Positions 1 to 64,000 of a DNA stretch of 64,000 bases are shown one piece after another (the first letter of the stretch is position 1; every line of letters starts with the position of its first letter). The stretch lies in the NCBI GenBank assembly GCA_902625455.1, contig CACOBL010000001.1, positions 244,191 to 308,190 on the forward strand, read 5' to 3'. A program made the translations under genes and the position numbers. The notes under the pieces were generated by a model. It ran no database searches. It was not told the origin of the DNA and was given only the letters and a program-made list of their open reading frames with translations. This DNA comes from an uncultured Candidatus Actinomarina sp. GTDB lineage: Bacteria; Actinomycetota; Acidimicrobiia; Actinomarinales; Actinomarinaceae.

Positions 1-2261
1 TTGAAGAAAAAGTTACTTCTGGTGACTGGAAATTATATATTGATTTTGAAGGCGAAATTGTAGATGATTTAAGAGGTTTTTATAGAAGCAAGTTTGTAGA
101 TGAAAATAATAAACAACAATGGATAGCTACAACCCAATTTGAACCTACTTCTGCAAGAATGGCTTTTCCTTGTTGGGATGAACCAGAATATAAGTCGGTT
201 TTTTCAATAACTCTTACATCCGATAAATCAGATATAAGAGTTAGTAATGAAAAAGTTATCAGCGAAACAACCTTGAATGAGAGAACTGCAAGTAAGTTCG
301 AAGACACAATGAGAATGTCTACCTATCTTGTTGCATTTGTAGTTGGTCCTCTAGAAATTACAGAAATAGGAAAATCTAAAACAACAGATGTTCGAGTCGT
401 TCATAGGCCTGGATTTGGACAACAAACAAAATTTGCTGGAGAAGCAGCCATAAAAATTTTGGACTTTTTTGAAAATTATTATGACATAAATTATCCAGGA
501 ACGAAATTAGATTTAATAGCTATCCCAGATTTTGCTATGGGAGCCATGGAAAATGTTGGTGCTGTAACTTTCAGAGAAACTTTGCTATTGATTGATGTTG
601 AAAAAGCTACAAGAGCAGAATTGTCTAGGTCTGTTGAAGTTGTTGCGCACGAACTTGCACATATGTGGTTTGGAGATTTAGTAACAATGAAATGGTGGGA
701 CGGAATTTGGTTAAATGAAGCATTCGCAAGTTTAATGGAGGTGATTGCCTCAGAAGCTACCTATCCTGAATTTAAATTGTGGAATGAACTAAATCTAGCA
801 AGAAGCCAAGGTTTTAATGTAGACTCCCTTAAATCTTCAAGGCCAGTTGAGTTTGAAGTTGCAACACCAGAAGAAGCGGAAGAAATGTTTGACGTTCTAA
901 CATATCAAAAAGGTTCTACTGTTTTAAGAATGTTTGAGACATTTATTGGTGAAGAAAATTTTAAAAAAGGTGTCAGAAATTATTTGAACAAACACAAATA
1001 TAAAAACACCCACTCATCTGATTTGTGGACAGAACTTTCTGGAGAAACAGAATATGATTTAGAAGATATCTTGCCCACTTGGATAAAACAAGAAGGCTAC
1101 CCAATAATTAGTATTGAACATAAGGAAAATACAAATTTTATTTTTTCGCAATCAAAGTTTTTAATTGATGGAGAGACTGATGATTCGCAATGGAAAGTTC
1201 CTATAAATATCCGTTTTCTAGATAATAGTAAAAGTCAAAAAGTTCTTTTAGAAAATAAGACTGACTCTTTTGAACTTATTGGCAATGTACCATTTATCAA
1301 CAACGGAGGTTGGTCCTTTTTCCACTCAGCATACGACGCTAAACATCTAAATGAAATTATTCGATACTTTGATGATTTGGATGTTAATGAAAAATATCGA
1401 CTACTTGAAGATTCGTGGATGTCTTTAAGAACAGAGAAGCTGACCTTAGAAAGTTTCCTTAAACTAATTGATTTATATAAAAATGAAACTGATAAAAATA
1501 TATGGTCTTTAGTTTCGGGGATATTTGCCACTCTTCATAAGATAGATTCGAGTAATGAACTAGAAAATTACATAGCACAATTCTGTAGACCATTATTGGA
1601 CAAATTAGGAAGTGAGTATAAAGAAGGCATAGATCAAGAAACGTCCCAATTAAAATCATTGATTTGTTTTTTGTATGCGAAATACTCAAAAGATGATAAA
1701 TTTATTTCATATTTCACAGATCAATTTAATTCAGAAGCATATAAAGATTATTCTGATGGAAATTACTATAACTTAGTCCTCTCTATATCAGGACTAGACA
1801 AATCAATTTCAATTAATAATTATTTAAATAACTTCATTAATTCAGATTCTCCACAGATTGAAGCTAGGTTTAGGTCAAGCCTTCCAGGAGTTTATGATCC
1901 AGAGACTCCAAAAGTGGTTATTGAAGCAATACTCAATGAGACTATAAGAGGTGCTGACGCCCCATACCTACTTGCTGGCCTGATATCACATCATGAAAAT
2001 GGTAAAAATGCTTGGGAAATTATAAAGTCAAACTGGAAAGATTTACTGAAAGTAATGCCCGAATGGACTTCATCACGAATTCTTGATGGGCTTCCGTCGG
2101 TTTATGATGAAAATATAGGAAAAGACATCCAAGATTTTATAAAATTAAATCCGCTTCCATCTGCAGAAAAACTAATGAAGCAAAAGTTTGAAAGATTAAG
2201 TGCAAATATTAAATTTAAAAATTCTATAAATAGTGCACTAAAAAAGGCTAAATTTGTATAA
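1..2261 (+). CDS. pepN: Aminopeptidase N (M1 family zinc metallopeptidase), 5' end outside window
   Basis: HELAHMWFGD...WLNEAF (HEXXH-18-E gluzincin motif). The frame stays open back to nt 3 (..QFEPTSARMAFPCWDEP, a conserved PepN N-domain motif), so the true start lies upstream of the window. The ORF track's M at 159 is internal. Confidence 0.9.
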   Translation, partial: EEKVTSGDWKLYIDFEGEIVDDLRGFYRSKFVDENNKQQWIATTQFEPTSARMAFPCWDEPEYKSVFSITLTSDKSDIRVSNEKVISETTLNERTASKFEDTMRMSTYLVAFVVGPLEITEIGKSKTTDVRVVHRPGFGQQTKFAGEAAIKILDFFENYYDINYPGTKLDLIAIPDFAMGAMENVGAVTFRETLLLIDVEKATRAELSRSVEVVAHELAHMWFGDLVTMKWWDGIWLNEAFASLMEVIASEATYPEFKLWNELNLARSQGFNVDSLKSSRPVEFEVATPEEAEEMFDVLTYQKGSTVLRMFETFIGEENFKKGVRNYLNKHKYKNTHSSDLWTELSGETEYDLEDILPTWIKQEGYPIISIEHKENTNFIFSQSKFLIDGETDDSQWKVPINIRFLDNSKSQKVLLENKTDSFELIGNVPFINNGGWSFFHSAYDAKHLNEIIRYFDDLDVNEKYRLLEDSWMSLRTEKLTLESFLKLIDLYKNETDKNIWSLVSGIFATLHKIDSSNELENYIAQFCRPLLDKLGSEYKEGIDQETSQLKSLICFLYAKYSKDDKFISYFTDQFNSEAYKDYSDGNYYNLVLSISGLDKSISINNYLNNFINSDSPQIEARFRSSLPGVYDPETPKVVIEAILNETIRGADAPYLLAGLISHHENGKNAWEIIKSNWKDLLKVMPEWTSSRILDGLPSVYDENIGKDIQDFIKLNPLPSAEKLMKQKFERLSANIKFKNSINSALKKAKFV

Positions 2262-2272
2262 AAGGAGATGAA

Positions 2273-3091
2273 ATGAAACCAAGAATTGCTGTATTTTTAC
2301 AACCTCAACATGCAGAGTATGACCAGATAAGGAAAGCTGCTAAGGAATCGGAAGAAATTGGTGCAGATGTTATTTACAACTGGGACCATTTCTATCCGCT
2401 ATACAAAGAAGATGGTACACAATGGGAACAGGGTGAAAGAAGAGAGGGGAAGCATTTTGAATGTTGGACCATGCTAGCTAGTTGGGCTGAAGTGACAGAT
2501 AAGATTGATGTAGGTCCTTTAGTTACATGTAATTCATATAGAAATCCTGAACTATTAGCTGATATGGCTAGAACTGTTGACCACATATCTGATGGGCGGG
2601 TAATTCTTGGAATCGGCTCGGGTTGGTTTGAACAAGATTATGAAGAGTATGGTTATGAGTTTGGCACAGCAATATGGAGGCTCAAAGAACTGGAAAAATC
2701 ATTGGAAAGAATTGTAAAAAGGATGGGCAAATTGGATCCTCAGCCTAAAAGAAAGATACCTATACTAATCGGAGGTGGTGGGGAAAAAGTTACTCTTAGG
2801 CTAGTCGCACAGTATGCAGATATTTGGCATGGATTTGCAACGAAAACAGAAGAACGAAGTGGCATTGAGACTGTAGCACACAAAAATTCAGTTTTAGACA
2901 ATTGGTGTTCTGAAGTAGGAAGAGATCCAAATGAAATACAAAGATCAATTGGAATAGATATTAAAAGAATTGATCTTGCCGATGATCTGTTGGAAGCTGG
3001 AGCTACTGAAGTAACTTTAGCCGTTAATGGACCAGGATATGATTTGTCTTTAGTAAAAGAGTGGATTGCATGGAGAGATTCAAAAGAATAG
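2273..3091 (+). CDS. Luciferase-like (LLM) flavin/F420-dependent oxidoreductase
   Basis: About 270 aa with an LLM-class TIM-barrel signature (GRVILGIGSGWFEQDYEEYG). The SD AAGGAG sits 7 nt upstream of the ATG. Confidence 0.6.
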   Translation: MKPRIAVFLQPQHAEYDQIRKAAKESEEIGADVIYNWDHFYPLYKEDGTQWEQGERREGKHFECWTMLASWAEVTDKIDVGPLVTCNSYRNPELLADMARTVDHISDGRVILGIGSGWFEQDYEEYGYEFGTAIWRLKELEKSLERIVKRMGKLDPQPKRKIPILIGGGGEKVTLRLVAQYADIWHGFATKTEERSGIETVAHKNSVLDNWCSEVGRDPNEIQRSIGIDIKRIDLADDLLEAGATEVTLAVNGPGYDLSLVKEWIAWRDSKE

Positions 3092-3101
3092 ACAGCAAAA
3101 C

Positions 3102-4025
3102 ATGGATATATTAATTCTCATATTCGGATTTATAGTAGGGTTAATTTTTTTAGTAAAGGGTGCAGATGAAATGGTTGATTCTGCCGTACAGATCGCTTTA
3201 AAATTCAAAATTCCCAGTTCAATCATAGGTGCAACATTTATTGGATTTGGTACATCTGCACCAGAATTGTTTGCAAGTACGGGAGCTGCATTAAATGGAG
3301 ATTTAGATCTGGGAATTGGAAATATAGTAGGTTCAAATATTGCAAATTCATTACTTGTAGTAGCAGTTTTGTATCTTGCAATTCCAAAAGACTTTGATAA
3401 GAAAATTAAGCTCAATCAACTTAGTCCAGTTTGGATGGCAATCCTCACCACTGTATTTGTATCAACTTATGTTCTTTTCAGTAGCTTTCCACTGTACTTA
3501 GGAATTGTGCTGTTAGTTTTGACAATTTATGTAGTTTACAAAATGGTAAGTACTGACAGTGTTGAAGAAGAAGATTTCAAAACAGAAGAAAAAAAATACG
3601 TGTGGCTAAGGGGATTCCTTTCTTTAGCCGCAACTCTTTATGGAAGTCAATTAGTGGTTGATAATGCAGTTAAGATAGCAGAAACGTTTGGCGTTTCATC
3701 TTTGGTAATAGGTTCAACAATTATTGCAATTGGTACTAGTCTTCCGGAAGTTGCTGGAACAATAGCAGCGGCGAGGATGAGAAAGCCTGACATTGTTTTT
3801 GGAAATATTTTTGGTTCAAATCTTTTTAATATTGGATTAGTTGGCGGTGTGGCAATTTCAATAAGCCCTGGAAATATTCTTTCAAGAATTGATTACCAGC
3901 TATTTATGATGTATTTTGTTTCTTTTCTTGTAATATTTTTATCAAGAAATGTCATTAAAAGAAACATTGTTATTGGGTATTCTTTTATAGCTTTTTATCT
4001 TTTATTTATTATTAGTCTTTTTTAA
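3102..4025 (+). CDS. CaCA-family Na+/Ca2+ (K+-dependent) exchanger, YrbG-like
   Basis: Two alpha-repeats, GFGTSAPELFAS and AIGTSLPEVAGT, in a polytopic membrane protein. The start was moved to the internal ATG (MDILIL) to avoid overlap with the upstream gene. Confidence 0.75.
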   Translation: MDILILIFGFIVGLIFLVKGADEMVDSAVQIALKFKIPSSIIGATFIGFGTSAPELFASTGAALNGDLDLGIGNIVGSNIANSLLVVAVLYLAIPKDFDKKIKLNQLSPVWMAILTTVFVSTYVLFSSFPLYLGIVLLVLTIYVVYKMVSTDSVEEEDFKTEEKKYVWLRGFLSLAATLYGSQLVVDNAVKIAETFGVSSLVIGSTIIAIGTSLPEVAGTIAAARMRKPDIVFGNIFGSNLFNIGLVGGVAISISPGNILSRIDYQLFMMYFVSFLVIFLSRNVIKRNIVIGYSFIAFYLLFIISLF

Positions 4026-4845
4026 TATTTTTATTCTTTAAGAAAAAGATTAATCCTAAAAATGCAAGAAGGGCTCCTCCAATTTGATTCCAGGTAAATA
4101 TACCAATCGTAGAATCGCCCATTCCAAATCTTAAAGTGTCTAGAAATGCTCTTTGAGTTCCATACCATACTGCCCATAAACCAATCCAAGATCCTTTTCC
4201 AAACTCATAACGATTTTGCAACGATCTAAAAATAAAGAAAACAATTAATGCAAGGATTAAGTCGTAAAGTGCGACGTGATGGTATGTTCCACAAGTTAAC
4301 AGTGGCTCCGTACATTCTAAAGAATTGTGTTGCGGGGCAACGTCATATCCCGGCTTAATCTCATAACCTAAAAAGAAGCTTGTTTCTCTTCCTAAATGTT
4401 CGACGATAGCCAGATCGCCAATTCTTCCAATAACAGTTCCCAGTATTAATCCTGTGGCAGCGTAATCTCCATATTGTTTAAAATCTTCTTTATTAAAAAT
4501 ACTAATTTTAAGATATGCAGCAATAATTCCTCCTGCCATACCACCCATAATTGAATAGCTACCAGCTAATGTAAAAATATCGCCTAATCCATACCCTGGG
4601 TTGGCATACCATTGTGCTGGTATAGTGAAGAATCTTGCTCCAAGAATTGCGCCAAAAATAGCCCAAGTAAGCGCCTCAGAAAATAAAATAGCGTTTGCTC
4701 CATCTTTTTCCGAAAGTTTTAAAGCATGACTAGCTCCAAAATAGAATCCAACAGCGGCAAAAACGCCATGTAAAGAAAGGAATACAGGCCCTACTTTTGT
4801 AATTGGTATTGGAGGATAGGTTATTGAAAAAAATATTTCTTCCAT
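4012..4845 (-). CDS. lgt: Prolipoprotein diacylglyceryl transferase
   Basis: Polytopic membrane protein with Lgt-like N-terminus (GPVFLSLHGV..VGF), a GGMAGGIIAAY glycine-rich segment and an HHVALYDL (HPxxLYE-like) motif. Confidence 0.7.
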   Translation of the reverse strand: MEEIFFSITYPPIPITKVGPVFLSLHGVFAAVGFYFGASHALKLSEKDGANAILFSEALTWAIFGAILGARFFTIPAQWYANPGYGLGDIFTLAGSYSIMGGMAGGIIAAYLKISIFNKEDFKQYGDYAATGLILGTVIGRIGDLAIVEHLGRETSFFLGYEIKPGYDVAPQHNSLECTEPLLTCGTYHHVALYDLILALIVFFIFRSLQNRYEFGKGSWIGLWAVWYGTQRAFLDTLRFGMGDSTIGIFTWNQIGGALLAFLGLIFFLKNKNIKKD

Positions 4846-4847
4846 AA

Positions 4848-5729
4848 TTAAGTATTCCTTATTGTAAATAGAATGTCAGCAATCATAGAAAGAAATACTA
4901 CTGCTAAATATGTGTTAGAAAATACAAAATAAGATATTGGTTTTATTTTATCTGAGTATAAGCGATAAGATTTAATCATTAAATAAATTCCTGAGATTAA
5001 CGACAAGATTAAATATATGAAACCAAGTTGTAATATTGGAGCAATCATAAGAGAAGTAATTACTGTTGCACAAGAATAAATTCCAATAAATATTGATGTT
5101 CTCTTTTTAGTTTCCTGTGTAGGTAACATCGGAAAATCAGCATCCTTATAATCATCGACATTTTCAATTGATAATGCCCAAAAATGAGCGGGAGTCCATA
5201 GAAAAACTAATAAAAACAAAAGCCAAGATCCAGTTTCTAGCGGAGTTCCTGTTGCTGCCCATCCAATTAAAACAGGGGCAGCACCGGCGGCTCCACCTAT
5301 CACAATATTTTGATTTGTTCTAGGTTTTAGAATCAAAGTGTAAATGAAAGAGTAAAAAATATTTGCTAAAAGAGCAATGAATGAAGCTAAAGGTGTTGTT
5401 TGAGTATATAAAATTAGAAAACCTAATAGTCCCAGAACTATTGAATATATATATGCATTTTTAACTTTAATAGATCCTGTAACAAGCGGCCTGTCTGCTG
5501 TTCTCATCATCAACTTATCTGTTTCAATCTCAAAAATTTGATTTAGTACATTGGCACTAATAGCCAATAAGGTACCGCCTACGAGTGTGAAGCAAACAAG
5601 ACTTACTGGTGGAAACCCATAAATTGCTACAACCATAGAGGGAACAGTAGTTATAAGAAGCAGCTCAACAATTCTTAATTTTGAAAGTTTTAAGTAACGT
5701 GAAGCAACTTCTTTTATATCACTCTCCAT
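4848..5729 (-). CDS. ctaB: Protoheme IX farnesyltransferase (heme O synthase), UbiA family
   Basis: NQIFEIETDKLMMRTADRPL, the UbiA/CyoE Asp-rich motif. Nine TM helices. Divergent from ctaC as in Bacillus. Confidence 0.85.
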   Translation of the reverse strand: MESDIKEVASRYLKLSKLRIVELLLITTVPSMVVAIYGFPPVSLVCFTLVGGTLLAISANVLNQIFEIETDKLMMRTADRPLVTGSIKVKNAYIYSIVLGLLGFLILYTQTTPLASFIALLANIFYSFIYTLILKPRTNQNIVIGGAAGAAPVLIGWAATGTPLETGSWLLFLLVFLWTPAHFWALSIENVDDYKDADFPMLPTQETKKRTSIFIGIYSCATVITSLMIAPILQLGFIYLILSLISGIYLMIKSYRLYSDKIKPISYFVFSNTYLAVVFLSMIADILFTIRNT

Positions 5730-5799
5730 AAGGACATAATACTTTGATTACACAATATAAGGTTTGAACGCTATCCTTAAATATTGTTGATTAAAAAAT
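5730..5799. promoter_or_regulatory. Divergent ctaB / ctaCDEFG intergenic promoter region
   Basis: A 70-bp AT-rich gap between divergently transcribed ctaB and ctaC. No specific motif resolved. Confidence 0.3.
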
Positions 5800-6819
5800 A
5801 TGCTGATAAAAAAAGTTTTTAAATTAAAAAATTTAAGATATGTATTTTTCTTATTTATATATTCATGTATTGAAAATGCTCCTCTAGACTCTTTAAGTCC
5901 TGAAGGACCATATGCTAGATCAATTGATGAATTATTTTGGATTACTTTTTGGATTGCTGTTGTAATTTTTGCAATTGTTCAAGGTGCACTATTATTTTCA
6001 GTTTTTGTATATAAAGAAAAACCTGACTCTCCTGAACCAAAGCAAATTCATGGCAATACAAAGTTAGAAATCATCTGGACTGTAATACCAGTTCTAATTT
6101 TAGCTGCAATTGCTGTTCCTACAGTAAGGACGATCTTTGATCTAGCAAGAGAACCTGAAAATGCACTTAAAATAGAAGTAATTGGCCATCAGTGGTGGTT
6201 CGAATACAAATATCCTGATTATGGAATAACTACCGCAAATGTTTTGGTAATTCCGGCTGATAGACCAGTAAGACTTGAAATGTGGTCAAATGATGTTCTT
6301 CATAATTATTGGGTTCCAAAATTAAATGGAAAAAGATACCTGGTACCGGGACAAACAACGTATCTTAATCTTCATGCTGACTCACCAAATGAATTTTGGG
6401 CACAATGTGGAGAGTATTGTGGATTGAGTCATTCAAAAATGAGAGGGCGGGTTTTGTCATTGTCTGAAGAAGACTTTGCAGCATGGGTAAAAAATGAACA
6501 AAAAGACGCCACTGCTTTTAGCTCTGATGATTTATCTCTTGCAGCGGAGGGGCAACAAGTTTACTTAAATGCTGGATGTACACAGTGTCATGTAATTAAT
6601 GGTGTATGGGATGTGCAAGGAGATAGAATTGCGCCAAATTTAACACATTTCGCAATCAGAAATGTTTTTGCTGGAGCGGCATTAAAAAACAATCCTGAGA
6701 ATCTTACAAAATGGCTTGCAAATCCCGCCGAAATTAAACCAGGTACTTTTATGCCTAATCTAGAATTGACTGAATCGGAAATAAATGCTTTAATTGCGTA
6801 TTTGGAGACACTTAAATGA
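5800..6819 (+). CDS. ctaC: Cytochrome c oxidase subunit II with fused C-terminal cytochrome c domain (caa3-type)
   Basis: CuA site H..CGEYCGLSHSKM, plus a C-terminal CTQCH heme-c motif followed by a Met ligand region. Confidence 0.9.
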   Translation: MLIKKVFKLKNLRYVFFLFIYSCIENAPLDSLSPEGPYARSIDELFWITFWIAVVIFAIVQGALLFSVFVYKEKPDSPEPKQIHGNTKLEIIWTVIPVLILAAIAVPTVRTIFDLAREPENALKIEVIGHQWWFEYKYPDYGITTANVLVIPADRPVRLEMWSNDVLHNYWVPKLNGKRYLVPGQTTYLNLHADSPNEFWAQCGEYCGLSHSKMRGRVLSLSEEDFAAWVKNEQKDATAFSSDDLSLAAEGQQVYLNAGCTQCHVINGVWDVQGDRIAPNLTHFAIRNVFAGAALKNNPENLTKWLANPAEIKPGTFMPNLELTESEINALIAYLETLK

Positions 6820-8798
6820 CAAAGATAATTAAACCAGGAAAACAAAGCAGTATTTTTAGAAGACCTTCTTCAGAAACTGGAATTTGGAGCTGGATTACAA
6901 CTGTTGATCATAAAAGAATAGGAATAATGTATGGATATGCTGCATTCTTCTTTTTGTTAATTGGCGGTCTTGAAGCCCTTGTTCTTAGAATACAACTTTC
7001 TCAACCTGACAATAATTTTTTAACAGCTGCTGAATACAATGCAATGTTTACAATGCATGGGACTACCATGATCTTCCTAGCAATAATGCCTATAAGTGCT
7101 GCCTTCTTTAATTATTTACTACCTTTACAAATTGGTGCAAGAGATGTTGCTTTCCCTAGGCTCAATGCTTTATCTTTTTGGATATTTATTTTTGGTGGAG
7201 CTTTCTTATACTCTACTTTTATATTTGGAACCGCAGGTGCTCCTGAAGGAGGTTATCTTTCTGAGGAAGTTGGTTGGTTGGGATCCGCTCCTAACGGTGG
7301 TTGGTTTGGTTACCAACCAAATGCTGGAATGAAATATTCTCCTGGAACTGCAATGGATTATTGGGCAATAGGCCTTCAAATTTTAGGCATTGCTTCACTA
7401 ATTTCTGCTTTTAATTTTATAACAACAATTATTAATATGCGCACTAAAGGAATGAGATTCATGAGAATGCCTGTATTTACGTGGATGACTTTTGCTGTTT
7501 CCTTTCTATTAGCGTTTTCATTGCCAATTATTGCGATCGCACTTTTTTATGTAACTTTTGATAGAAAATTTGGTACTACTTTCTTTTTAACAGAAGGTGG
7601 TGGTGACCCAATCTTATGGCAGCATTTATTTTGGCTATTTGGTCATCCAGAAGTTTACATATTAATTTTGCCGGCTTTTGGAATAGTTTCAGAAGTTTTA
7701 CCAACATTTTCACGAAAACCACTTTTTGGCTATGCGGCAATAGTTTTTGCAGGTTTTGGAATCGCATTTATCGGTTTTGGTGTCTGGGCACACCACATGT
7801 TTGCTTCTGCAATAAGTCCTGTAGCACAAGCAGGGTTTGGATTATCAACTATGGTGATTGCTGTACCAACTGGAGTCAAAATATTCAATTGGTTAGGAAC
7901 AATTTGGGGAGGAAAGCTTAAATTAAATACTCCAATGTTATTTTCTCTAGGGTTTATAGGAATGTTTGTCATAGGTGGATTAAGTGGCGTAACTCACTCA
8001 GTAGTTCCTGCAGATACACAACAAACTGATACTTATTATGTAGTTGCACACTTTCACTATGTACTTTTTGGTGGTGCTCTTTTTGGTATTTTTTCTGGAC
8101 TTTATTATTGGTTTCCAAAAGTCTGGGGAAAAATGTATAACGAAACATTAGGAAAGCTACATTTTTGGACAATGCTTATTGGGTTTAACTTAACATTTGG
8201 TCCAATGCATTGGTTGGGTTTGCAAGGGCAGGTTCGAAGAACATGGGTATATGCCGAAGAAACAAACTTGCAATTTTGGAATATAGTCGTGACAATTGGA
8301 GCATTCATAATTGCTGTTTCAATTATTATTTTTATGATAAATTGGATTTTCTCAAAAAGAAAAGGTGAGAAAGCTCCTTTTGATCCATGGGATGCGAGAA
8401 CAATTGAGTGGACAATCCCTTCTCCTACACCTGAATGGAATTTCTCTAAAGCTCCGGAAGTTAAAGCACTAGATGATTTCTGGCATGCAAAATATGAAGA
8501 AGATGATGAAGGAAGGGCTGTAAGAAAAGAATCCGCTGAGCAATTATTGATAGAACTAGAAGAAGAGGGCTTAAATCCTACGGAAAATATTGTATTACCA
8601 AACCCGTCATACTTTCCGATTGTACTTGCTTCCGGATTACCATTTTTAGGCTATGCAGTTATTTATAAATCAATTCCACTTGCTTTAATAGGTTCGCTAC
8701 TTTTACTTATTGGCAGTTTCGGCTGGGGAACCGAGCCATTAGAAGAAGAAGTAGAAGATGAAGAAGATAATAATGAGGAATATCTAGATAATGTCTAA
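6816..8798 (+). CDS. ctaD: Cytochrome c oxidase subunit I (14-TM caa3-type, acidic C-terminal tail)
   Basis: Canonical heme-copper oxidase motifs WFFGHPEVYILILP and HHMF. 660 aa, with two extra C-terminal TM helices and an EEEVEDEEDNNEE tail. Confidence 0.92.
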   Translation: MTKIIKPGKQSSIFRRPSSETGIWSWITTVDHKRIGIMYGYAAFFFLLIGGLEALVLRIQLSQPDNNFLTAAEYNAMFTMHGTTMIFLAIMPISAAFFNYLLPLQIGARDVAFPRLNALSFWIFIFGGAFLYSTFIFGTAGAPEGGYLSEEVGWLGSAPNGGWFGYQPNAGMKYSPGTAMDYWAIGLQILGIASLISAFNFITTIINMRTKGMRFMRMPVFTWMTFAVSFLLAFSLPIIAIALFYVTFDRKFGTTFFLTEGGGDPILWQHLFWLFGHPEVYILILPAFGIVSEVLPTFSRKPLFGYAAIVFAGFGIAFIGFGVWAHHMFASAISPVAQAGFGLSTMVIAVPTGVKIFNWLGTIWGGKLKLNTPMLFSLGFIGMFVIGGLSGVTHSVVPADTQQTDTYYVVAHFHYVLFGGALFGIFSGLYYWFPKVWGKMYNETLGKLHFWTMLIGFNLTFGPMHWLGLQGQVRRTWVYAEETNLQFWNIVVTIGAFIIAVSIIIFMINWIFSKRKGEKAPFDPWDARTIEWTIPSPTPEWNFSKAPEVKALDDFWHAKYEEDDEGRAVRKESAEQLLIELEEEGLNPTENIVLPNPSYFPIVLASGLPFLGYAVIYKSIPLALIGSLLLLIGSFGWGTEPLEEEVEDEEDNNEEYLDNV

Positions 8799-9375
8799 TG
8801 CTCATGCTTATCCGCATGAACCTACTGGAGTCGAGACCAGAAAGTTGGGGATGTGGGTATTTCTTTCAACAGAAATTTTGTTTTTTGGAACATTAATAAC
8901 TACTTTTATGATTTTTAAAGGCAGAGAATTTCCTGGGATAAAACTTACTGATGTTTATGACATCCCATTCACTTCAATAAGTTCATTTATACTTTTAATG
9001 AGTTCGCTAACAATGGTTTTAGCTCACAATGCTCTTGAAGCAAAAGATCAAGAAAAAACTAGGGTTTGGTTACTTGCAACTGCAATGCTTGGTGCTGTAT
9101 TTTTAGCTGGACAAATTTATGAATTTACCGAGTTCTATCACAAGGGTTTTAAGCTTGATACGAATATATTTAGTTCAACTTTTTATGTGTTAACCGGATT
9201 TCATGGATTGCATGTATTTATAGGCGTTGTTCTTTTATTAGCTCTATGGGGTATTGGACAAAGGCAGCAAGGCTTGACTCTAGAGGGTGGAATGAATTTA
9301 GAATTTGTTGCACTTTATTGGCACTTTGTGGATATTGTTTGGATAGTGTTGTTTACAGTTGTGTATTTAATTTAA
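8791..9375 (+). CDS. ctaE: Cytochrome c oxidase subunit III (short form)
   Basis: Subunit III N-terminus RKLGMWVFLSTEILFFG and HFVDIVWIVLF. About 194 aa, like Bacillus CtaE. Confidence 0.85.
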   Translation: MSNAHAYPHEPTGVETRKLGMWVFLSTEILFFGTLITTFMIFKGREFPGIKLTDVYDIPFTSISSFILLMSSLTMVLAHNALEAKDQEKTRVWLLATAMLGAVFLAGQIYEFTEFYHKGFKLDTNIFSSTFYVLTGFHGLHVFIGVVLLLALWGIGQRQQGLTLEGGMNLEFVALYWHFVDIVWIVLFTVVYLI

Positions 9376-9376
9376 A

Positions 9377-9676
9377 ATGTCAGAAGAACATATTAACCAC
9401 CCTACTCCAAAACGCTATGTACAAATTGCAATTATTCTTGGTGTTTTAACGGCAATTGAAATTGCACTTTACTATACAGAAGATCTTGTTGGAGCCTTCA
9501 CGGCCCCACTTTTAATAATCCTTGCTGTAGGAAAATTTGTAATTGTTGTTGGATGGTTCATGCATTTAAGGTTTGAGAGTAAAATGGTAAATAGATTTTT
9601 TGCTGGAGGAATGATTTTAGCTTTAATCTTATTTGCCATAGTAATGATTGAACGAGCATCGGCTAATTTTTCCTAA
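9377..9676 (+). CDS. ctaF: Cytochrome c oxidase subunit IV (Bacillus CtaF-type)
   Basis: 99 aa, 3 TM, immediately after ctaE. Family assignment from size, position and hydropathy. Confidence 0.6.
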   Translation: MSEEHINHPTPKRYVQIAIILGVLTAIEIALYYTEDLVGAFTAPLLIILAVGKFVIVVGWFMHLRFESKMVNRFFAGGMILALILFAIVMIERASANFS

Positions 9677-9679
9677 ATC

Positions 9680-10462
9680 ATGTTACAGAACTTACCTTGG
9701 CACCCTCATTATGATGTTTGGGCATTAATATTTACACTTATCATTTTTTTTGAGTTTTCTACAAAAAATGAAATTGTAAAGAAGAAGAAAAGAAGGCTAT
9801 GGTACTCAGGAATTTTTATACTTTGGATTTTTACTGATTACCCCATTCACGATATTGGTGAGAAATATTTATTTTCTGTTCATTCAGTTGAACATTTAGT
9901 TTTAGCATTAGTTGCACCACCCCTGCTGCTTTTAGGTATGCATAGAGAGATGAAAAAACTTATATCTGTTAAACCGTTTATTAACTTGCTTAAAATAACT
10001 TCTAAACCAATTATTGCTTTTTTTCTATTCAATGTTGTTATGGTAGGAATGCATTGGTCATCAGTGGTTAACTTAATGGTCACAAATACTTTATTTCATT
10101 TTCTTATTCATTCTGTAATGCTTTTAGTTTCTTTAAATATGTGGGTTCCAGTAATAGGATTCAACGAAGAAATAATGCCTTTAAATTCTGCAGCAAGAAT
10201 TGCGTACTTATTTTTGCAGTCATTATTACCTACTATACCTGCCAGTTTCCTCGCTTTTGGAACTGAGCCCCTCTATAGTGCATATCTAAATACAAATAGC
10301 ATTTTTAATATTTCAGTTATTAACGATCAGACTCTCGCAGGATTAATTTTAAAACTTGGAGGGGGAATTATATTGTGGATCTCGATTCTTGTAATTTGGA
10401 TGAGATGGTACCAAGATGAAAAAACGTTTGACGACGTAGTTAGAAACAACTCATCAGACTAG
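9680..10462 (+). CDS. ctaG: Caa3-type cytochrome oxidase assembly factor CtaG-like membrane protein
   Basis: 7-TM membrane protein directly downstream of ctaF (ctaCDEFG order as in B. subtilis). Assignment is by synteny and topology only. Confidence 0.45.
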   Translation: MLQNLPWHPHYDVWALIFTLIIFFEFSTKNEIVKKKKRRLWYSGIFILWIFTDYPIHDIGEKYLFSVHSVEHLVLALVAPPLLLLGMHREMKKLISVKPFINLLKITSKPIIAFFLFNVVMVGMHWSSVVNLMVTNTLFHFLIHSVMLLVSLNMWVPVIGFNEEIMPLNSAARIAYLFLQSLLPTIPASFLAFGTEPLYSAYLNTNSIFNISVINDQTLAGLILKLGGGIILWISILVIWMRWYQDEKTFDDVVRNNSSD

Positions 10463-10480
10463 AATAATATTAATTTCATT

Positions 10481-11614
10481 ATGGATTTACAAAAATTAGA
10501 ACAATTAAGTAGCTCGAGCGGTATACCTTTAGACTTATTATCTAGATCAATTCAAGCTAGAGCAGAAGCTGCTGGTGTTTCATCTGATGACATACTTAAT
10601 AACTGGAGTGGTGGAGAACCATTAACAACTACTACTCAAAGCGAACCTCCTGAAAATAAAATAGAAGAAGTAAGTGTTGAACCACAGCAAAATGAGCCAG
10701 AAGTACAAACAAAGGAAGAACCTGCTGTAAAAGAATCCGATTCTGAAAATGTTATTGAGGAAAGTCTTGGTGTAACGACCATCGTTATTGAAGATGCGCC
10801 TCCCCCAGTTCCATTAAGTCAAAAAATATTTAAATCATTAAAGTACGGATTAGGTTTTGGAATATTATGTGGTTTTATTCAAGGATTAGTAACGAGCTCT
10901 TATCTTTATGATGGACTAATTTTAGAGGCAGAAACCCAAAATTTGATTTCAGAATATAACACTGTTTCATTTGTGTTGATAATTTCTTTGACAACTGCAT
11001 TTATTAGTTCGCTAAATGCTTTAAATATTAAAAAATTCTTAGAAAGAAACTTTCAGGGTTATGGAGTTTTAACAAATGATAAAGAATCAATTTTTACTGG
11101 AATTGGATTAGGACTAGTTTTTGGTTCATCATCAGCTTTTTTTATTGTTAATAGTGTTGGACAAACAATTGAAGGAATTTTACCAGAAGACCCTGTAATT
11201 AATTTGATCAGTGTAAGTAGTGCTTTTTGGAGAATAGTTATAATGTCGGCATTTATTCAGTCTTTAATTGCAGTACTAACAATGATTTTGGGAATTCCAA
11301 AAGGTCTTGATTTAGATGATCTTATTGAGGCTAACAAAATAAGAAATAGAATAGTCGGGTCAATCATTATTCCACTGGGTTCAATTGTTGTTGGAGGAAT
11401 CGTAGCTGTATCAGTAGCTCAGATTTTTCTCAACTTTCACGACTACGCGCCACTGTTTGCATTAATTATTTCTGCAGCAATTTTATTATTTGCAAGTGTC
11501 ATGAGTTCAGCACCAAAAATTCGAATTACAAGAAGTGAAGTTATTATTGCTTCTGTTGGAGTTATTACACTAATTGTAATAATTGCTAGTGTTGCAGCGA
11601 GCCAAAACTTGTAA
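10481..11614 (+). CDS. Hypothetical modular membrane protein (N-terminal soluble domain, acidic Pro/Glu-rich linker, 6-7 TM)
   Basis: No family recognised. Lies 19 nt after ctaG and ends 1 nt before aceA, so it is probably co-transcribed with the oxidase operon. Confidence 0.35.
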   Translation: MDLQKLEQLSSSSGIPLDLLSRSIQARAEAAGVSSDDILNNWSGGEPLTTTTQSEPPENKIEEVSVEPQQNEPEVQTKEEPAVKESDSENVIEESLGVTTIVIEDAPPPVPLSQKIFKSLKYGLGFGILCGFIQGLVTSSYLYDGLILEAETQNLISEYNTVSFVLIISLTTAFISSLNALNIKKFLERNFQGYGVLTNDKESIFTGIGLGLVFGSSSAFFIVNSVGQTIEGILPEDPVINLISVSSAFWRIVIMSAFIQSLIAVLTMILGIPKGLDLDDLIEANKIRNRIVGSIIIPLGSIVVGGIVAVSVAQIFLNFHDYAPLFALIISAAILLFASVMSSAPKIRITRSEVIIASVGVITLIVIIASVAASQNL

Positions 11615-12874
11615 ATGGATATAAATTTCAATTCAGAAAAAGTTGTAAAAGACTATTTAATTTCACCCAGATGGGAAGGCATTAAACGAAAATATTCTGA
11701 TAAAGATGTTCAAAGACTAAGACCAGCCGTAAAAATAACAAATTCGATTTCTGAACACTGCTCAAACAAGCTTTGGGATTTATTAAAAAGAAAAGAGACA
11801 TGGATTTCTGGTTTAGGAGCTGCCACCGCTCAACAAGCTTTACAAATGTTTAATTTAGATTATGAAATTATTTATGTGAGTGGGTGGCAAATAGCTGCAG
11901 AAAGTAATGTTGGAAACAATACATATCCAGACCTATCCCTTTATCCATCAAATAGTACTCCTAATTTTGTCACTAAAATAAACAATACTCTAATAAGAAA
12001 AATTACGGAGACAAAAGGCACTGATCTACCTCCTATAATTGCAGATGGCGAATCTGGATTTGGAGGTATTTACAATGTTTATGATCTTACATCTCAGTTT
12101 ATTAAAGCAGGTACAGCTGGAATTCATTTTGAAGATCAATTGGCATCAGAAAAAAAGTGTGGTCATGTTGGTGGAAAAGTAGTCATTCCTACTCATGAAT
12201 ATATAAAAAAACTAAACGCTTCAAGACTTAGTACTGATGTTGCTGGTTCACCTGTTTTAATAATTGCTAGAACCGATGCCTTAAATGCAAAATTAATAAC
12301 TTCAGATTTTGATGATAGAGACAAAGAATTTATAAGTAAAGAACGCACCTCTGATGGGTATTTTTTAATAAAAAATAACGAGGGATTAGCAATATCAAAA
12401 GCTTTAGCTTATTCAGAATATGCAGACGTAATTTGGTGTGAGACAAATACTCCAGATTTAGGTTTTGCGAAAGAATTTGCTGACGAAATTAAGAATCATT
12501 TTCCTAAAAAAATATTGGCTTATAATTGTTCTCCATCATTTAATTGGATGAATAAGTTTTCCAAATCTGAAATTGAAAATTTCCAATTAACTTTATTTGA
12601 ACTTGGGTATAAATTGCAATTCGTCTCCCTTGCAGGTTTTCACTCAATGGTTAGCTCAATGTATGATTTAGCTAGTAAGTACAAAGGTGGAAATATGAGT
12701 GCAATTGTTGAGCTTCAAAAATTTGAAAATAACCTTACTAAAGAAGGTTATACAGGCATCAAGCATCAGCAGGAAGTTGGTGGAGATTATTATGAAAAAA
12801 TTGGTGAAGCATTACTTGGCGATGATTCAGAACTACTTTCGAAAAAAGACTCTACAGAGAATACACAATTTTAA
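11615..12874 (+). CDS. aceA: Isocitrate lyase
   Basis: Isocitrate lyase signature K-K-C-G-H (ASEKKCGHVGGKVVIPT) and PEP-mutase/ICL fold motifs (DGESGFGG, ARTDA). Confidence 0.9.
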   Translation: MDINFNSEKVVKDYLISPRWEGIKRKYSDKDVQRLRPAVKITNSISEHCSNKLWDLLKRKETWISGLGAATAQQALQMFNLDYEIIYVSGWQIAAESNVGNNTYPDLSLYPSNSTPNFVTKINNTLIRKITETKGTDLPPIIADGESGFGGIYNVYDLTSQFIKAGTAGIHFEDQLASEKKCGHVGGKVVIPTHEYIKKLNASRLSTDVAGSPVLIIARTDALNAKLITSDFDDRDKEFISKERTSDGYFLIKNNEGLAISKALAYSEYADVIWCETNTPDLGFAKEFADEIKNHFPKKILAYNCSPSFNWMNKFSKSEIENFQLTLFELGYKLQFVSLAGFHSMVSSMYDLASKYKGGNMSAIVELQKFENNLTKEGYTGIKHQQEVGGDYYEKIGEALLGDDSELLSKKDSTENTQF

Positions 12875-12886
12875 TAGAATATAAAA

Positions 12887-13735
12887 ATGACATATTTTAA
12901 AAATAAAACCGTAATTATGAGTGGAGGCTCTCGTGGTGTTGGTCTTGAGATAGCTAAAGCACTAGGTAAAGATGGGGCAAATATTGCAATCCTAGCCAAG
13001 ACTACAGAACCACATCCAACTCTTCCTGGCACAATTTTTACTGCTGCAGAAGAGATTGAAGAAGTTGGAGGAACTGCCCTTCCAATTGTTTGTGATATTA
13101 GATATGAAGATCAAGTTGAAGCAGCAGTCGAAGAAACAGCAGGTAAATTTGGTGGCATAGATATATGTATAAACAATGCGAGTGCAATACATCTAACTGA
13201 TACGGTCAATACACCCATGAAAAGATATGACTTAATGCATAACATAAATGTACGAGGTACTTTTATGTTAAGTCAAAAATGCATACCCCATTTAATTAAA
13301 CGTGATAATGCACATATCTTAACGCTATCTCCACCATTAGACATAGCTAGAAAATGGTTTGGTATGACCCTTGCTTACACCACTGCGAAGTATGGTATGT
13401 CGCTTGTTGCACATGGACTAGCTGAAGAACTTGGAAAACACAATGTTGCATCTAATTGTCTGTGGCCAAGAACCTCACTTGATACTGCAGCTGTAAGAAA
13501 TGTGATAGGTGAAGAACTGGTAAAAGGCTCTCGAAAGCCTTCAATATACGCTGATGCTGCATATGCTGTTTTAAAAAGAGATTCATCTTCATGTACCGGT
13601 AATTTCTTTTTAGATCAAGATGTACTTGAAGAAGAAGGAGTTACAGATTTTGATCAATATGCAATAGATCCTGAGGCAAAACTTGTATCAGACTTTTTTG
13701 TAGATGACAATCCTGAAGATTGGATTCAAGCTTAG
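12887..13735 (+). CDS. SDR family NAD(P)-dependent oxidoreductase
   Basis: N-terminal Rossmann motif MSGGSRGVGLEIAKAL. NNAS and Y..AK catalytic elements (TTAKYGMS). Confidence 0.75.
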   Translation: MTYFKNKTVIMSGGSRGVGLEIAKALGKDGANIAILAKTTEPHPTLPGTIFTAAEEIEEVGGTALPIVCDIRYEDQVEAAVEETAGKFGGIDICINNASAIHLTDTVNTPMKRYDLMHNINVRGTFMLSQKCIPHLIKRDNAHILTLSPPLDIARKWFGMTLAYTTAKYGMSLVAHGLAEELGKHNVASNCLWPRTSLDTAAVRNVIGEELVKGSRKPSIYADAAYAVLKRDSSSCTGNFFLDQDVLEEEGVTDFDQYAIDPEAKLVSDFFVDDNPEDWIQA

Positions 13736-13959
13736 TTACCTAAAAAGTCTATTACGCTTTCCCAGCCTTTGGAAACTCCTTTATAAAACTCCGTATAAGT
13801 ACAGTTTGAACACGTCACAGCTATGAATTTTCTATTTTGTATATTCATAAATCTTGACCAAGACTTACCAGTCATTGTCACTGTATCTTCAGAATATTCA
13901 GTCGATTCACATTTAGGACATACCCATATTTTTTTTTGTGTTGGATATCTTTCTTCCAT
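13732..13959 (-). CDS. Small predicted zinc-ribbon protein
   Basis: 75 aa with two CxxC pairs (CPKC ... CSNC) separated by about 40 aa. No firm family. Confidence 0.4.
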   Translation of the reverse strand: MEERYPTQKKIWVCPKCESTEYSEDTVTMTGKSWSRFMNIQNRKFIAVTCSNCTYTEFYKGVSKGWESVIDFLGN

Positions 13960-14019
13960 ACTTAAATACTAATTATTTTTTTAAATGGAATCTGCATTTA
14001 TAGAAAGGTAAAATTTAAT

Positions 14020-15987
14020 ATGCATAATATTTTGCGCATACTTTTTTTATCTTGCCTTATGTTGATTTTTGCATGTGGAGCTGAAGAGTCTGCCAACTTA
14101 GACCCACAAGTTGTAAGAGTTGTCGATGATGAGTTTTCTCCAAAAGTAATAAGAGTTGAACCAGGAACAACGGTAATTTGGGAATCTGGCGGAGCAAATG
14201 ATCATAATGTAATTGCAAGTGATGGTTCCTGGCAAGCTATATCATCGGACTATTTTGAATATGGAATTATTACAAAAGGCGATCAATATGAGCACACATT
14301 TAATGAGCCTGGAGTTTACGATTATTACTGTCCGTATCATGGAACCAATGACAAAGGAATGGTTGGAACAGTAATCGTAGGAGATGTTGATTTTGCTGTT
14401 GAGCCTGAAAAAGTGATTGTTAGTTTAAGTGAGAATGTTTTAAGTGTAGGTCAAGGTGAAGCATTTACAAAAATTCAAGATGCTGTTGATGCAGCACAAG
14501 AAGGAGATTTAATTCTAATTAACCCTGGAGTTTATAACGAAAGTATAACTGTCACTACTTCTTATCTAACACTCAGGGGGACTGATAGAAATAAAGTGAT
14601 AATAGATGGTCAGTTTATGAGTGAAAACGGAGTGCAGATTTATGAGACAGACGGAGTCACGGTTGAAAATCTATCTGTAAGAAACTTTACACTAAATGGC
14701 GTATATTGGAATACAGCAAAAGGGTTTAGAGGTTCTTATTTAACTGTTTATAACAACGGAGATTATGGTGTCTATGCTTTTAATTCAACTGATGGTGTAT
14801 TTGATAATGTGTATGCATCAGGACATCCTGATAGTGGAATTTATATAGGACAATGCTACCCATGTAATTCTCTAATTTACGATAACGTAGTTGAGGGTAA
14901 CGCACTAGGATATTCAGGAACAAATGCAGGTGGTCATTTGTATTTATATAACAATATATGGCGCGATAATATGTCAGGTATTGTACCAAATACTCTTGAC
15001 TCTGAACTTAATCCTCCAGGTCGAGAAACAACAATTGTTGGAAATCTAGTGATTGACAATAATAACTATGAAGCTCCTACAAACCGATTTGGCGTAGTGG
15101 CTAAAGGTATGGGAATTGTTGTTCCGGGAAGAGTTGGAGATGTCATTGAAAAAAACTTAGTGATTAATCATGATCGCTATGGAATTGTTGCAAGCCCGAT
15201 GCTTGACGCAAATTTATACTTTTCTCAACATGTAAGCATTGTTGATAATGTTGTTTTAGATTCTGGGTACACAGATTTAGCCCTTGCAGGGCCTTGGGGT
15301 CCCGGAAACTGTTTTGAAAACAATGTTTATCAAACAAGTACTCCTCCATTACTTGAACAAGTCCATAACTGTAGTTCTATCAATTCAACAAATATACTTG
15401 CTAGATTCCCACTACAAGGAGACCCTTCTGGACTTATGATGCTTGCTGGATTCTTTGCTGATGCACAAACTACTGATCTAGACAAAAATAGATATAAAGA
15501 ATACCCTTGGCCAAAAGAACAAATGAATATGGAGTTTGATAATATTAATGAGCCATCTCCAGCAATAAATTTATTTTACGTACCAAACTTAGAAGAAATA
15601 AAGATACCTACAAACTTACTTAATGAGGATTTAGAAAATTACTACAATGCTGAAAAGGAGATAATTATGAGCGGAGTTCCAATTTCAAGCCCAACATTGT
15701 GGCAGTTATTATTTCAACTTTACGGATACTTGATGCCGTTTGTGTTGTATGCTGCTTGGGCTGCTTTAGCGATAAAGGATATTGACTCTAACGACAAAGT
15801 AAATGGAAGTATGAAATATATATGGTTGGGGGTGGTTTACCTTGTACCATTTTTTGGTGTTCTTGTTTACCACCTTATGGGACCAAGTGCCATATCGCGC
15901 AGTATGAAGCTAGCAGCGATTGTTGGTGGACTATTTAGTTACATTGCAATACTTGTTGCAGGCGCAGTGATTAGCGGATTAGTTTAA
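14020..15987 (+). CDS. Lipoprotein fusing a cupredoxin (type-1 Cu), a right-handed beta-helix (NosD/pectate-lyase-like) and a C-terminal PLDc_N membrane domain
   Basis: Signal peptide plus lipobox (LIFAC-G). Plastocyanin-like ligand set H..C-P-Y-H-x6-M (HNVIASDG ... YYCPYHGTNDKGM). Repeated beta-helix strands (NNGDYGVYAFNST, NVVEGNALGYSG, VIDNNNYEA, NVVLDSGYTD). C-terminal WAALAIKDID....WLGVVYLVPFFGVLVYHLMG matches the PLD N-terminal (PLDc_N) membrane motif. Confidence 0.6.
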   Translation: MHNILRILFLSCLMLIFACGAEESANLDPQVVRVVDDEFSPKVIRVEPGTTVIWESGGANDHNVIASDGSWQAISSDYFEYGIITKGDQYEHTFNEPGVYDYYCPYHGTNDKGMVGTVIVGDVDFAVEPEKVIVSLSENVLSVGQGEAFTKIQDAVDAAQEGDLILINPGVYNESITVTTSYLTLRGTDRNKVIIDGQFMSENGVQIYETDGVTVENLSVRNFTLNGVYWNTAKGFRGSYLTVYNNGDYGVYAFNSTDGVFDNVYASGHPDSGIYIGQCYPCNSLIYDNVVEGNALGYSGTNAGGHLYLYNNIWRDNMSGIVPNTLDSELNPPGRETTIVGNLVIDNNNYEAPTNRFGVVAKGMGIVVPGRVGDVIEKNLVINHDRYGIVASPMLDANLYFSQHVSIVDNVVLDSGYTDLALAGPWGPGNCFENNVYQTSTPPLLEQVHNCSSINSTNILARFPLQGDPSGLMMLAGFFADAQTTDLDKNRYKEYPWPKEQMNMEFDNINEPSPAINLFYVPNLEEIKIPTNLLNEDLENYYNAEKEIIMSGVPISSPTLWQLLFQLYGYLMPFVLYAAWAALAIKDIDSNDKVNGSMKYIWLGVVYLVPFFGVLVYHLMGPSAISRSMKLAAIVGGLFSYIAILVAGAVISGLV

Positions 15988-16009
15988 AGTAAAAACTTGA
16001 ATTTAATTT

Positions 16010-16861
16010 ATGTCTTTTGAAAAGATACTCTGCTTTGGATCATTAAATCCTGATTTAATTTATTTTGTCGATAATATACCAAAAAAAGGTGACGATATCA
16101 GAAGTTCAAATTCACTTATTAGAGCTGGCGGAACAGCAATTAATTGTGCTGAAAAAATTGCTCTTTGGGATAAATCTGTTCATGTCAGGGGGAACAGTAT
16201 TGGTACAGATCCTTTGGGAGAATTTTTAGTAAATCACTTAAGAGCAAAAGACATTAACCATAGTGACTTAGTAATTGATAAAGGCATTACACCAACTTGT
16301 TCAATCTTTGTAGATGAAACAGGTGAAAGAACTATTGTCTCTTCAGGGTACCAAAAGTCAATTTGGAATAATTTTGAAGATATAGATTCATATGATTCGC
16401 TGATGCTTGATCGATATTCAATTGAATTTATTAGAAGCGACCTTGTTGAGCTTCAAAAAAGAAAAAACTTATTTATTAGCCAAGCAGGATATGAGCATAA
16501 GATCGATTACAGATTAGATTTTTTGACTGTAAGTAAGGATGAAATTACTGTAAACGAAGCAAATGATCTCATAGATTCAAAAACTATAAGATATATCTTG
16601 TTAACATCCTCAAACCTACCGGCAAGACTACTCAGCCTTGAAGGCACAATAGAAATAGTTCCTCCTGATTTCAAAACTATAAATGCAAATGGAGCTGGTG
16701 ACACAACAGCTGCATATATTGCCGCATTTGGTGTTGGAGACTTAATTAACAATATCAAAAAAGCCTGCGCAGCTGGTGCAATAGTTGCTGGAACAAATGA
16801 TGAACCTACAATTGAAAAAATTGAGGAAATTGCCAAGCTTGTTGAGGTAAACCCAAGATAG
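16010..16861 (+). CDS. PfkB-family carbohydrate/nucleoside kinase
   Basis: PfkB C-terminal signature NANGAGDTTAAYIAAFG (DTxGAGD) and N-terminal GG-type motif (RAGGTAIN). Confidence 0.7.
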   Translation: MSFEKILCFGSLNPDLIYFVDNIPKKGDDIRSSNSLIRAGGTAINCAEKIALWDKSVHVRGNSIGTDPLGEFLVNHLRAKDINHSDLVIDKGITPTCSIFVDETGERTIVSSGYQKSIWNNFEDIDSYDSLMLDRYSIEFIRSDLVELQKRKNLFISQAGYEHKIDYRLDFLTVSKDEITVNEANDLIDSKTIRYILLTSSNLPARLLSLEGTIEIVPPDFKTINANGAGDTTAAYIAAFGVGDLINNIKKACAAGAIVAGTNDEPTIEKIEEIAKLVEVNPR

Positions 16862-16902
16862 CGATTTATACTTTTTAAAAAAATCTACTAATATAAAATA
16901 CT

Positions 16903-18690
16903 ATGGCAGTTACCTACAAAGCACCTGTCAAAGACATTGTTTTTGGCTATGAAGTTATAGATTCTTATAATGTATTAAACAAAATATCAGAGTTTAGTGA
17001 TTTTTCAGAAGATATTGTCATCCCGACTATGGAGGAATGTGCAAAATTTTCTGAGGAAGTACTCGCTCCTATCAATGCTATAGGTGACCAACAAGGCGCA
17101 ACCATTGAGAATGGAATTGTAACAATGCCAGTAGAATTCGTTGATGCCTATAAGAAATTTGCTGAAGCTGGATGGGCGTCTATATCGCTTCCCGAAGAAA
17201 TTGGTGGAGGAGGCATGCCAATAACCCTTTCTGGTGGTACATTAGAAATTTTGAGTACTGCTAATTTAGCATTTGGATTAGCTCCTGGGTTAAGTGCTGG
17301 TGCAATATCTGCCATTAACTTTCATGGAAATCAAGAACAAAAAGATAAATTTCTACCAAAACTTGTTTCGGGGGAATGGACAGGAACAATGAACCTAAGT
17401 GAGCCTCAGTCAGGTTCTGATTTAGGAACGATAACAACAAAAGCAGAAAAACAAGATGATGGTACTTATAAGATTACTGGAACAAAAGTATGGATTACTT
17501 TTGGTGAACATGATATGACCGAAAATATAATCCACTTAGTTCTTGCAAAAGTACCTGGTTCACCAGAGGGAACTAAAGGTATTTCTATGTTCATAGTTCC
17601 AAAAGTGATTATTAACGACGATGGTTCGTTAGGTGATAATAATAATGTTTCCTGTATATCTATTGAAGAAAAACTTGGTATACATGCTAGTCCTACATGT
17701 GTGATGGAATATGATGGATCTGTTGGCTACTTAGTGGGTGAAGAAAATAGAGGTCTCAACTATATGTTCACTATGATGAATGAAGCCAGAGTTTGGGTAG
17801 GCGGCCAAGGATTAGCTTGTGCTTCTGGAGCACTACAAGGAGCATCACAATACGCTCGAGACCGCGTTCAGGGAAGACCAGTTGGAATGTCTAAAGAAGA
17901 TGCAAAAAAATCAACAATAATTGATCATGCAGATGTGAGAAGAATGCTTATGACAATTAAATCTTATGTAGATGCGATGAGATATCTTATGTACGATAAC
18001 CAATTAATGCTTGACCTTGAGTATTTTGCAGAAGGAGAACTAAAAGAGTTTGGTGAAGAGAGGTGCGGTATTCTTACGCCTATTACTAAAGCGTGGATAT
18101 CAGATTTAGGTGTCGAGTTGTCTTCTATTGCTATTCAAGTTTATGGAGGAATGGGCTATGTAGAGGAAACGGGAGTCGCACAGTACTTAAGAGATTCTCG
18201 TATTGCTCCAATTTATGAAGGAACAAATGGTATTCAAGCATTAGATCTTATGTTTAGAAAACTTCCTCTTGATAATGGACAAGCAATGCAAAGATTGCTT
18301 ACTGATGTAAACAAAGTTATAGATGAAATGAATAATGGTGGAGAATTATTATCAAATCTAGCGCAAAAATTAAAAGTTGAAGTTGATAAACTGTCAGAAG
18401 TCACTTTATGGTTGGGTTCAAAAATGCTTGAAGGTGAACTAGTTGACGCAAGTGCTGGTGCAACACCATATTTAAAGATGTTTGGTCAAGTTCTTGGAGG
18501 CTACTACATGGGTAAAGCAGCAATATTAGCTACTAAGAAATTGGAAGAGACAGGCGATGAATATTACAAAGAAAAAATTACATTATCAAAGTTTTATATA
18601 GAACAACTTTTGCCTTTAGCTTCAGGTTATGCTTCTTCTGTCACTGCAGGTAAAGACGATCTTTTTAATATAAAAGCCGAAAGCTTTTAA
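16903..18690 (+). CDS. Long-form acyl-CoA dehydrogenase (about 600 aa, FadE-like with C-terminal ACAD extension)
   Basis: ACAD middle/C-domain motifs (GSDLGTITTKAEKQDDGTYKITGTKVWIT, YGGMGYVEETGVAQYLRDSRIAPIYEGTNGIQ). Confidence 0.75.
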   Translation: MAVTYKAPVKDIVFGYEVIDSYNVLNKISEFSDFSEDIVIPTMEECAKFSEEVLAPINAIGDQQGATIENGIVTMPVEFVDAYKKFAEAGWASISLPEEIGGGGMPITLSGGTLEILSTANLAFGLAPGLSAGAISAINFHGNQEQKDKFLPKLVSGEWTGTMNLSEPQSGSDLGTITTKAEKQDDGTYKITGTKVWITFGEHDMTENIIHLVLAKVPGSPEGTKGISMFIVPKVIINDDGSLGDNNNVSCISIEEKLGIHASPTCVMEYDGSVGYLVGEENRGLNYMFTMMNEARVWVGGQGLACASGALQGASQYARDRVQGRPVGMSKEDAKKSTIIDHADVRRMLMTIKSYVDAMRYLMYDNQLMLDLEYFAEGELKEFGEERCGILTPITKAWISDLGVELSSIAIQVYGGMGYVEETGVAQYLRDSRIAPIYEGTNGIQALDLMFRKLPLDNGQAMQRLLTDVNKVIDEMNNGGELLSNLAQKLKVEVDKLSEVTLWLGSKMLEGELVDASAGATPYLKMFGQVLGGYYMGKAAILATKKLEETGDEYYKEKITLSKFYIEQLLPLASGYASSVTAGKDDLFNIKAESF

Positions 18691-19083
18691 TTGCTTAATG
18701 CTTTAAAAAACAAAAGCAATCTTATTGCTTTAGTGGGTGCAAGTAACGATCCGCAAAAATATGGTAACAAAATTTTACTTGACCTTATTTCGAAAGGATA
18801 CAAAGTTGCACCAATTAATAAAAAAGAAAAGATGATATCAGGTAATAAATCTTACAAAAATGTTATGGATCTTGAAATAGTCCCATCAATAATAAACTTT
18901 GTAGTACCTCCAAAAATTGGATTTGAAATTACAAAAGAATTAGTAGAGAATAACTTTGATAATTTTTGGTATCAACCCGGTGCCGAAAGTAAAGATATTT
19001 CTTCTTACTTAAACCAAAATAACAAAAATTTTATCGATGACAAATGTATTATGGTTGTTACAAGGTTGTCAGAGCACTACTAA
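18691..19083 (+). CDS. CoA-binding domain protein (YccU/YneT family)
   Basis: IALVGASNDPQKYGNKIL..GYKVAPIN matches the small CoA-binding Rossmann family. TTG start abuts the upstream stop. Confidence 0.7.
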   Translation: MLNALKNKSNLIALVGASNDPQKYGNKILLDLISKGYKVAPINKKEKMISGNKSYKNVMDLEIVPSIINFVVPPKIGFEITKELVENNFDNFWYQPGAESKDISSYLNQNNKNFIDDKCIMVVTRLSEHY

Positions 19084-20102
19084 TTTTCAGAAGACTTATT
19101 AACCTCATCTAATTCATCAAAGGACTTCTCTAGCTTATTAACTCTTGTTGTTTTTAATGCTTCAAATGATTGAACAGTTTGGTCTAATCGCTTCGTTACA
19201 TCATCAAAAGAATCTATAAACTTTCTAACTTCATTTTTAACCTTTTCGTGAGTAATTAAAATATTTTTTGTATCTGTTTGTAAACTAAATAATTTCATGG
19301 AATGCCTGATCGTCTCTAAATAAGCCATTAACGTTTGAGGACTTACAAGAATAACTTTTTTTGAAAAAGCGTACTGAATTACGGGAGTTTTGTTCGATCC
19401 TATCACTGAAGTTAATAAGAAGTGGTAAAGATTTTCAAGTGGAATATACATTAGTACAAAATCAACTGTGTCCTCTTCAGAGGAAATATAACCTTCCCTA
19501 CCTGAAGTTTCATCAATCTTAGTTTTAATAGCTTTATCCAAGAATTCTCTGTTTTTGCTTTTGATTAAATCATTTATTTCTTTTCTTGAAATTTGATCGA
19601 GAGTCTCATCATCTAAGTCACGATTTAATTTGGCGATTTCCATGTAATTTGTCAATGGAAACTTTGAATCCATATTTATTGTTTTATTATCAGGAAGGTA
19701 AAAAGTAAAGTCTGGTTTGGTTCCACTTTTCATTATTTTTTGTGTTTCATAATGTATACCGTCTTTATATTCCATTATTCCCAAAAGGTCTTCTACTTGA
19801 AATTCAGCCCACTGTCCTCTGCTTTGATTATTATTAAGTACTGAAATTAAGTTTCTCGTTTGTTGATCAACCCCTGTTATTGAACTTTTAATTTCACCAG
19901 TTCTTTCAATAAAATCTTTTACAGTTTGATCAGATTTATTAAGTAATTTATATATTTGTGATTCTTCATTTTCAATAATTTCACTTACAATTCCTTTAAT
20001 CAAATATTCATCATCTTTATTGTCTTCTTCTTTTTTTCTGGTGACAAAATACAAATTTGTACTCAGAAGTAAAACTATTATCACATAAAATATAATTTCC
20101 AT
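19080..20102 (-). CDS. rmuC: DNA recombination protein RmuC
   Basis: N-terminal TM, a coiled-coil region and the RmuC C-terminal motif (DFVLMYIPLENLYH ... VILVSPQTLMAYLETI). Confidence 0.8.
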   Translation of the reverse strand: MEIIFYVIIVLLLSTNLYFVTRKKEEDNKDDEYLIKGIVSEIIENEESQIYKLLNKSDQTVKDFIERTGEIKSSITGVDQQTRNLISVLNNNQSRGQWAEFQVEDLLGIMEYKDGIHYETQKIMKSGTKPDFTFYLPDNKTINMDSKFPLTNYMEIAKLNRDLDDETLDQISRKEINDLIKSKNREFLDKAIKTKIDETSGREGYISSEEDTVDFVLMYIPLENLYHFLLTSVIGSNKTPVIQYAFSKKVILVSPQTLMAYLETIRHSMKLFSLQTDTKNILITHEKVKNEVRKFIDSFDDVTKRLDQTVQSFEALKTTRVNKLEKSFDELDEVNKSSEN

Positions 20103-20159
20103 GCTTTAAGAATAGCAATAAAGAAAGACAATTTAATAATTGGGTTAAGTAAAGCTAAA

Positions 20160-21296
20160 TTAGGTAGAGACTAAATCAATTAATTTTTTATAACCAAACT
20201 CAAAATTTGTAACACTTTGGTTCTCTTTTACGAAATCCTTAGAATTCAATCCTATTTGTAGGGCACTTTCATAGTTATCTATAATGTACTGAATTTTCTT
20301 TGTTAAATCATTTTTATTGTTGTTCTCAAATATATAACCAGTTTCATTTTCAATAATTAAATCGGTCATTCCAGTGTTGCTTGATACCAAGACAGGGCAT
20401 GCTGTTGATTGTGCCTCAATTATTACCCTTCCTAAACCTTCAGATTTTGAAGGCAGAATAAATAGATTCGCAGATGAATATTTTAATATTAGCTCTTCAG
20501 CTTTAATAAAAGGCGTCATGGTAATGCTCTTCGCATGCTTAGAACTAGCAATAAGCTTATTTAATTCTTTTAGATATTTTAAATTAGGTGTTTGTCCAAT
20601 TATCTCTAGTGAAATATCCTCGTCAATTGTTTCAAGTGACTCAATAATTATCTTGGGATTTTTTCTTTCAGTAACACTTCCAACAAATATTATTTTGAAT
20701 GTGCCTGTGGATAATCTTTTAGTATCAGCATTAAGATAGTTATCAATATTTATCCATGCAGGAAAACGAACAAATAAGCCTTTATATCCAAAATTCAAAG
20801 CTTGTTTTTCAGTAAAGTCAGAAATAGATCTAATTAAATCAGCATTTTTGATTGAATATTTTGCTAGATAACTAAATATTAAGGTATAGAATTTTGGTAT
20901 TAGTAAATTTTTTTCTAATCCAATCGTATTAATAAAATCTCCATGAGTTTCAACTACAATTTTTACAGGTAATTTTCTAATTTTTAAAGAAAAAATTGTA
21001 AAAAAACCAGTGATAGGATCTTGCAAACAAACAATTTCTATATTTTGATTTTTAACAATTTTTGGGATTTCAAAAAAGAATAAAAATATAATTTTAAGAT
21101 AATTAAAAAACCTATTTTTATTTTTTTTATTAAAAATAGTCTCAACACCTTCCACTACGGAATTAAATTTTTCCTCACTAAATGCAAAAACTGTAGGGTT
21201 ACAAACTTTTGAAAGAGATTGAAATTTTTTTTGAATATCTTTTGTTATAGGATTTGAGTAAACAGTCGGAGAAATAAATAGAACTTTATTCATCAT
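20160..21296 (-). CDS. Glycosyltransferase family 4 (GT-B fold)
   Basis: GT4 C-terminal motif LPSKSEGLGRVIIEAQSTACPVLVSSNTGMTDLI (E-x7-E). Confidence 0.8.
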   Translation of the reverse strand: MMNKVLFISPTVYSNPITKDIQKKFQSLSKVCNPTVFAFSEEKFNSVVEGVETIFNKKNKNRFFNYLKIIFLFFFEIPKIVKNQNIEIVCLQDPITGFFTIFSLKIRKLPVKIVVETHGDFINTIGLEKNLLIPKFYTLIFSYLAKYSIKNADLIRSISDFTEKQALNFGYKGLFVRFPAWINIDNYLNADTKRLSTGTFKIIFVGSVTERKNPKIIIESLETIDEDISLEIIGQTPNLKYLKELNKLIASSKHAKSITMTPFIKAEELILKYSSANLFILPSKSEGLGRVIIEAQSTACPVLVSSNTGMTDLIIENETGYIFENNNKNDLTKKIQYIIDNYESALQIGLNSKDFVKENQSVTNFEFGYKKLIDLVST

Positions 21297-22209
21297 TTAA
21301 AAAGCTATTAATCTCATCTAATAGTTCATCTGCGTGTGTCCACGGAACAGAGTGACCAGCGTCATTAATAACTTTTGACTTAACAGTATTTAAGCGACTT
21401 ATAACCTCACTAGATGTTTCTTCAGGAACTAATTTATCTTTACCACCAGTTATTACAAGCGTGTCAGAGTTTATTTCATGAATCCAAGGTCTTGCATCGT
21501 AAGGTACAACAAACCTTCCTCCATCACCATATATAAAATCATCTTTCGACCTATGTAGATTGTTCCAAGCCCACTCCGTATACTCATCTTCAATAGATTG
21601 GGATTTCCTTAAGAAAGAAAATTTTGATTTAGGATTAAAATTTGGAAAGAGTCTTTCCCGAATTCTTACAAAACTTATAAATATCTTAAATGCGATCTTA
21701 TCACTATAAACAGCACCACCTAACCAACTAAATGGGGTTATTAAAACTAATTTTCTAATCAAAGATTGTTTTTTTCTTGCAACGGACATGCCAACAGCAC
21801 TTCCCATCGACCAGCCAACAATATCACACTCTTCTATATCAAGTTTTTCTAAAATACTTATAACTAAATCTGCATTCTCGTCTACATCCCATCTTTTCCA
21901 ACTTGAATCTGATTTTCCGTGATTTCTTAAATCAATTGCAACAAATGAGTTTTTATTTTTAATTTTAGGCAAAATTTTAAACCAACTGCCTAACGAATCT
22001 GATCCCCAGCTATGTAAGAAAACGATTGGAACTGTTCCTTCGACATATGACTCTCTAATGAAATACTCTTTCTCTCTTATAAAAATAGTTCTTCCAGGAA
22101 ACTTACTTGGATGAATTTGAGTATTGCCAGTAACATCACCTTTTTTTGTTTCAAGCAAATTCTTTAAAATTGTTGCAAAAGCAAAAAATTTAGTAATTGT
22201 TTTTATCAT
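21286..22209 (-). CDS. Alpha/beta hydrolase fold protein
   Basis: HG oxyanion motif (VFLHSWGSD), nucleophile elbow GWSMG, and a distal Asp/His. Confidence 0.75.
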   Translation of the reverse strand: MIKTITKFFAFATILKNLLETKKGDVTGNTQIHPSKFPGRTIFIREKEYFIRESYVEGTVPIVFLHSWGSDSLGSWFKILPKIKNKNSFVAIDLRNHGKSDSSWKRWDVDENADLVISILEKLDIEECDIVGWSMGSAVGMSVARKKQSLIRKLVLITPFSWLGGAVYSDKIAFKIFISFVRIRERLFPNFNPKSKFSFLRKSQSIEDEYTEWAWNNLHRSKDDFIYGDGGRFVVPYDARPWIHEINSDTLVITGGKDKLVPEETSSEVISRLNTVKSKVINDAGHSVPWTHADELLDEINSFLNDE

Positions 22210-23246
22210 TTGTTGTTAATGATATTGACTTTATTTTTATATCTAGAAACAATATCTCCAATTTCCCATAGATTTATTCCAAATCTATTTGATATATCTT
22301 TGACATTTATTGAATTATCACTTGGTGCTGAAATTAATAATCCACCGCTTGTTTGAGCATCTGATAAAATTTTTACAAAAGATTCCTGATCAGAGTTGTA
22401 AATTATATTTTCTTTAGCTAAATCAAAATTTCTTATAGAGCCTGAAGGATAAATTCCATTGTTAAAATATTCATTTGCGTATTTAATAACAGGTACTTCA
22501 TCTTGGTATATATTTACTGTTACATTGGAATCTCCAATCATTTCTATTAAGTGCCCCAACAGTCCAAAACCTGTGACATCTGTTATAGCATTTGCGTTTA
22601 ATTGTTTGGCAGCTTCAAGTGCTTTGTCATTCAATGTTGACATTACTTCGGTTACTTCATATACCGCTTTATCACTTGCTAAATTTTTTTTAATCGCAGA
22701 AGAGATTATTCCAGAACCTAAGGGTTTTGTTAAATAAAGTTTATCGCCTAATTGAAGATTTCTTTTTTTATAGATAACTTCATTAATTATCCCCATTACA
22801 GCAAAACCATACTTAGGCTCTTTATCGTCAATACTGTGTCCTCCAATGATATTGCATCCAGCACTTTGCATGATTTCTAAACCACCTTTTAAAACCTCAG
22901 ACAGTATTTCAAAACTTAAATCTTCTCTTGGCCATGAAACAAGTTGTAAGGCAGAAATAGGGGTTCCACCCATTGCATATATATCAGATAATGCGTTAGC
23001 GGCCGCAACTTTTCCCCAATCAAATGGGTTGTCTAATATTGGTGTAAAAAAATCGACTGTCTGAACTATTTTCATTCCATTACCAATGTCAATTACTCCT
23101 CCGTCATCAGGCGAATCTAAACCAACTAATATTTGTGAATTGTCGGAATTATTTTGTTTTTTAAAATGCGTCAGTACCTGAGCAAGCTCTTTTTGAGAGA
23201 GTTTACACGCTCAACCAGCACCATGTGAGTACTCAGTTAACCTCAT
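22206..23246 (-). CDS. selD: Selenide, water dikinase SelD (selenophosphate synthetase), selenocysteine-containing; in-frame UGA at codon 12
   Basis: The track ORF (from MKIVQTVDFFTPILDNPFDWGKVAAANALSDIYAMGG) is the PurM-like SelD core. Reading upstream in the same frame (171 nt = 57 codons by ORF-track anchors) reaches an ATG at ~23246-23244 preceded by the SD AAAGGAGG. It translates as MRLTEYSHGAG-[TGA]-ACKLSQKELAQVLTHF..LVGLDSPDDGGVIDIGNGM. The TGA (complement of plus 23211-23213) sits exactly where SelD has its catalytic Cys/Sec (consensus SHGAG-C/U-GCK). The upstream gene's stop is at 23258, so no other start is available. Confidence 0.75.
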
Positions 23247-23257
23247 TTCACCTCCTT

Positions 23258-24073
23258 TTAAGGGCGCTCAATATTTACTTCATCTTTAAATGTTTGTTGA
23301 ATTTCATTAATTAAAGCATGATGAGAATAATTTATTTTATTTATTTTGGATACAGGTATCGCATGTTTTGCAGTTGATAATACAAAAGCACTTTGTATAT
23401 TTTCTAATTCTTCTTCTGCTAGACGCCCAATAGATACCTTTAATTTTTTTTCTTTTCCAAAACGAATTAAGTATCTTCGAGTTATTGAATCAAGAATTCC
23501 GAGATCTAAGTCTGGTACGTGTATATGATCATTTATTATCCATCCGAATGTCCAAGTTGGGCCCTCAAGAATAATATTTTCTCTATTCACAAGTAAAGCG
23601 TCTGTGTATCCATTTGACTCGGCAAATCTTGTATGGCTAATATTCATTGCATACGATGTCGATTTCGTACCTATGTTAAATACATCATCTTCTAAAAAGT
23701 CACCACCACCCTGCCAATATGCTTTTTGAGTTTGCAAAGTAAAATATTCGGGAACATCGATAGGCGGCTGATAAAAGCAAAATACATTAAATGAATCTTT
23801 CTCATTTCTTAAAATTAATGTTCTAACATATCCATTTTGAAAATTTTCTGCCACTAGCAAAATATCTTTTTTAATTTTTTCAAAATTTATGTTGTCAAAG
23901 AATACTTTAGATGCAGATTTTTTAAATCTTTCAATATGTAAATCTATGCCAAACGGATAACCTTCGTGAATTCTAATTGCTTCAAATATTCCATCGCCTC
24001 TCCAAACTCCAATATTCTCTACAGGAAGGGTGAAGTCTTTTTTTTCAACTTGAACTCCATCAATCAAATACAT
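23258..24073 (-). CDS. Class IV aminotransferase family (branched-chain aa aminotransferase / aminodeoxychorismate lyase-like)
   Basis: Fold-type IV PLP enzyme motifs (GDGIFEAIRI, ER...S; C-terminal GI..R..LI). Specific substrate not assignable. Confidence 0.6.
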   Translation of the reverse strand: MYLIDGVQVEKKDFTLPVENIGVWRGDGIFEAIRIHEGYPFGIDLHIERFKKSASKVFFDNINFEKIKKDILLVAENFQNGYVRTLILRNEKDSFNVFCFYQPPIDVPEYFTLQTQKAYWQGGGDFLEDDVFNIGTKSTSYAMNISHTRFAESNGYTDALLVNRENIILEGPTWTFGWIINDHIHVPDLDLGILDSITRRYLIRFGKEKKLKVSIGRLAEEELENIQSAFVLSTAKHAIPVSKINKINYSHHALINEIQQTFKDEVNIERP

Positions 24074-24074
24074 T

Positions 24075-25781
24075 TTATTCCTTTTGTCTTATATAGGTAT
24101 TTGTTATAGGCATTCTCCTATCCTTTCCAAAAGCTTTCTGCGTAAGTTTTACTCCAGGCGCAACTTGTTTTCTTTTATATTCGTTTCTGTCCACTTTTTC
24201 AAGAACATCATATACCAAACCTGGCTGAACTCCCGAAGCTATAATTCTCTCGGACGAACTGTCTTCCTCAATATAAAGATTTAATATTTTATCAAGTACT
24301 TCATAGTCTGGAAGTGAATCACTATCAAACTGATTAGGACGAAGTTCCGCACTTGGCTCCTTGGAAATAATATTTTCCGGTATTGCGTCAGAAATTGAAT
24401 TTCTGTAATTTGATAATTCGTATACTTTAGTTTTGTATAGATCTTTTATCAAAGCAAACCCGCCTGCAAGATCACCATAAAGAGTTGAATACCCAACTGC
24501 CATTTCTGATTTATTTCCAGTAGAGACAACCATTGCACCAGTTTGGTTAGATAACCCCATTAGAATATTACCTCTAACCCTTGATTGAATATTTTCATCA
24601 GTAATTTGCCCAAGCTCTTCTTTGAGTGAATTGGCTAAAACTTCTCTAAAACTGTCTACTATTTTCTCAATCTCAATTATTTTTAAATTTATTCCCAAAT
24701 TATCTGATAATGTCATTGCATCTTCTAATGATTCTTTGGAGTTGTATTTAGATGGCATAGCTACTCCAAGAACATTTTCTGAACCTAGTGCATCAACGCA
24801 AATTGCAGCAGTTAAGGCAGAATCGATTCCTCCTGAAATCCCAATCAATACCTTTGTGAATTTATTTTTGCTGACATAATCTAAAAGCCCCAATTTTAGT
24901 GCAGAATAAATAGATTCATTCTCACTTAATGAAGGCTTGCTTTTAACATCTTTCAATTTAGTTGTTTTAGGCCTTGTTGTTAGAGAGGATTTGCTGTTTT
25001 GCTTTTTAATTTTTAAATCAATATCTAAATGGAATACCTCTTCTTGAAAACTTGAAGCCTGATAAATAATTTCTCCAAGGTCATTTACAACAAATGAACC
25101 TCCATCAAAAACTAGTTCATCTTGACCACCTACCATGTTTAGATATATTATCGGCACGTTGAGTTTTAATGCCTTTTTCATTACTAATTCTTTTCGAGTT
25201 TCGTTTTTTTGAATATCATAAGGTGATGCATTGATGTTGATAATTAATGATGCACCTTGCTTAACTTGATCTTCTGCTGGTCCATCTTCTATCCAAATAT
25301 CTTCACAAATGTTAATCCCGATTGCGATATCGTCATACCAAAATAAAGTATCTGAATTAGTGCCTTTAGAAAAATACCTAGCTTCATCAAAAACTGAATA
25401 GTTTGGTAGGAATGATTTATGGTATATTCCTCTAACATCGCCATTCTGCACAATTGCAGCAGCATTAGCTATGGTGCGTTCATTATTGTCTTGATTATTA
25501 GAATCAGTTTTTCTATCAACAAACCCAATAATTCCGCTCGTATTAGATGAGAAAGCAGCAATTTCTTCTAATACAGCAAAATTTTTACCAATAAAACTTT
25601 CACGAAGTAATAAGTCTTCTGGTGGGTATCCTGTAATGGCGAGTTCAGGAAAAATGATGATATCTGATTCAACTGATTCAGCTTGTTCAAAACAATTGAG
25701 TATAGTTTCTTTATTTTCTTGAATTGCACCCACAGAAAAGGAACACTGAGCTCCAGTTATTCTTATTGTTTTTTTATCCAC
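24075..25781 (-). CDS. nadE: Glutamine-dependent NAD+ synthetase (N-terminal CN-hydrolase plus C-terminal NadE)
   Basis: Nitrilase-type N-domain (FPELAITGYPPEDLL). C-domain PP-loop SGGIDS (LIGISGGIDSALTAA). Confidence 0.9.
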   Translation of the reverse strand: MDKKTIRITGAQCSFSVGAIQENKETILNCFEQAESVESDIIIFPELAITGYPPEDLLLRESFIGKNFAVLEEIAAFSSNTSGIIGFVDRKTDSNNQDNNERTIANAAAIVQNGDVRGIYHKSFLPNYSVFDEARYFSKGTNSDTLFWYDDIAIGINICEDIWIEDGPAEDQVKQGASLIININASPYDIQKNETRKELVMKKALKLNVPIIYLNMVGGQDELVFDGGSFVVNDLGEIIYQASSFQEEVFHLDIDLKIKKQNSKSSLTTRPKTTKLKDVKSKPSLSENESIYSALKLGLLDYVSKNKFTKVLIGISGGIDSALTAAICVDALGSENVLGVAMPSKYNSKESLEDAMTLSDNLGINLKIIEIEKIVDSFREVLANSLKEELGQITDENIQSRVRGNILMGLSNQTGAMVVSTGNKSEMAVGYSTLYGDLAGGFALIKDLYKTKVYELSNYRNSISDAIPENIISKEPSAELRPNQFDSDSLPDYEVLDKILNLYIEEDSSSERIIASGVQPGLVYDVLEKVDRNEYKRKQVAPGVKLTQKAFGKDRRMPITNTYIRQKE

Positions 25782-25807
25782 AACTTAATGATAGATTCTT
25801 GTTGTTA

Positions 25808-26212
25808 TTAAGAAGAAACCTTAATTTCTATATCCTGGGAATCTTCTATCCATCTATTGACTCTCTTAATAGAAGGCATTCTTTCAACAATTTTGGCTTT
25901 GATATTTATTTTTTGCATTGATTCATGTAATGATTCAGGATTTCGTCTTCTAAGTTCGGAAACACTTTCAACACCAGCTGCTTCAAGTAAATCAGCATAA
26001 TCTCTGCCAAGATCTTTAATTTTCATCAATTCAGCTCTTCTTGCCCAGTGAAGAAGTTTGGGTGAGCTTATACCCGTCTCTTTAGTTAGTAAAGCCCTTC
26101 CAGATCTTGATGAAGCTATCTGAAGGAATGTTGTAGTTGTTCTAACTCTGGCTCTTCTTAATTTTGTTGCCTCGGCATGAGTCATTCCATTTATCGAATC
26201 AATTGAATTCAT
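25808..26212 (-). CDS. DUF4332-like helix-hairpin-helix domain protein
   Basis: Two HhH-like repeats (THAEATKLRRARV ; IKDLGRDYADLLEAAGVESVSELRRRNPESL). Confidence 0.45.
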   Translation of the reverse strand: MNSIDSINGMTHAEATKLRRARVRTTTTFLQIASSRSGRALLTKETGISSPKLLHWARRAELMKIKDLGRDYADLLEAAGVESVSELRRRNPESLHESMQKINIKAKIVERMPSIKRVNRWIEDSQDIEIKVSS

Positions 26213-26275
26213 GTTTTTGATTTTACAAAATTTATTTTAAAAACAAATGTTTTTTTTTAAGAGATTTTCCCACTC

Positions 26276-26884
26276 TCAAAAATCTTTTTCTTCATCATAA
26301 TCTGTTGGACCAAGAAAATTAAAATTAATTTTTTCAATCTTAATTTCAGATGAAACAAAATAATCAATTAAATCAAAATCTTTGTAAGGTGATATTTCAA
26401 ATTCACCTGGGTCATCTTGTGTCAACAATTCTAACTTTGGCCAAAATTGACGTGGAATCAAAATTGGAAAACCCAACTTATATCTATATTGAGGAATTAC
26501 AATTTTTGAATTATCGATTTCATTACTTTGTAAAGCAGAAATGACTTCATCTTTTACTTCAGGTTGATCTCCTAAGAAAAAAATAAGATTCTCTACTTGC
26601 TTTTGCTCCTGATAAAAAAACAGTGAGGTTCTTATTGATGAAACAATGCCTTCTTCCCAGTTTTCATTTATCAAAATATTTGAATTATGAAAATTAATTT
26701 TTTCTTCAATAATTTCGTTTTCAGATCCTAAAACTACAGTTGAAGACTCAAAGTTTGAATTGACTTTTTCAATAATAATCTCCAACAAAGGCTTGTCTTT
26801 AACTTCGGCAAGCTGTTTTGGAAACCCCATTCTTGTTGAATCTCCGGCTGCAAGTATCACTCCTGCATTCATCTTATGTACCAC
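26276..26884 (-). CDS. MobA-like NTP transferase domain protein (molybdopterin nucleotidyltransferase-like)
   Basis: N-terminal ILAAGDSTRMGFPKQL matches the MobA/MocA/IspD nucleotidyltransferase motif (LAAGxSxRMGxxK). Confidence 0.55.
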   Translation of the reverse strand: MVHKMNAGVILAAGDSTRMGFPKQLAEVKDKPLLEIIIEKVNSNFESSTVVLGSENEIIEEKINFHNSNILINENWEEGIVSSIRTSLFFYQEQKQVENLIFFLGDQPEVKDEVISALQSNEIDNSKIVIPQYRYKLGFPILIPRQFWPKLELLTQDDPGEFEISPYKDFDLIDYFVSSEIKIEKINFNFLGPTDYDEEKDF

Positions 26885-27500
26885 CTAAAATGCTTGTCCC
26901 AAATGTTAATGAAACAATTAATAATATTACCTCGATATTTCTCAACAAATAAACTTGTTTTAACCCTGAACCAAAAGAGACAATTGAATATATAGAAACA
27001 AACAAGATTAACAAACCTTGTATGAAAATCGATGATACAAATAGAGCAGGTACGACCAACAAGCAAGGGGTTGAAGCAAAGAAATTAATTATTAGTAGAT
27101 CTTTAGGAATAGGATCTTTTCTAAAAAGAAATCTCAGAATTAAGTAAATTATTACCAATCCTATGACTGTAGCTATTAATGATGAGAAAGCTGAAGAAAA
27201 TAACGAAGAAGTGCTATCTGAAGAATTTATAAAAGTTTGTAGCTCTTCAATTAACGATTTAAACATATTGAATTCTTCTGCGGAAAATTCTTCCTGAAAA
27301 TCTTGTTGAAATAAAATTAAGTTTTCCTGTAAATAATCTAATAGACCTGTAATAAACCTGAAACCGCTCATAGTAATTAAAATTGTTGTGCTTATAAAAA
27401 TAGCGATCGATTTTTGAAAAGATCCATCTTGAACTAATAACTCGTTATAAACTTCTTTATCGAGACGCAATATTCGTAATATTATTTTTTTATCATTCAT
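26874..27500 (-). CDS. Hypothetical membrane protein (5 TM; Yip1-like topology)
   Basis: Hydropathy only. Overlaps the downstream gene by 11 nt, which suggests an operon. Confidence 0.3.
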   Translation of the reverse strand: MNDKKIILRILRLDKEVYNELLVQDGSFQKSIAIFISTTILITMSGFRFITGLLDYLQENLILFQQDFQEEFSAEEFNMFKSLIEELQTFINSSDSTSSLFSSAFSSLIATVIGLVIIYLILRFLFRKDPIPKDLLIINFFASTPCLLVVPALFVSSIFIQGLLILFVSIYSIVSFGSGLKQVYLLRNIEVILLIVSLTFGTSILGGT

Positions 27501-27529
27501 TTTTTTTTCATTTATTTAAAATCTACTTT

Positions 27530-27847
27530 ATGACTATAACAAAATTTATTTCATACGTTATAAGTGTCTCAATGATAGGAGTAATAATTTGGGCACAAAA
27601 CCAGGTTTCTTTATTTGATTCACCTATTCCAGATTTACCATGGGGCATAGTTTCTCTTGTGGATTTGTACGGAGGATTTATTTTAGTATGCTTATGGATT
27701 GCTTACAAAGAATCTCTATCTTCCACAATAATTTGGACATTTTTTGTTTTAATTTTAGGAAATCTTACTACTGCGATTTATATAATTTACAGCATAAATA
27801 AATCAAAAGGTGATGTAGTAAATTTTTTTATGGGAAAAAATTCTTAG
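27530..27847 (+). CDS. Small 3-TM membrane protein (DUF1475-like)
   Basis: 105 aa and hydrophobic. Motif WGIVSLVDLYGGF. Confidence 0.35.
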   Translation: MTITKFISYVISVSMIGVIIWAQNQVSLFDSPIPDLPWGIVSLVDLYGGFILVCLWIAYKESLSSTIIWTFFVLILGNLTTAIYIIYSINKSKGDVVNFFMGKNS

Positions 27848-30000
27848 TCTTTTTTGAGATTGTCTAAAAGAATTAAAGAAACATCCCTTACTTTGACATT
27901 ATCTCCATAACCAAGTTCTTTTACACCATCATCCATCATTATGTAGCAAAATGGGCACGCAACAGCAACTTCATCAGCACCAGTTTCAATTGCTTCTTGA
28001 GATCTTTCAATATTTACTTTTTTGCCTACTGACTCCTCCATCCACATTCTTCCACCACCAGCACCACAACAAAAACTCTTTGTTCCTTGGCGCTTCATCT
28101 CTCTAATTTCTATTCCCCCAATTGAGCCAACGATCTCTCTAGGTGCTGTATAAATGTCATTATGCCTACCCAGATAACAAGAATCGTGATAAGTAATTTT
28201 ATAAGGTTTGTCACTTGTTCCAACTTCTATTCTGCCTGACTGTACGAGTTCGGTTAATAACTGACTATGATGAATCACTTTGTAATCTCCACCTAGTTGA
28301 GGATATTCATTTGCAATTGTATTAAAACAGTGAGGGCATTGTGTAATAATTTTATCTACTTTTAGATTGTTCATGTTTTCAATATTTTGTATTGCAAGTT
28401 GTTGAAAAACAAATTCATTACCTGTTCTCCTTGCTGAGTCTCCTGTGCAGACTTCTTTGGGTCCTAGAACTGCAAATGACACTCCAGCTCGTTGTAAAAG
28501 TGTTGCAACAGCTTTTGTAACAGGCACATTTCTATCATCAAAAGCGCCTGCACATCCAATCCAGTATAAATAGTCATACTCTTCATAATTTGAATCATCA
28601 ATAACAGGTACTTCAAAATCAAGATCTTCGGTCCACTTTAGCCTATCATTTTGTGATGCTCCCCAGGGGTTTGATGAATTTTCCATTGCTACGTATGCTT
28701 TACCAAGCTCAGATGGAAAGTCAGATTCCATCAATGCTAAATGTCTTCTCATATCAAGTATTTTGTCCAAGATCTCAATATTTACAGGACATATCTCATC
28801 ACATGCTCTACATGAAGTACATGCCCAAACTTCTTCTGAAGTAATTCTTTCAAAAACATTTGATGAGTTAATTTTTAACGGTCCAGGAGTACTTATAGTT
28901 GCTGGAACTGGGGGTGTGCCTGATTCTGACATTACTTGGCCAACTTTTAAAATTATCTCTCTTGGATCAAGAGATTTCCCGGTTTGATTTGCTGGACATA
29001 CAGAAGTACACCTTCCACAAACTGTACATGCATCTAAATCCATAAGTTGTTTCCATGTAAAATGATCAATCAACTCAGTACCAACATTATCAATATCCTC
29101 GGCTTCTAAAAGGTTCCCAATATCTCTCATGGCTCCTTTGTGTCTTTCCTTAGGAGACATAAACATGTTGACTGGTGAAGTGATAATATGACGTAATTTT
29201 GAAATAGGCATCGCGACAAGAAAAACAAAGAAAGAAGCCACATGCAAAACCCAAGATATCCTGTGAAATAATTGAGGATTAGATAAATCTAAAATATCAG
29301 CAACAAGATATCCAATAAATGACCATTTTTCGTAATCTGGAAATTGCTCAAATGCAATTCGACCAGCTTCAGTAGTAACACCAGAGATTCCGATAAAAAT
29401 TAATAGTGATAATGTTAAATAATCATCAGCGGTAGTTTTTGTTTCTATACGATATTCAGCACCTCTTAGTCTTCTAATTAGAGCCCAAAAAAGGCCTACA
29501 AGATAAGCAATAGTTGCTAGCTCTAGGAGAAAAGAATAAACAATATATGTTGTGCCCTGTAAAAATTTAAGTGTTGGTGGCAATAAATGATGGATTTCAA
29601 GAGTTATAGTGCCTGCAAATAAACCAAGAAATCCTACATAAATTAATGAATGCATCAAACCAGCAGCTTTAAATCTAAGGACGGTTCTCATTGTTATACC
29701 GTCAAAAAAACTTAAGACACGTAATGAAAATGCAACTTTCCTTTTCTCTTCTTTACCTCTTGACCAGTTTTTTACCCTTAATGAAAATAAATAACCAGAA
29801 AGAAAAATTGTTGAAGCACTTAAAACGTAGAATATATACTGGAGCACTTTAGGTATATTTTCAAATACACGTCTACCATCAACTATTTCTCCTTCTGGAA
29901 AAATATAACTTGCTGCCCATAAAAACAAAGTACCGATTGAGGCTCCCGCTGAAAACAAAAGAACATACTCATTGCCTTTTAAATTTTTTAATTTATTCAT
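27844..30000 (-). CDS. Membrane-anchored Fe-S oxidoreductase, HdrD/GlpC/DsrK-like (NarI-like TM domain, 2x[4Fe-4S] ferredoxin and two CCG domains)
   Basis: N-terminal 5-6 TM with conserved His (HHLLPP, HVASFFVF). CTVCGRCTSVCP and CTSCRACDEICP ferredoxin motifs. C-terminal Cys-rich CCG motifs (CPHCFNT, SFCCGAGGG, CPFCYIMMD). Confidence 0.75.
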   Translation of the reverse strand: MNKLKNLKGNEYVLLFSAGASIGTLFLWAASYIFPEGEIVDGRRVFENIPKVLQYIFYVLSASTIFLSGYLFSLRVKNWSRGKEEKRKVAFSLRVLSFFDGITMRTVLRFKAAGLMHSLIYVGFLGLFAGTITLEIHHLLPPTLKFLQGTTYIVYSFLLELATIAYLVGLFWALIRRLRGAEYRIETKTTADDYLTLSLLIFIGISGVTTEAGRIAFEQFPDYEKWSFIGYLVADILDLSNPQLFHRISWVLHVASFFVFLVAMPISKLRHIITSPVNMFMSPKERHKGAMRDIGNLLEAEDIDNVGTELIDHFTWKQLMDLDACTVCGRCTSVCPANQTGKSLDPREIILKVGQVMSESGTPPVPATISTPGPLKINSSNVFERITSEEVWACTSCRACDEICPVNIEILDKILDMRRHLALMESDFPSELGKAYVAMENSSNPWGASQNDRLKWTEDLDFEVPVIDDSNYEEYDYLYWIGCAGAFDDRNVPVTKAVATLLQRAGVSFAVLGPKEVCTGDSARRTGNEFVFQQLAIQNIENMNNLKVDKIITQCPHCFNTIANEYPQLGGDYKVIHHSQLLTELVQSGRIEVGTSDKPYKITYHDSCYLGRHNDIYTAPREIVGSIGGIEIREMKRQGTKSFCCGAGGGRMWMEESVGKKVNIERSQEAIETGADEVAVACPFCYIMMDDGVKELGYGDNVKVRDVSLILLDNLKKD

Positions 30001-30787
30001 TTTCTAATTCAGAACTTATATCGAGTGATCTTTGAGTTGCTTTTTGGATTGCTTTTTTTATTATTATTTGAAATGAATCATCTATAAGAGAATCTAATCC
30101 TGCTTCAGTAATTCCTTTAGGTGATTTAATTTTATTAACAAGATCACTAAAAGTATCTTCATCGTTTATTAAGTCAGGTAGCGATTTTATAAGTTCTTTA
30201 ATTAATAATTCAGCATCTTTCTCACTCATTCCTTGATCGCTGCCAGCTTCAATTAATTGTTGAGATAGTTCGTAATACCAAGCGGGACCACTGCCTGATA
30301 ATGATGTAATTAATGGAAACATATCTTCGTCGAATTCTTTAATGTTGCCCAAAAATGAGAGAACTTCTAATTCAAAATTTATATAGTCTCCCTCATAATT
30401 TTTTACGAAAGGAATAAAACCATTATTTTTCTTAATTAATAAATTAGGCATTATTCGTATAATTTTATTATTTAGATATTTTGATATTGAAGAAATTGTT
30501 AAACCAGCAATTGGAGAACAAATTAATACATCTTTATTTATTTGAGTTGAGGTTTGTTTTAGAAATGAATTTATACCTTGTGGTTTTATACATAATATCA
30601 AAACACCTGAATCAATTTTTTCGAAATTCTTAAAAACTGGAAGGTTAAATTTTTTGCTGTAATTTTCTCTAATATCATCGTTTTCTTCATATAAGTGAAG
30701 ATTTAAATTGTTATTACTATTTAAGCCTTCTAAAAAAGCGGTACCTAAATTACCTAAACCAATAATATAAACATCCAAATAAGCCAT
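29993..30787 (-). CDS. proC: Pyrroline-5-carboxylate reductase
   Basis: N-terminal IGLGNLGTAF Rossmann motif and the ProC signature SLSGSGPAWYYEL. Confidence 0.8.
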   Translation of the reverse strand: MAYLDVYIIGLGNLGTAFLEGLNSNNNLNLHLYEENDDIRENYSKKFNLPVFKNFEKIDSGVLILCIKPQGINSFLKQTSTQINKDVLICSPIAGLTISSISKYLNNKIIRIMPNLLIKKNNGFIPFVKNYEGDYINFELEVLSFLGNIKEFDEDMFPLITSLSGSGPAWYYELSQQLIEAGSDQGMSEKDAELLIKELIKSLPDLINDEDTFSDLVNKIKSPKGITEAGLDSLIDDSFQIIIKKAIQKATQRSLDISSELENE

Positions 30788-30892
30788 TGTTTAATGATAT
30801 CAGGTGATTATCAAAATTCTAAATGGACTCTTTTTTAATATTTTTTTATTTTTATTTTGTTTAAATTCAGAATGATGTTATATTTATATCAA

Positions 30893-30914
30893 ATCTAAGT
30901 AAAAACACTTAGAT
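30893..30914. promoter_or_regulatory. Perfect 8-bp inverted repeat ATCTAAGT-N6-ACTTAGAT, candidate HspR (HAIR-like) operator
   Basis: Seen directly in the sequence, about 40 bp upstream of the ATG at 30953. It resembles the HspR-associated inverted repeat CTTGAGT-N7-ACTCAAG. A TATATA -10-like element and the SD GAAAGG follow. Confidence 0.45.
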
Positions 30915-30952
30915 TATATATATTAATTTGATAAGATTAGAAAGGTAAAAAA

Positions 30953-31153
30953 ATGAGTGGATCATTAACTGCATCACAAGTTAAGCCGGGTATACGAAGG
31001 TCGAAAAAATACACATCTGGTCGAGTTTGCGCATTTGATACTTGTGAAACTGTTATCAGCGTTTATAACAAAAAGAAGTTTTGTTTTCTGCATGCTCCTA
31101 TCTCCTATCCGAGAGTAAGAGGGCACTTGGCAAGAGAACAAGAACCGACTTAA
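30953..31153 (+). CDS. Small basic CCCH protein (paralog A), first gene of the dnaK locus
   Basis: 66 aa with motif GRVC-x4-C-x12-C-F-x-HAP-x-YPRVRG. About 55% identical to the ORF at 56205..56399. Own SD. 27 nt upstream of dnaK. Confidence 0.6.
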   Translation: MSGSLTASQVKPGIRRSKKYTSGRVCAFDTCETVISVYNKKKFCFLHAPISYPRVRGHLAREQEPT

Positions 31154-31180
31154 TAATTTTTACGAAAGGAAACATTAATA

Positions 31181-32989
31181 ATGGGAAAAGCTGTTGGAAT
31201 CGATTTAGGAACAACAAATAGTGTTGTAGCGGTCTTAGAAGGTGGTGAACCATCGGTTATTGCTAATGCAGAAGGTAATAGAACTACCCCATCTATTGTT
31301 GCTTTTAAGTCTGAAGAAGTCCTTGTCGGCGAACTTGCAAAAAGGCAAGCTATTACCAACCCAGACAACACAGTGAGATCTATTAAAAGACATATCGGGA
31401 CTAATTGGAAAGAAAAGTTTGAAGGTAAAGAATATACACCCCAAGAAATTTCAGCAAGAATACTACAAAAATTAAAAAGAGATGCAGAATCTTATTTAGG
31501 TGATGAAGTTACCGAGGCAGTAATTACTGTGCCAGCATACTTCAACGATGCTGAAAGACAGGCAACTAAAGAGGCTGGTCAAATCGCAGGTTTGAATGTT
31601 TTAAGAATAATTAATGAACCAACAGCAGCATCATTAGCTTATGGACTTGAGAATAATGAAGATCAAAAAATCCTAGTATTTGATTTAGGTGGAGGTACTT
31701 TTGATGTTTCAATTCTTGAGATATCAGAAGGTGTCTTTGAAGTTAAGTCAACGTCTGGTGATTCGAAACTGGGAGGAGATGATTGGGATCAAAGAGTGAT
31801 GGACTGGCTAATAGATAAATTTAAGTCTTCTACAGGAATTGATTTATCAAAAGATAAAATGGCCATTCAAAGAATACAAGAAGGTGCTGAAAAAGCCAAG
31901 ATTGAGCTATCTTCAACCACCGAAACTGAGATAAACTTGCCATTTATCACTGCCAATGATGCTGGTCCTCAACATCTACTTGAAAAGTTGAGTAGAGCTG
32001 AGTTTGAAAAAATAACAGCTGACTTAGTAGAACGTACTAAAGCTCCTGTTGAAAATGCTTTATCTGACGCAGGTATGAAATACTCCGACATTGATCACAT
32101 TATTTTAGTTGGTGGATCAACACGTATGCCATCCGTACAGCAACTTGTAAAAAATGTTACTGGCAAAGACCCTCACAAAGGAGTTAATCCCGATGAAGTT
32201 GTAGCTTCTGGTGCAGCTATTCAAGCTGGCGTCTTAAAGGGAGATGTGAAAGATGTACTTTTGTTAGATGTTACACCGCTTACTTTAGGTGTTGAAACAA
32301 AGGGTGGAATTATGACAAAAATGATTGAAAGAAATACAACTATTCCAACCAAAAGATCGGAAGTTTTTAGTACTGCTGACAACAATCAGACTCAAGTTGA
32401 AATTCATATATTACAGGGTGAGAGAGAAATGGCAGCTGGCAATAAATCTCTAGGTAGATTTACTCTTACAGACATCCCTGCTGCAATGGCTGGGACTCCA
32501 CAAATTGAAGTAACATTTGATATTGATGCCAATGGAATCGTAAATGTTAATGCCAAAGATCTTGGCACTGGAAAAGAACAAGCTATAACAATTACTGGTG
32601 GAACTGCGCTTGAAGAAGATGAAATCGATAGGATGATAAAAGATGCAGAACAACATGCAAATGAAGATGCTAAAAAGAAAGAGCTTGTTGAGACAAGAAA
32701 CATGGCAGAAGGTATGGTTACTTCAACTGAGAAAATGCTCGATGAAAATAAAGATAAAGCTACTGAAGAAGAAGTAACAGCAATCACTGAAGCAAATGAT
32801 AAATTAAAAAAGCTTCTTGAAAATGAAGATTTATCTCTAGATGATCTGAAAAATGGAATTGATGAGTTGGCTAAAGCAAGTCAATCTTTTGCAGAAAAGC
32901 TTTATGCTGAAGCCCAAAACGATGTACCGGACTCATCTGATGATGGTTCAGAAGATGTAGTCGAAGGTGAAGTTATAGAGGATGAATAA
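31181..32989 (+). CDS. dnaK: Chaperone DnaK (Hsp70)
   Basis: Hsp70 signatures [24 protein letters not shown]. Confidence 0.97.
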
Positions 32990-33461
32990 AGAAGAACCCT
33001 CTACTGATGAAGTAGAAAATGATTCAGATGAAACAGTTGAAGAATCAACCGTTTCCCTTTCCGAATACGAAAAAATTAAAGATGACTATTTAAGACTTGC
33101 GGCTGATTTTGATAATTATAAAAAAAGAGCTGAAAAAGAGAAGGAAAATATTGGATCTGCATCAGTAGCCTATTTCGTTAATGCTATTTTTCCACTTATT
33201 GATAACTTTGAAATGGCTATGGCACAAGAAGAAGTTGTTAAAGAAGTAGATGCACTAAATAGTATGCTTATCTCAGTTCTTCAAAGCTTACAGGTCGAAG
33301 AAGTAGGAGAAATTGGAGAAAGCTTTGATCCAGCTCTCCATGAAGCTGTTGAACATTCTGGTGAGGGTAATTCTCAGATAATCGAAGCTGTTCTACGTAA
33401 AGGATATCTATTTCAGGGTAGTTTAATTCGGCCTGCAATGGTGAAAGTAAAAAGTGAGTAG
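32982..33461 (+). CDS. grpE: Nucleotide exchange factor GrpE
   Basis: Overlaps the dnaK stop. GrpE motifs ([28 protein letters not shown]). Confidence 0.85.
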
Positions 33462-34539
33462 AGATTGGTTAGACAAAGACTTTTACGCCACCCTGGGCGT
33501 ATCACAAGAGGCAAGTACTGAAGAAATTAAGAAAGCGTATAAGAAGCTAGCGAGAGAAAATCATCCAGACTTGAACCCAGGAGATACAGAAGCGGAAAAA
33601 AAATTCAAAGAAATTTCAGAAGCTAGTTCAGTCCTCGGAGATGAAAAGAAAAGACAAGAGTATGATCAAATTCGTGCAATGGGTGCTTCAGGATTTGGAG
33701 GATTTGGTGGACAAGGGTTTAATGTAGAAGATTTTGGTGATTTATTTGGAAATCTCGGAGATATATTTGGATTCGGAGGTGCTGGAGGGAGAAGAAAAGG
33801 ACAAACTTATCAGACTAATATAAACATATCTTTCAATGATGCTGCTTCAGGAGTAGAAAGTGTAGTTCCTCTTCGAAAAGAAGTTATGTGTTCTTACTGT
33901 AAAGGAACTGGAGCAGATAAAGGCGAAGCTTTCCATAGGTGTAATATTTGCAACGGAAGTGGCCAGACAGCTTCAAATCAAGGATTCTTTTCTTTTGCTC
34001 AAACATGTTCAGCTTGCAAAGGGCAGGGAAATATAATTGATAAAGCATGTAAAACCTGTAGAAGTTCTGGATCTGTAATACAGAATGAGTCAATAAAAGT
34101 AAAAGTACCTGCTGGAGTAGATAACGGAACAGTTATTAGACTACGTGGAAGAGGAGGTCCTGGAGATACAGGCGCACCAGATGGAGACTTATTAGTTCAA
34201 GTTGCTGTTGAACCACACAAATTTTTCAAAAGAAATAATAGCGATTTGATTCTTGAAATTCCATTACTATTTACAGAGGCGGCTCTTGGTGCAAGTGTAA
34301 AAATTCCGACTCTTAAGAAAGCTGTAACATTAAAAATTCCTGCAGGTACTCCAAGTGGAAAAACTTTCAAAATAAAAGGTGAGGGAATTGCTCCGCAAGG
34401 CAGAAGACCTGGAGATTTATTTGTAAAAGTTTATATAACCCCTCCAACAAATTTATCAAGATCTGCAAAAAAACATTTAGAAAACTATAGAGATCAATTT
34501 GAGTCTGGGGACTCTCCAAGGGATTATTTGTATGAATAA
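33454..34539 (+). CDS. dnaJ: Chaperone DnaJ
   Basis: J-domain HPD (ENHPDLNP), G/F-rich linker, four CxxCxGxG zinc motifs, C-terminal substrate domains. GTG start overlaps the grpE end. Confidence 0.9.
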   Translation: MSRDWLDKDFYATLGVSQEASTEEIKKAYKKLARENHPDLNPGDTEAEKKFKEISEASSVLGDEKKRQEYDQIRAMGASGFGGFGGQGFNVEDFGDLFGNLGDIFGFGGAGGRRKGQTYQTNINISFNDAASGVESVVPLRKEVMCSYCKGTGADKGEAFHRCNICNGSGQTASNQGFFSFAQTCSACKGQGNIIDKACKTCRSSGSVIQNESIKVKVPAGVDNGTVIRLRGRGGPGDTGAPDGDLLVQVAVEPHKFFKRNNSDLILEIPLLFTEAALGASVKIPTLKKAVTLKIPAGTPSGKTFKIKGEGIAPQGRRPGDLFVKVYITPPTNLSRSAKKHLENYRDQFESGDSPRDYLYE

Positions 34540-34921
34540 TGAAGACTCAAAAGCAATATATTTTATTTCTGTAGCATCAACTCTTTCAGGAATCCATCAA
34601 CAAACAATAAGAACATACGAACAAAAAGGTTTAATTAAGCCTTTTAGAACAGGCGGGGGAACAAGAAGATATTCACAAGAAGACATAGATAAATTAATAC
34701 AGATCCAAAATCTTTCTCAGAGAGGTATAAATTTAGATGGAATAAAAATTATATATGAAATGAAAGATAAGATAGAAGAATTACAAAGTAAAATAATCTC
34801 TTTAGAACACGAAATGTCCACTCAAAAGGTAGATTCTAGGAATAAAGAACGAGAAATACACCAAAGTTACAAAAATGAAATTGTTAAAAAAACTAACAAA
34901 TCAATCAAAAAAACAAATTAA
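34532..34921 (+). CDS. hspR: Heat-shock repressor HspR (MerR family)
   Basis: MerR HTH (IYFISVASTLSGIHQQTIRTYEQKGLIKPFRTGGGTRRYS) plus a C-terminal coiled coil. Last gene of dnaK-grpE-dnaJ-hspR. Start placed at the internal ATG (MNNEDSK); the track start at 34499 overlaps dnaJ. Confidence 0.8.
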   Translation: MNNEDSKAIYFISVASTLSGIHQQTIRTYEQKGLIKPFRTGGGTRRYSQEDIDKLIQIQNLSQRGINLDGIKIIYEMKDKIEELQSKIISLEHEMSTQKVDSRNKEREIHQSYKNEIVKKTNKSIKKTN

Positions 34922-34931
34922 AATAAACTAA

Positions 34932-35150
34932 ATGGATACGGGTAACATAATTCTTTTTTTAAAAAAGTTCAGTTTTGTTCGATTGGTTGGAACCGGAATA
35001 GTTCTAAGGGTGTTTATTGCAATCATTGATGGTATTTTTGGGTTACAAATTAATGAAGTTGAGAACTTCAATTTCTATATTTTTGGTCTTGCACTGGCGT
35101 ATACAATCCTGTGGATGTTTAATAAAAGCTACTCCGAAGAAGAAGAGTAA
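34932..35150 (+). CDS. Small 2-TM hypothetical protein
   Basis: 72 aa, hydrophobic, acidic tail EEEE. Confidence 0.3.
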   Translation: MDTGNIILFLKKFSFVRLVGTGIVLRVFIAIIDGIFGLQINEVENFNFYIFGLALAYTILWMFNKSYSEEEE

Positions 35151-35162
35151 TATAAATTTTTA

Positions 35163-36326
35163 ATGAACTCTGTTCAGAGAATTACAAATTTAGATTTTAT
35201 TAGAGGTTTTGCTCTACTCGGAATACTTGTAATAAACGTAATAGCATTTGGGCTTCCGCTTACTGCAACTACAAATTCATCAACATTCGGAATTGACAAT
35301 ACTCTTGATTGGATAGTTTTGGTAATTTCATCAGTATTTTTTGAGCAAAAAATGATGGGTTTATTTTCAATGCTTTTTGGTGTTGGCATAATAATATTTT
35401 TAGAAAATGCAGAAAAAAAGACTTCGAAACCAAAAACACTAGCTATTTGGAGAAATGTTTTATTATTTTGTTTTGGGCTGATTCACCTATCAATTTGGGA
35501 AGGTGACATACTTGCACCATATGCAATTTGTGCTTTGTTACTAATCATATTTCCTAAAGTTGAAAATCCGAAATTCATATTTGCTGCAATAGTTTTTTTG
35601 ATGACAGCATTTATTTTAATAACAAACTATTTCTCTTCGTTATACGATACAGGTGGAAACTTGATTTCACAAGAAGAGTGGGTTCTTTTAGCAAGTAAAG
35701 GCGGTGCATTATCATATGGTAAGTTTTGGTTTCCAGATTCAGAATCTTGGGGCAATCTTGTTGCCATATGGTGGTATCTCGGAGCATTTTTTAGAGCAAT
35801 ATCTTTAATGCTATTTGGTTTTTTGTTATACAGATTAAACATTATTCAAGGTAAAAAAGAAATTTCATATTATAAAAGAATCTCTCTTGTTGGATTTTCA
35901 ATAGGTTTACCATTGGCTATCTACAGTATCTATTTGCTTATTAGTTCAAACTATGATCCATCTGTTCTTTTCATCAGCAATATTTTTAACACTTTATCAG
36001 TAATACCAATGGTTTTAGGATATACAGGACTTTTGACAATTCTTAATTTGAAACTAAAAGATTCTATAAGTAACAGGTTAAGAGCATGTGGTAAGTTGGC
36101 ATTTACAAATTATATTACCCAGACAATCTCTGGAGTTTTTATCTTAGGTGCATTTGGTTTAGATACGTTTTCAAGATCACAATTAATGGTCTATGTATTT
36201 TTAGTTTGGATAATCCAGATAGCTTGGTCAAAACCAATTTTAGATAGATTTAATTATGGACCTCTAGAATGGATATGGCGTAAATTAACTTACAGTTTTA
36301 TCAAGAAACATAAGTTTACGAATTAA
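35163..36326 (+). CDS. DUF418 (YeiB-like) membrane protein
   Basis: N-terminal LDFIRGFALLGILVINV is characteristic of DUF418. About 10 TM. Confidence 0.55.
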   Translation: MNSVQRITNLDFIRGFALLGILVINVIAFGLPLTATTNSSTFGIDNTLDWIVLVISSVFFEQKMMGLFSMLFGVGIIIFLENAEKKTSKPKTLAIWRNVLLFCFGLIHLSIWEGDILAPYAICALLLIIFPKVENPKFIFAAIVFLMTAFILITNYFSSLYDTGGNLISQEEWVLLASKGGALSYGKFWFPDSESWGNLVAIWWYLGAFFRAISLMLFGFLLYRLNIIQGKKEISYYKRISLVGFSIGLPLAIYSIYLLISSNYDPSVLFISNIFNTLSVIPMVLGYTGLLTILNLKLKDSISNRLRACGKLAFTNYITQTISGVFILGAFGLDTFSRSQLMVYVFLVWIIQIAWSKPILDRFNYGPLEWIWRKLTYSFIKKHKFTN

Positions 36327-37464
36327 ACATATTGGTAATAACTCTACTTATGTATTCAGCAAAAATAGGTTTTGCATCAATCCAAGATATATTGTAAGTA
36401 ATCTCAAAAGCCTCTTCAAAATCTTTTCCTGATGCAATTACTGTATACATATGCATAGCAGAATCAGCACCTGACATTGCATTCATAGCTTCAACAGTAA
36501 GATAACCAATTGAATAGCCAAGAACATAATCAGGATTTTTTGTACAAACACCCGGAATACTCTTGTTGTAATAATCTAATACCGCAGATGTTGAATAATC
36601 ATTAAATGGAGCTTGTATATGTCTACCAGTAACTTGTGATGACCTCATGTCTAAATATTCTTCATATGTTCCAACTCCCAGTGATATTCCAGCTGCATGA
36701 GCAATTCCCTCATTTAACCAACAAGGTGAGGCATCATTTGCACTCTGTTGAGGATTTCTAGCATTTCCTATCCACTGAGATGCAACAACTGAATGTGTTA
36801 CTTCATGAATATGTAAAGCACCATATCTATAGGCATCTATAGAATCTGCACTATTTATACCAAATACACCAACCCCAAAATGAGGAGGTTCTTGGTAAAT
36901 TCCAGAATTAGCTCCACTACAAATACCGTCACGACATGGAGCTCTTGCCATACCTCCTTCAAAACCAGTAGTGGTTAATTCATTTATGGCCCAATCTAAA
37001 TCTTCATAGTTGTAAAAAAATCCATAGTACTTTTCTGGAAGATTAAAGTTTTGCCAAAAACTAATGCCTTTTTGGATATATTTTTCATTATCTTCAAAAT
37101 ACAAATCAGTAGAAGGACCAATATTTAATATGATTTCAAAAGAATCATTTTCAAATTTATCATTTTCATTAGATATTCTTTGATAATCATTCCAGGCAAA
37201 TTTTGGTATATTATTAAGATTTGAAATTAATTCGCTGATGCTTACATATTCACAATCGTCACATTTATTTTTTACAATTGAGGTTGTAGTTGTGTCCTGA
37301 ATTGTAGTTGTAGTTGTGTCCTGTATTGTAGTTGTAGTTGTAGTTGTAGTTGTTGTTGTGTCCTGAATTGTATCATCTGATGAATCTTGAACAACATTAC
37401 TCTGACTTTCTGCTCCCCCACAAGTAATAAATATAAACAGAATAAATAATGATAATTTTTTCAT
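36316..37464 (-). CDS. Secreted lipoprotein with Thr-rich repetitive linker and HExxH zinc-metallopeptidase-like domain
   Basis: Signal peptide plus lipobox (FITCGG). (T)n-IQD repeats. HIHEVTHS (HExxH) in the C-terminal domain. Confidence 0.5.
   Translation of the reverse strand: MKKLSLFILFIFITCGGAESQSNVVQDSSDDTIQDTTTTTTTTTTTIQDTTTTTIQDTTTTSIVKNKCDDCEYVSISELISNLNNIPKFAWNDYQRISNENDKFENDSFEIILNIGPSTDLYFEDNEKYIQKGISFWQNFNLPEKYYGFFYNYEDLDWAINELTTTGFEGGMARAPCRDGICSGANSGIYQEPPHFGVGVFGINSADSIDAYRYGALHIHEVTHSVVASQWIGNARNPQQSANDASPCWLNEGIAHAAGISLGVGTYEEYLDMRSSQVTGRHIQAPFNDYSTSAVLDYYNKSIPGVCTKNPDYVLGYSIGYLTVEAMNAMSGADSAMHMYTVIASGKDFEEAFEITYNISWIDAKPIFAEYISRVITNMFNS
37280..37375. repeat. Imperfect tandem nucleotide repeat [(GTAGTT)n GTGTCCTGAATT]x3 encoding the Thr-rich linker (coding, minus strand)
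   Basis: Seen directly: gtagttgtagttgtgtcctgaatt units repeated with variable GTAGTT copy number. Confidence 0.7.
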
Positions 37465-37541
37465 GATAAGTTAATTATAATAACAATTCTTGAAACTCTC
37501 TTCAGGAGATTCAACAATTGAAAATTAACTTATCTTTTTGT

Positions 37542-39233
37542 TTAGCTTTTATGTTTTGTAATAAAAGAGTCAATTTTATTTTCTAAAATTGGAAGTGTTA
37601 TCCCTCCGTCGCATAAGACTTCATCATGGAAGTATCTAATGTCAAACTTATCTCCTAGCTCGTTTTCAGCTTTTCTTCGTAGTTCTTCAATCTTTAACTG
37701 ACCCATTTTATAGGAACATGCTTGTCCTGGCCAAGCAATATACCGATCTGTTTCAATTTCTGCATTTATGGCTTCAATTGGAGAATTTGCTTTGAAAAAA
37801 TCAATTGCTTTGTCTCTTGACCATCCCATGCCATGCATACCTGTATCAAGTACTAGACGACATGCTCTCCAAGCATCATTTCCTAATCGACCGAGTTGCT
37901 GTACATCATTAGAATATAAACCCATTTCATTAGCTAATTGCTCTGAATAAAGTCCCCACCCCTCGACAAATGCCGTGGAAGCAACATACTTTTGAAAGTC
38001 TGGTACGTCTTGAAGTTCAACTGCAATAGTTCTATCAAGGTGATGACCTGGTATGGCCTCATGAAAAGCAACCGATTCAGCCTCAAATATGCTTTTTGTT
38101 TCTGCTTTGTATGTATTGAGAAAATAAGTACCGTCTCTTGAGCCATCTGGTAAAGGTGGGTAGTAATAAGCAGGTGGAGCATGTTGCTCAGATTCAGCCG
38201 GTACCGGAAGGACTTTACATGGAGATTTTGGAAATACTGTGAACCACTCATCTAAAGGTTTATAAGATCTTTCTATGGTATCAATTGCTAACTGTAACAT
38301 CTGCTCTTTGCTTTCATATCTCATTGAAGGTTCTGTTTGCATTTTGTGTATTACATCTTCAGGAGTATTAACTCCATCAAATACATTTTTTCCAATTTCA
38401 AAAAATTCTTTTTTTAGTCTCTCTATTTCTGATAGACCTATTTCATGCACTTCTTTTACCGTTGTTGCTTTGTGTCCTGTGTATTTTCTTAGTGATCTTA
38501 AATAAGACTCTTCTCCACCATCAATCCACATAATCCCGCACTTGTCATCTCCCCGCCCTTTAGGAAGATGCTCAGTTTTTAATTGATCCAAATAAGCTGA
38601 TACAGTTGGCCTAATATTTGCTTCAATAATATTTTTTGCTTTATCTTTCCATTCAGAAATTTCTGAACCTGGAATCTCTGGTGAGAAATTGACTAAAAGT
38701 AATGGGTCCTGATCCAAAGAAGAAGCTAGGTAGTTTTCTAGTTGATCAATAGTTCGTAATAAGTTTCTTTCTGTTGCAACTCTATTGTTACTAAGACCCA
38801 CTTTTTGAACTTCAGCAATTTGAGTGTACAATCTCTTGTATAATTCAAGTCTTTTTAACATCATATCTGCTGATTCAGAATCAGGTACAAACATTTGTTG
38901 ATTGTAATCAATTAAAAATCCTGTAAAACCCGCTACTCCAGCTCCAAATTCCCAACTTCTATCAAGAAGAGAGTCTTTGTTTGAATTCAGGGCAAACTCC
39001 AACATCCCGTGTGTTACTTTTTCTCTACTTGTAAGATTATCTTTCTCAATAGCATTTAAACGTTTAGCGAAAGTATCAACAGTTTCTTTTTCTTTTTTAA
39101 ACTGCTCTTCTGTGAGTTCTTCTATTTGATCAAAATATTTTTTATGTCCTCGCATAATTGCTGATGTTGGTGAAGAATCTAAAGAATTTTGAAAAAAATC
39201 TTCAGAAAGACTGACTAACTGATTTTCTGACAT
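37542..39233 (-). CDS. DUF885 family protein (putative metallopeptidase-like)
   Basis: Conserved DUF885 motif HEAIPGHHLD and a size near 560 aa. Confidence 0.65.
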   Translation of the reverse strand: MSENQLVSLSEDFFQNSLDSSPTSAIMRGHKKYFDQIEELTEEQFKKEKETVDTFAKRLNAIEKDNLTSREKVTHGMLEFALNSNKDSLLDRSWEFGAGVAGFTGFLIDYNQQMFVPDSESADMMLKRLELYKRLYTQIAEVQKVGLSNNRVATERNLLRTIDQLENYLASSLDQDPLLLVNFSPEIPGSEISEWKDKAKNIIEANIRPTVSAYLDQLKTEHLPKGRGDDKCGIMWIDGGEESYLRSLRKYTGHKATTVKEVHEIGLSEIERLKKEFFEIGKNVFDGVNTPEDVIHKMQTEPSMRYESKEQMLQLAIDTIERSYKPLDEWFTVFPKSPCKVLPVPAESEQHAPPAYYYPPLPDGSRDGTYFLNTYKAETKSIFEAESVAFHEAIPGHHLDRTIAVELQDVPDFQKYVASTAFVEGWGLYSEQLANEMGLYSNDVQQLGRLGNDAWRACRLVLDTGMHGMGWSRDKAIDFFKANSPIEAINAEIETDRYIAWPGQACSYKMGQLKIEELRRKAENELGDKFDIRYFHDEVLCDGGITLPILENKIDSFITKHKS

Positions 39234-39344
39234 TGGGAGCTCCTCTTATTTTTAAAATTAATTACATTATTAAGTCTATCTTTTATTTTTATTTTTAATT
39301 GTCTAACTTTTGGATATTTTAAAAAGAAACCTTAATATGAGATT

Positions 39345-40634
39345 ATGAACAGGGTAGTTTTTATATTTTTATCTATTTTATTAATTGTTTTTCCACTTTC
39401 TATTGAGAATATTGAAAATGAAAATGTTAGCTATTTCGAACTTGTTAAAAATATAACAACTGAGTTAATTCATACTGTAGTTAAAGCTCAAGTAAAAAAT
39501 CCTGAAGAAATAAACTTTACTAATGACCAAGTAGCTCTTCTTAAAATCAAATTAGATGAACTAGAGGTAATTGATTTCGAGTTTGAAAATAATTTAATCC
39601 AAAATTATGAAAGATCAATTATTCAAATTAACAAAGATTTGAATAAAAATTTAGCAATTTATGAATATAGAAAATTCGTAAATGAATTTGGTGGAATCAA
39701 AGGAATTTATTTAAACAGTTATGACTTTGTAAATTTAGACAAAATGTCATCTATTAAAGCAATAATTGACGAAACAGTTGTAAATACTCTAGTTATTGAT
39801 GTTAAAACAGACCATGGTCATTTAATGTATGACAGCAATGTTCAAGAAAGCTATGAAATTAACAATGAAAGAGTAAAATTTAATAAAACATCTCTCGAAG
39901 AACTTAAAACTAATCACAATTTATATTTAATTGGAAGAGTTGTTGCTTTTCAAGATCCTTTATTTGCAAAAACATACGAAGATTCATCTGTATTTAACTC
40001 AAAAACTAATTCTATTTTTTCAAAAAATGGACAGTATTTTCTTGATCCAAGTGATCAAAAAAGTAGAAATTATGTATTAAATATTGCAATAGAAGCATGT
40101 AATTTAGGGTTTGACGAAATTCAATTTGATTATATTAGATACCCAGATGCAGTTAATAACCATCTAGTTTATAAAGAAGAAAGTAATTTTGAAAATAGAA
40201 CGCGTAATATAAATTCATTTTTATATGAGGCAACAAAAATACTTCATGGAGAAGGCTGTTTAGTATCTGCAGACATATTTGGATATGTTTTACAATCTGA
40301 GTCTGATAATGGAATTGGTCAACATTTGGAAACTATTGTTAAGTCAGTAGATTTTATATCACCGATGGTTTATCCGTCTCATTATTCAAATGGATCATTC
40401 GGTTATAAATATCCAAACAAGCATCCCTATGAAGTTGTTACTGCTGCACTTAATGATGGGATATATAGAGGAACTAAGGTAGAACAGTTGCGACCTTATT
40501 TGCAAGGATTTTGGCATACCCCAAAAGATGTGAGATTAAATATAAAAGCTGCAGAGGATATAGGACTTGATTGGATAATTTGGAATAATTCTAGTGTGTA
40601 TGATACAAATTACTTTACTAAAATCGAATCATGA
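39345..40634 (+). CDS. Secreted putative glycoside-hydrolase-like TIM-barrel protein (DUF4015/GHL-type)
   Basis: Signal peptide. Motifs GIKGIYLNSYDF ... TLVIDVKTDHG ... FDEIQFDYIRYP are typical of the putative glycosyl hydrolase domain family. Confidence 0.4.
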   Translation: MNRVVFIFLSILLIVFPLSIENIENENVSYFELVKNITTELIHTVVKAQVKNPEEINFTNDQVALLKIKLDELEVIDFEFENNLIQNYERSIIQINKDLNKNLAIYEYRKFVNEFGGIKGIYLNSYDFVNLDKMSSIKAIIDETVVNTLVIDVKTDHGHLMYDSNVQESYEINNERVKFNKTSLEELKTNHNLYLIGRVVAFQDPLFAKTYEDSSVFNSKTNSIFSKNGQYFLDPSDQKSRNYVLNIAIEACNLGFDEIQFDYIRYPDAVNNHLVYKEESNFENRTRNINSFLYEATKILHGEGCLVSADIFGYVLQSESDNGIGQHLETIVKSVDFISPMVYPSHYSNGSFGYKYPNKHPYEVVTAALNDGIYRGTKVEQLRPYLQGFWHTPKDVRLNIKAAEDIGLDWIIWNNSSVYDTNYFTKIES

Positions 40635-41773
40635 CCAATAAAGAAAAATTCAAAGATACGTTAGATAATCTACATAAGGAGCTCTGTGATGTTAGTGATT
40701 GGATGTACCACAACCCAGAAGTAGGGTTTGAGGAATATAAAACTTCAAAATATTTAGTCAATTTTATTGAGAGCAAGAATACAAAAGTTAATTATCCTTC
40801 ACATAATCTTGATACGGCTTTCGATGTAACTTTTGGAGATTCTGGACCTCTTGTTGTATTGTGTGTTGAATATGATGCGTTACCAGAAATTGGACATGCA
40901 TGTGGACACAATATCATTGCAACTGCATCGATTGGTGCTGGTTTAGGCCTACAAGATTTAGCAAATGATTTAGATATTAGAGTGAAACTCCTTGGAACCC
41001 CAGCTGAAGAAGGTGGCGGAGGAAAAATTATTTTACTTGATAATGGAGCTTTTGAGGATGCTAAATGTTCAATGATGATTCATCCAGCATATGAAAATGT
41101 AGTTAACCCTACCTTTACAACCATACAGCAATATACAGTAGAATTTTACGGTAAAGATGCTCATGCTGCTGGAGCGCCGGAAGAAGGAATTAATGCTTTA
41201 GATGCACAAATCCAACTTTTTGTAAATGCTTCAACATATAGACAACAAATGGTACAAACCAATAGAATGCACGGAGTGATTAAAGAAGGAGGATTTAAGC
41301 CAAATATAATTCCTTCATACACAAAATCTGAATGGTATTTAAGATCTTTAGATAAAGAAGGGTTAGACAAACTTGAAAGTGATTTTTATAATTTCGCCAA
41401 TGCAGCAGCTTTATCAACGAAGTGTGAAGTAAAAATAACTTTTCCTGATTACAGGTATGAAGAAATTGATAACAATAAAACAATGTATGAACTATATGCA
41501 GCTAATTCTGCTGATATAGACAGGAAAATGATTTTACAAAAAGAAGCTACAAGACCTGGTTTAGGATCAACAGATATGGGAAATATTTCTCAAGTATTCC
41601 CATCAATTCATCCTATGTTGTCCATAGATGCTAAAAATGCAGTAAATCATCAACCGGAATACGCTGCTGCAACTATTACTCCTGGTGGTCACAAAGCTAT
41701 ATATGACGGTGCTTATGCAATGGGAGCTACCATTATTGATTTAGCTGAAAAAAATCTCTGGGATAGTCTTTAG
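40631..41773 (+). CDS. M20D-family amidohydrolase (N-acyl-amino acid / aminobenzoyl-glutamate hydrolase-like)
   Basis: Metal-binding [27 protein letters not shown] and other M20 motifs. Confidence 0.75.
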
Positions 41774-42498
41774 AGAATTTGACTTAAAAATAGCTTAGTT
41801 CTATCACTCTCAGGATTATTAAAAAATTCTTCAGGAGTGTTTTGCTCTACAAGTTGACCTTCATCAAATAACATAACTCGATCTGCAACTTCTTTTGCAA
41901 ATCCCATTTCATGAGTAACCACAATCATTGTCATACCAGATTGTGCTAATTCTTTCATAACATCTAATACTTCTTTGATCATTTCAGGATCTAATGCAGA
42001 AGTAGGTTCATCAAAAAGCATAATCTTTGGTTCCATAGCTAGCGCTCTTGCAATCGCTACTCTTTGTTGCTGACCACCAGAAAGTTGTCCGGGAAATTTA
42101 TCAGCCTGCTCAGGTATACCCACTCTTTCAAGTAATTCCATAGCTTTCTCTTCTGCTTCAGATTTACTTTTCTTTCTTACCCAAATTGGAGCTAGTGTGA
42201 TGTTTTGTAATACTGTTAAATGTGGAAATAAATTGAAGCTTTGAAACACCATTCCAACTTCGGATCTAATCGCTTCAATATTTTTTAAGTCATTTGTAAG
42301 CTCAATTCCATCAACAATAATCTGGCCATCCTGATGTTGTTCAAGTCTATTAATGCATCTAATAAAAGTTGATTTGCCTGAACCTGATGGACCGCAAATA
42401 ACTAGTACTTCTCCTTCTGCTACATCCATTGTTATACCTTTTAAGGCTTGGAAATCGCCGTACCATTTTTTTACGTCTATTGATTGTATTATGCTCAT
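41770..42498 (-). CDS. Amino-acid ABC transporter ATP-binding protein
   Basis: Walker [10 protein letters not shown], signature [15 protein letters not shown], Walker [12 protein letters not shown]. Polar amino acid ATPase subfamily (GlnQ/AapP-like). Confidence 0.9.
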
Positions 42499-42505
42499 AA
42501 TTTGA

Positions 42506-44341
42506 TTATCTTTCTCCTAATCCTAATCGTTTTTCAATTTTCATGCTTCTTCTTGCAAAGCTGTAAGTAAAAATCCAATAAAATATTGCACAGAATAAAA
42601 TATTTTCTTGAATTGTTCCAAGAAAGTTAGCTCCTTGAGATTGGTTTGGAATAACTTTTGAACCTATATAAAGCAAATCGAAAAGTCCTACAATTGCAAC
42701 TAAGCTTGTATCTTTAAATAAACTAATGACTTGGCTTACAATTGGAGGAATAACTGCTCTCAATGCTTGAGGCATAACAATTAAAGAAATTCTTTGTAAA
42801 GTACTTAACCCAACAGCATCAGCTGCTTCAAACTGACCTTTACTTATCGACTGTAATCCACCTCTAACATTTTCAGCTAAATAAGCAGCACTGAAAATAG
42901 ACGTAACAACTACTGCCCTTACAACTTCATCAAACTCAACTCCTGATGGCAAAAAGAAAGTTAACATAACGCTTCCAAAGAAAAGCCATGTAATGAAAGG
43001 TACAGATCGAACAAGTTCAATTATGGCGGTACAGATTATTCTAATAATAGGCAAGCTTGAAGTTCGTCCTAAAGCAAGCATAACTCCAAAAGGAAAAGAT
43101 ATTGCAATTCCAAAAAATGCTAAAACCCAAGTCAAAGCAAAGCCACCGTAGATTGAAGATCCAGGTACAACTATGAGAGTTTCTGAAGTTCCACCTCTCA
43201 TTAGTAAGATTAAAATTGTAATAGCAACAGACCAAACAATAAATAAGCTTCTTGCAGATTCTTTAGAGTTTGCAATTGTAGGAGCAACTGAAATTAAAAT
43301 CCATAGTAGAAAGAAAAGCAGTTTCAATTGTCTAAGTACTGGAAGTGAAAAAACAACTACTGCAATTATTAATGAGCCATAAACAAAGTATCTTTGATAC
43401 TGGATCAGTTTTTCAGAATTTAAATAATTTATTACTAAATATCCTATTACAGAAAAACCAAGGATAACTGGCAAGTCAAGAGTGGTTATTTGTGAAACCG
43501 TAAAGTCAGGTTTTCTATAAATCCAAGTTACAACTACTAATGGTGTTAGGAGCCAAGAAACAGGTAAAATTCTCTTGAATGAAGTTAAGTTTTTTGAATT
43601 CAAATATCTACCAATAAAAAAAGTGACTACTAAAAGTACATAAAGTGCTGTCCAAGGGTTTTTTGTAGAAGCCGCAAGAGGAAGAAGTGGGTCAGGCTCT
43701 ACTCTTACATTGGATGAATCAAAAGTTACAGTTGGGACTCTAATTAACCAAATTGAAATAACTAATAGACCTATATAGCCAATATTTAAATAATCTTTTG
43801 AAATTTCTTGAGTTGAGAGTTTTGTTCTTATAAAATACGAAATCAAAATTAATCCTGCCAAAATAGCAAGCAAATAAATCCTCAACTCTTGTTGAAATAC
43901 ATCGACTACTGTTCCTTCAACTTTGTCAACAACTACAGATGTTGGAGCGATTAAAACAAGTAAAAATAAAGATGAAAACACTTTCATCATAGTTGTGCCA
44001 GTTGATTTTAAGCTTGATTTTTCATTTATACTATTAAATCCCCAGGTTAAACCCAGTAATCCCATAACTAAACCAATGGTTATCCATACCCTTATGAAAT
44101 CTGATTCGGGATAGGCTTGAACCATATAGAGCCTAAGATTATATGTGATTGCTGTCCACTCTCTTTCAGGTGAAATAAAAAATCCAATTATCGATCTAAA
44201 TAGTCCAATTAAAGCGCTAATAGAGATAAAAGTAAGAATTGCTGAACCTGTGCTTGAAAAAAGATTTTCTCTTAACCACCTGTTAACTCCAGCGAATTGT
44301 ACTTCTGGAGGGCTTTCCTGAATGTTTACATCATCTGCCAT
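42506..44341 (-). CDS. Amino-acid ABC transporter permease (extended N-terminal TM domain)
   Basis: C-terminal EAA-loop region ([28 protein letters not shown]). 611 aa, about twice the usual size. Confidence 0.75.
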
Positions 44342-45888
44342 TATCTCTCCACGATTTTCATTTTTCTATTGTAATAATTAACAATTGTTGAGAGGGTTAA
44401 ACTAATTGTCGAGTAAAAAGCCATCCAGACTATAAATACAGCAATAGTCTGCCCTTCCTGATTATAAAGAGTTTGGCCGACCGCAACTATTTCAGGATAT
44501 GCAACAGCTATTCCTAATGAAGTATTTTTAGCTAAATTTAAATACTGATTTCCCATTGGTGGGAGCATAATTCTTAATGCTTGAGGGAGAACAATCAGTC
44601 TTAAGAGAGTTCTTCTTCTTAAACCAAGAGAGAGTCCAGCTTCACTTTGACCTTTGGCGACAGCCATAATTCCAGATCTCACAACCTCTGATATGAAAAC
44701 TGAAGTATATAAAATTACACCTACCCATGTAGCAAAATATCCCACAGACATAATTTTCCCTACGTCTGGTGAGTATCTCGTAAACTTAGAAGACCCTGCC
44801 TGAATTGCTTCAGGATAACTGAAAGTAAAAGGTGAGCCGGAATACTCCCAATTAAGTTTATTCTGAATACCATCAAAAAATTGTGGTATGCCCCAATCGG
44901 CTTTGAAAAATAATTCATTTCCTAATAGAAAATCTACTAATGAATTACCTAACGGTAAAAATAATCCAATAATTAATATAAGAACAAGTAAAGCAGCAAT
45001 AATAATTCTGAAAACATCATCATCAGTTAAAATTCCTCTATTTTCAGCGCTTCTTGTTCGTTTTATTTCTCTAGAAATATAACGAAATGCGTAATATGAA
45101 GCTACAACAATAAATGAGAGTTGAAGACCTATTTTAGGAAGTAAATCAAAGAACATTGAAATATAAGAAGCAATGAATCCAATGGCACCAATAGCCTTAT
45201 AGCCACCAAACCAACCAACAATATTCCATGTAATAAATGCACCAAATGCAAATAGTCCTGGTCGTGTATCTACACCCTCTCGTTCAAGCTTTGCAACTCT
45301 TAATTTGAACACTCTTCTAGCAATTGAGAAAGATATTAAAAACCAAACTCCGAATAACCAGCTAGCTTCACCTGGATCAAGCCATGGAAATGCTATCCCT
45401 TTTGCACTTATATGGACAACATGTTGACCTCTATCTACCTCTTCAAGTCTTGGAAAAGAGAGAATAACTGCCTGCCAAAAGAAAATTTGAACAAGCAGAG
45501 GAATATTTCTAACTGTCTCAACAAAACCTGTTGTCGCTCTTTCTACAATCCAGTTTTTTGAAAGTCTTGCAATTCCCATTAATGTACCAAGAAAAGTTGC
45601 AAAGAAAATACCTGAAACAGTAATTCTCAGCATGTTTGCCATACCAATCTGAAGAGCTTGTAAACCTGATTCTGGATAGGTTACGAAACCTTCTGAAACT
45701 TGTATTCCTGGAGTTGAACCAAGAAATCTCCAAGAAAAAGGTAAATTTGTTGCATTTAAATTTGTAATTGCTTGACCAAAAAAATTTCGAATAAGATTAA
45801 AAATTATTAGTAAAAATATAATCTGGCCTGCCCATTTAAGGAATCTAACATCCCGCCAAAACGCTGAATTTAACTTTAATTTATTCAT
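44341..45888 (-). CDS. Amino-acid ABC transporter permease (AapQ-like, extended)
   Basis: EAA-loop region (QSEAGLSLGLRRRTLLRLIVLPQALRIMLPP). 515 aa. Confidence 0.75.
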   Translation of the reverse strand: MNKLKLNSAFWRDVRFLKWAGQIIFLLIIFNLIRNFFGQAITNLNATNLPFSWRFLGSTPGIQVSEGFVTYPESGLQALQIGMANMLRITVSGIFFATFLGTLMGIARLSKNWIVERATTGFVETVRNIPLLVQIFFWQAVILSFPRLEEVDRGQHVVHISAKGIAFPWLDPGEASWLFGVWFLISFSIARRVFKLRVAKLEREGVDTRPGLFAFGAFITWNIVGWFGGYKAIGAIGFIASYISMFFDLLPKIGLQLSFIVVASYYAFRYISREIKRTRSAENRGILTDDDVFRIIIAALLVLILIIGLFLPLGNSLVDFLLGNELFFKADWGIPQFFDGIQNKLNWEYSGSPFTFSYPEAIQAGSSKFTRYSPDVGKIMSVGYFATWVGVILYTSVFISEVVRSGIMAVAKGQSEAGLSLGLRRRTLLRLIVLPQALRIMLPPMGNQYLNLAKNTSLGIAVAYPEIVAVGQTLYNQEGQTIAVFIVWMAFYSTISLTLSTIVNYYNRKMKIVER

Positions 45889-45956
45889 AATTTAATAAGT
45901 AAATAGATAATACCACTCTTACTTTTTCATTTCCATTCGTCTATTAGAAGAAATGT

Positions 45957-45980
45957 GAAAGGGGCCTTACGGCCCCTTTC
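45957..45980 (-). terminator. Intrinsic terminator/attenuator hairpin between the SBP gene and the permease genes
   Basis: Perfect 10-bp GC-rich stem gaaaggggcc-ttac-ggcccctttc, with a U-rich tract on the minus-strand transcript. Confidence 0.6.
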
Positions 45981-46000
45981 TAAAAAACAATTAAGTTTTT

Positions 46001-47071
46001 TTACCTTGCTGGAGGTGCGTAAATTAATCCGCCTTCAGTCCAAGGTGCGTTTGCAGAACCTTCTCTATAAAGTCCGACAGGATTTAAGTTTTTAGAATAA
46101 ATCTCGTCATAGTTACCAACTTGCTTGATAACGTTATAGTAAGCATCGGCACTTAGGCCCATGACTGTTTGCAATTCGCCGTCGTTCTTGCCCATAAGTC
46201 TTCCCATTTCTGGATTTGCATCATAGTCAAAAGAATCAACGTTGGCTCTACCTACACCATATTCATCAGCGATGAATGTAGCATAAACAGTCCAGTTAAC
46301 GATGTCTGCCCATTGGCTATCGTTTGAACGATATACAGGACCAAGAGGTTCTTTAGAGATTGGTGATGCTGGGAAAATTGCCCAGTCATTCAATGCACCC
46401 TCTTTAGCTCTGTTACCAACAAGACCAGATCCGTCTGTGGTTACAAGGTCACACTCACCAGCTTTGAATTTCTCCATAGCTTCTGGGAATGCTTCAACTG
46501 TAACAAGCTCAATTGCTGCTCCAGCTAATCTTGCACCTTCAGTAATGTTCTTCTCTGTTGTTGTACCAGCATTAGTACATACTCTTAGACCATCAATGTC
46601 TTTAAGAGTAGAAGAAGCAGAAAGACCATCAGAGTTTCTACCCATTAACTGTTGTCCGTCATAATAGGTTGTTGGTCCAAAGTCGTTACCAAGTTCGGTA
46701 TCACGGCTTTGAGTCCATGTTGTATTTCTGATTAATAGGTCTACTTCACCAGCTGATAGGGCTGTGAATCTTTCAGCAGCTGTAAGTGCTGTAAATTCAA
46801 CCTTGCTGTAATCACCGAAAATTGCTGCTGCAACTGCATAACAGTAGTCAGCGTCAATTCCTGTTACAGAACCGTCAGCTTGTGTCTCAGAGAAAGCAAC
46901 TGCAGAACCTGAAACACCACACTTAAGGAATCCACGTTCTTGAACTTCTTCAAGTGTAGAACCATGATCGTGTTCATCTTCAACAGCAACTTCTTCTTCT
47001 GCTGCTTCAGTAGCACATGCAACTGCTACTAATGCAAATACAAGCAGATATACGATTGATTTTTTATTCAA
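46001..47071 (-). CDS. General L-amino-acid ABC transporter substrate-binding lipoprotein (AapJ-like)
   Basis: Signal peptide plus lipobox (LVAVACAT). Type-II SBP fold motifs. Noticeably higher GC than its neighbours. Confidence 0.75.
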   Translation of the reverse strand: MNKKSIVYLLVFALVAVACATEAAEEEVAVEDEHDHGSTLEEVQERGFLKCGVSGSAVAFSETQADGSVTGIDADYCYAVAAAIFGDYSKVEFTALTAAERFTALSAGEVDLLIRNTTWTQSRDTELGNDFGPTTYYDGQQLMGRNSDGLSASSTLKDIDGLRVCTNAGTTTEKNITEGARLAGAAIELVTVEAFPEAMEKFKAGECDLVTTDGSGLVGNRAKEGALNDWAIFPASPISKEPLGPVYRSNDSQWADIVNWTVYATFIADEYGVGRANVDSFDYDANPEMGRLMGKNDGELQTVMGLSADAYYNVIKQVGNYDEIYSKNLNPVGLYREGSANAPWTEGGLIYAPPAR

Positions 47072-47272
47072 TTTTTATCTCCTTTTAATTAAAAGTAGAC
47101 AGCTTCGTTAAGAAGCCGACATATTCTAAATTTAATATGGTTAATATTTTGAATCAATGAATTTAATGCGAAAAAATTAAAAAATTTGCATTTTTATTTA
47201 AATTCGCTAAGAAACCTCTACAGATTGTAGGAAAAATGCATTATTATTTTATGTTGTATCTAAGGAGAAATA

Positions 47273-48544
47273 TTGTCCACTACCGTAGTTCTCGGAGCCC
47301 AGTGGGGTGATGAAGGTAAGGGTAAAGTCACAGATTTTTTTGCTTCAACAGCTGATTATGTAGTACGTTTTCAAGGTGGAAACAATGCCGGTCACACTAT
47401 TGTTGTTGGAGAAAACAAAATTGCACTGTCTTTAACACCCTCTGGAGTTCTTTATCCTAACTGCACTCCAGTGATCGGGTCTGGTTGTGTTATAGATCTT
47501 GGATTTTTAAAACAAGAACTGGAAATGTTAAATGAAAAAAACATTAATACAGATAAATTAGTGATTTCTGCAAACGCTCATGTAATAATGCCATATCATA
47601 AACTGCTTGATGAGCTCATAGAAGAAAATTTGGGAAAAAACAAAATTGGAACTACAAAAAAAGGTATCGGTCCGTGTTATACAGATAAAATTCAAAGAAA
47701 AGGAATAAGAATCCAAGACTTACTGCATGAAGAAGATTTTGAAAAAAAAGTCAGAAAAAATGTTGAAGATGTAAATCTAACTCTTACAAAAATCTATAAT
47801 CAGGCTCCCTTAATAGCTGATGAAATTATCGATGAATTTGGATCTTACAAAGATATTGTTGCTAATCATGTTGCAGATACATCTCTATTGATATCAAATG
47901 CAATAAAGAATAAAAAAACAATTTTATTTGAAGGAGCTCAGGGAACATTATTAGACATTGATCATGGAACATATCCTTTTGTTACAAGTTCAAATACTTC
48001 TTCTGGAAATGCAGCTATCGGTTCAGGAATAGGTCCTAAAAATTTAGATAAAATTGTTGGTGTGACAAAAGCGTATATATCTCGTGTAGGTAGTGGTCCT
48101 TTTCTAACAGAGCAAAAAAATGAGATCGGAGATTTTCTTATTGAAAAGGGAGCAGAGTTTGGTGTAGTTACTGGGAGAAGAAGAAGATGTGGATGGCTTG
48201 ATTTAATTTCCCTAAAATACTCTGTAAGAGTTAACTCTTTAACAGAGCTTTTTATAACTAAACTTGATGTGCTTTCAGGCCTTGAAGAATTAAATCTTTG
48301 TGTAGGTTATAAAAATAACAATGAAGTTATTACAGATTATCCATTCGATCAAAATATCTTAAATACAGCTGAACCAATTTATCAAACCTTTGATGGTTGG
48401 ACAGATGATATTTCAACCGTTAAATCTTTTGAGAATTTACCAGATAATGCACAAAGTTATATAAAAGCGATTGAAGACTTTATAGAAGTACCTATTACGT
48501 TCATCTCTGTTGGACCAGAGAGAACAGAAAATATAATAATTTAA
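47273..48544 (+). CDS. purA: Adenylosuccinate synthetase
   Basis: QWGDEGKGK P-loop, GIGPCY, TGRRRRCGWLD. TTG start preceded by AAGGAGAA. Confidence 0.95.
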   Translation: MSTTVVLGAQWGDEGKGKVTDFFASTADYVVRFQGGNNAGHTIVVGENKIALSLTPSGVLYPNCTPVIGSGCVIDLGFLKQELEMLNEKNINTDKLVISANAHVIMPYHKLLDELIEENLGKNKIGTTKKGIGPCYTDKIQRKGIRIQDLLHEEDFEKKVRKNVEDVNLTLTKIYNQAPLIADEIIDEFGSYKDIVANHVADTSLLISNAIKNKKTILFEGAQGTLLDIDHGTYPFVTSSNTSSGNAAIGSGIGPKNLDKIVGVTKAYISRVGSGPFLTEQKNEIGDFLIEKGAEFGVVTGRRRRCGWLDLISLKYSVRVNSLTELFITKLDVLSGLEELNLCVGYKNNNEVITDYPFDQNILNTAEPIYQTFDGWTDDISTVKSFENLPDNAQSYIKAIEDFIEVPITFISVGPERTENIII

Positions 48545-49807
48545 ATGATTGATAGATACATAAACGATAAAATTAACGCAATTTGGAATGATCAAAACAA
48601 ATTTGATACATGGAAGCTCATACAGGAGAAGTATGTTGAAACCCTTGAAAACCTAAAAATAGCAGAAAGTGGTGTTGCAAAAAAAATTCAAGCAGCTGAA
48701 GTTTTAAAAGAAGAAGTCTACAAGCAGGAGGAAATTACTAATCATGATTTAGCTTCATTTGTGGACATACTTCAAGAAAAAATTGGTAAAGGCTCAAATT
48801 GGGTTCACTATGGTCTAACTAGTTCGGATATTGTAGATACTGCTAATAGCTTACTAATAATACAATCGATCGAAGTAACTCAAGAGTTAATTCTTGGTTT
48901 GCTTAAAGAAATCAAATCAAAAGCAACAAAAGAAAAAGATACCAAAATTATTGGTAGGACTCATGGTGTGTTTGCTGAAGAAACCTTCCTTGGTAATATA
49001 TTCGGAAACTGGTATCTAGAAATAAAAAGATCATTGGTTAGAGTTGAGAGAGCAAAAGAATCAATTGCTTATGGAAAATTAAGTGGCCCTGTTGGCAACC
49101 ATACTGTTGTTACCGAGGAAATGGAAGAATTAACACTAGAAAAACTTGGACTAAAGTCTGAAATATTTGCGAGTCAAATAGTTAGTAGAGATAGATATGC
49201 TGAGGTGTTTTCATCCCTCTCTATTCTTGCTTCAACCTATGAGAGAATCTCAACTAATCTGAGAAGTTACCAAAGATCAGAAATTTCTGAAATGTATGAA
49301 CCATTTAAAGATGGACAAAAAGGTTCTTCTGCTATGCCTCATAAAAAAAACCCTATAGGCAGTGAGAGAATTACTGGCCTTGCAAGAGTAATGAGGGGAT
49401 ACACATTAAGTGGTTTAGAAAATATGGTGCTATGGAATGAAAGAGATATTTCTAATTCTTCAGTAGAGAGAATTACACTACCAGATTCTTTTAATTTAAT
49501 TTGCTTCATGACTTCAGAGTTAACATCGATTATTCGTGATATGGTCATAAATTATGAACAAATTGAAGTTAATTTAAATAATGCAAAGAGTAAATCAATG
49601 AGTCAACAAATGTTATCTCATCTTGTAAATGAGGGCGTTAATAGAGAAGAGGCTTACAAGGTAATTCAGGAAGAATCATTCAAAAACTTAAGTCCAAATG
49701 AAATTAAGATCAACCTCGAAAAACACTTTAATATTGAATTTCCTAATTTTGACACTCATGATAGTAAAAACATCAGTAAAGAATCTTTTGAGGATAAATT
49801 AACTTAA
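48545..49807 (+). CDS. purB: Adenylosuccinate lyase
   Basis: Fumarate-lyase signature GSSAMPHKKNP. Directly abuts purA. Confidence 0.9.
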   Translation: MIDRYINDKINAIWNDQNKFDTWKLIQEKYVETLENLKIAESGVAKKIQAAEVLKEEVYKQEEITNHDLASFVDILQEKIGKGSNWVHYGLTSSDIVDTANSLLIIQSIEVTQELILGLLKEIKSKATKEKDTKIIGRTHGVFAEETFLGNIFGNWYLEIKRSLVRVERAKESIAYGKLSGPVGNHTVVTEEMEELTLEKLGLKSEIFASQIVSRDRYAEVFSSLSILASTYERISTNLRSYQRSEISEMYEPFKDGQKGSSAMPHKKNPIGSERITGLARVMRGYTLSGLENMVLWNERDISNSSVERITLPDSFNLICFMTSELTSIIRDMVINYEQIEVNLNNAKSKSMSQQMLSHLVNEGVNREEAYKVIQEESFKNLSPNEIKINLEKHFNIEFPNFDTHDSKNISKESFEDKLT

Positions 49808-49808
49808 T

Positions 49809-50489
49809 TTGGAAAATTTTAAAAACAAATTCATAGAGATTAAAGATGAAATTAAAAATCTCAATCCTAACAATGAATCAATCACAGATTCAATAATTGC
49901 GCCGATATTTTTTGTTATAAGTGCTAATTTTTTAGAATTGAATCAAGCGATATACATTACAGCAGCATTATTATCTGCATTTCTTTTTTACAGAGTATTC
50001 AAAAAACAAAATTTAAAATATGTATTTTATGGTTTCATCGGATCTTTAATTGCTTTATTTATTGCCAGAATACAAGGAAGTGCATCTGGATTTTTTCTGC
50101 CAGGAATTATTAGAGATGGCGCAATAGCCTTTGTGGGAGTTGTATCAATCATAGTAGGTAGGCCTTTTACAATATATAGTTCAAAAGCTTTTAGAAATTG
50201 GCCAAAAGAATGGTACTTACATAAAAAAGTAAAGCCAGCATACACTTTGGTAGCTATTATCTGGACACTGTATCTTTTAATAAAGGCAGGTCTACAGATT
50301 TACTTTTACAACAACCCAGAAATTCTTATAGTGATAAAACTTGCAACATCTAATCAAAGCACTCTTGTATTGTTAGTTGCTACATATATTGTTGGTCAAA
50401 AAAGACTACAGAAATTAAATGGGCCAAGTGTGGAAGAATTTATAAATAACACACCTGAGCCATGGACAAGTCAACAAAAAGGATTTTAA
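49809..50489 (+). CDS. Hypothetical 5-6 TM membrane protein
   Basis: Hydropathy only. Confidence 0.3.
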   Translation: MENFKNKFIEIKDEIKNLNPNNESITDSIIAPIFFVISANFLELNQAIYITAALLSAFLFYRVFKKQNLKYVFYGFIGSLIALFIARIQGSASGFFLPGIIRDGAIAFVGVVSIIVGRPFTIYSSKAFRNWPKEWYLHKKVKPAYTLVAIIWTLYLLIKAGLQIYFYNNPEILIVIKLATSNQSTLVLLVATYIVGQKRLQKLNGPSVEEFINNTPEPWTSQQKGF

Positions 50490-50504
50490 GGTTATTATTA
50501 AAAT

Positions 50505-51725
50505 ATGGATAATTTACTAAATTCAGATGCAACAACCGCCTTAATTCTATTAGGAATATTGATTGTTTCTTATGGAATTTTAAGATCTATTTTTTTTCCA
50601 GCTGTAAAAAAAATAGCAAATAGGACATCAACGTTTATTGATGACTTATTTCTTGACAAAAAATTTTTAAATAGGCTCTCTTATGTTGTAGTTTTTATCA
50701 TCTTCAATATATTGACCGCAACGCCAGAATTTAGTATTGACCTGTTTAGCAATGTTATTGTTTCGAGACTAATAGATGCTGCATTTGCACTATTAGTCGG
50801 ATTGACGATTTTAGAAGTCTTAAGCGTTTTCAATAAAATTTCTGAAAAAATTGATGTTTTAAAAAATAGACCAATAAAAGGTTATATACAAATTCTAAAA
50901 ATTATTATCTCTGCTTTTGTGGTGATTATTATTTTCGCAATCGTAACTGGACAGTCTGTAGCTTATTATATAAGTGGACTTGGCGCTCTTACAGCTGTTT
51001 TACTATTAGTTTTTCAAGATACAATTTTGTCATTTGTAGCCTCAGTTCAAATAGGTCAAAATGACATAATCAAAATTGGAGACTGGATTGAAGTTCCAGA
51101 ATTTGGAGCAGATGGTGATGTAGTAGACATTGCTCTTCACACTGTAAAAGTTCAAAACTGGGACAAAACAATAACAACAATTCCGACATCGAAAATTGTA
51201 AACACTTCTGTTAAGAATTGGAGGGCAATGTCTGAGTATGGTGGAAGAAGAATCAAAAGATCTTTACTTATAGATATTTCAAGTATCAAATTTTTAACGG
51301 CCAAAGAAATTTCGGAATTAGAAAAATTAGCACCATTAAAGGATTACATATCTTTTAAAAATAACGAATTATCTGAATTTAATGCTTCTATTGAAAATCC
51401 GGATAACAGTATTGAAACTAGAAAATTGACAAATATAGGTACATACAGAGCTTATGTTGAAAGCTATTTGAAACAAAATTCAAACTTAAATACTGAAACT
51501 ATGACATTCCTTGTTCGACAACTTCCATCCTCTCCAGAAGGTGTGCCATTAGAAATCTATACATTCACAAACACGACTGAGTGGGAGGCGTATGAAAAAA
51601 TTCAGTCTGATATCTTTGATCACTTATTTGCTATTCTTCCAAAATTTGGCCTAAGAGTTTTTCAAAATGGACTACTCGAAGCAGTAGCTGTTAAAAATTT
51701 ACCCTTTAATCAGTTGGACGAATAA
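50505..51725 (+). CDS. Small-conductance mechanosensitive channel (MscS family)
   Basis: MscS pore helix/beta domain (GALTAVLLLVFQDT..VQIGQNDIIKIGDWIEV..GDVVDIALHTVKVQNWDKTITTIPTSKIVN). Confidence 0.8.
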   Translation: MDNLLNSDATTALILLGILIVSYGILRSIFFPAVKKIANRTSTFIDDLFLDKKFLNRLSYVVVFIIFNILTATPEFSIDLFSNVIVSRLIDAAFALLVGLTILEVLSVFNKISEKIDVLKNRPIKGYIQILKIIISAFVVIIIFAIVTGQSVAYYISGLGALTAVLLLVFQDTILSFVASVQIGQNDIIKIGDWIEVPEFGADGDVVDIALHTVKVQNWDKTITTIPTSKIVNTSVKNWRAMSEYGGRRIKRSLLIDISSIKFLTAKEISELEKLAPLKDYISFKNNELSEFNASIENPDNSIETRKLTNIGTYRAYVESYLKQNSNLNTETMTFLVRQLPSSPEGVPLEIYTFTNTTEWEAYEKIQSDIFDHLFAILPKFGLRVFQNGLLEAVAVKNLPFNQLDE

Positions 51726-53199
51726 ATTTTTTACAAAAAACAATCAACCCAAATATTATAAAAATATAATTTAAATAATTTCCATATCTGCTGTAAGGAG
51801 TTTCTTTCTGTTTTGCCTCAAGTTTTTCAGTAAGTACTCCAGTTTCAAATAATTTAGTTTTAGCAATCACTTTTCCGTTATGATCTATAAATGCTGATTT
51901 ACCAGTTATAGCTGCATGTACAATTGGTCTCCCATTTGAAATTGCGTTTGCCCTAGACATTAATATAAATTGATCTGACATACCGCTTTCTCCATAACTT
52001 GCTTGGTTAGTAAGTATTACAACTAATTCTGCACCATCCTGAACACTATTCCTGATATATCTTTGGAACGATCCTTCAAATGAGATAACAGTTGAAATTT
52101 TCGTATTGTTTACCGTAAATATTTTTTGACCATCACCCCTAATCATGTCACGTGGAACAAGTGCTAAAGGAGGAATCCAATCTAAATATTTTCTAAATGG
52201 AATATATTCTCCAAAGGGCACCGGATGCTGTTTTAAATATTGATCTATAATCTCACCATCTTTGTTTATAAAGACTCCATAATTTTCAAAATATTGATTT
52301 TGTATAGGTCTGTCTCCTCCTATTAAAAAATATGAATCTAGCCTCAAAGCTTCGGTAGCAATATCATTTTGAACTCTACTATGTATTCCAGGATCATTAT
52401 TAAATCCTGTTGAGCTCTCAGGCCAAACTACAAGATCAAAATTTCCATCAAGAGATTGTGTCTGAGTTAAATGGCTATCGTATATTTTTTGTCTTTCATT
52501 GGCACATCTATTTTTGGCACCAGGACACGGGCTGTTTCCTTGAATGATTGCGATGTTTAGTTCTGATGCTTCTAATTGAGCATCGTCGTAATCAGTATTA
52601 ATAATTACAAGACTGAAAACGTATATTGAAAAAACTACTAATGAAAATATCATATAATTTTTAATATAATTTTTTTGTTTGTTTTTTGAAAAGACACCAA
52701 GTGCAATTATTAAAGAAAAGGATTGTAGTAAAAGAGAAGATCCTGTTGGTCCAAAGCCTTCAAAAGATAAACGAGCATCTAGCATGAACCAACTGTCTAT
52801 AGGACCAGTTAATAAAACCGTTGAGGGAAAACCCCAAGGAAAACCGCCAAATGGAAAATATGCTCTAATCAAATCAAAAATTGCTATAACTGACAACAAT
52901 ACAAAGAAATTGTTATCAGATTTTGTATTTAGATAAGAAAACAGTTTTGCAAATATTCCATACATGAATCCCATTAAAATTGTTAATGGAATCCATGCTT
53001 CAAGCCCTATTGATTGAATTCCTAATAAAATTACACCATATGTAACGCTCCCAAATATAAATCCTGTTAAAAAAGATTTTTCATGTAGTAACAATGAATA
53101 GTAAAAAAAATACAGTGCTGGAAAAATTAAGAACCAGAAGTCAAAAGGGGGGAAGCTTAAAAAATATAATACCCCTCCCAAGAATGCTCTTATAAACAT
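51706..53199 (-). CDS. lnt: Apolipoprotein N-acyltransferase (Lnt) homolog with catalytic Cys replaced by Ser
   Basis: Lnt N-terminal TM block (LSFPPFDFWFL), CN-hydrolase Glu (VVWPESS) and Lys (KYLKQHPVPFGEYIPF). The expected AICYE segment reads VISFEGSF, and no Cys occurs in the surrounding 100 aa. Confidence 0.65.
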   Translation of the reverse strand: MFIRAFLGGVLYFLSFPPFDFWFLIFPALYFFYYSLLLHEKSFLTGFIFGSVTYGVILLGIQSIGLEAWIPLTILMGFMYGIFAKLFSYLNTKSDNNFFVLLSVIAIFDLIRAYFPFGGFPWGFPSTVLLTGPIDSWFMLDARLSFEGFGPTGSSLLLQSFSLIIALGVFSKNKQKNYIKNYMIFSLVVFSIYVFSLVIINTDYDDAQLEASELNIAIIQGNSPCPGAKNRCANERQKIYDSHLTQTQSLDGNFDLVVWPESSTGFNNDPGIHSRVQNDIATEALRLDSYFLIGGDRPIQNQYFENYGVFINKDGEIIDQYLKQHPVPFGEYIPFRKYLDWIPPLALVPRDMIRGDGQKIFTVNNTKISTVISFEGSFQRYIRNSVQDGAELVVILTNQASYGESGMSDQFILMSRANAISNGRPIVHAAITGKSAFIDHNGKVIAKTKLFETGVLTEKLEAKQKETPYSRYGNYLNYIFIIFGLIVFCKKFIRPTD

Positions 53200-53236
53200 A
53201 TCTTTTTATGTTAATAATTAGACCTCATGAAATAAA

Positions 53237-53971
53237 CTAATTTATATTTCTTAATATCACATATAAGCCAGAAAAAATAGAAAAATAAGTCACTGACAGA
53301 GACAGGAAATTCTGAGAAACTTTAGAAAAAATTGAGCTTGATAATTTAATACCTAAAAAAACAAATGGAATATTGATCAAAAATAAATAAATGTGATCTA
53401 TGTAGATTCTTCCGGTAAAGACGAGTAAAGACAAGGTAATTAGTATTCCAATTATAAAAACACTATTTAATGATGGTCTAAATTCGTCAGGATCAGTATC
53501 TCGATACAAAAGAGCAATTGGAGGACCCCCTATTGCAGCAATCATTCCAAAAATTCCAGAAAATGTACCTGCTATGAAAGAATTAGTTTTGTTTCTTTTA
53601 ATTACCCATCCAAAAAAAGAAGCTAGTCCAGCTAAAAAAACTATTAGACCTACAGAAATAGAAAGATATTTTTCATTTAATATTGATAAAAAAAGCAAAC
53701 CAATTGGTCCTCCAACAAACCTGCCTGCAACTAAAGGTTTAACTGAACTTAAATTAACTTTATTTCTTTCTCTTATAAATACACGAATTGCTAATGGTAA
53801 GCCTAGTAGTGATAAGAGTTGAGGAACCAGTAGTGGCTCAATCTGTACAACTATGGGTGATGCTATAACAGCAAAACCAAATCCTAGAATGCCTTGAACA
53901 GATGATCCTACAAAGATTAATAAAGCAATGAAGATTAATTCAAAAAGGGTTAGATCAAAAGGTAGACTCAA
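53237..53971 (-). CDS. TauE/SafE (DUF81) family anion exporter
   Basis: Typical DUF81 N-terminus GFGFAVIASPIV and an internal repeat. Confidence 0.7.
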   Translation of the reverse strand: MSLPFDLTLFELIFIALLIFVGSSVQGILGFGFAVIASPIVVQIEPLLVPQLLSLLGLPLAIRVFIRERNKVNLSSVKPLVAGRFVGGPIGLLFLSILNEKYLSISVGLIVFLAGLASFFGWVIKRNKTNSFIAGTFSGIFGMIAAIGGPPIALLYRDTDPDEFRPSLNSVFIIGILITLSLLVFTGRIYIDHIYLFLINIPFVFLGIKLSSSIFSKVSQNFLSLSVTYFSIFSGLYVILRNIN

Positions 53972-54204
53972 TCAAGCGCTTCTTCTATGAGCTTAAGAAT
54001 CTCACCATCCTCAGTATGTCTACCTAATTCTTTCTTTGAAAATAATAATTCATCATTCAAGTGAAACTCGAACACACCACCACCACTTGGAATCAAATTA
54101 ATCGATGTTACTTTGTTTCCATAAATTTCTAAGATGTCTTCTATCGTACTAACTGCACGAGGTGTGTAGTTTCAGACTACACAAAACTCTAATTTTATTT
54201 CCAT
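53956..54204 (-). CDS. SelW/Rdx-family selenoprotein (CxxU) with in-frame UGA; not in ORF track
   Basis: Minus-strand ATG at ~54204 translates MEIKLEFCVV-[TGA at ~54174-54172]-NYTPRAVSTIEDILEIYGNKVTSINLIPSGGGVFEFHLNDELLFSKKELGRHTEDGEILKLIEEALD... This matches the Rdx/SelW consensus (IeYC-x-x-C/U ... L.PgsgGvFEv..dgelifSK.e.grfPe). The 3' end overlaps the tauE start by a few codons, and the exact stop is uncertain to +/-3 nt. Confidence 0.7.
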
Positions 54205-54240
54205 AATTTAATAGTATCATAACTTAGATTAAGGAGGTTT

Positions 54241-56139
54241 ATGTTTAACTATTCCGAGGCAAACTTAGATAGTTTGAATAATGATTTAGATAGCACTTTA
54301 GAAGAATGTAAAAAATTAGTTAGAAATATTAAATCGTCAACGAACATCAATTTAAGCGATTTTGATGAATTAGAAAGTACAGTTTATGATGTTTCAGGAA
54401 GAGTTGCTTTTCTTGGAGATGTACACCCTGAAGAAAAAATCAGAGACTTTGGAAATGAAGCAGATTCTAAAATACAAAATTTTGCACTTGAAATATTTAA
54501 TGATGATGATCTTTACAAAAAATATAATGAAATTGATATTTCAGATGCAGATAAAGAAAGTATTGAGTTTCACAAAGATTTAGGTATAGATTTTAAAAAT
54601 GCTGGTCATGGTCTGTCAGATAAAAGTAGAAATAGGTTAATAGAAATTGATAAGAGGCTTATAAAGCTTGGTATTGATTTTTCAGAGAATATAGCAAAAG
54701 ATAAAACAGAGCTTAAATTTTCAGAAGTTGAATTAAGCGGTTTAAGCAAAAATGAACTTAACAACTTAAAAAAAGATGGGGAGAAATTTATTATTACAAT
54801 GGCATATCCTGATGTCAATGCAATATCTGAGAATTGTAATGTCAGGAGCACAAGAGAAATAGTTTGGAAAGCTTTTAATAATCGGGCTGTAGAAGATAAT
54901 ATTCCAATCCTTAAAGAGGCTGTTTTGCTAAGAAATGAAAAATCTAAATTGTTTGGATTTGAAACGTGGGCTGAATATAGATTGCAAAACAGAATGGCAA
55001 AAAATCCAAAAAATGTTGACGCTATGTATAAAGATTTAATTCCTAAGGTGCAAAAAGCTGCTGAGAAAGAAAAGAAAGACCTTGTGACAGATGATATTAA
55101 AATTACTGACATATCACCGTGGGATATTCGATACTTTATTTCATCAGAAAGAAGCAAAACAAGCAATATAAAAAATAGTGAATTAAAAAAATATTTTTTT
55201 ATTCATGATGTAAAAAACGAGATGTTCAAAGTTTGTGAAGAAGTTTTTGATTTAGAAATTAAGCCAGAATCAAATCAAACTGCATGGCATGAAGATGTTG
55301 AACTTTGGTCTTTATGGGAAAAAAATGGTGAGCAACTTGCTTACTTTTATTTAGATCTCTATCCGAGAGAAGGAAAGTTTACTCATGCAGCAGTATTTGA
55401 CATCTCTTCTGGTGGATCTGAAAGACAAAAGCTACCTGTGTGTTCAATGGTCGCAAACTTTCCAAATCCTAATACAGGAGATGGTTTAATGACTTTTGAT
55501 GAAGTTGAGACATTGTTTCATGAATTTGGTCACGTCTTGCATAACGGAATTGGTAAATCGAAATATACCAGATTTGTTGGTGCAAGTTGTGAGTGGGACT
55601 TTGTGGAGGCGCCTAGTCAAATTATGGAACACTGGGTTTGGAAAGTGGAGTGCTTAAAAAGAATTTCAAAACATATTGAAACTTCAGAACCATTATCTGA
55701 ACAACTATGTGAAAGACTAAATGAGTCTAAAAATATTGGTGTTAGTTTATTGACACTAAGACAAATATCTTTTGGGCTTGCCGATCAACACATGCATGGT
55801 AAAAATTTCAATGATGACCTTTTAGAAATAGAACAAACTTCTCAAAAGGTAACTAACATCACCTACCCTAAAGACACAAATCATTTGGCAGCATTTGGCC
55901 ATTTACTAGGTGGATATGATGCTGCTTACTATGGATACTTATGGGCTGAAATTATTGGTGATGACTTGTTTAGTAGATTTGAAGATGAAGGAGTGCTTTC
56001 GAATTCGGTTGGTGTTGACTATAAAAATAAAATTCTCAAGCCTGGAGGTGCTATATCCGCAGAAAATATGGTTCAAAGCTTCTTAGGTAGAAAATGGAAT
56101 GATAAAGCTTTTTTATTTCAAAAGAACTTGCTTATTTAA
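54241..56139 (+). CDS. M3-family zinc metallopeptidase (oligopeptidase / Dcp-like)
   Basis: HEFGH (FHEFGHVLHNG) plus downstream E. M3 thimet/neurolysin fold length. SD AAGGAGG. Confidence 0.8.
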   Translation: MFNYSEANLDSLNNDLDSTLEECKKLVRNIKSSTNINLSDFDELESTVYDVSGRVAFLGDVHPEEKIRDFGNEADSKIQNFALEIFNDDDLYKKYNEIDISDADKESIEFHKDLGIDFKNAGHGLSDKSRNRLIEIDKRLIKLGIDFSENIAKDKTELKFSEVELSGLSKNELNNLKKDGEKFIITMAYPDVNAISENCNVRSTREIVWKAFNNRAVEDNIPILKEAVLLRNEKSKLFGFETWAEYRLQNRMAKNPKNVDAMYKDLIPKVQKAAEKEKKDLVTDDIKITDISPWDIRYFISSERSKTSNIKNSELKKYFFIHDVKNEMFKVCEEVFDLEIKPESNQTAWHEDVELWSLWEKNGEQLAYFYLDLYPREGKFTHAAVFDISSGGSERQKLPVCSMVANFPNPNTGDGLMTFDEVETLFHEFGHVLHNGIGKSKYTRFVGASCEWDFVEAPSQIMEHWVWKVECLKRISKHIETSEPLSEQLCERLNESKNIGVSLLTLRQISFGLADQHMHGKNFNDDLLEIEQTSQKVTNITYPKDTNHLAAFGHLLGGYDAAYYGYLWAEIIGDDLFSRFEDEGVLSNSVGVDYKNKILKPGGAISAENMVQSFLGRKWNDKAFLFQKNLLI

Positions 56140-56168
56140 AATTGTATTCTAAAATATTTATGTTAAGC

Positions 56169-56186
56169 TTGTGAATATATTCACAA
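56169..56186. promoter_or_regulatory. Perfect 18-bp palindrome TTGTGAATATATTCACAA (core TGTGA-N6-TCACA, CRP/FNR-family consensus)
   Basis: Seen directly, about 20 bp upstream of the ATG at 56205. A TTGCTT-16-TAAAAT promoter-like pair lies just upstream (56129-56156). Confidence 0.45.
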
Positions 56187-56204
56187 AGTATATAAAGGAA
56201 TAAA

Positions 56205-56399
56205 ATGACAGACGGATTAAAAGCGAGTCAAATTAAGGGTGGAATTAGACCTTCAAAGAGTTTTGACCAGGGCAGAGTATGTAAAGATGAAACTTGCACT
56301 ACTCAATTAAGTATTTACAACAAAAGAGATCATTGTTTTAATCATGCTCCGGTTAAATATCCGAGAGTAAGAGGCAGAATCCTTCAAGAAACTGCTTAA
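56205..56399 (+). CDS. Small basic CCCH protein (paralog B), head of the copZ-copA locus
   Basis: 64 aa. Same GRVC-x4-C-x12-C-F-x-HAP-x-YPRVRG architecture as 30953..31153. Confidence 0.6.
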   Translation: MTDGLKASQIKGGIRPSKSFDQGRVCKDETCTTQLSIYNKRDHCFNHAPVKYPRVRGRILQETA

Positions 56400-56444
56400 G
56401 TTTTAAAGACCCCCCTAACGAAATCTCCCCCAAGAGGTTTCTTA

Positions 56445-56475
56445 TAAGCCCCTAAGAAATTAGGGGCTTATTTAT
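56445..56475 (+). terminator. Stable hairpin (11-bp stem, GAAA loop, T-run) between the small ORF and copZ; preceded by two C-rich CCCCTAA tracts
   Basis: taagcccctaa-gaaa-ttaggggctta followed by tttat. ccccctaa (56411-18) could pair with the same 3' arm, which suggests an alternative structure. Confidence 0.45.
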
Positions 56476-56503
56476 AGCCTATTAAGTATTATTATTGTTA
56501 ATT

Positions 56504-56713
56504 ATGAATGTTGTATTTACAGTTCCTGAAATCAGTTGTGGTCATTGCAAGGATACAATTGAATCTACATTAGACAATGTCGACTCTATAGAAAGTGTTT
56601 CGGTTGATATTGAGAAGAAATCTGTTGAGGTTGTCTCATCTGCTGATTTAGATATGATAAATGTTTCTCAACTGTTAGATGAACAAGGCTACACAGTTGT
56701 CCAATCAGAATAA
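56504..56713 (+). CDS. copZ: Copper chaperone CopZ (HMA domain)
   Basis: M-x-C-x-x-C type motif (SCGHCK) in a ~70-aa ferredoxin-like HMA fold. The track's TTG start at 56495 was replaced by the ATG. Confidence 0.75.
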   Translation: MNVVFTVPEISCGHCKDTIESTLDNVDSIESVSVDIEKKSVEVVSSADLDMINVSQLLDEQGYTVVQSE

Positions 56714-58772
56714 GACTTTAAATTTAGACATTGAGGGCATGACATGTGCTGCATGTGCTGCGCGCATTGAACGAGTAATTTCAAAAGACCAAGACGTTTT
56801 AGATGTTTCTGTAAGCTTTCCTCTAAAGTCTGCAATTGTTGATATTAACGATGACGATAGTTTTGATGTTAATAATTTAATTAAAAAAGTAAACAACATT
56901 GGTTATAAAGCTAAAGAGACAGACAGTCTTGGCTCAAGTAAAAATGTTAAGTTTAAATTTGTAATGCCTTTCTTGTCACTATTTTTAACTTATATTCTCA
57001 GGTTCACATTTGAAGCTGGGCTTGATCTATTATCTTATTCGATAGGCTCTTTTGTTATATTGCTATTGGGCAGAAATTTTCATATTTCAGCTTTTAAAAA
57101 AATTAAATACCTTGACTTTAATATGGATACATTAATTTCAATTGGTAGCTTGAGTGCTCTTGCTATTTCATTACTACCAAGTAATGTTCTAGGTTCAGAC
57201 ATATCGATTGCAAATAATAAAATGTTCTTAGATACTGGTGCTTTTATAGTTTCATTTATATTAATTGGTAAAGCAATAGAAGATAAGGTTATAGAGGAAT
57301 CTGTAAATGAATCTGAATCTATAAAAACCAGAATGCCCAAAACATTAATTGTTGAAAGAGATGGACAAAATCTAGAAGTACCCATTAAAGAAGTTACAGT
57401 AGGTGATTTGTTTCTAGTAAGCCCTGGGCAGATTATTCCAGTTGATGGTGCTGTTTTAGATGGTTCTACAACTGTTGATGAAAGCTTATTGACTGGAGAA
57501 TCAATTCCTCTAGTAAAAAATCCTCAAGACTCAGTAGTTGGTGGAAGTATTAATTTAGATGGTGCAATAAAGGTTTCTGTGCAAGAGTCTTATCAGAAAT
57601 CTACTTACAATGTAATTGAAGAATTAATTAGAACAGCTCAAGCAACTAAACCGGAAATTCAAAAATCATTAGACAAAGTTACTCAATACTTTGTTCCAGT
57701 TGTTCTTTTGATTAGTGTTCTGACTTTTCTGTTTAGATTTTATGTAAGTGACTACGCATTGTTAGACGCCTTAAAAAATTCAATAGCAGTACTTGTAATT
57801 GCGTGCCCTTGTGCATTAGGTCTAGCAACCCCTATAGTTTTATTTAAAACTGCAACACTAAGTAAAAAAGATGGGTATTTATTCAAAAATTTTGATATTT
57901 TACAAAGATTTGGTGATATAAATACGCTCATCTTTGATAAAACGGGAACACTGTCATCTGGTATTTTTAAGATATCAAAAATTGAAGACAATTATACAAA
58001 TTTAACTGAGAGCGAAATTTTACAATTAATTGCAAGTCTTGAAAACTATTCTCAGCACCCAATAGCAAGAAGTATTGTTTATGAAGCAGAATTACAAGAC
58101 TTGGAGTTACTTAAAGCTGATAATGTTAAAGAAGTTCCGGGGTTAGGAATACAAGGAAAAGTAAATAATAGAAAAATTATTATTGAAAAAAACATAGAGT
58201 CGCAAGAGTCTTCGTTGATTATTAAAATTGATGAACAAAAACTTTATCTCTACATAGAAGAAGAAGTATCTGTATCATCAAACTTCTTTGAGAAATTAAA
58301 AGGTGAAAAAGAAATAATTATTCTTTCTGGAGATAAAGAAATTAATGTTGAAAGGTTTGCTAAAAGTATTGGGGTCAAAAAATATCATTCAAATAAATCT
58401 CCAGAAGAAAAATTAGAATTTATAAAGAACAAACAAAAAAATGAAAAAGTTATATATGTTGGTGATGGAGTAAATGATTCCCCTTCAATCAAGCAAGCAG
58501 ATGTTGGAGTAACAACCTCTAGTAGTAGTCAAATAGCACAAGTAGCTGGAGATATTCTAATTCACAAGGGCGGTTTAGATACAATATCTGAAATTTTTAA
58601 ATTATCAAAAAAATCTAAAAGCCGAATCTATCAAAACCTATTTCTTGCTTTTGTTTACAACACTTCAATGATTCCATTAGCTGTGTCCGGGGCAATTACT
58701 CCAAACTTAGCAGCTTTAGCAATGGCCTTATCAAGCATTTCTGTAGTGTTAAATTCATCAAGAAAACTATAG
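56679..58772 (+). CDS. copA: Copper-translocating P1B-type ATPase
   Basis: N-terminal HMA GMTCAACAARIE, TM6 CPC (ACPCALGLATP), DKTGTLS, GDGVNDSP. Confidence 0.9.
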   Translation: MNKATQLSNQNKTLNLDIEGMTCAACAARIERVISKDQDVLDVSVSFPLKSAIVDINDDDSFDVNNLIKKVNNIGYKAKETDSLGSSKNVKFKFVMPFLSLFLTYILRFTFEAGLDLLSYSIGSFVILLLGRNFHISAFKKIKYLDFNMDTLISIGSLSALAISLLPSNVLGSDISIANNKMFLDTGAFIVSFILIGKAIEDKVIEESVNESESIKTRMPKTLIVERDGQNLEVPIKEVTVGDLFLVSPGQIIPVDGAVLDGSTTVDESLLTGESIPLVKNPQDSVVGGSINLDGAIKVSVQESYQKSTYNVIEELIRTAQATKPEIQKSLDKVTQYFVPVVLLISVLTFLFRFYVSDYALLDALKNSIAVLVIACPCALGLATPIVLFKTATLSKKDGYLFKNFDILQRFGDINTLIFDKTGTLSSGIFKISKIEDNYTNLTESEILQLIASLENYSQHPIARSIVYEAELQDLELLKADNVKEVPGLGIQGKVNNRKIIIEKNIESQESSLIIKIDEQKLYLYIEEEVSVSSNFFEKLKGEKEIIILSGDKEINVERFAKSIGVKKYHSNKSPEEKLEFIKNKQKNEKVIYVGDGVNDSPSIKQADVGVTTSSSSQIAQVAGDILIHKGGLDTISEIFKLSKKSKSRIYQNLFLAFVYNTSMIPLAVSGAITPNLAALAMALSSISVVLNSSRKL

Positions 58773-58815
58773 AAATTTATATTAAATAAATCTATTTAAA
58801 CATTAATCTTTCATT

Positions 58816-59664
58816 ATGGAAGATGTAGTTTGGTATAGAAAGCCACTTTTATCAGAACCTGTAGCAATTCTCGCTTTTGAAGGATGGAGTGATGCAGGTA
58901 ACACAGCTACTGGATGCGTCGAAAACTTAAGCTGCACTTATGAAGTAGATCCTTTCGCAGAGTTAGATTCTGACTCTTACTACAACTATCAGATGAGAAG
59001 ACCAATAGTCGAGGTAAAAGACTTTGGTGAAAGAAACTTTCATTGGCCCCAGACTTCTTTTTATTCTATTGAAGACTACAAGCTTAAAAGTGATCTCATT
59101 TTAGTTTTTGGTGAAGAACCCTCAATGAGATGGAAAGAATATTCAAAAAATATTACAGAAACTCTTCTAGAACTTGGAGTTAAAAAAGCTGTTACTTTAG
59201 GTGCTTTTTTTGGACAGGTAGCACATACTCTTCCAGTTCCAATTTTTGGTGTTAGTGGTGATCCAACATTTCACTCTCGTTTTAATGTTCTCAATCCTAA
59301 CTATTCTGGACCAACAGGAATTACAAGTGTTGTAGGACAGTCTTTAAGAGATAACGGAATTGAGACTGCTGGTCTTTGGGCTGCTGTTCCACATTATTTA
59401 AGTAGCGGTGGATATCCTAAAGGAATGAGTGCTCTCTTGAACAAAACTTCTGAAATACTAAAAATTGATATTGATGACTCCGGAATACAAAGCGAAGGCC
59501 AACAGTTTGAATTAAAAATAAGTAAAGCTATGGAAAATTCTCAAGATTTAGCTGAATATGTTTCTAAACTTGAGGAAGCAGAAGTTAGCATTGAAGACAA
59601 CTTTTCTGAAGATAATTTAGTCCAACAAATTGAAGATTTTTTGAATGAAGAAAGAGAGTTCTAA
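58816..59664 (+). CDS. PAC2 family protein (proteasome-assembly-chaperone-like, actinobacterial type)
   Basis: N-terminal VAILAFEGWSDAGNTATG motif and a size near 280 aa. Confidence 0.6.
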   Translation: MEDVVWYRKPLLSEPVAILAFEGWSDAGNTATGCVENLSCTYEVDPFAELDSDSYYNYQMRRPIVEVKDFGERNFHWPQTSFYSIEDYKLKSDLILVFGEEPSMRWKEYSKNITETLLELGVKKAVTLGAFFGQVAHTLPVPIFGVSGDPTFHSRFNVLNPNYSGPTGITSVVGQSLRDNGIETAGLWAAVPHYLSSGGYPKGMSALLNKTSEILKIDIDDSGIQSEGQQFELKISKAMENSQDLAEYVSKLEEAEVSIEDNFSEDNLVQQIEDFLNEEREF

Positions 59665-59760
59665 CTAACTACTTTTCTTCTTATGTCTATTTGATTTACG
59701 ACGTTTACGATATTTATGTTTTGACATTTTTTTACGTCTTTTTTTAATCAAAGATCCCAT
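59665..59760 (-). CDS. Ribosomal protein bS22 (actinobacteria-specific, 31 aa); not in ORF track
   Basis: Minus-strand ORF MGSLIKKRRKKMSKHKYRKRRKSNRHKKKSS. It closely matches mycobacterial bS22 ([21 protein letters not shown]...). Confidence 0.7.
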   Translation of the reverse strand: MGSLIKKRRKKMSKHKYRKRRKSNRHKKKSS

Positions 59761-59830
59761 AAAGTAAATTTGTTCCTTTTTTCCTAACTGCGAAATTCTA
59801 ACTGATTTTCATCATTAACTGAAAATCTTT

Positions 59831-60700
59831 TTAAAGTTTTTTAATTTTGCTTAATTTTATTGCATTATTTATAGCCTTTAAACCATCGTTATCATTTGGA
59901 GACCTTTTTAGCGCCCATAGACCCCAAGTGATCATAGAAAGCATTTCAAAGTAATCAAATTTTTCAATATTTTCGTCAGAGTCTATACCTATTTCTATTA
60001 ATGAATTTTTTTTAAACTCATTATCTAGGTCGAATTCATTTTGCCAAAATAAGTCTGCATAATCAAAATAGCTATCTCCCATAGACGAGTATTCCCAATC
60101 AATAAGTAGTGTTTTGTTTTTATAGATTACGAAATTTGCATAATAAAGATCTTGATGACATGGTACATTTTTGATTCCAATTTCTTCTATTTTTTTTATA
60201 GCCTTTGAAGCAACTTCCATAGCTTCGTTTTCTACTGGGTTAGAAGCGTCTGCAATATCTTGAAAAACTTTTAGAGGTGAAAAATTTTCTTCAAATACTA
60301 AATCCGCATTATGCAATTCATTTAATACATAAAATGCATTTAGCCGCATTTCTTTATTATTAAAGTCTTGTTGCTTATAAGTGTATATATCAAAATATTC
60401 TGAAATTTTAATTCCAGTAACTTCATCAAAAAGTATAAATGGAAGAGTTAATCCAGCCTCATAAGCTTTAATAGAATTAAATTTTTCAGATTTTCTATTT
60501 ATAACATCTGGATTTTTTCCAGGGATTCTCAAAACAAAATTTTTATTATCAACGCCTACAACAACTGTATTATTTGTTATTCCATGTAAAGGTAAGATAG
60601 TATATTTTTTTTCGTCTTTTACATTAGATATTTCATAGTCTAAAAATATTTTTACAACTTCACTAGATTTGATCATATTCATTATCATAATATAAGTTAT
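59831..60700 (-). CDS. Aminoglycoside/choline-kinase-like phosphotransferase (APH family)
   Basis: Brenner motif HQDLYYANF and metal-binding IDWEYSSMGD. The true start is probably an internal Met (~60700); the first ~55 codons of the track ORF look like read-through of upstream sequence. Confidence 0.65.
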   Translation of the reverse strand: MTYIMIMNMIKSSEVVKIFLDYEISNVKDEKKYTILPLHGITNNTVVVGVDNKNFVLRIPGKNPDVINRKSEKFNSIKAYEAGLTLPFILFDEVTGIKISEYFDIYTYKQQDFNNKEMRLNAFYVLNELHNADLVFEENFSPLKVFQDIADASNPVENEAMEVASKAIKKIEEIGIKNVPCHQDLYYANFVIYKNKTLLIDWEYSSMGDSYFDYADLFWQNEFDLDNEFKKNSLIEIGIDSDENIEKFDYFEMLSMITWGLWALKRSPNDNDGLKAINNAIKLSKIKKL

Positions 60701-60946
60701 GAATGATCCATTTGCACTAGATTTAACAATAATTCTACTTCTACTTGGTGTAGGGGCAGCCATGGTTGCTGGAAATGTAGTGGCTCTTTTAAAATCAAAG
60801 AAAGAGGATAGTGAAATTTTCTTAACTAGAACAATTTTTTTAACAATTATTGGTCTCGTAATTACCATCTGGTCTATTGCTTCATTAATAAACAGATAAA
60901 AAAATTAAAAATATAGGTTATTATATTCAAAGAACTAAAGGATGAA

Positions 60947-61513
60947 ATGTTATCAGACAAGGACATCAAAATATCGTTAGAAAACAATGAAATAGAAATC
61001 TTTCCTTTAGATGAAACTTATATTCAACCTTCAAGTGTAGATCTTAGAGTTGGTAGTGAATTTAGAGTTTTTGAAAATCATAAATATTCTCATATAGATC
61101 CAAAAGCAAATCAGGAAGATTTAACTACATTGGTTACAGCTACGAATGATGAACCATTTGTACTTCATCCAGGAGAATTTGTTCTAGGAACTACATACGA
61201 AAGAGTAACTTTATCAAATAAGGTAGTCGCAAGACTCGAAGGAAAAAGTTCCCTCGGTAGAATTGGCTTATTAATTCATTCAACTGCAGGATTTGTAGAC
61301 CCTGGTTTTTCTGGTTTTTTAACACTTGAACTATCAAATGTCGCAAATTTGCCTATAAAAATTTATCCTGAAATGAAAATAGGTCAGATATCTTTTTACT
61401 ATTTGAATTCACCATCTGAATCTGAATATGGTTCGGGAGTATACGGAAGCAAATACCAAGGACAAGAGGGACCTACTCCAAGCCGTAGTCATAACGATTT
61501 TAAAAGTAAATGA
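60947..61513 (+). CDS. dcd: dCTP deaminase
   Basis: dUTPase-superfamily motifs ([27 protein letters not shown]). About 188 aa, typical of Dcd. Confidence 0.85.
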
Positions 61514-62193
61514 TTCCAGGTATTGGTACCCTAATAAATTCTTTTGCAGTTATTGGTGTAGGTATAATAAGTAGATTTTTAATTAGAAAAGAAATTAAAA
61601 ATTTTGAAAACAACTTGCTTCCACTTGGTTTACTAGTTTTAACATTGGGTATAAGAGAATCACTAAAAAGTCCAGAATTTTTAATAACATTATTTGCTGT
61701 TTTAATTGGCGCAATTATTGGAACCTTTTTAAAAATTGAAGAAAGAATTAAAAGCTTTGGAGAGTATCTACATAAAAGATTTGAAAAAGGAGAAGGAGAA
61801 AGAAACAAGTTTATCGAAAGTTATTTAACTGCTTCATTAATAGTAGTGACTGGTCCGCTTGCAATTGTAGGACCATTTTTAGATGTAGTTGAAGGAAATA
61901 TTGAACTTTTACTAATCAAAACTGCACTTGATTGTTTCTTAGTACTATTTTTAACTTCTAGTGGTGGCAAAGGGGCGGGTTATTCAGGTATTTCTATATT
62001 GATATACCAGGGGTTCTTTACTTTATGTGCTTTGGCAATAGGAGGCTCAATTGATCAAAATATGTCTGATTCTATTGCGGGAATTGGTGGCGTATTGCTT
62101 GTAGGAGTTGGGATTAACTTACTTGGAATTAAACAAATTCCTGTTGGAAACTACATATTAAGTTTATTTATTCCATTTTTTCTAACATTTTAA
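61510..62193 (+). CDS. DUF554 family membrane protein
   Basis: Polytopic. N-terminal [15 protein letters not shown] is typical of DUF554. Confidence 0.5.
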
Positions 62194-62833
62194 ATGTTCT
62201 AGTCGCCCCTTTGACACCTTCAAATTGATCAATTAGCTTTTGGGACTCTTCCTCAAAGGTACCTTTTACAAAATAATATTGCTTTATTGAAAAGCATCGA
62301 CTGTTGAAATCTATAGCTATAGGTACCAAGGGAATATTTAGACCTTTTGCTAGATAGTAAAAACCACTTCTAAACTCAGAAACTGGCTCTGTTCCAGCTT
62401 CAGGTGCTATAACTAAAATATAGTTATCTATATTCTTAAACTCTTCAATCGCTCCATAGATAAGTCCTTTTGAATTTACTCTGTATACAGGAATTCCACC
62501 AAGTTTTAATAAAAGATATTTTTGTAGCCACCAAAACGGCCAAGGAACACCCAATTTGTCTAAATTTTTTGAAATGGTAAACAAGCTTGGTAATCGTGTA
62601 AATATCCACGCAGCACCAAAAAAATTAATTTTTAAATCTAAAGCCCAAACTGCCAAAAGAGCATACCAAGCATCTCTCATTGCTGTATGGGGTAAACCAA
62701 TAAGAATCATTTTGCTTAAATCTGGAATTTCCCCTTTAATCTCCCATCTAAATAGTTTCATTAAGAACCTTCCTAATGGTCCAAGAATTCTTCTTTTTTT
62801 TATTGCAAGATTTGTATAATTTGATTCTTTCAT
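62168..62833 (-). CDS. Lysophospholipid acyltransferase (PlsC/LPLAT superfamily)
   Basis: HX4D motif (GLPHTAMRDAW) and a downstream PEGT/PEAG-type block (APEAGTE). Confidence 0.55.
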   Translation of the reverse strand: MKESNYTNLAIKKRRILGPLGRFLMKLFRWEIKGEIPDLSKMILIGLPHTAMRDAWYALLAVWALDLKINFFGAAWIFTRLPSLFTISKNLDKLGVPWPFWWLQKYLLLKLGGIPVYRVNSKGLIYGAIEEFKNIDNYILVIAPEAGTEPVSEFRSGFYYLAKGLNIPLVPIAIDFNSRCFSIKQYYFVKGTFEEESQKLIDQFEGVKGATRTFKMLEKME

Positions 62834-63816
62834 AGCTGTGATACGTATTTTGCTATCTGAACAGCATTAAGTGCTGCACCTTTAAGTAAGTTGTCTGAAA
62901 CAACCCAAAAATTTAGTATTTTTTTTGATGAAATGCCCTCCCTCATTCTTGATACCAAAACATTTTTTCTTCCTTCAGCATCTAGTGGAGTGGGAAGTAA
63001 ATTATCCCAGTATTCGACACCATCAAAATTGTTAATAGCATCAATTGCGGTCTCTCTATTAATTTCACTTTCAAAAACTGCAGAACAAAATGTTCCGTGT
63101 CCTGTTTTTACTCCGACCCTAGCGTTTGAAGGCTCTACAATTAAGTCATCAATAGACAGTATTTTTCTTGATTCATTAACAAACTTCATTTCCTCGTCAG
63201 AGTATCCATTATCCAGTAAATTACCAGCAACTGGAATCACATTCTTTGCAATCGGTCTTGAATAAAAACCTTCTGTATAATTTACATTCAAATTATCCCC
63301 CATTTCAATTTCTCTATTAAGGGAGTCAACTGCTTGAGTTCCTGATCCTGATACTGCTTGATATGCAACTGGAGTAATAGATTTAAGGTTAAATTTATCG
63401 TGGAGAGGTTTTAAAACCATAACCAAGCCCATAGTTGTACAATTTGGGTTTGCAATTAGTTTTGTGCTACTACTTATAGTTTCTTCATTAATTCCATAAA
63501 CAACTAAAGGTACATGATGTTCATGCCTGAAAGCAGATGAGTTATCAATAACATAAGCTCCTTGATCTATAAACTTCTTTGCAAATTCTTTGGATCTTTC
63601 ACTTCCAGCTGAAAAGAGAGCAATATCAAATTCAGATATATTGTTGTCAATAAGTTCTTGAACAATCAACTTGTTTCCATTAATTTTTAATTCAGAGCCT
63701 TTTGATTTGCTTGATGCAAAGAAAGTATAGGACGTATCCGCTGAAAAATATTCTTCTAATAAATTGATGATTTTTCGACCAACTAGTCCAGTTGCCCCAA
63801 TAATAGCTATTTTCAT
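62830..63816 (-). CDS. asd: Aspartate-semialdehyde dehydrogenase
   Basis: N-terminal IIGATGLVG and active-site NPNCTT. Confidence 0.85.
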   Translation of the reverse strand: MKIAIIGATGLVGRKIINLLEEYFSADTSYTFFASSKSKGSELKINGNKLIVQELIDNNISEFDIALFSAGSERSKEFAKKFIDQGAYVIDNSSAFRHEHHVPLVVYGINEETISSSTKLIANPNCTTMGLVMVLKPLHDKFNLKSITPVAYQAVSGSGTQAVDSLNREIEMGDNLNVNYTEGFYSRPIAKNVIPVAGNLLDNGYSDEEMKFVNESRKILSIDDLIVEPSNARVGVKTGHGTFCSAVFESEINRETAIDAINNFDGVEYWDNLLPTPLDAEGRKNVLVSRMREGISSKKILNFWVVSDNLLKGAALNAVQIAKYVSQL

Positions 63817-64000
63817 TACTTCGTTATGAATTCTTCATGTAAGACATTGAGAGCCCTCTCAATATCACTACTGCTTATAACACAAGATACTCTGATAGGA
63901 GAAGTCGAAATCATTGATATATTAATTTTATTATCTCCCAAAGTTTTAAACATTTTTGAGGCTACTCCTGATTCTGATTTCATACCTGCTCCGATTATAG
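63817..64000 (-). CDS. lysC: Aspartate kinase, C-terminal ACT domain; 5' part outside window
   Basis: Minus-strand frame ends ..IIGAGMKSESGVASKMFKTLGDNKINISMISTSPIRVSCVI...LHEEFITK*. This matches the LysC ACT domain in the classic lysC-asd arrangement. Confidence 0.7.

Follow-up and report, generated by a model that had tools for sequence, protein, structure and literature searches.

SelW-like proteins form the most abundant prokaryotic selenoprotein family of the Sargasso Sea, with 48 genes (Zhang, Fomenko & Gladyshev 2005, PMC1088965), and also ranked first in the GOS data, where 427 selenocysteine (Sec) forms stood against 56 Cys forms and SelD came second (Zhang & Gladyshev 2008, PMC2398784). 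The gene described here, from Candidatus Actinomarina, shares with the SelW-like sequences of these surveys the Rdx family, the CxxU motif, the surface-ocean habitat and a bacterial SECIS that follows the UGA immediately; however, the survey reads were not assignable to organisms, whereas here the gene is placed in the Actinomarinales together with its operon context. Within the genus itself, the deep-Sep study 'Actinomarina, resolved' (bioRxiv 10.64898/2026.04.03.716425) gives as the most widespread selenoprotein a '78 aa, uncharacterized' family that had no UniRef90 or KofamScan match, describes a SelD family ('MRLT*, 342-346 aa'), and reports that each of the 84 complete Actinomarina genomes has selA, selC and selD plus a selB that is divergent.

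Among solved structures, the Cys-type bacterial Rdx proteins (2FA8 Atu0228, 3DEX SAV_2001, 2OJL, 2OKA, 2OBK and 2P0G) have the same fold and motif position as the protein considered here, but they carry CxxC in place of CxxU, have short N- and C-terminal extensions, and are about 17-26% identical to it in sequence. Mouse SelW (2NPB; sequence identity about 19%, Foldseek TM 0.67) likewise has CxxU in a thioredoxin-like beta-alpha-beta-beta-beta-alpha fold, and the mammalian SelW gene, unlike the present one, relies on a 3'-UTR SECIS with SBP2 and eEFSec. Known partners of mammalian SelW are glutathione and 14-3-3. With respect to decoding, the E. coli fdhF SECIS is also a stem-loop in the coding sequence right after the UGA, with a small loop that has G and then U (G23/U24); the element found here is much shorter (6 bp) and has neither the lower stem nor the bulged U.

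In a stretch of 64,000 nucleotides of Actinomarina DNA (the window), we find that the gap between a tauE gene and an M3 peptidase gene is a real SelW-like gene, and that its in-frame TGA very probably encodes selenocysteine. We are highly confident that the gene is functional and that its product is a small selenoprotein of the cytoplasm, SelW-like and belonging to the Rdx family. The features of the locus, and the selD gene of the same window, are as follows.

53968..54204, minus strand: SelW-like (Rdx family) selenoprotein gene (translation, Pfam Rdx, TIGR02174, AF2/Foldseek, 76 loci)
54172..54174, minus strand: in-frame TGA (Sec), the U of C8-V-V-U11 (TGA invariant in 76/76 loci; aligned with the second Cys of CTQC)
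54144..54160, minus strand: candidate bacterial SECIS, UCGUGC-AGUUA-GUACGA (folds, pairing and covariation, bSECIS geometry)
54163..54183, minus strand: second hairpin, UGUGUAGU-cUGAa-ACUACACA, with the Sec codon in its apical loop (folds)
54205..54222, minus strand: extended -10-like element, TGATACTAT (upstream alignment of 33 sequences)
53968..53971, minus strand: TTGA overlap of the SelW-like stop (TGA) and the tauE start (TTG) (32/32 Actinomarinales loci)
53237..53971, minus strand: gene for a TauE/SafE (TSUP family) membrane transporter, 244 aa (Pfam TauE, 73.7 bits)
22206..23246, minus strand: selD, itself a selenoprotein gene, MRLTEYSHGAG-U-ACK (UGA at 23213..23211)

Read on the minus strand, the SelW-like frame opens with ATG (54204..54202), meets TGA as codon 11 (54174..54172) and closes with a second TGA (53970..53968), so that the product has 78 residues including Sec. 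Its translation is MEIKLEFCVV, the in-frame TGA, and then NYTPRAVSTIEDILEIYGNKVTSINLIPSGGGVFEFHLNDELLFSKKELGRHTEDGEILKLIEEALD up to the stop, the part after the TGA opening with NYTPRAVS and ending with EEALD; the codon for Cys8 is TGT (54183..54181). The gene is flanked by the TauE-family gene and, on the plus strand, by the M3 peptidase gene (54241..56139), and 269 bp (53972..54240) separate these long ORFs in a window that is 93.6% coding. The only part of it that appears in a six-frame list of ORFs is a 42-aa, TTG-started remnant (53968..54096). A preliminary description of this DNA had reported a 270-bp gap devoid of ORFs, with an in-frame TGA after 10 codons: the TGA is where it was said to be, but the gap is one base pair shorter and the remnant is listed. 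The product had been counted as 80 aa, which we correct to the 78 residues given above, and the left edge had been placed at 53956, 12 nt past the stop. The motifs that it had singled out, namely IKLEFCVV-U, LIPSGGGVFEF and ELLFSKKELGRH, are all present in the translation. Overall, the observation itself is confirmed and its interpretation is supported by the results that follow.

A genomic scan with six search peptides, using one genome per species, returned 76 loci. Thirty-two of them (L001-L032) belong to Candidatus Actinomarina, OCS155, other Actinomarinales or mis-binned contigs that have the same gene order, and the other 44 are mostly from Chloroflexota, with a few from Acidimicrobiia, Verrucomicrobiota and Acidobacteriota. 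TGA is kept at the Sec codon in 76/76 loci, preceded by a conserved strand-1/Cys context and followed by NYTPRAVS; this octapeptide was itself one of the six search peptides, and the count outside the Actinomarinales may consequently lean towards Sec forms, while the 32 close relatives were findable through the other five peptides regardless of the codon. The question of whether orthologs carry Cys or TGA at this position, raised in the preliminary description, is thus answered by TGA in every locus and, in the solved homologs, by an aligned Cys, and the orthologous regions, far from being non-coding, are coding. Moreover, over the 10 codons before the TGA the Actinomarinales genes show 12 codon variants and 3 amino-acid changes, or, compared in pairs, 2-5 synonymous versus 0-2 non-synonymous differences, a pattern that we read from the alignments as the signature of translation in the SelW-like frame.

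These data bear directly on whether the TGA might be a true stop, the region then being a decaying pseudogene of a Cys-type Rdx gene (TGT/TGC to TGA) or encoding a short peptide only. Standard gene calling does leave the region empty apart from the 42-aa remnant, and TGA does serve as a stop elsewhere in the window; yet the same TGA is found in all 76 loci, across several phyla, the changes on both sides of it are mostly synonymous, and a pseudogene would not be expected to keep its frame, start, CxxU motif and covarying hairpin in genomes that are 93.6% coding. Judging by this pattern of conservation, we regard the true-stop reading as effectively refuted, its probability being practically nil.

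Considering next how the UGA is decoded, a large protein collection holds more than 120 relatives, of which the 'full-length' ones all read CVVW and do not end at the terminal TGA but continue with W and 5-13 junk residues; metagenomic homologs with W at the Sec site number more than 100. Since W at both TGA sites is the product of gene calling with genetic code 4, the DNA of these homologs must have TGA at both places. The stop codons of the 54 long ORFs in the window are TAA in 39 cases, TAG in nine and TGA in six, and from the use of TGA as a terminator it follows that the organism uses the standard code. Apart from selD and the SelW-like gene, no credible UGA-interrupted gene was found in the window.

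Read-through of the UGA with a residue other than Sec would mean Trp (in a code 4-like manner), Cys delivered via the Sec machinery at scarce selenium, or near-cognate suppression. The W shown at the site in public protein predictions and the low selenium of the surface ocean would be in line with such decoding, and other systems are known to insert Cys at Sec codons when selenium is limiting. We argue against it, given that the W is an artefact of code-4 calling in predictions that also read past their own TGA stop into junk, that TGA ends six of the 54 window ORFs, that the solved homologs have a catalytic Cys, not Trp, at the aligned residue, and that the Sec form of SelD has its gene nearby, with selC reported for each of the complete Actinomarina genomes. 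Insertion of a residue other than Sec is in our estimation very improbable, and selenocysteine is the reading that we adopt.

The selD gene of the window is clearly genuine, as had been claimed beforehand: with U as C its product scores 368.8 bits on TIGR00476 (cut-off 125; profile positions 1-309), contains the AIRS and AIRS_C domains (Pfam) and, starting with MRLT and being 346 aa long, fits the SelD family of the Actinomarina preprint. Its UGA lies 30,961 bp from that of the SelW-like gene, in agreement with the two Sec codons within 31 kb that had been noted. The preliminary description had held that a genome devoid of Sec-insertion machinery would speak against the gene. For the source genome, the case for this machinery consists of the Sec-containing SelD of the window and the selA, selB and selC genes reported for the genus (bioRxiv 10.64898/2026.04.03.716425); within the 64 kb, a Pfam scan of 30 large ORFs yielded neither selA nor selB, and ARAGORN gave no tRNA, hence no tRNA-Sec, in the window or in the 32 related loci.

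With regard to family membership, the read-through product, with Sec as Cys, matches Pfam Rdx (PF10262) at 60.4 bits (E = 2e-16; profile positions 2-73 of 74; cut-off 22.6 bits), and NCBIfam TIGR02174 (CXXU_selWTH) at 49.7 bits (positions 1-73 of 74), which is above the cut-off of 34.2. It reaches 77.9 bits on the NF041051 SelTWH_Campy equivalog, short of the cut-off of 88, and is therefore related to the Campylobacter type but not a member of it. The HMM search that had been proposed for the gene, with U as C, is in this way clearly positive. The fragment downstream of the TGA, whose failure in the same search had been named as a refutation, scores 28.5 bits on Rdx by itself, so that about 32 bits, or about half of the signal, come from the part before and around the TGA.

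The best sequence matches in the PDB are the Cys-containing bacterial Rdx proteins 3DEX, 2FA8, 2OJL and 2P0G, and the CTQC of the first three aligns with C-V-V-[TGA], which sets the TGA opposite the second Cys of CxxC. An AlphaFold2 model was built on an ortholog (P0001) that shares 97% identity and carries W in place of Sec; it has a pLDDT of 88.2 and the predicted thioredoxin-like beta-alpha-beta-beta-beta-alpha order, with C8-V-V-U11 located between strand 1 (E2-8) and helix 1 (H14-31). In a Foldseek search of the PDB with this model, the top 21 matches are all bacterial SelW-related proteins (TM 0.79-0.84, rmsd 1.3-1.6 Å over 74-77 residues), and the matches include 2FA8, 2OBK and 3DEX at TM about 0.8.

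The same results allow us to weigh whether expression is confined to the C-terminal 42-aa ORF (TTG 54096 to TGA 53968), as a small protein in its own right. This ORF is intact, it passes the Rdx cut-off by itself at the 28.5 bits given above, and JGI and TARA label such fragments 'selenoprotein W-related protein'. On its own, however, it would be without strand 1, the redox motif and helix 1; conservation of the 36 codons upstream is equal to or higher than that of the fragment; and the TTG falls within the conserved LIPSGGG strand, where nothing points to a ribosome-binding site. Expression of the fragment as a separate protein is, in our view, extremely doubtful, and the full 78-residue selenoprotein remains the preferred product.

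The preliminary description had suggested a search for a SECIS 3' of 54172, and a SECIS-like covarying hairpin is indeed present there, at the right distance from the UGA. Its 6-bp stem starts 11 nt past the UGA, and GU of the loop lies at +22/+23 from the U of the UGA. The bSECIS model (PMC13188914) specifies a loop of 3-9 nt, a stem of 4-16 bp, a UGA-to-loop distance of 16-37 nt, a G within the first two loop positions, the next base usually being G or U, and a stability of -7.5 kcal/mol or lower. The loop AGUUA (5 nt, with G second and then U), the 6-bp stem and the spacing of 17 nt agree with this geometry, whereas the stability, at -6.6 kcal/mol in the window and in the closest relatives, misses the limit by a small margin, in a genome of 32% G+C. 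In the window sequence this energy is no better than that of shuffles (z = 0.07); in relatives whose closing pair is C-G or G-C it amounts to -8.2 to -8.7 kcal/mol. The region after the SelD UGA also folds weakly (z = -0.26).

Folding energy by itself does not discriminate, and the case for the SECIS rests on conservation and covariation. Among 20 distinct Actinomarinales sequences the helix is 100% paired, its closing pair being U-A in 12, C-G in seven and G-C in one, and the change in the closing pair links a synonymous substitution in a Pro codon with an exchange among Ile, Val and Leu five codons on. Additionally, one G-U pair has become G-C in four sequences, and sliding the partner strand by 1 to 3 columns either way brings the pairing down from 95% to values of 16-54%. 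In the other phyla an analogous hairpin, CGUCA-GUU-UGACG, is shifted by about 4 nt and again covaries, from C-G to U-A. Coverage of bacterial SECIS elements in Rfam is poor. An Rfam search of the whole window returned nothing at gathering thresholds, a permissive search of 53900..54300 gave chance-level matches to unrelated families and no SECIS model, and the Actinomarina preprint (bioRxiv 10.64898/2026.04.03.716425) likewise has no Rfam SECIS match.

Unlike the fdhF and bSECISearch consensus, the SelW-like gene has a second hairpin that encloses the UGA, in addition to a SECIS below the stability limit of the model in AT-rich sequence. The two hairpins jointly fold at -15.5 kcal/mol (z = -2.1). 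Pairing in the second one is 92%; a single clade shows one double change, from G-C to A-U, the outer pairs vary uncompensated, and this hairpin is not conserved outside the Actinomarinales. It would melt with the UGA in the A site, and its significance is uncertain.

Taken together, we suggest that SelB-dependent Sec insertion of the standard kind is the most likely mechanism. The ribosome would meet the UGA at codon 11, where SelB-GTP-Sec-tRNA(Sec), tethered by the 17-nt hairpin that begins 11 nt downstream, would allow selenocysteine to be inserted in place of termination; the second TGA, which has no hairpin after it, would act as the stop. In the finished protein the Cys8/Sec11 pair most likely cycles between the thiol/selenol and the selenenylsulfide state, which would make the protein a thiol-dependent oxidoreductase. 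Because the SelW-like stop and the TTG with which the TauE/TSUP gene starts overlap, both genes are probably carried on one transcript and coupled in translation.

With respect to what was described before, the SelW-like gene is an annotation gap in a long-known family; its novelty is low and it leaves the knowledge of selenoproteins unchanged. What is added here is modest: an assignment to an organism, the likely identity of the 78-aa family, covariation in the SECIS, and the order-wide coupling to a TSUP gene. The 78-aa family of the preprint, termed uncharacterized there and here Rdx/SelW-like by HMM and fold, is probably this gene, to judge from its length and ubiquity. Many of the SelW-like reads of the Sargasso Sea and GOS may plausibly have come from Actinomarina, and the present data suggest Actinomarina as a major source of the reads, SelW-like and SelD, that dominate those surveys. 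Actinomarina is among the most abundant surface-ocean bacteria, and its annotation should therefore include the SelW-like gene, which ordinary callers either omit or give as a 42-aa stub, and which code 4 turns into a protein with W in the active site and a junk tail. Nearly all public SelW-like homologs are stored in this code-4 form.

The coupling to the TSUP transporter gene, which extends across the order, is the sole lead towards the function of the SelW-like protein. The order SelW-like, tauE, lnt, together with the TTGA overlap, is found in 32/32 Actinomarinales loci and nowhere else among the 76; the linkage of SelW and TauE was absent from the 44 loci outside the Actinomarinales by tblastn, and from two other Acidimicrobiia loci on inspection. 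The overlap suggests, from its sequence arrangement, that the SelW-like gene and tauE may be translationally coupled. Upstream, a conserved TGATA(C/G)TAT element ends 7 nt before the SelW-like ATG, and no Shine-Dalgarno sequence was found before this ATG in the alignment of 33 upstream sequences; a -10-like element and no Shine-Dalgarno suggest a promoter from which the mRNA would start with no leader or almost none. The match of a promoter scan at 54220..54192 is weak and by itself non-significant.

Considering this arrangement, we offer two mutually independent proposals, which we nevertheless judge unlikely: that the SelW-like protein of the Actinomarinales could be the dedicated cytoplasmic partner of the TauE/TSUP transporter, and that the two hairpins could work together as a recoding module specific to the lineage, on a leaderless mRNA. 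As a partner, the protein could, for example, reduce or pass on an oxyanion of sulfur or selenium, or a persulfide, that the transporter moves, and a role of this kind, if real, would be the first functional context for bacterial SelW-like proteins.

The overlap may also bear on the 'K07090 selenoprotein' group of the Actinomarina preprint. An N-terminal extension of tauE through the UGA was considered for this group and rejected, the upstream TauE frame being full of stops; more likely, the SelW-like ORF was mapped to tauE via the 4-nt same-strand overlap.

Outside the Actinomarinales the neighbours of the SelW-like gene vary. In two Verrucomicrobiota loci the homolog lies directly upstream of selD-selA-selB, and in one of these two (L071) selD, selA and selB are all above their NCBIfam cut-offs.

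We found the SelW-like gene, which encodes an Rdx-family selenoprotein, to be tied to its downstream neighbour tauE by a short overlap:

53968..53971 (-), TTGA in which the tauE start codon overlaps the stop codon of the SelW-like gene, present in 32/32 Actinomarinales loci (L001–L032)

The order SelW-like, tauE (TSUP), lnt is invariant within Actinomarinales and occurs in none of the loci outside the order. In a preprint on Actinomarina, the third selenoprotein group was reported to match K07090, a TSUP/TauE transporter (10.64898/2026.04.03.716425). The tauE gene of the window has no in-frame UGA, and an N-terminal extension of it is impossible; the group may correspond to the SelW-like ORF, mapped to tauE on account of the 4-nt overlap between the two on the same strand. 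Among public protein predictions of SelW-like homologues (P0001–P0098), nearly all the 'full-length' ones stem from genetic code 4, with Sec replaced by W and a spurious tail of 5–13 residues from reading through the real TGA stop, and the remainder are stubs of 42–58 aa.

The Sec codon itself lies within a potential hairpin:

54163..54183 (-), 8-bp hairpin UGUGUAGU/ACUACACA, 5-nt apical loop containing the Sec UGA

Where relatives have GUU, the stem has 9 bp and the loop consists of the 3 nt of the UGA. Pairing across Actinomarinales is 92%, with one compensatory change (G-C to A-U), and this hairpin is not conserved in the other phyla. The codons for Val-Val and Asn-Tyr-Thr may give rise to it incidentally. 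Within the 30 nt after the UGA, an AGUU loop motif is common to the Actinomarinales loci and the other, mostly Chloroflexota, loci (L033–L076), in differing codon registers: the Actinomarinales have it as GCA-GUU-A (Ala-Val), the Chloroflexota as GUC-AGU-UUG (Val-Ser-Leu). Given that the NYTPRAVS peptide following the UGA is invariant across phyla, constraint at the RNA level may add to that at the protein level.

Upstream, the gene diverges from that of an M3 peptidase:

54205..54240 (-), 36-bp intergenic spacer between the divergent SelW-like and M3 peptidase start codons

The peptidase gene has a strong ribosome-binding site (AAGGAGG). Considering that none was found in this spacer for the SelW-like start, and that a conserved TGATA(C/G)TAT box ends 7 nt 5' of its ATG, the SelW-like mRNA may be leaderless.

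The window also carries selD, which is itself a selenoprotein gene:

22206..23246 (-), selD (GAG-U-ACK), preceded by a good ribosome-binding site AAAAGGAGGTGAAATG

Folding 3' of its UGA is weak, with a small hairpin (CAG-GUA-CUG) 33 nt downstream. The SelW-like gene directly adjoins selD and selA on their upstream side in Ca. Udaeobacter and in a Verrucomicrobiales MAG, both Verrucomicrobiota, and the selD ORFs of these two genomes probably begin after a further Sec codon:

L071, 1493..6378, SelW-like, selD, selA, then selB
L072, 1573..4400, SelW-like, selD, selA

Other features of the window are the following:

9376..9679, 13736..14019, 27501..27843 and 30788..31180, four non-coding gaps of 280–390 bp
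56205..56399 and 56495..56713 (+), two small ORFs upstream of the ATPase gene
56679..58772, copper-type P-type ATPase gene

The four gaps, apart from which the genome is 94% coding, hold neither long ORFs nor tRNAs and gave no hit in Rfam. One small ORF encodes a 64-aa protein rich in Cys/His and the other a 72-aa protein, CopZ-like in its heavy-metal-associated motif (CGHC).

Follow-up and report, generated by a model that had tools for sequence, protein, structure and literature searches.

The 18-bp palindrome that precedes a small CCCH gene and copZA in Candidatus Actinomarina is most probably an operator of the NAD(H)-sensing repressor Rex. We put the probability of this reading at roughly 0.85, because the sequence of the element, its conservation pattern, the inventory of regulators and the regulon context agree. 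The Rex operator system itself is known. What would be new is the target, an uncharacterized CCCH gene (CCCH2) and probably also copZA. The palindrome was read directly from the window, by which we mean the whole 64-kb stretch of DNA that was analyzed (33% GC). Its position and those of the neighboring features are collected in Table 1.

Table 1. Features of the CCCH2-copZA locus, in window coordinates.
Feature	Position	Strand	Description
Alternative promoter TTGCTT-16-TAAAAT	56128..56155	+	TTGCTT at 56128-56133, TAAAAT at 56150-56155; this clade only
-35-like hexamer TTGTAT	56142..56147	+	16 nt before TAAGCT; from the alignment of 51 distinct upstream regions; putative
Extended -10 TGT-TAAGCT	56161..56169	+	Conserved; putative function; shares its final T with the start of the operator
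Predicted Rex operator (ROP)	56169..56186	.	TTGTGAA-TATA-TTCACAA, TTGTGAATATATTCACAA; perfect 18-bp palindrome
RBS AAGGA	56195..56199	+	5 nt ahead of the ATG; AGGA/GGGA motif conserved there
CCCH2	56205..56399	+	64 aa, Cys-x4-Cys-x12-Cys-x2-His; directly downstream of the operator
Conserved hairpin 1 (GAAATCT...AGGTTTC)	56420..56441	+	C-run before it; RNAalifold, 19 sequences
Hairpin 2, ATAAGCCCCTAA-gaaa-TTAGGGGCTTAT	56444..56471	+	12-bp GC-rich stem, then T-rich tail
copZ, HMA-domain copper chaperone	56504..56713	+	Pfam HMA; CopZ-type NCBIfam matches below cut-off
copA, Cu(I)-translocating P1B-type ATPase	56679..58772	+	Pfam E1-E2_ATPase, Hydrolase, HMA

The original prediction had described the element as a perfect TGTGA-N6-TCACA palindrome that is rare by chance, and this holds. 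The exact motif occurs once in the 64 kb (core at 56170-56185), against a mean of 0.06 per window in dinucleotide-preserving shuffles of the same DNA, where 6 of 100 shuffles contained at least one copy. The complete 18-mer has no second site in the window at up to three mismatches. Based on its core, the palindrome had been assigned to a Crp/Fnr-family (GlxR-like) regulator, that is, an effector- or cAMP-bound Crp dimer that would sit on TGTGA-N6-TCACA and repress the promoter. Crp and GlxR are common in Actinobacteria, the core is perfect, and a site overlapping a promoter would be compatible with Crp-type repression. Near-matches to the Crp core are, however, not in surplus in the window: with up to two mismatches we counted 13, compared to 35.8 +/- 6.2 in shuffles, a deficit that may be real or an artifact of counting palindromic patterns. 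The Rex pattern revealed no such deficit, with 10 matches at up to three mismatches and 11.1 expected. Calculated from base composition, a 1.1-Mb genome with 33% GC should contain about 0.015 perfect Rex boxes by chance, and two were found in the ~85 kb examined, both of them promoter-proximal. Since Crp and Rex sites share the TGTGA...TCACA core, it is the wider pattern of seven fixed bases, four free bases and seven fixed bases (7-4-7), together with the regulator inventory, that separates them.

This wider pattern is that of a published Rex operator. Rex occurs in Gram-positive bacteria and Actinobacteria, and its operator is an 18-bp inverted repeat, TTGTGAA-N4-TTCACAA, whose center is W4 in low-GC organisms. 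The Rex binding sequence of S. aureus is given as TTGTGAAW4TTCACAA in PMC2883068, and the Rex operator of Streptomyces avermitilis is TTGTGAANNNNTTCACAA (PMC5355995). The window site agrees with the published operator at 18 of 18 positions, with the W4 center included. Direct targets of repression by Rex in S. avermitilis are nuoA1-N1, cydA1B1CD, atp and rex-hemAC1DB, where its footprints overlap promoters or transcription start sites (TSS), with protection from -3 to +25 at cydA1 (PMC5355995). The Actinomarina system thus resembles those of Streptomyces and S. aureus in the 18-bp consensus, in the predicted repressive position of the site close to promoter or TSS, in a canonical Rex protein and in a nuo operon that carries a box. 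It differs in its target. While the Streptomyces operators serve nuoA-N, cydABCD, rex-hemACD and atp, the element described here stands before a CCCH gene followed by copZ-copA, a target that is unreported for Rex in the papers searched; likewise, our literature search found no report linking Rex to copZ or copA.

The conservation of the site was analyzed across orthologous loci. A scan of species-representative genomes yielded 57 loci for CCCH2 and 23 for its paralog CCCH1, and the CCCH2 comparison comprised 60 loci, which gave 49 distinct segments of 76 nt. The palindrome was 100% conserved in these segments at each of its 14 outer positions, so that the palindrome is indeed kept in orthologous loci. 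Variation was confined to box positions 8-10, with three variants of the center (TACA, TGTA and AATA). The palindrome is part of a conserved block consisting of TGTTAAgC, the 18-mer and a trailing AGT, in which each position is conserved at 88-100% except for the hexamer position in lower case (61%). Outside this block, which runs from the -10 to the trailing AGT, conservation per column was 41-90% and mostly 45-70%.

A second box of the same kind was found at nuoA. Each of the 14 scan loci with ~1.45 kb of sequence upstream of rex contained exactly one perfect TTGTGAA-N4-TTCACAA, and each of the five look-up loci that were scanned likewise had a single perfect box near nuoA. The distance from the box to the start codon of nuoA is 5-11 nt (box at L125:7684-7701, L137:8549-8566 and equivalents in L099-L140). 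Its outer 14 positions were invariant throughout the scan and look-up loci, in which seven different centers occurred. Hence, fixed half-sites and a free 4-bp center are found at the CCCH2 site and at the nuoA site alike. Neither site shows any change at positions 1, 7, 12 and 18, which lie beyond the Crp core, while the inner 4 bp vary, and we therefore conclude from the alignments that the conserved unit is 7-4-7 (TTGTGAA-N4-TTCACAA) and not 5-6-5. This conclusion draws largely on the nuoA site, since the three center variants of the CCCH2 site alone are too few for statistics. We take the nuoA box as independent evidence for a protein site of the 7-4-7 type. Crp/GlxR sites of Actinobacteria have the same five-base half-sites and 16-bp core, but the element described here is two bases longer in each arm. 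The invariance of the spacer positions 7 and 12 and of the flanking positions 1 and 18 at both loci speaks against a Crp dimer, and Rex would account for both sites without an additional factor.

The surroundings of the nuoA box are promoter-like. A conserved -10-like element, TAsTAaAAT, is located 9-12 nt before the box and is similar to the TAAAAT of the alternative CCCH2 promoter; the distance from TAaAAT to the box is 9 nt in L130 and L137 and 11-12 nt otherwise. According to Pfam, the operon behind it is nuoABCDEFGHI..., encoding an NADH-oxidizing complex I. Among the targets of Rex in Actinobacteria, nuo is the best known. The rex gene itself lies ~1.4 kb from the nuoA box on the opposite strand, with a gene for a geranylgeranyl-reductase-like FAD protein in between. 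No Rex box was found in the 117-nt region upstream of rex, where the best match has five mismatches. This is different from Streptomyces, where rex-hemACD carries an operator.

Fixed arms around a variable center could also be read as the conservation of a hairpin. The palindrome would then fold in the 5' UTR into an RNA element of 7 paired bases and a 4-nt loop, with a role as thermometer, stability element or attenuator, and a weak FourU match over 56150-56201 points in the same direction. This match reaches, however, 17.9 bits (E = 0.72), compared to a gathering score of 60, and an Rfam search of 56050-56600 returned nothing above threshold. The arms show no compensatory changes, and they are identical across species as well as at CCCH2 and nuoA. 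Because CCCH2 and nuoA are unrelated loci, identical arms argue for sequence-specific recognition by a protein. Furthermore, the conserved -10 would place the TSS inside the repeat, and the left arm would therefore be incompletely transcribed. We regard an RNA element as the least probable of the explanations considered, and recognition of the palindrome by Rex remains the preferred reading.

A Rex operator requires a Rex protein, and homology searches were of limited help here. Among the 120 matches listed in a homolog search with S. coelicolor Rex, all were Streptomyces proteins. In tblastn searches we used E. coli CRP, M. tuberculosis Crp, CsoR (M. tuberculosis and B. subtilis), CopY, CueR, SmtB and Rex (B. 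subtilis and S. coelicolor) as queries. In the window and the 93 loci L001-L093 the sole match was an HspR-like MerR gene; neither Rex query matched there, and no Crp, CsoR, CopY or SmtB/ArsR was detected. Pfam analysis of nearly all window genes also revealed a single classical transcription factor, the same MerR-family HspR-like protein (34499-34921), and the 10 kb beyond the 3' end of the window contain no regulator gene. The streamlined Actinomarina genome of 1.1 Mb encodes two sigma factors and lacks identifiable two-component systems (PMC7771536); the supplements of that paper contained no regulator terms. A literature search likewise found no paper naming both 'Actinomarina' and 'Rex'.

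We therefore turned to a scan of metagenome DNA with the actinobacterial Rex motif D[FL]S[YH][FL]GxxGTRGVGY, written in the AT-rich codons measured in the window. The scan gave 37 loci, 29 of which were marine contigs of 29-35% GC. Full-length Rex was encoded in 27 of these 29 contigs, mostly with 214 aa, and in the other two the gene was cut by the end of the stretch. An exact-sequence look-up identified the proteins as 'redox-sensing transcriptional repressor Rex [Candidatus Actinomarina]' (MDA9607494.1, MDA9636019.1 and MBL6836576.1), and AGQ19514.1 of Ca. Actinomarina minuta (UniRef100_S5DL18) was an exact match to a scanned Rex. Hundreds of sequences belong to the clusters of Actinomarina Rex, and the contigs that carry them reach 1.14 Mb. 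The Actinomarina protein contains both Rex domains in Pfam, the winged-helix domain PF06971 and the NAD(H)-binding Rossmann domain PF02629, and scores 277 bits against the NCBIfam equivalog NF003992 (cut-off 226). It aligns over its full length to Rex structures (5ZZ5, 2e-49; T. thermophilus Rex-DNA complex 3IKT, 7e-42). The recognition helix is kept (QVRRDLSYLG compared to QVRKDLSYFG), and the GxGxxG dinucleotide-binding motif is conserved. Judged by these matches, Actinomarina encodes a canonical Rex. The co-occurrence of rex and the CCCH2 locus is established for the genus Actinomarina rather than for a single assembly.

The same scan also matched a second group of Rex proteins of 206-216 aa (MKKMRIPEDSVKRL...) from other low-GC taxa. 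These loci are L097, L102, L109, L119, L120, L121 and L127 (36-41% GC) and L128 (35.7% GC), and they include one actinobacterial-type Rex of 242 aa.

The regulator inventory also bears on the Crp/GlxR reading. Neither Crp query, from E. coli or M. tuberculosis, had a tblastn match in the window or in L001-L093. Of the 48 tabulated genomes of the sister order UBA5794, 43 have an annotated rex and 10 an annotated crp (PMC12008989 Table S7). Together with the 7-4-7 conservation, the match to the published operator, the presence of an encoded Rex and the identical box at nuoA, these data led us to abandon the assignment to a Crp/Fnr-family regulator. We consider it improbable, and prefer Rex.

The position of the box fits a repressor. 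The sigma70-like pair TTGCTT-16-TAAAAT, which the original prediction had taken as the promoter, is present as described, but it is not conserved in other clades, whereas the TTGTAT/TAAGCT pair is. Among the 51 distinct upstream regions, other clades have TTGCAT or TTGCCA 16-17 nt upstream of the -10. Within the extended -10, T-7, G-6, T-5, T-4, A-3, A-2 and C0 are conserved at 88-100% and position -1 is free, in keeping with a -10 of the TAnnnT type (TG-n-TAnnCT). The conserved -10 ends in the first T of the palindrome, and the box would therefore span roughly -7 to +11. With the TTGCTT-16-TAAAAT promoter, the box would instead span about +8 to +25. Both arrangements would amount to a repressor position, and because the box abuts the conserved extended -10 we interpret it as a repressor site. 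The earlier view that the box, located at or after the -10, suits repression and not class I/II activation is therefore retained. Upstream of the box, the gene for an M3 peptidase ends at 56139.

The gene that would be controlled directly by the box, CCCH2, encodes a protein that is 88-98% identical to Candidatus Actinomarina proteins and belongs to an uncharacterized CCCH family, for which 805 cluster representatives were obtained at E<=1e-3. Comparison with Pfam and NCBIfam gave nothing above threshold; the sub-threshold matches were CxC6 and EsV-1-7 only. An AF2 model (pLDDT 79) suggests a coil-like zinc knuckle. Operons for copper homeostasis often start with the gene of their own repressor. 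By analogy with csoR and copY, which stand first in such operons, CCCH2 itself might recognize the palindrome and perhaps sense copper. Its four invariant Cys/His residues and basic tails would suit such a role, and no gene of the CsoR, CopY or CueR type adjoins copZA. However, an identical motif is found at nuoA, where no CCCH gene is near, and the paralog CCCH1 has a different upstream palindrome, AATCTAAGT-N6-ACTTAGATT. Foldseek comparison of the AF2 model with the PDB gave no meaningful match, and the model has no recognizable DNA-binding domain. Autoregulation by CCCH2 is therefore a very improbable explanation, less probable still than a Crp-type regulator, and the palindrome is better read as a Rex site.

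Known copper operators were compared as well. CsoR binds a GC-rich pseudo-palindrome, CopY the motif TACAnnTGTA, and CueR a dyad within a -35/-10 spacer of 19-20 bp. Searching 56120-56204 with these definitions revealed no CsoR, CopY or CueR motif. The locus is like these cop systems in that an operator stands before a copZ-copA unit headed by a small protein; it is unlike them in its motif and in that no cognate regulator is present at the Actinomarina locus. Boxes of Zur, Fur, NrdR, LacI, ArsR and CopY were also considered and rejected due to a misfit in spacing or orientation.

How far control by the box extends into copZA is less clear-cut. The order CCCH2-copZ-copA was kept in all loci examined, within a conserved synteny of M3 peptidase, CCCH2, copZ, copA and PAC2, and copA reaches 427 bits against NCBIfam TIGR01511 (cut-off 397). 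The original prediction had placed the palindrome in front of copZA as an input into copper homeostasis. This link is less direct, as the box lies at CCCH2, and in the clade of the window a terminator-like hairpin stands before copZ. CCCH2 would hence be the direct target. Because the gene order is invariant, co-regulation of copZA is likely; control by Rex would be less direct here, since the hairpin separates CCCH2 from copZ. A separate promoter may also serve copZ.

The spacer between CCCH2 and copZ has features of its own. It measures 104 nt in the clade of the window and 49-65 nt, without the hairpin, in other clades; the hairpin-bearing spacer is restricted to some Actinomarina clades. 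Both hairpins are conserved. Hairpin 2 has a z-score of -4.2 and shows some compensatory changes. With the 12-bp stem fully formed, its loop has 4-6 nt, and the distance from C4 to G4 varies between species from 7 to 10 nt. A CsoR box at 56444-56471 was rejected because of this variable distance and the compensatory changes, which suit an RNA hairpin better than a protein site. The hairpin resembles an intrinsic terminator or an attenuator within the spacer; a simple terminator scan did not flag it. The spacer at 56400-56480 is unusually C-rich for DNA of 33% GC, with the runs CCCCCC and CCCCC. Its single G-run (TTAGGGGC) has three C-runs upstream, each of which might serve as an alternative pairing partner. 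The spacer may thus act as an attenuator or switch rather than as a plain terminator.

We propose the following mechanism. At low NADH/NAD+, a Rex dimer would occupy the palindrome and occlude the -10 and the probable TSS, thereby blocking RNA polymerase. When NADH rises, Rex would leave the DNA and the CCCH2 promoter would fire together with the nuo operon. Transcription of copZ-copA would follow by read-through of the hairpin in the clade of the window, or directly in hairpin-free clades. Rex binding, the response to NADH, the position of the TSS and the extent of read-through into copZA are in this model deduced from sequence. Because the same operator is found at the NADH-type nuo operon, the locus would be co-regulated with complex I by redox state, and not by cAMP or copper. 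A plausible rationale is that copper for the cytochrome c oxidase and the cupredoxin, which the same window encodes, would come from the single Cu(I) ATPase. Such a coupling of copper supply to the demand of the respiratory chain would resemble the control of heme synthesis genes by Rex in Streptomyces.

A broader version of this proposal is more tentative, and we hold it at slightly less than even odds. The only copZ-copA of the window, CCCH2 and the NADH-type complex I would form a minimal Rex regulon, in which copper export or delivery is set by NADH/NAD+ and not by a copper sensor, and CCCH zinc-knuckle proteins would head stress or redox operons: dnaK with a HAIR-like operator, copZA with Rex, and, in another Acidimicrobiia genome, a place behind an ECF sigma/anti-sigma pair. 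Ca. Actinomarina ranks among the most streamlined bacteria with a free-living lifestyle. If Rex does gate the copper ATPase, copper handling would follow the respiratory redox state, which would fit metallation of cytochrome oxidase. The two boxes give a first sketch of a Rex regulon, nuo and CCCH2(-copZA), in an abundant uncultured marine actinobacterium with very few regulators. The small CCCH proteins form a widespread, unnamed family and are repeatedly encoded first in stress operons.

Several copper-dependent proteins are encoded in the window at 5800-10462 and 14020-15987. They comprise cytochrome c oxidase subunits II (fused to cytochrome c), I, III and IV and the assembly factor CtaG. 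In addition, a protein of 655 aa combines a plastocyanin/azurin-type cupredoxin domain with NosD-like beta-helix repeats. The oxidase, CtaG and cupredoxin genes of the window have no Rex-like box at up to three mismatches.

CCCH1 (30953-31153) and CCCH2 are paralogs of 64-66 aa that are 55% identical. The invariant residues of the family are R24, C26, C31, Y38, N39, C44, H47 and G57. Both genes come first in a stress-type unit, CCCH1 in front of dnaK-grpE-dnaJ-hspR and CCCH2 in front of copZA. On a high-GC contig from Acidimicrobiia (L087:727-915), a CCCH homolog is encoded behind a sigma factor of the ECF type and a zf-HC2-like anti-sigma gene. The inverted repeat upstream of CCCH1-dnaK is perfect in the window (30892-30915), and a conserved promoter, TTTGCAT ... 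TGaTATATT, precedes it. It is kept in 21 of the 23 CCCH1 loci and in the window, with occasional single-base changes in the arms; the exceptions are one locus with CTTAGT-N7-ACTAAG and the high-GC L087, which has none. The HAIR element bound by HspR is CTTGAGT-N7-ACTCAAG. The CCCH1 repeat resembles this element with a shorter arm and spacer, and the HspR-like gene of the window ends the same operon.
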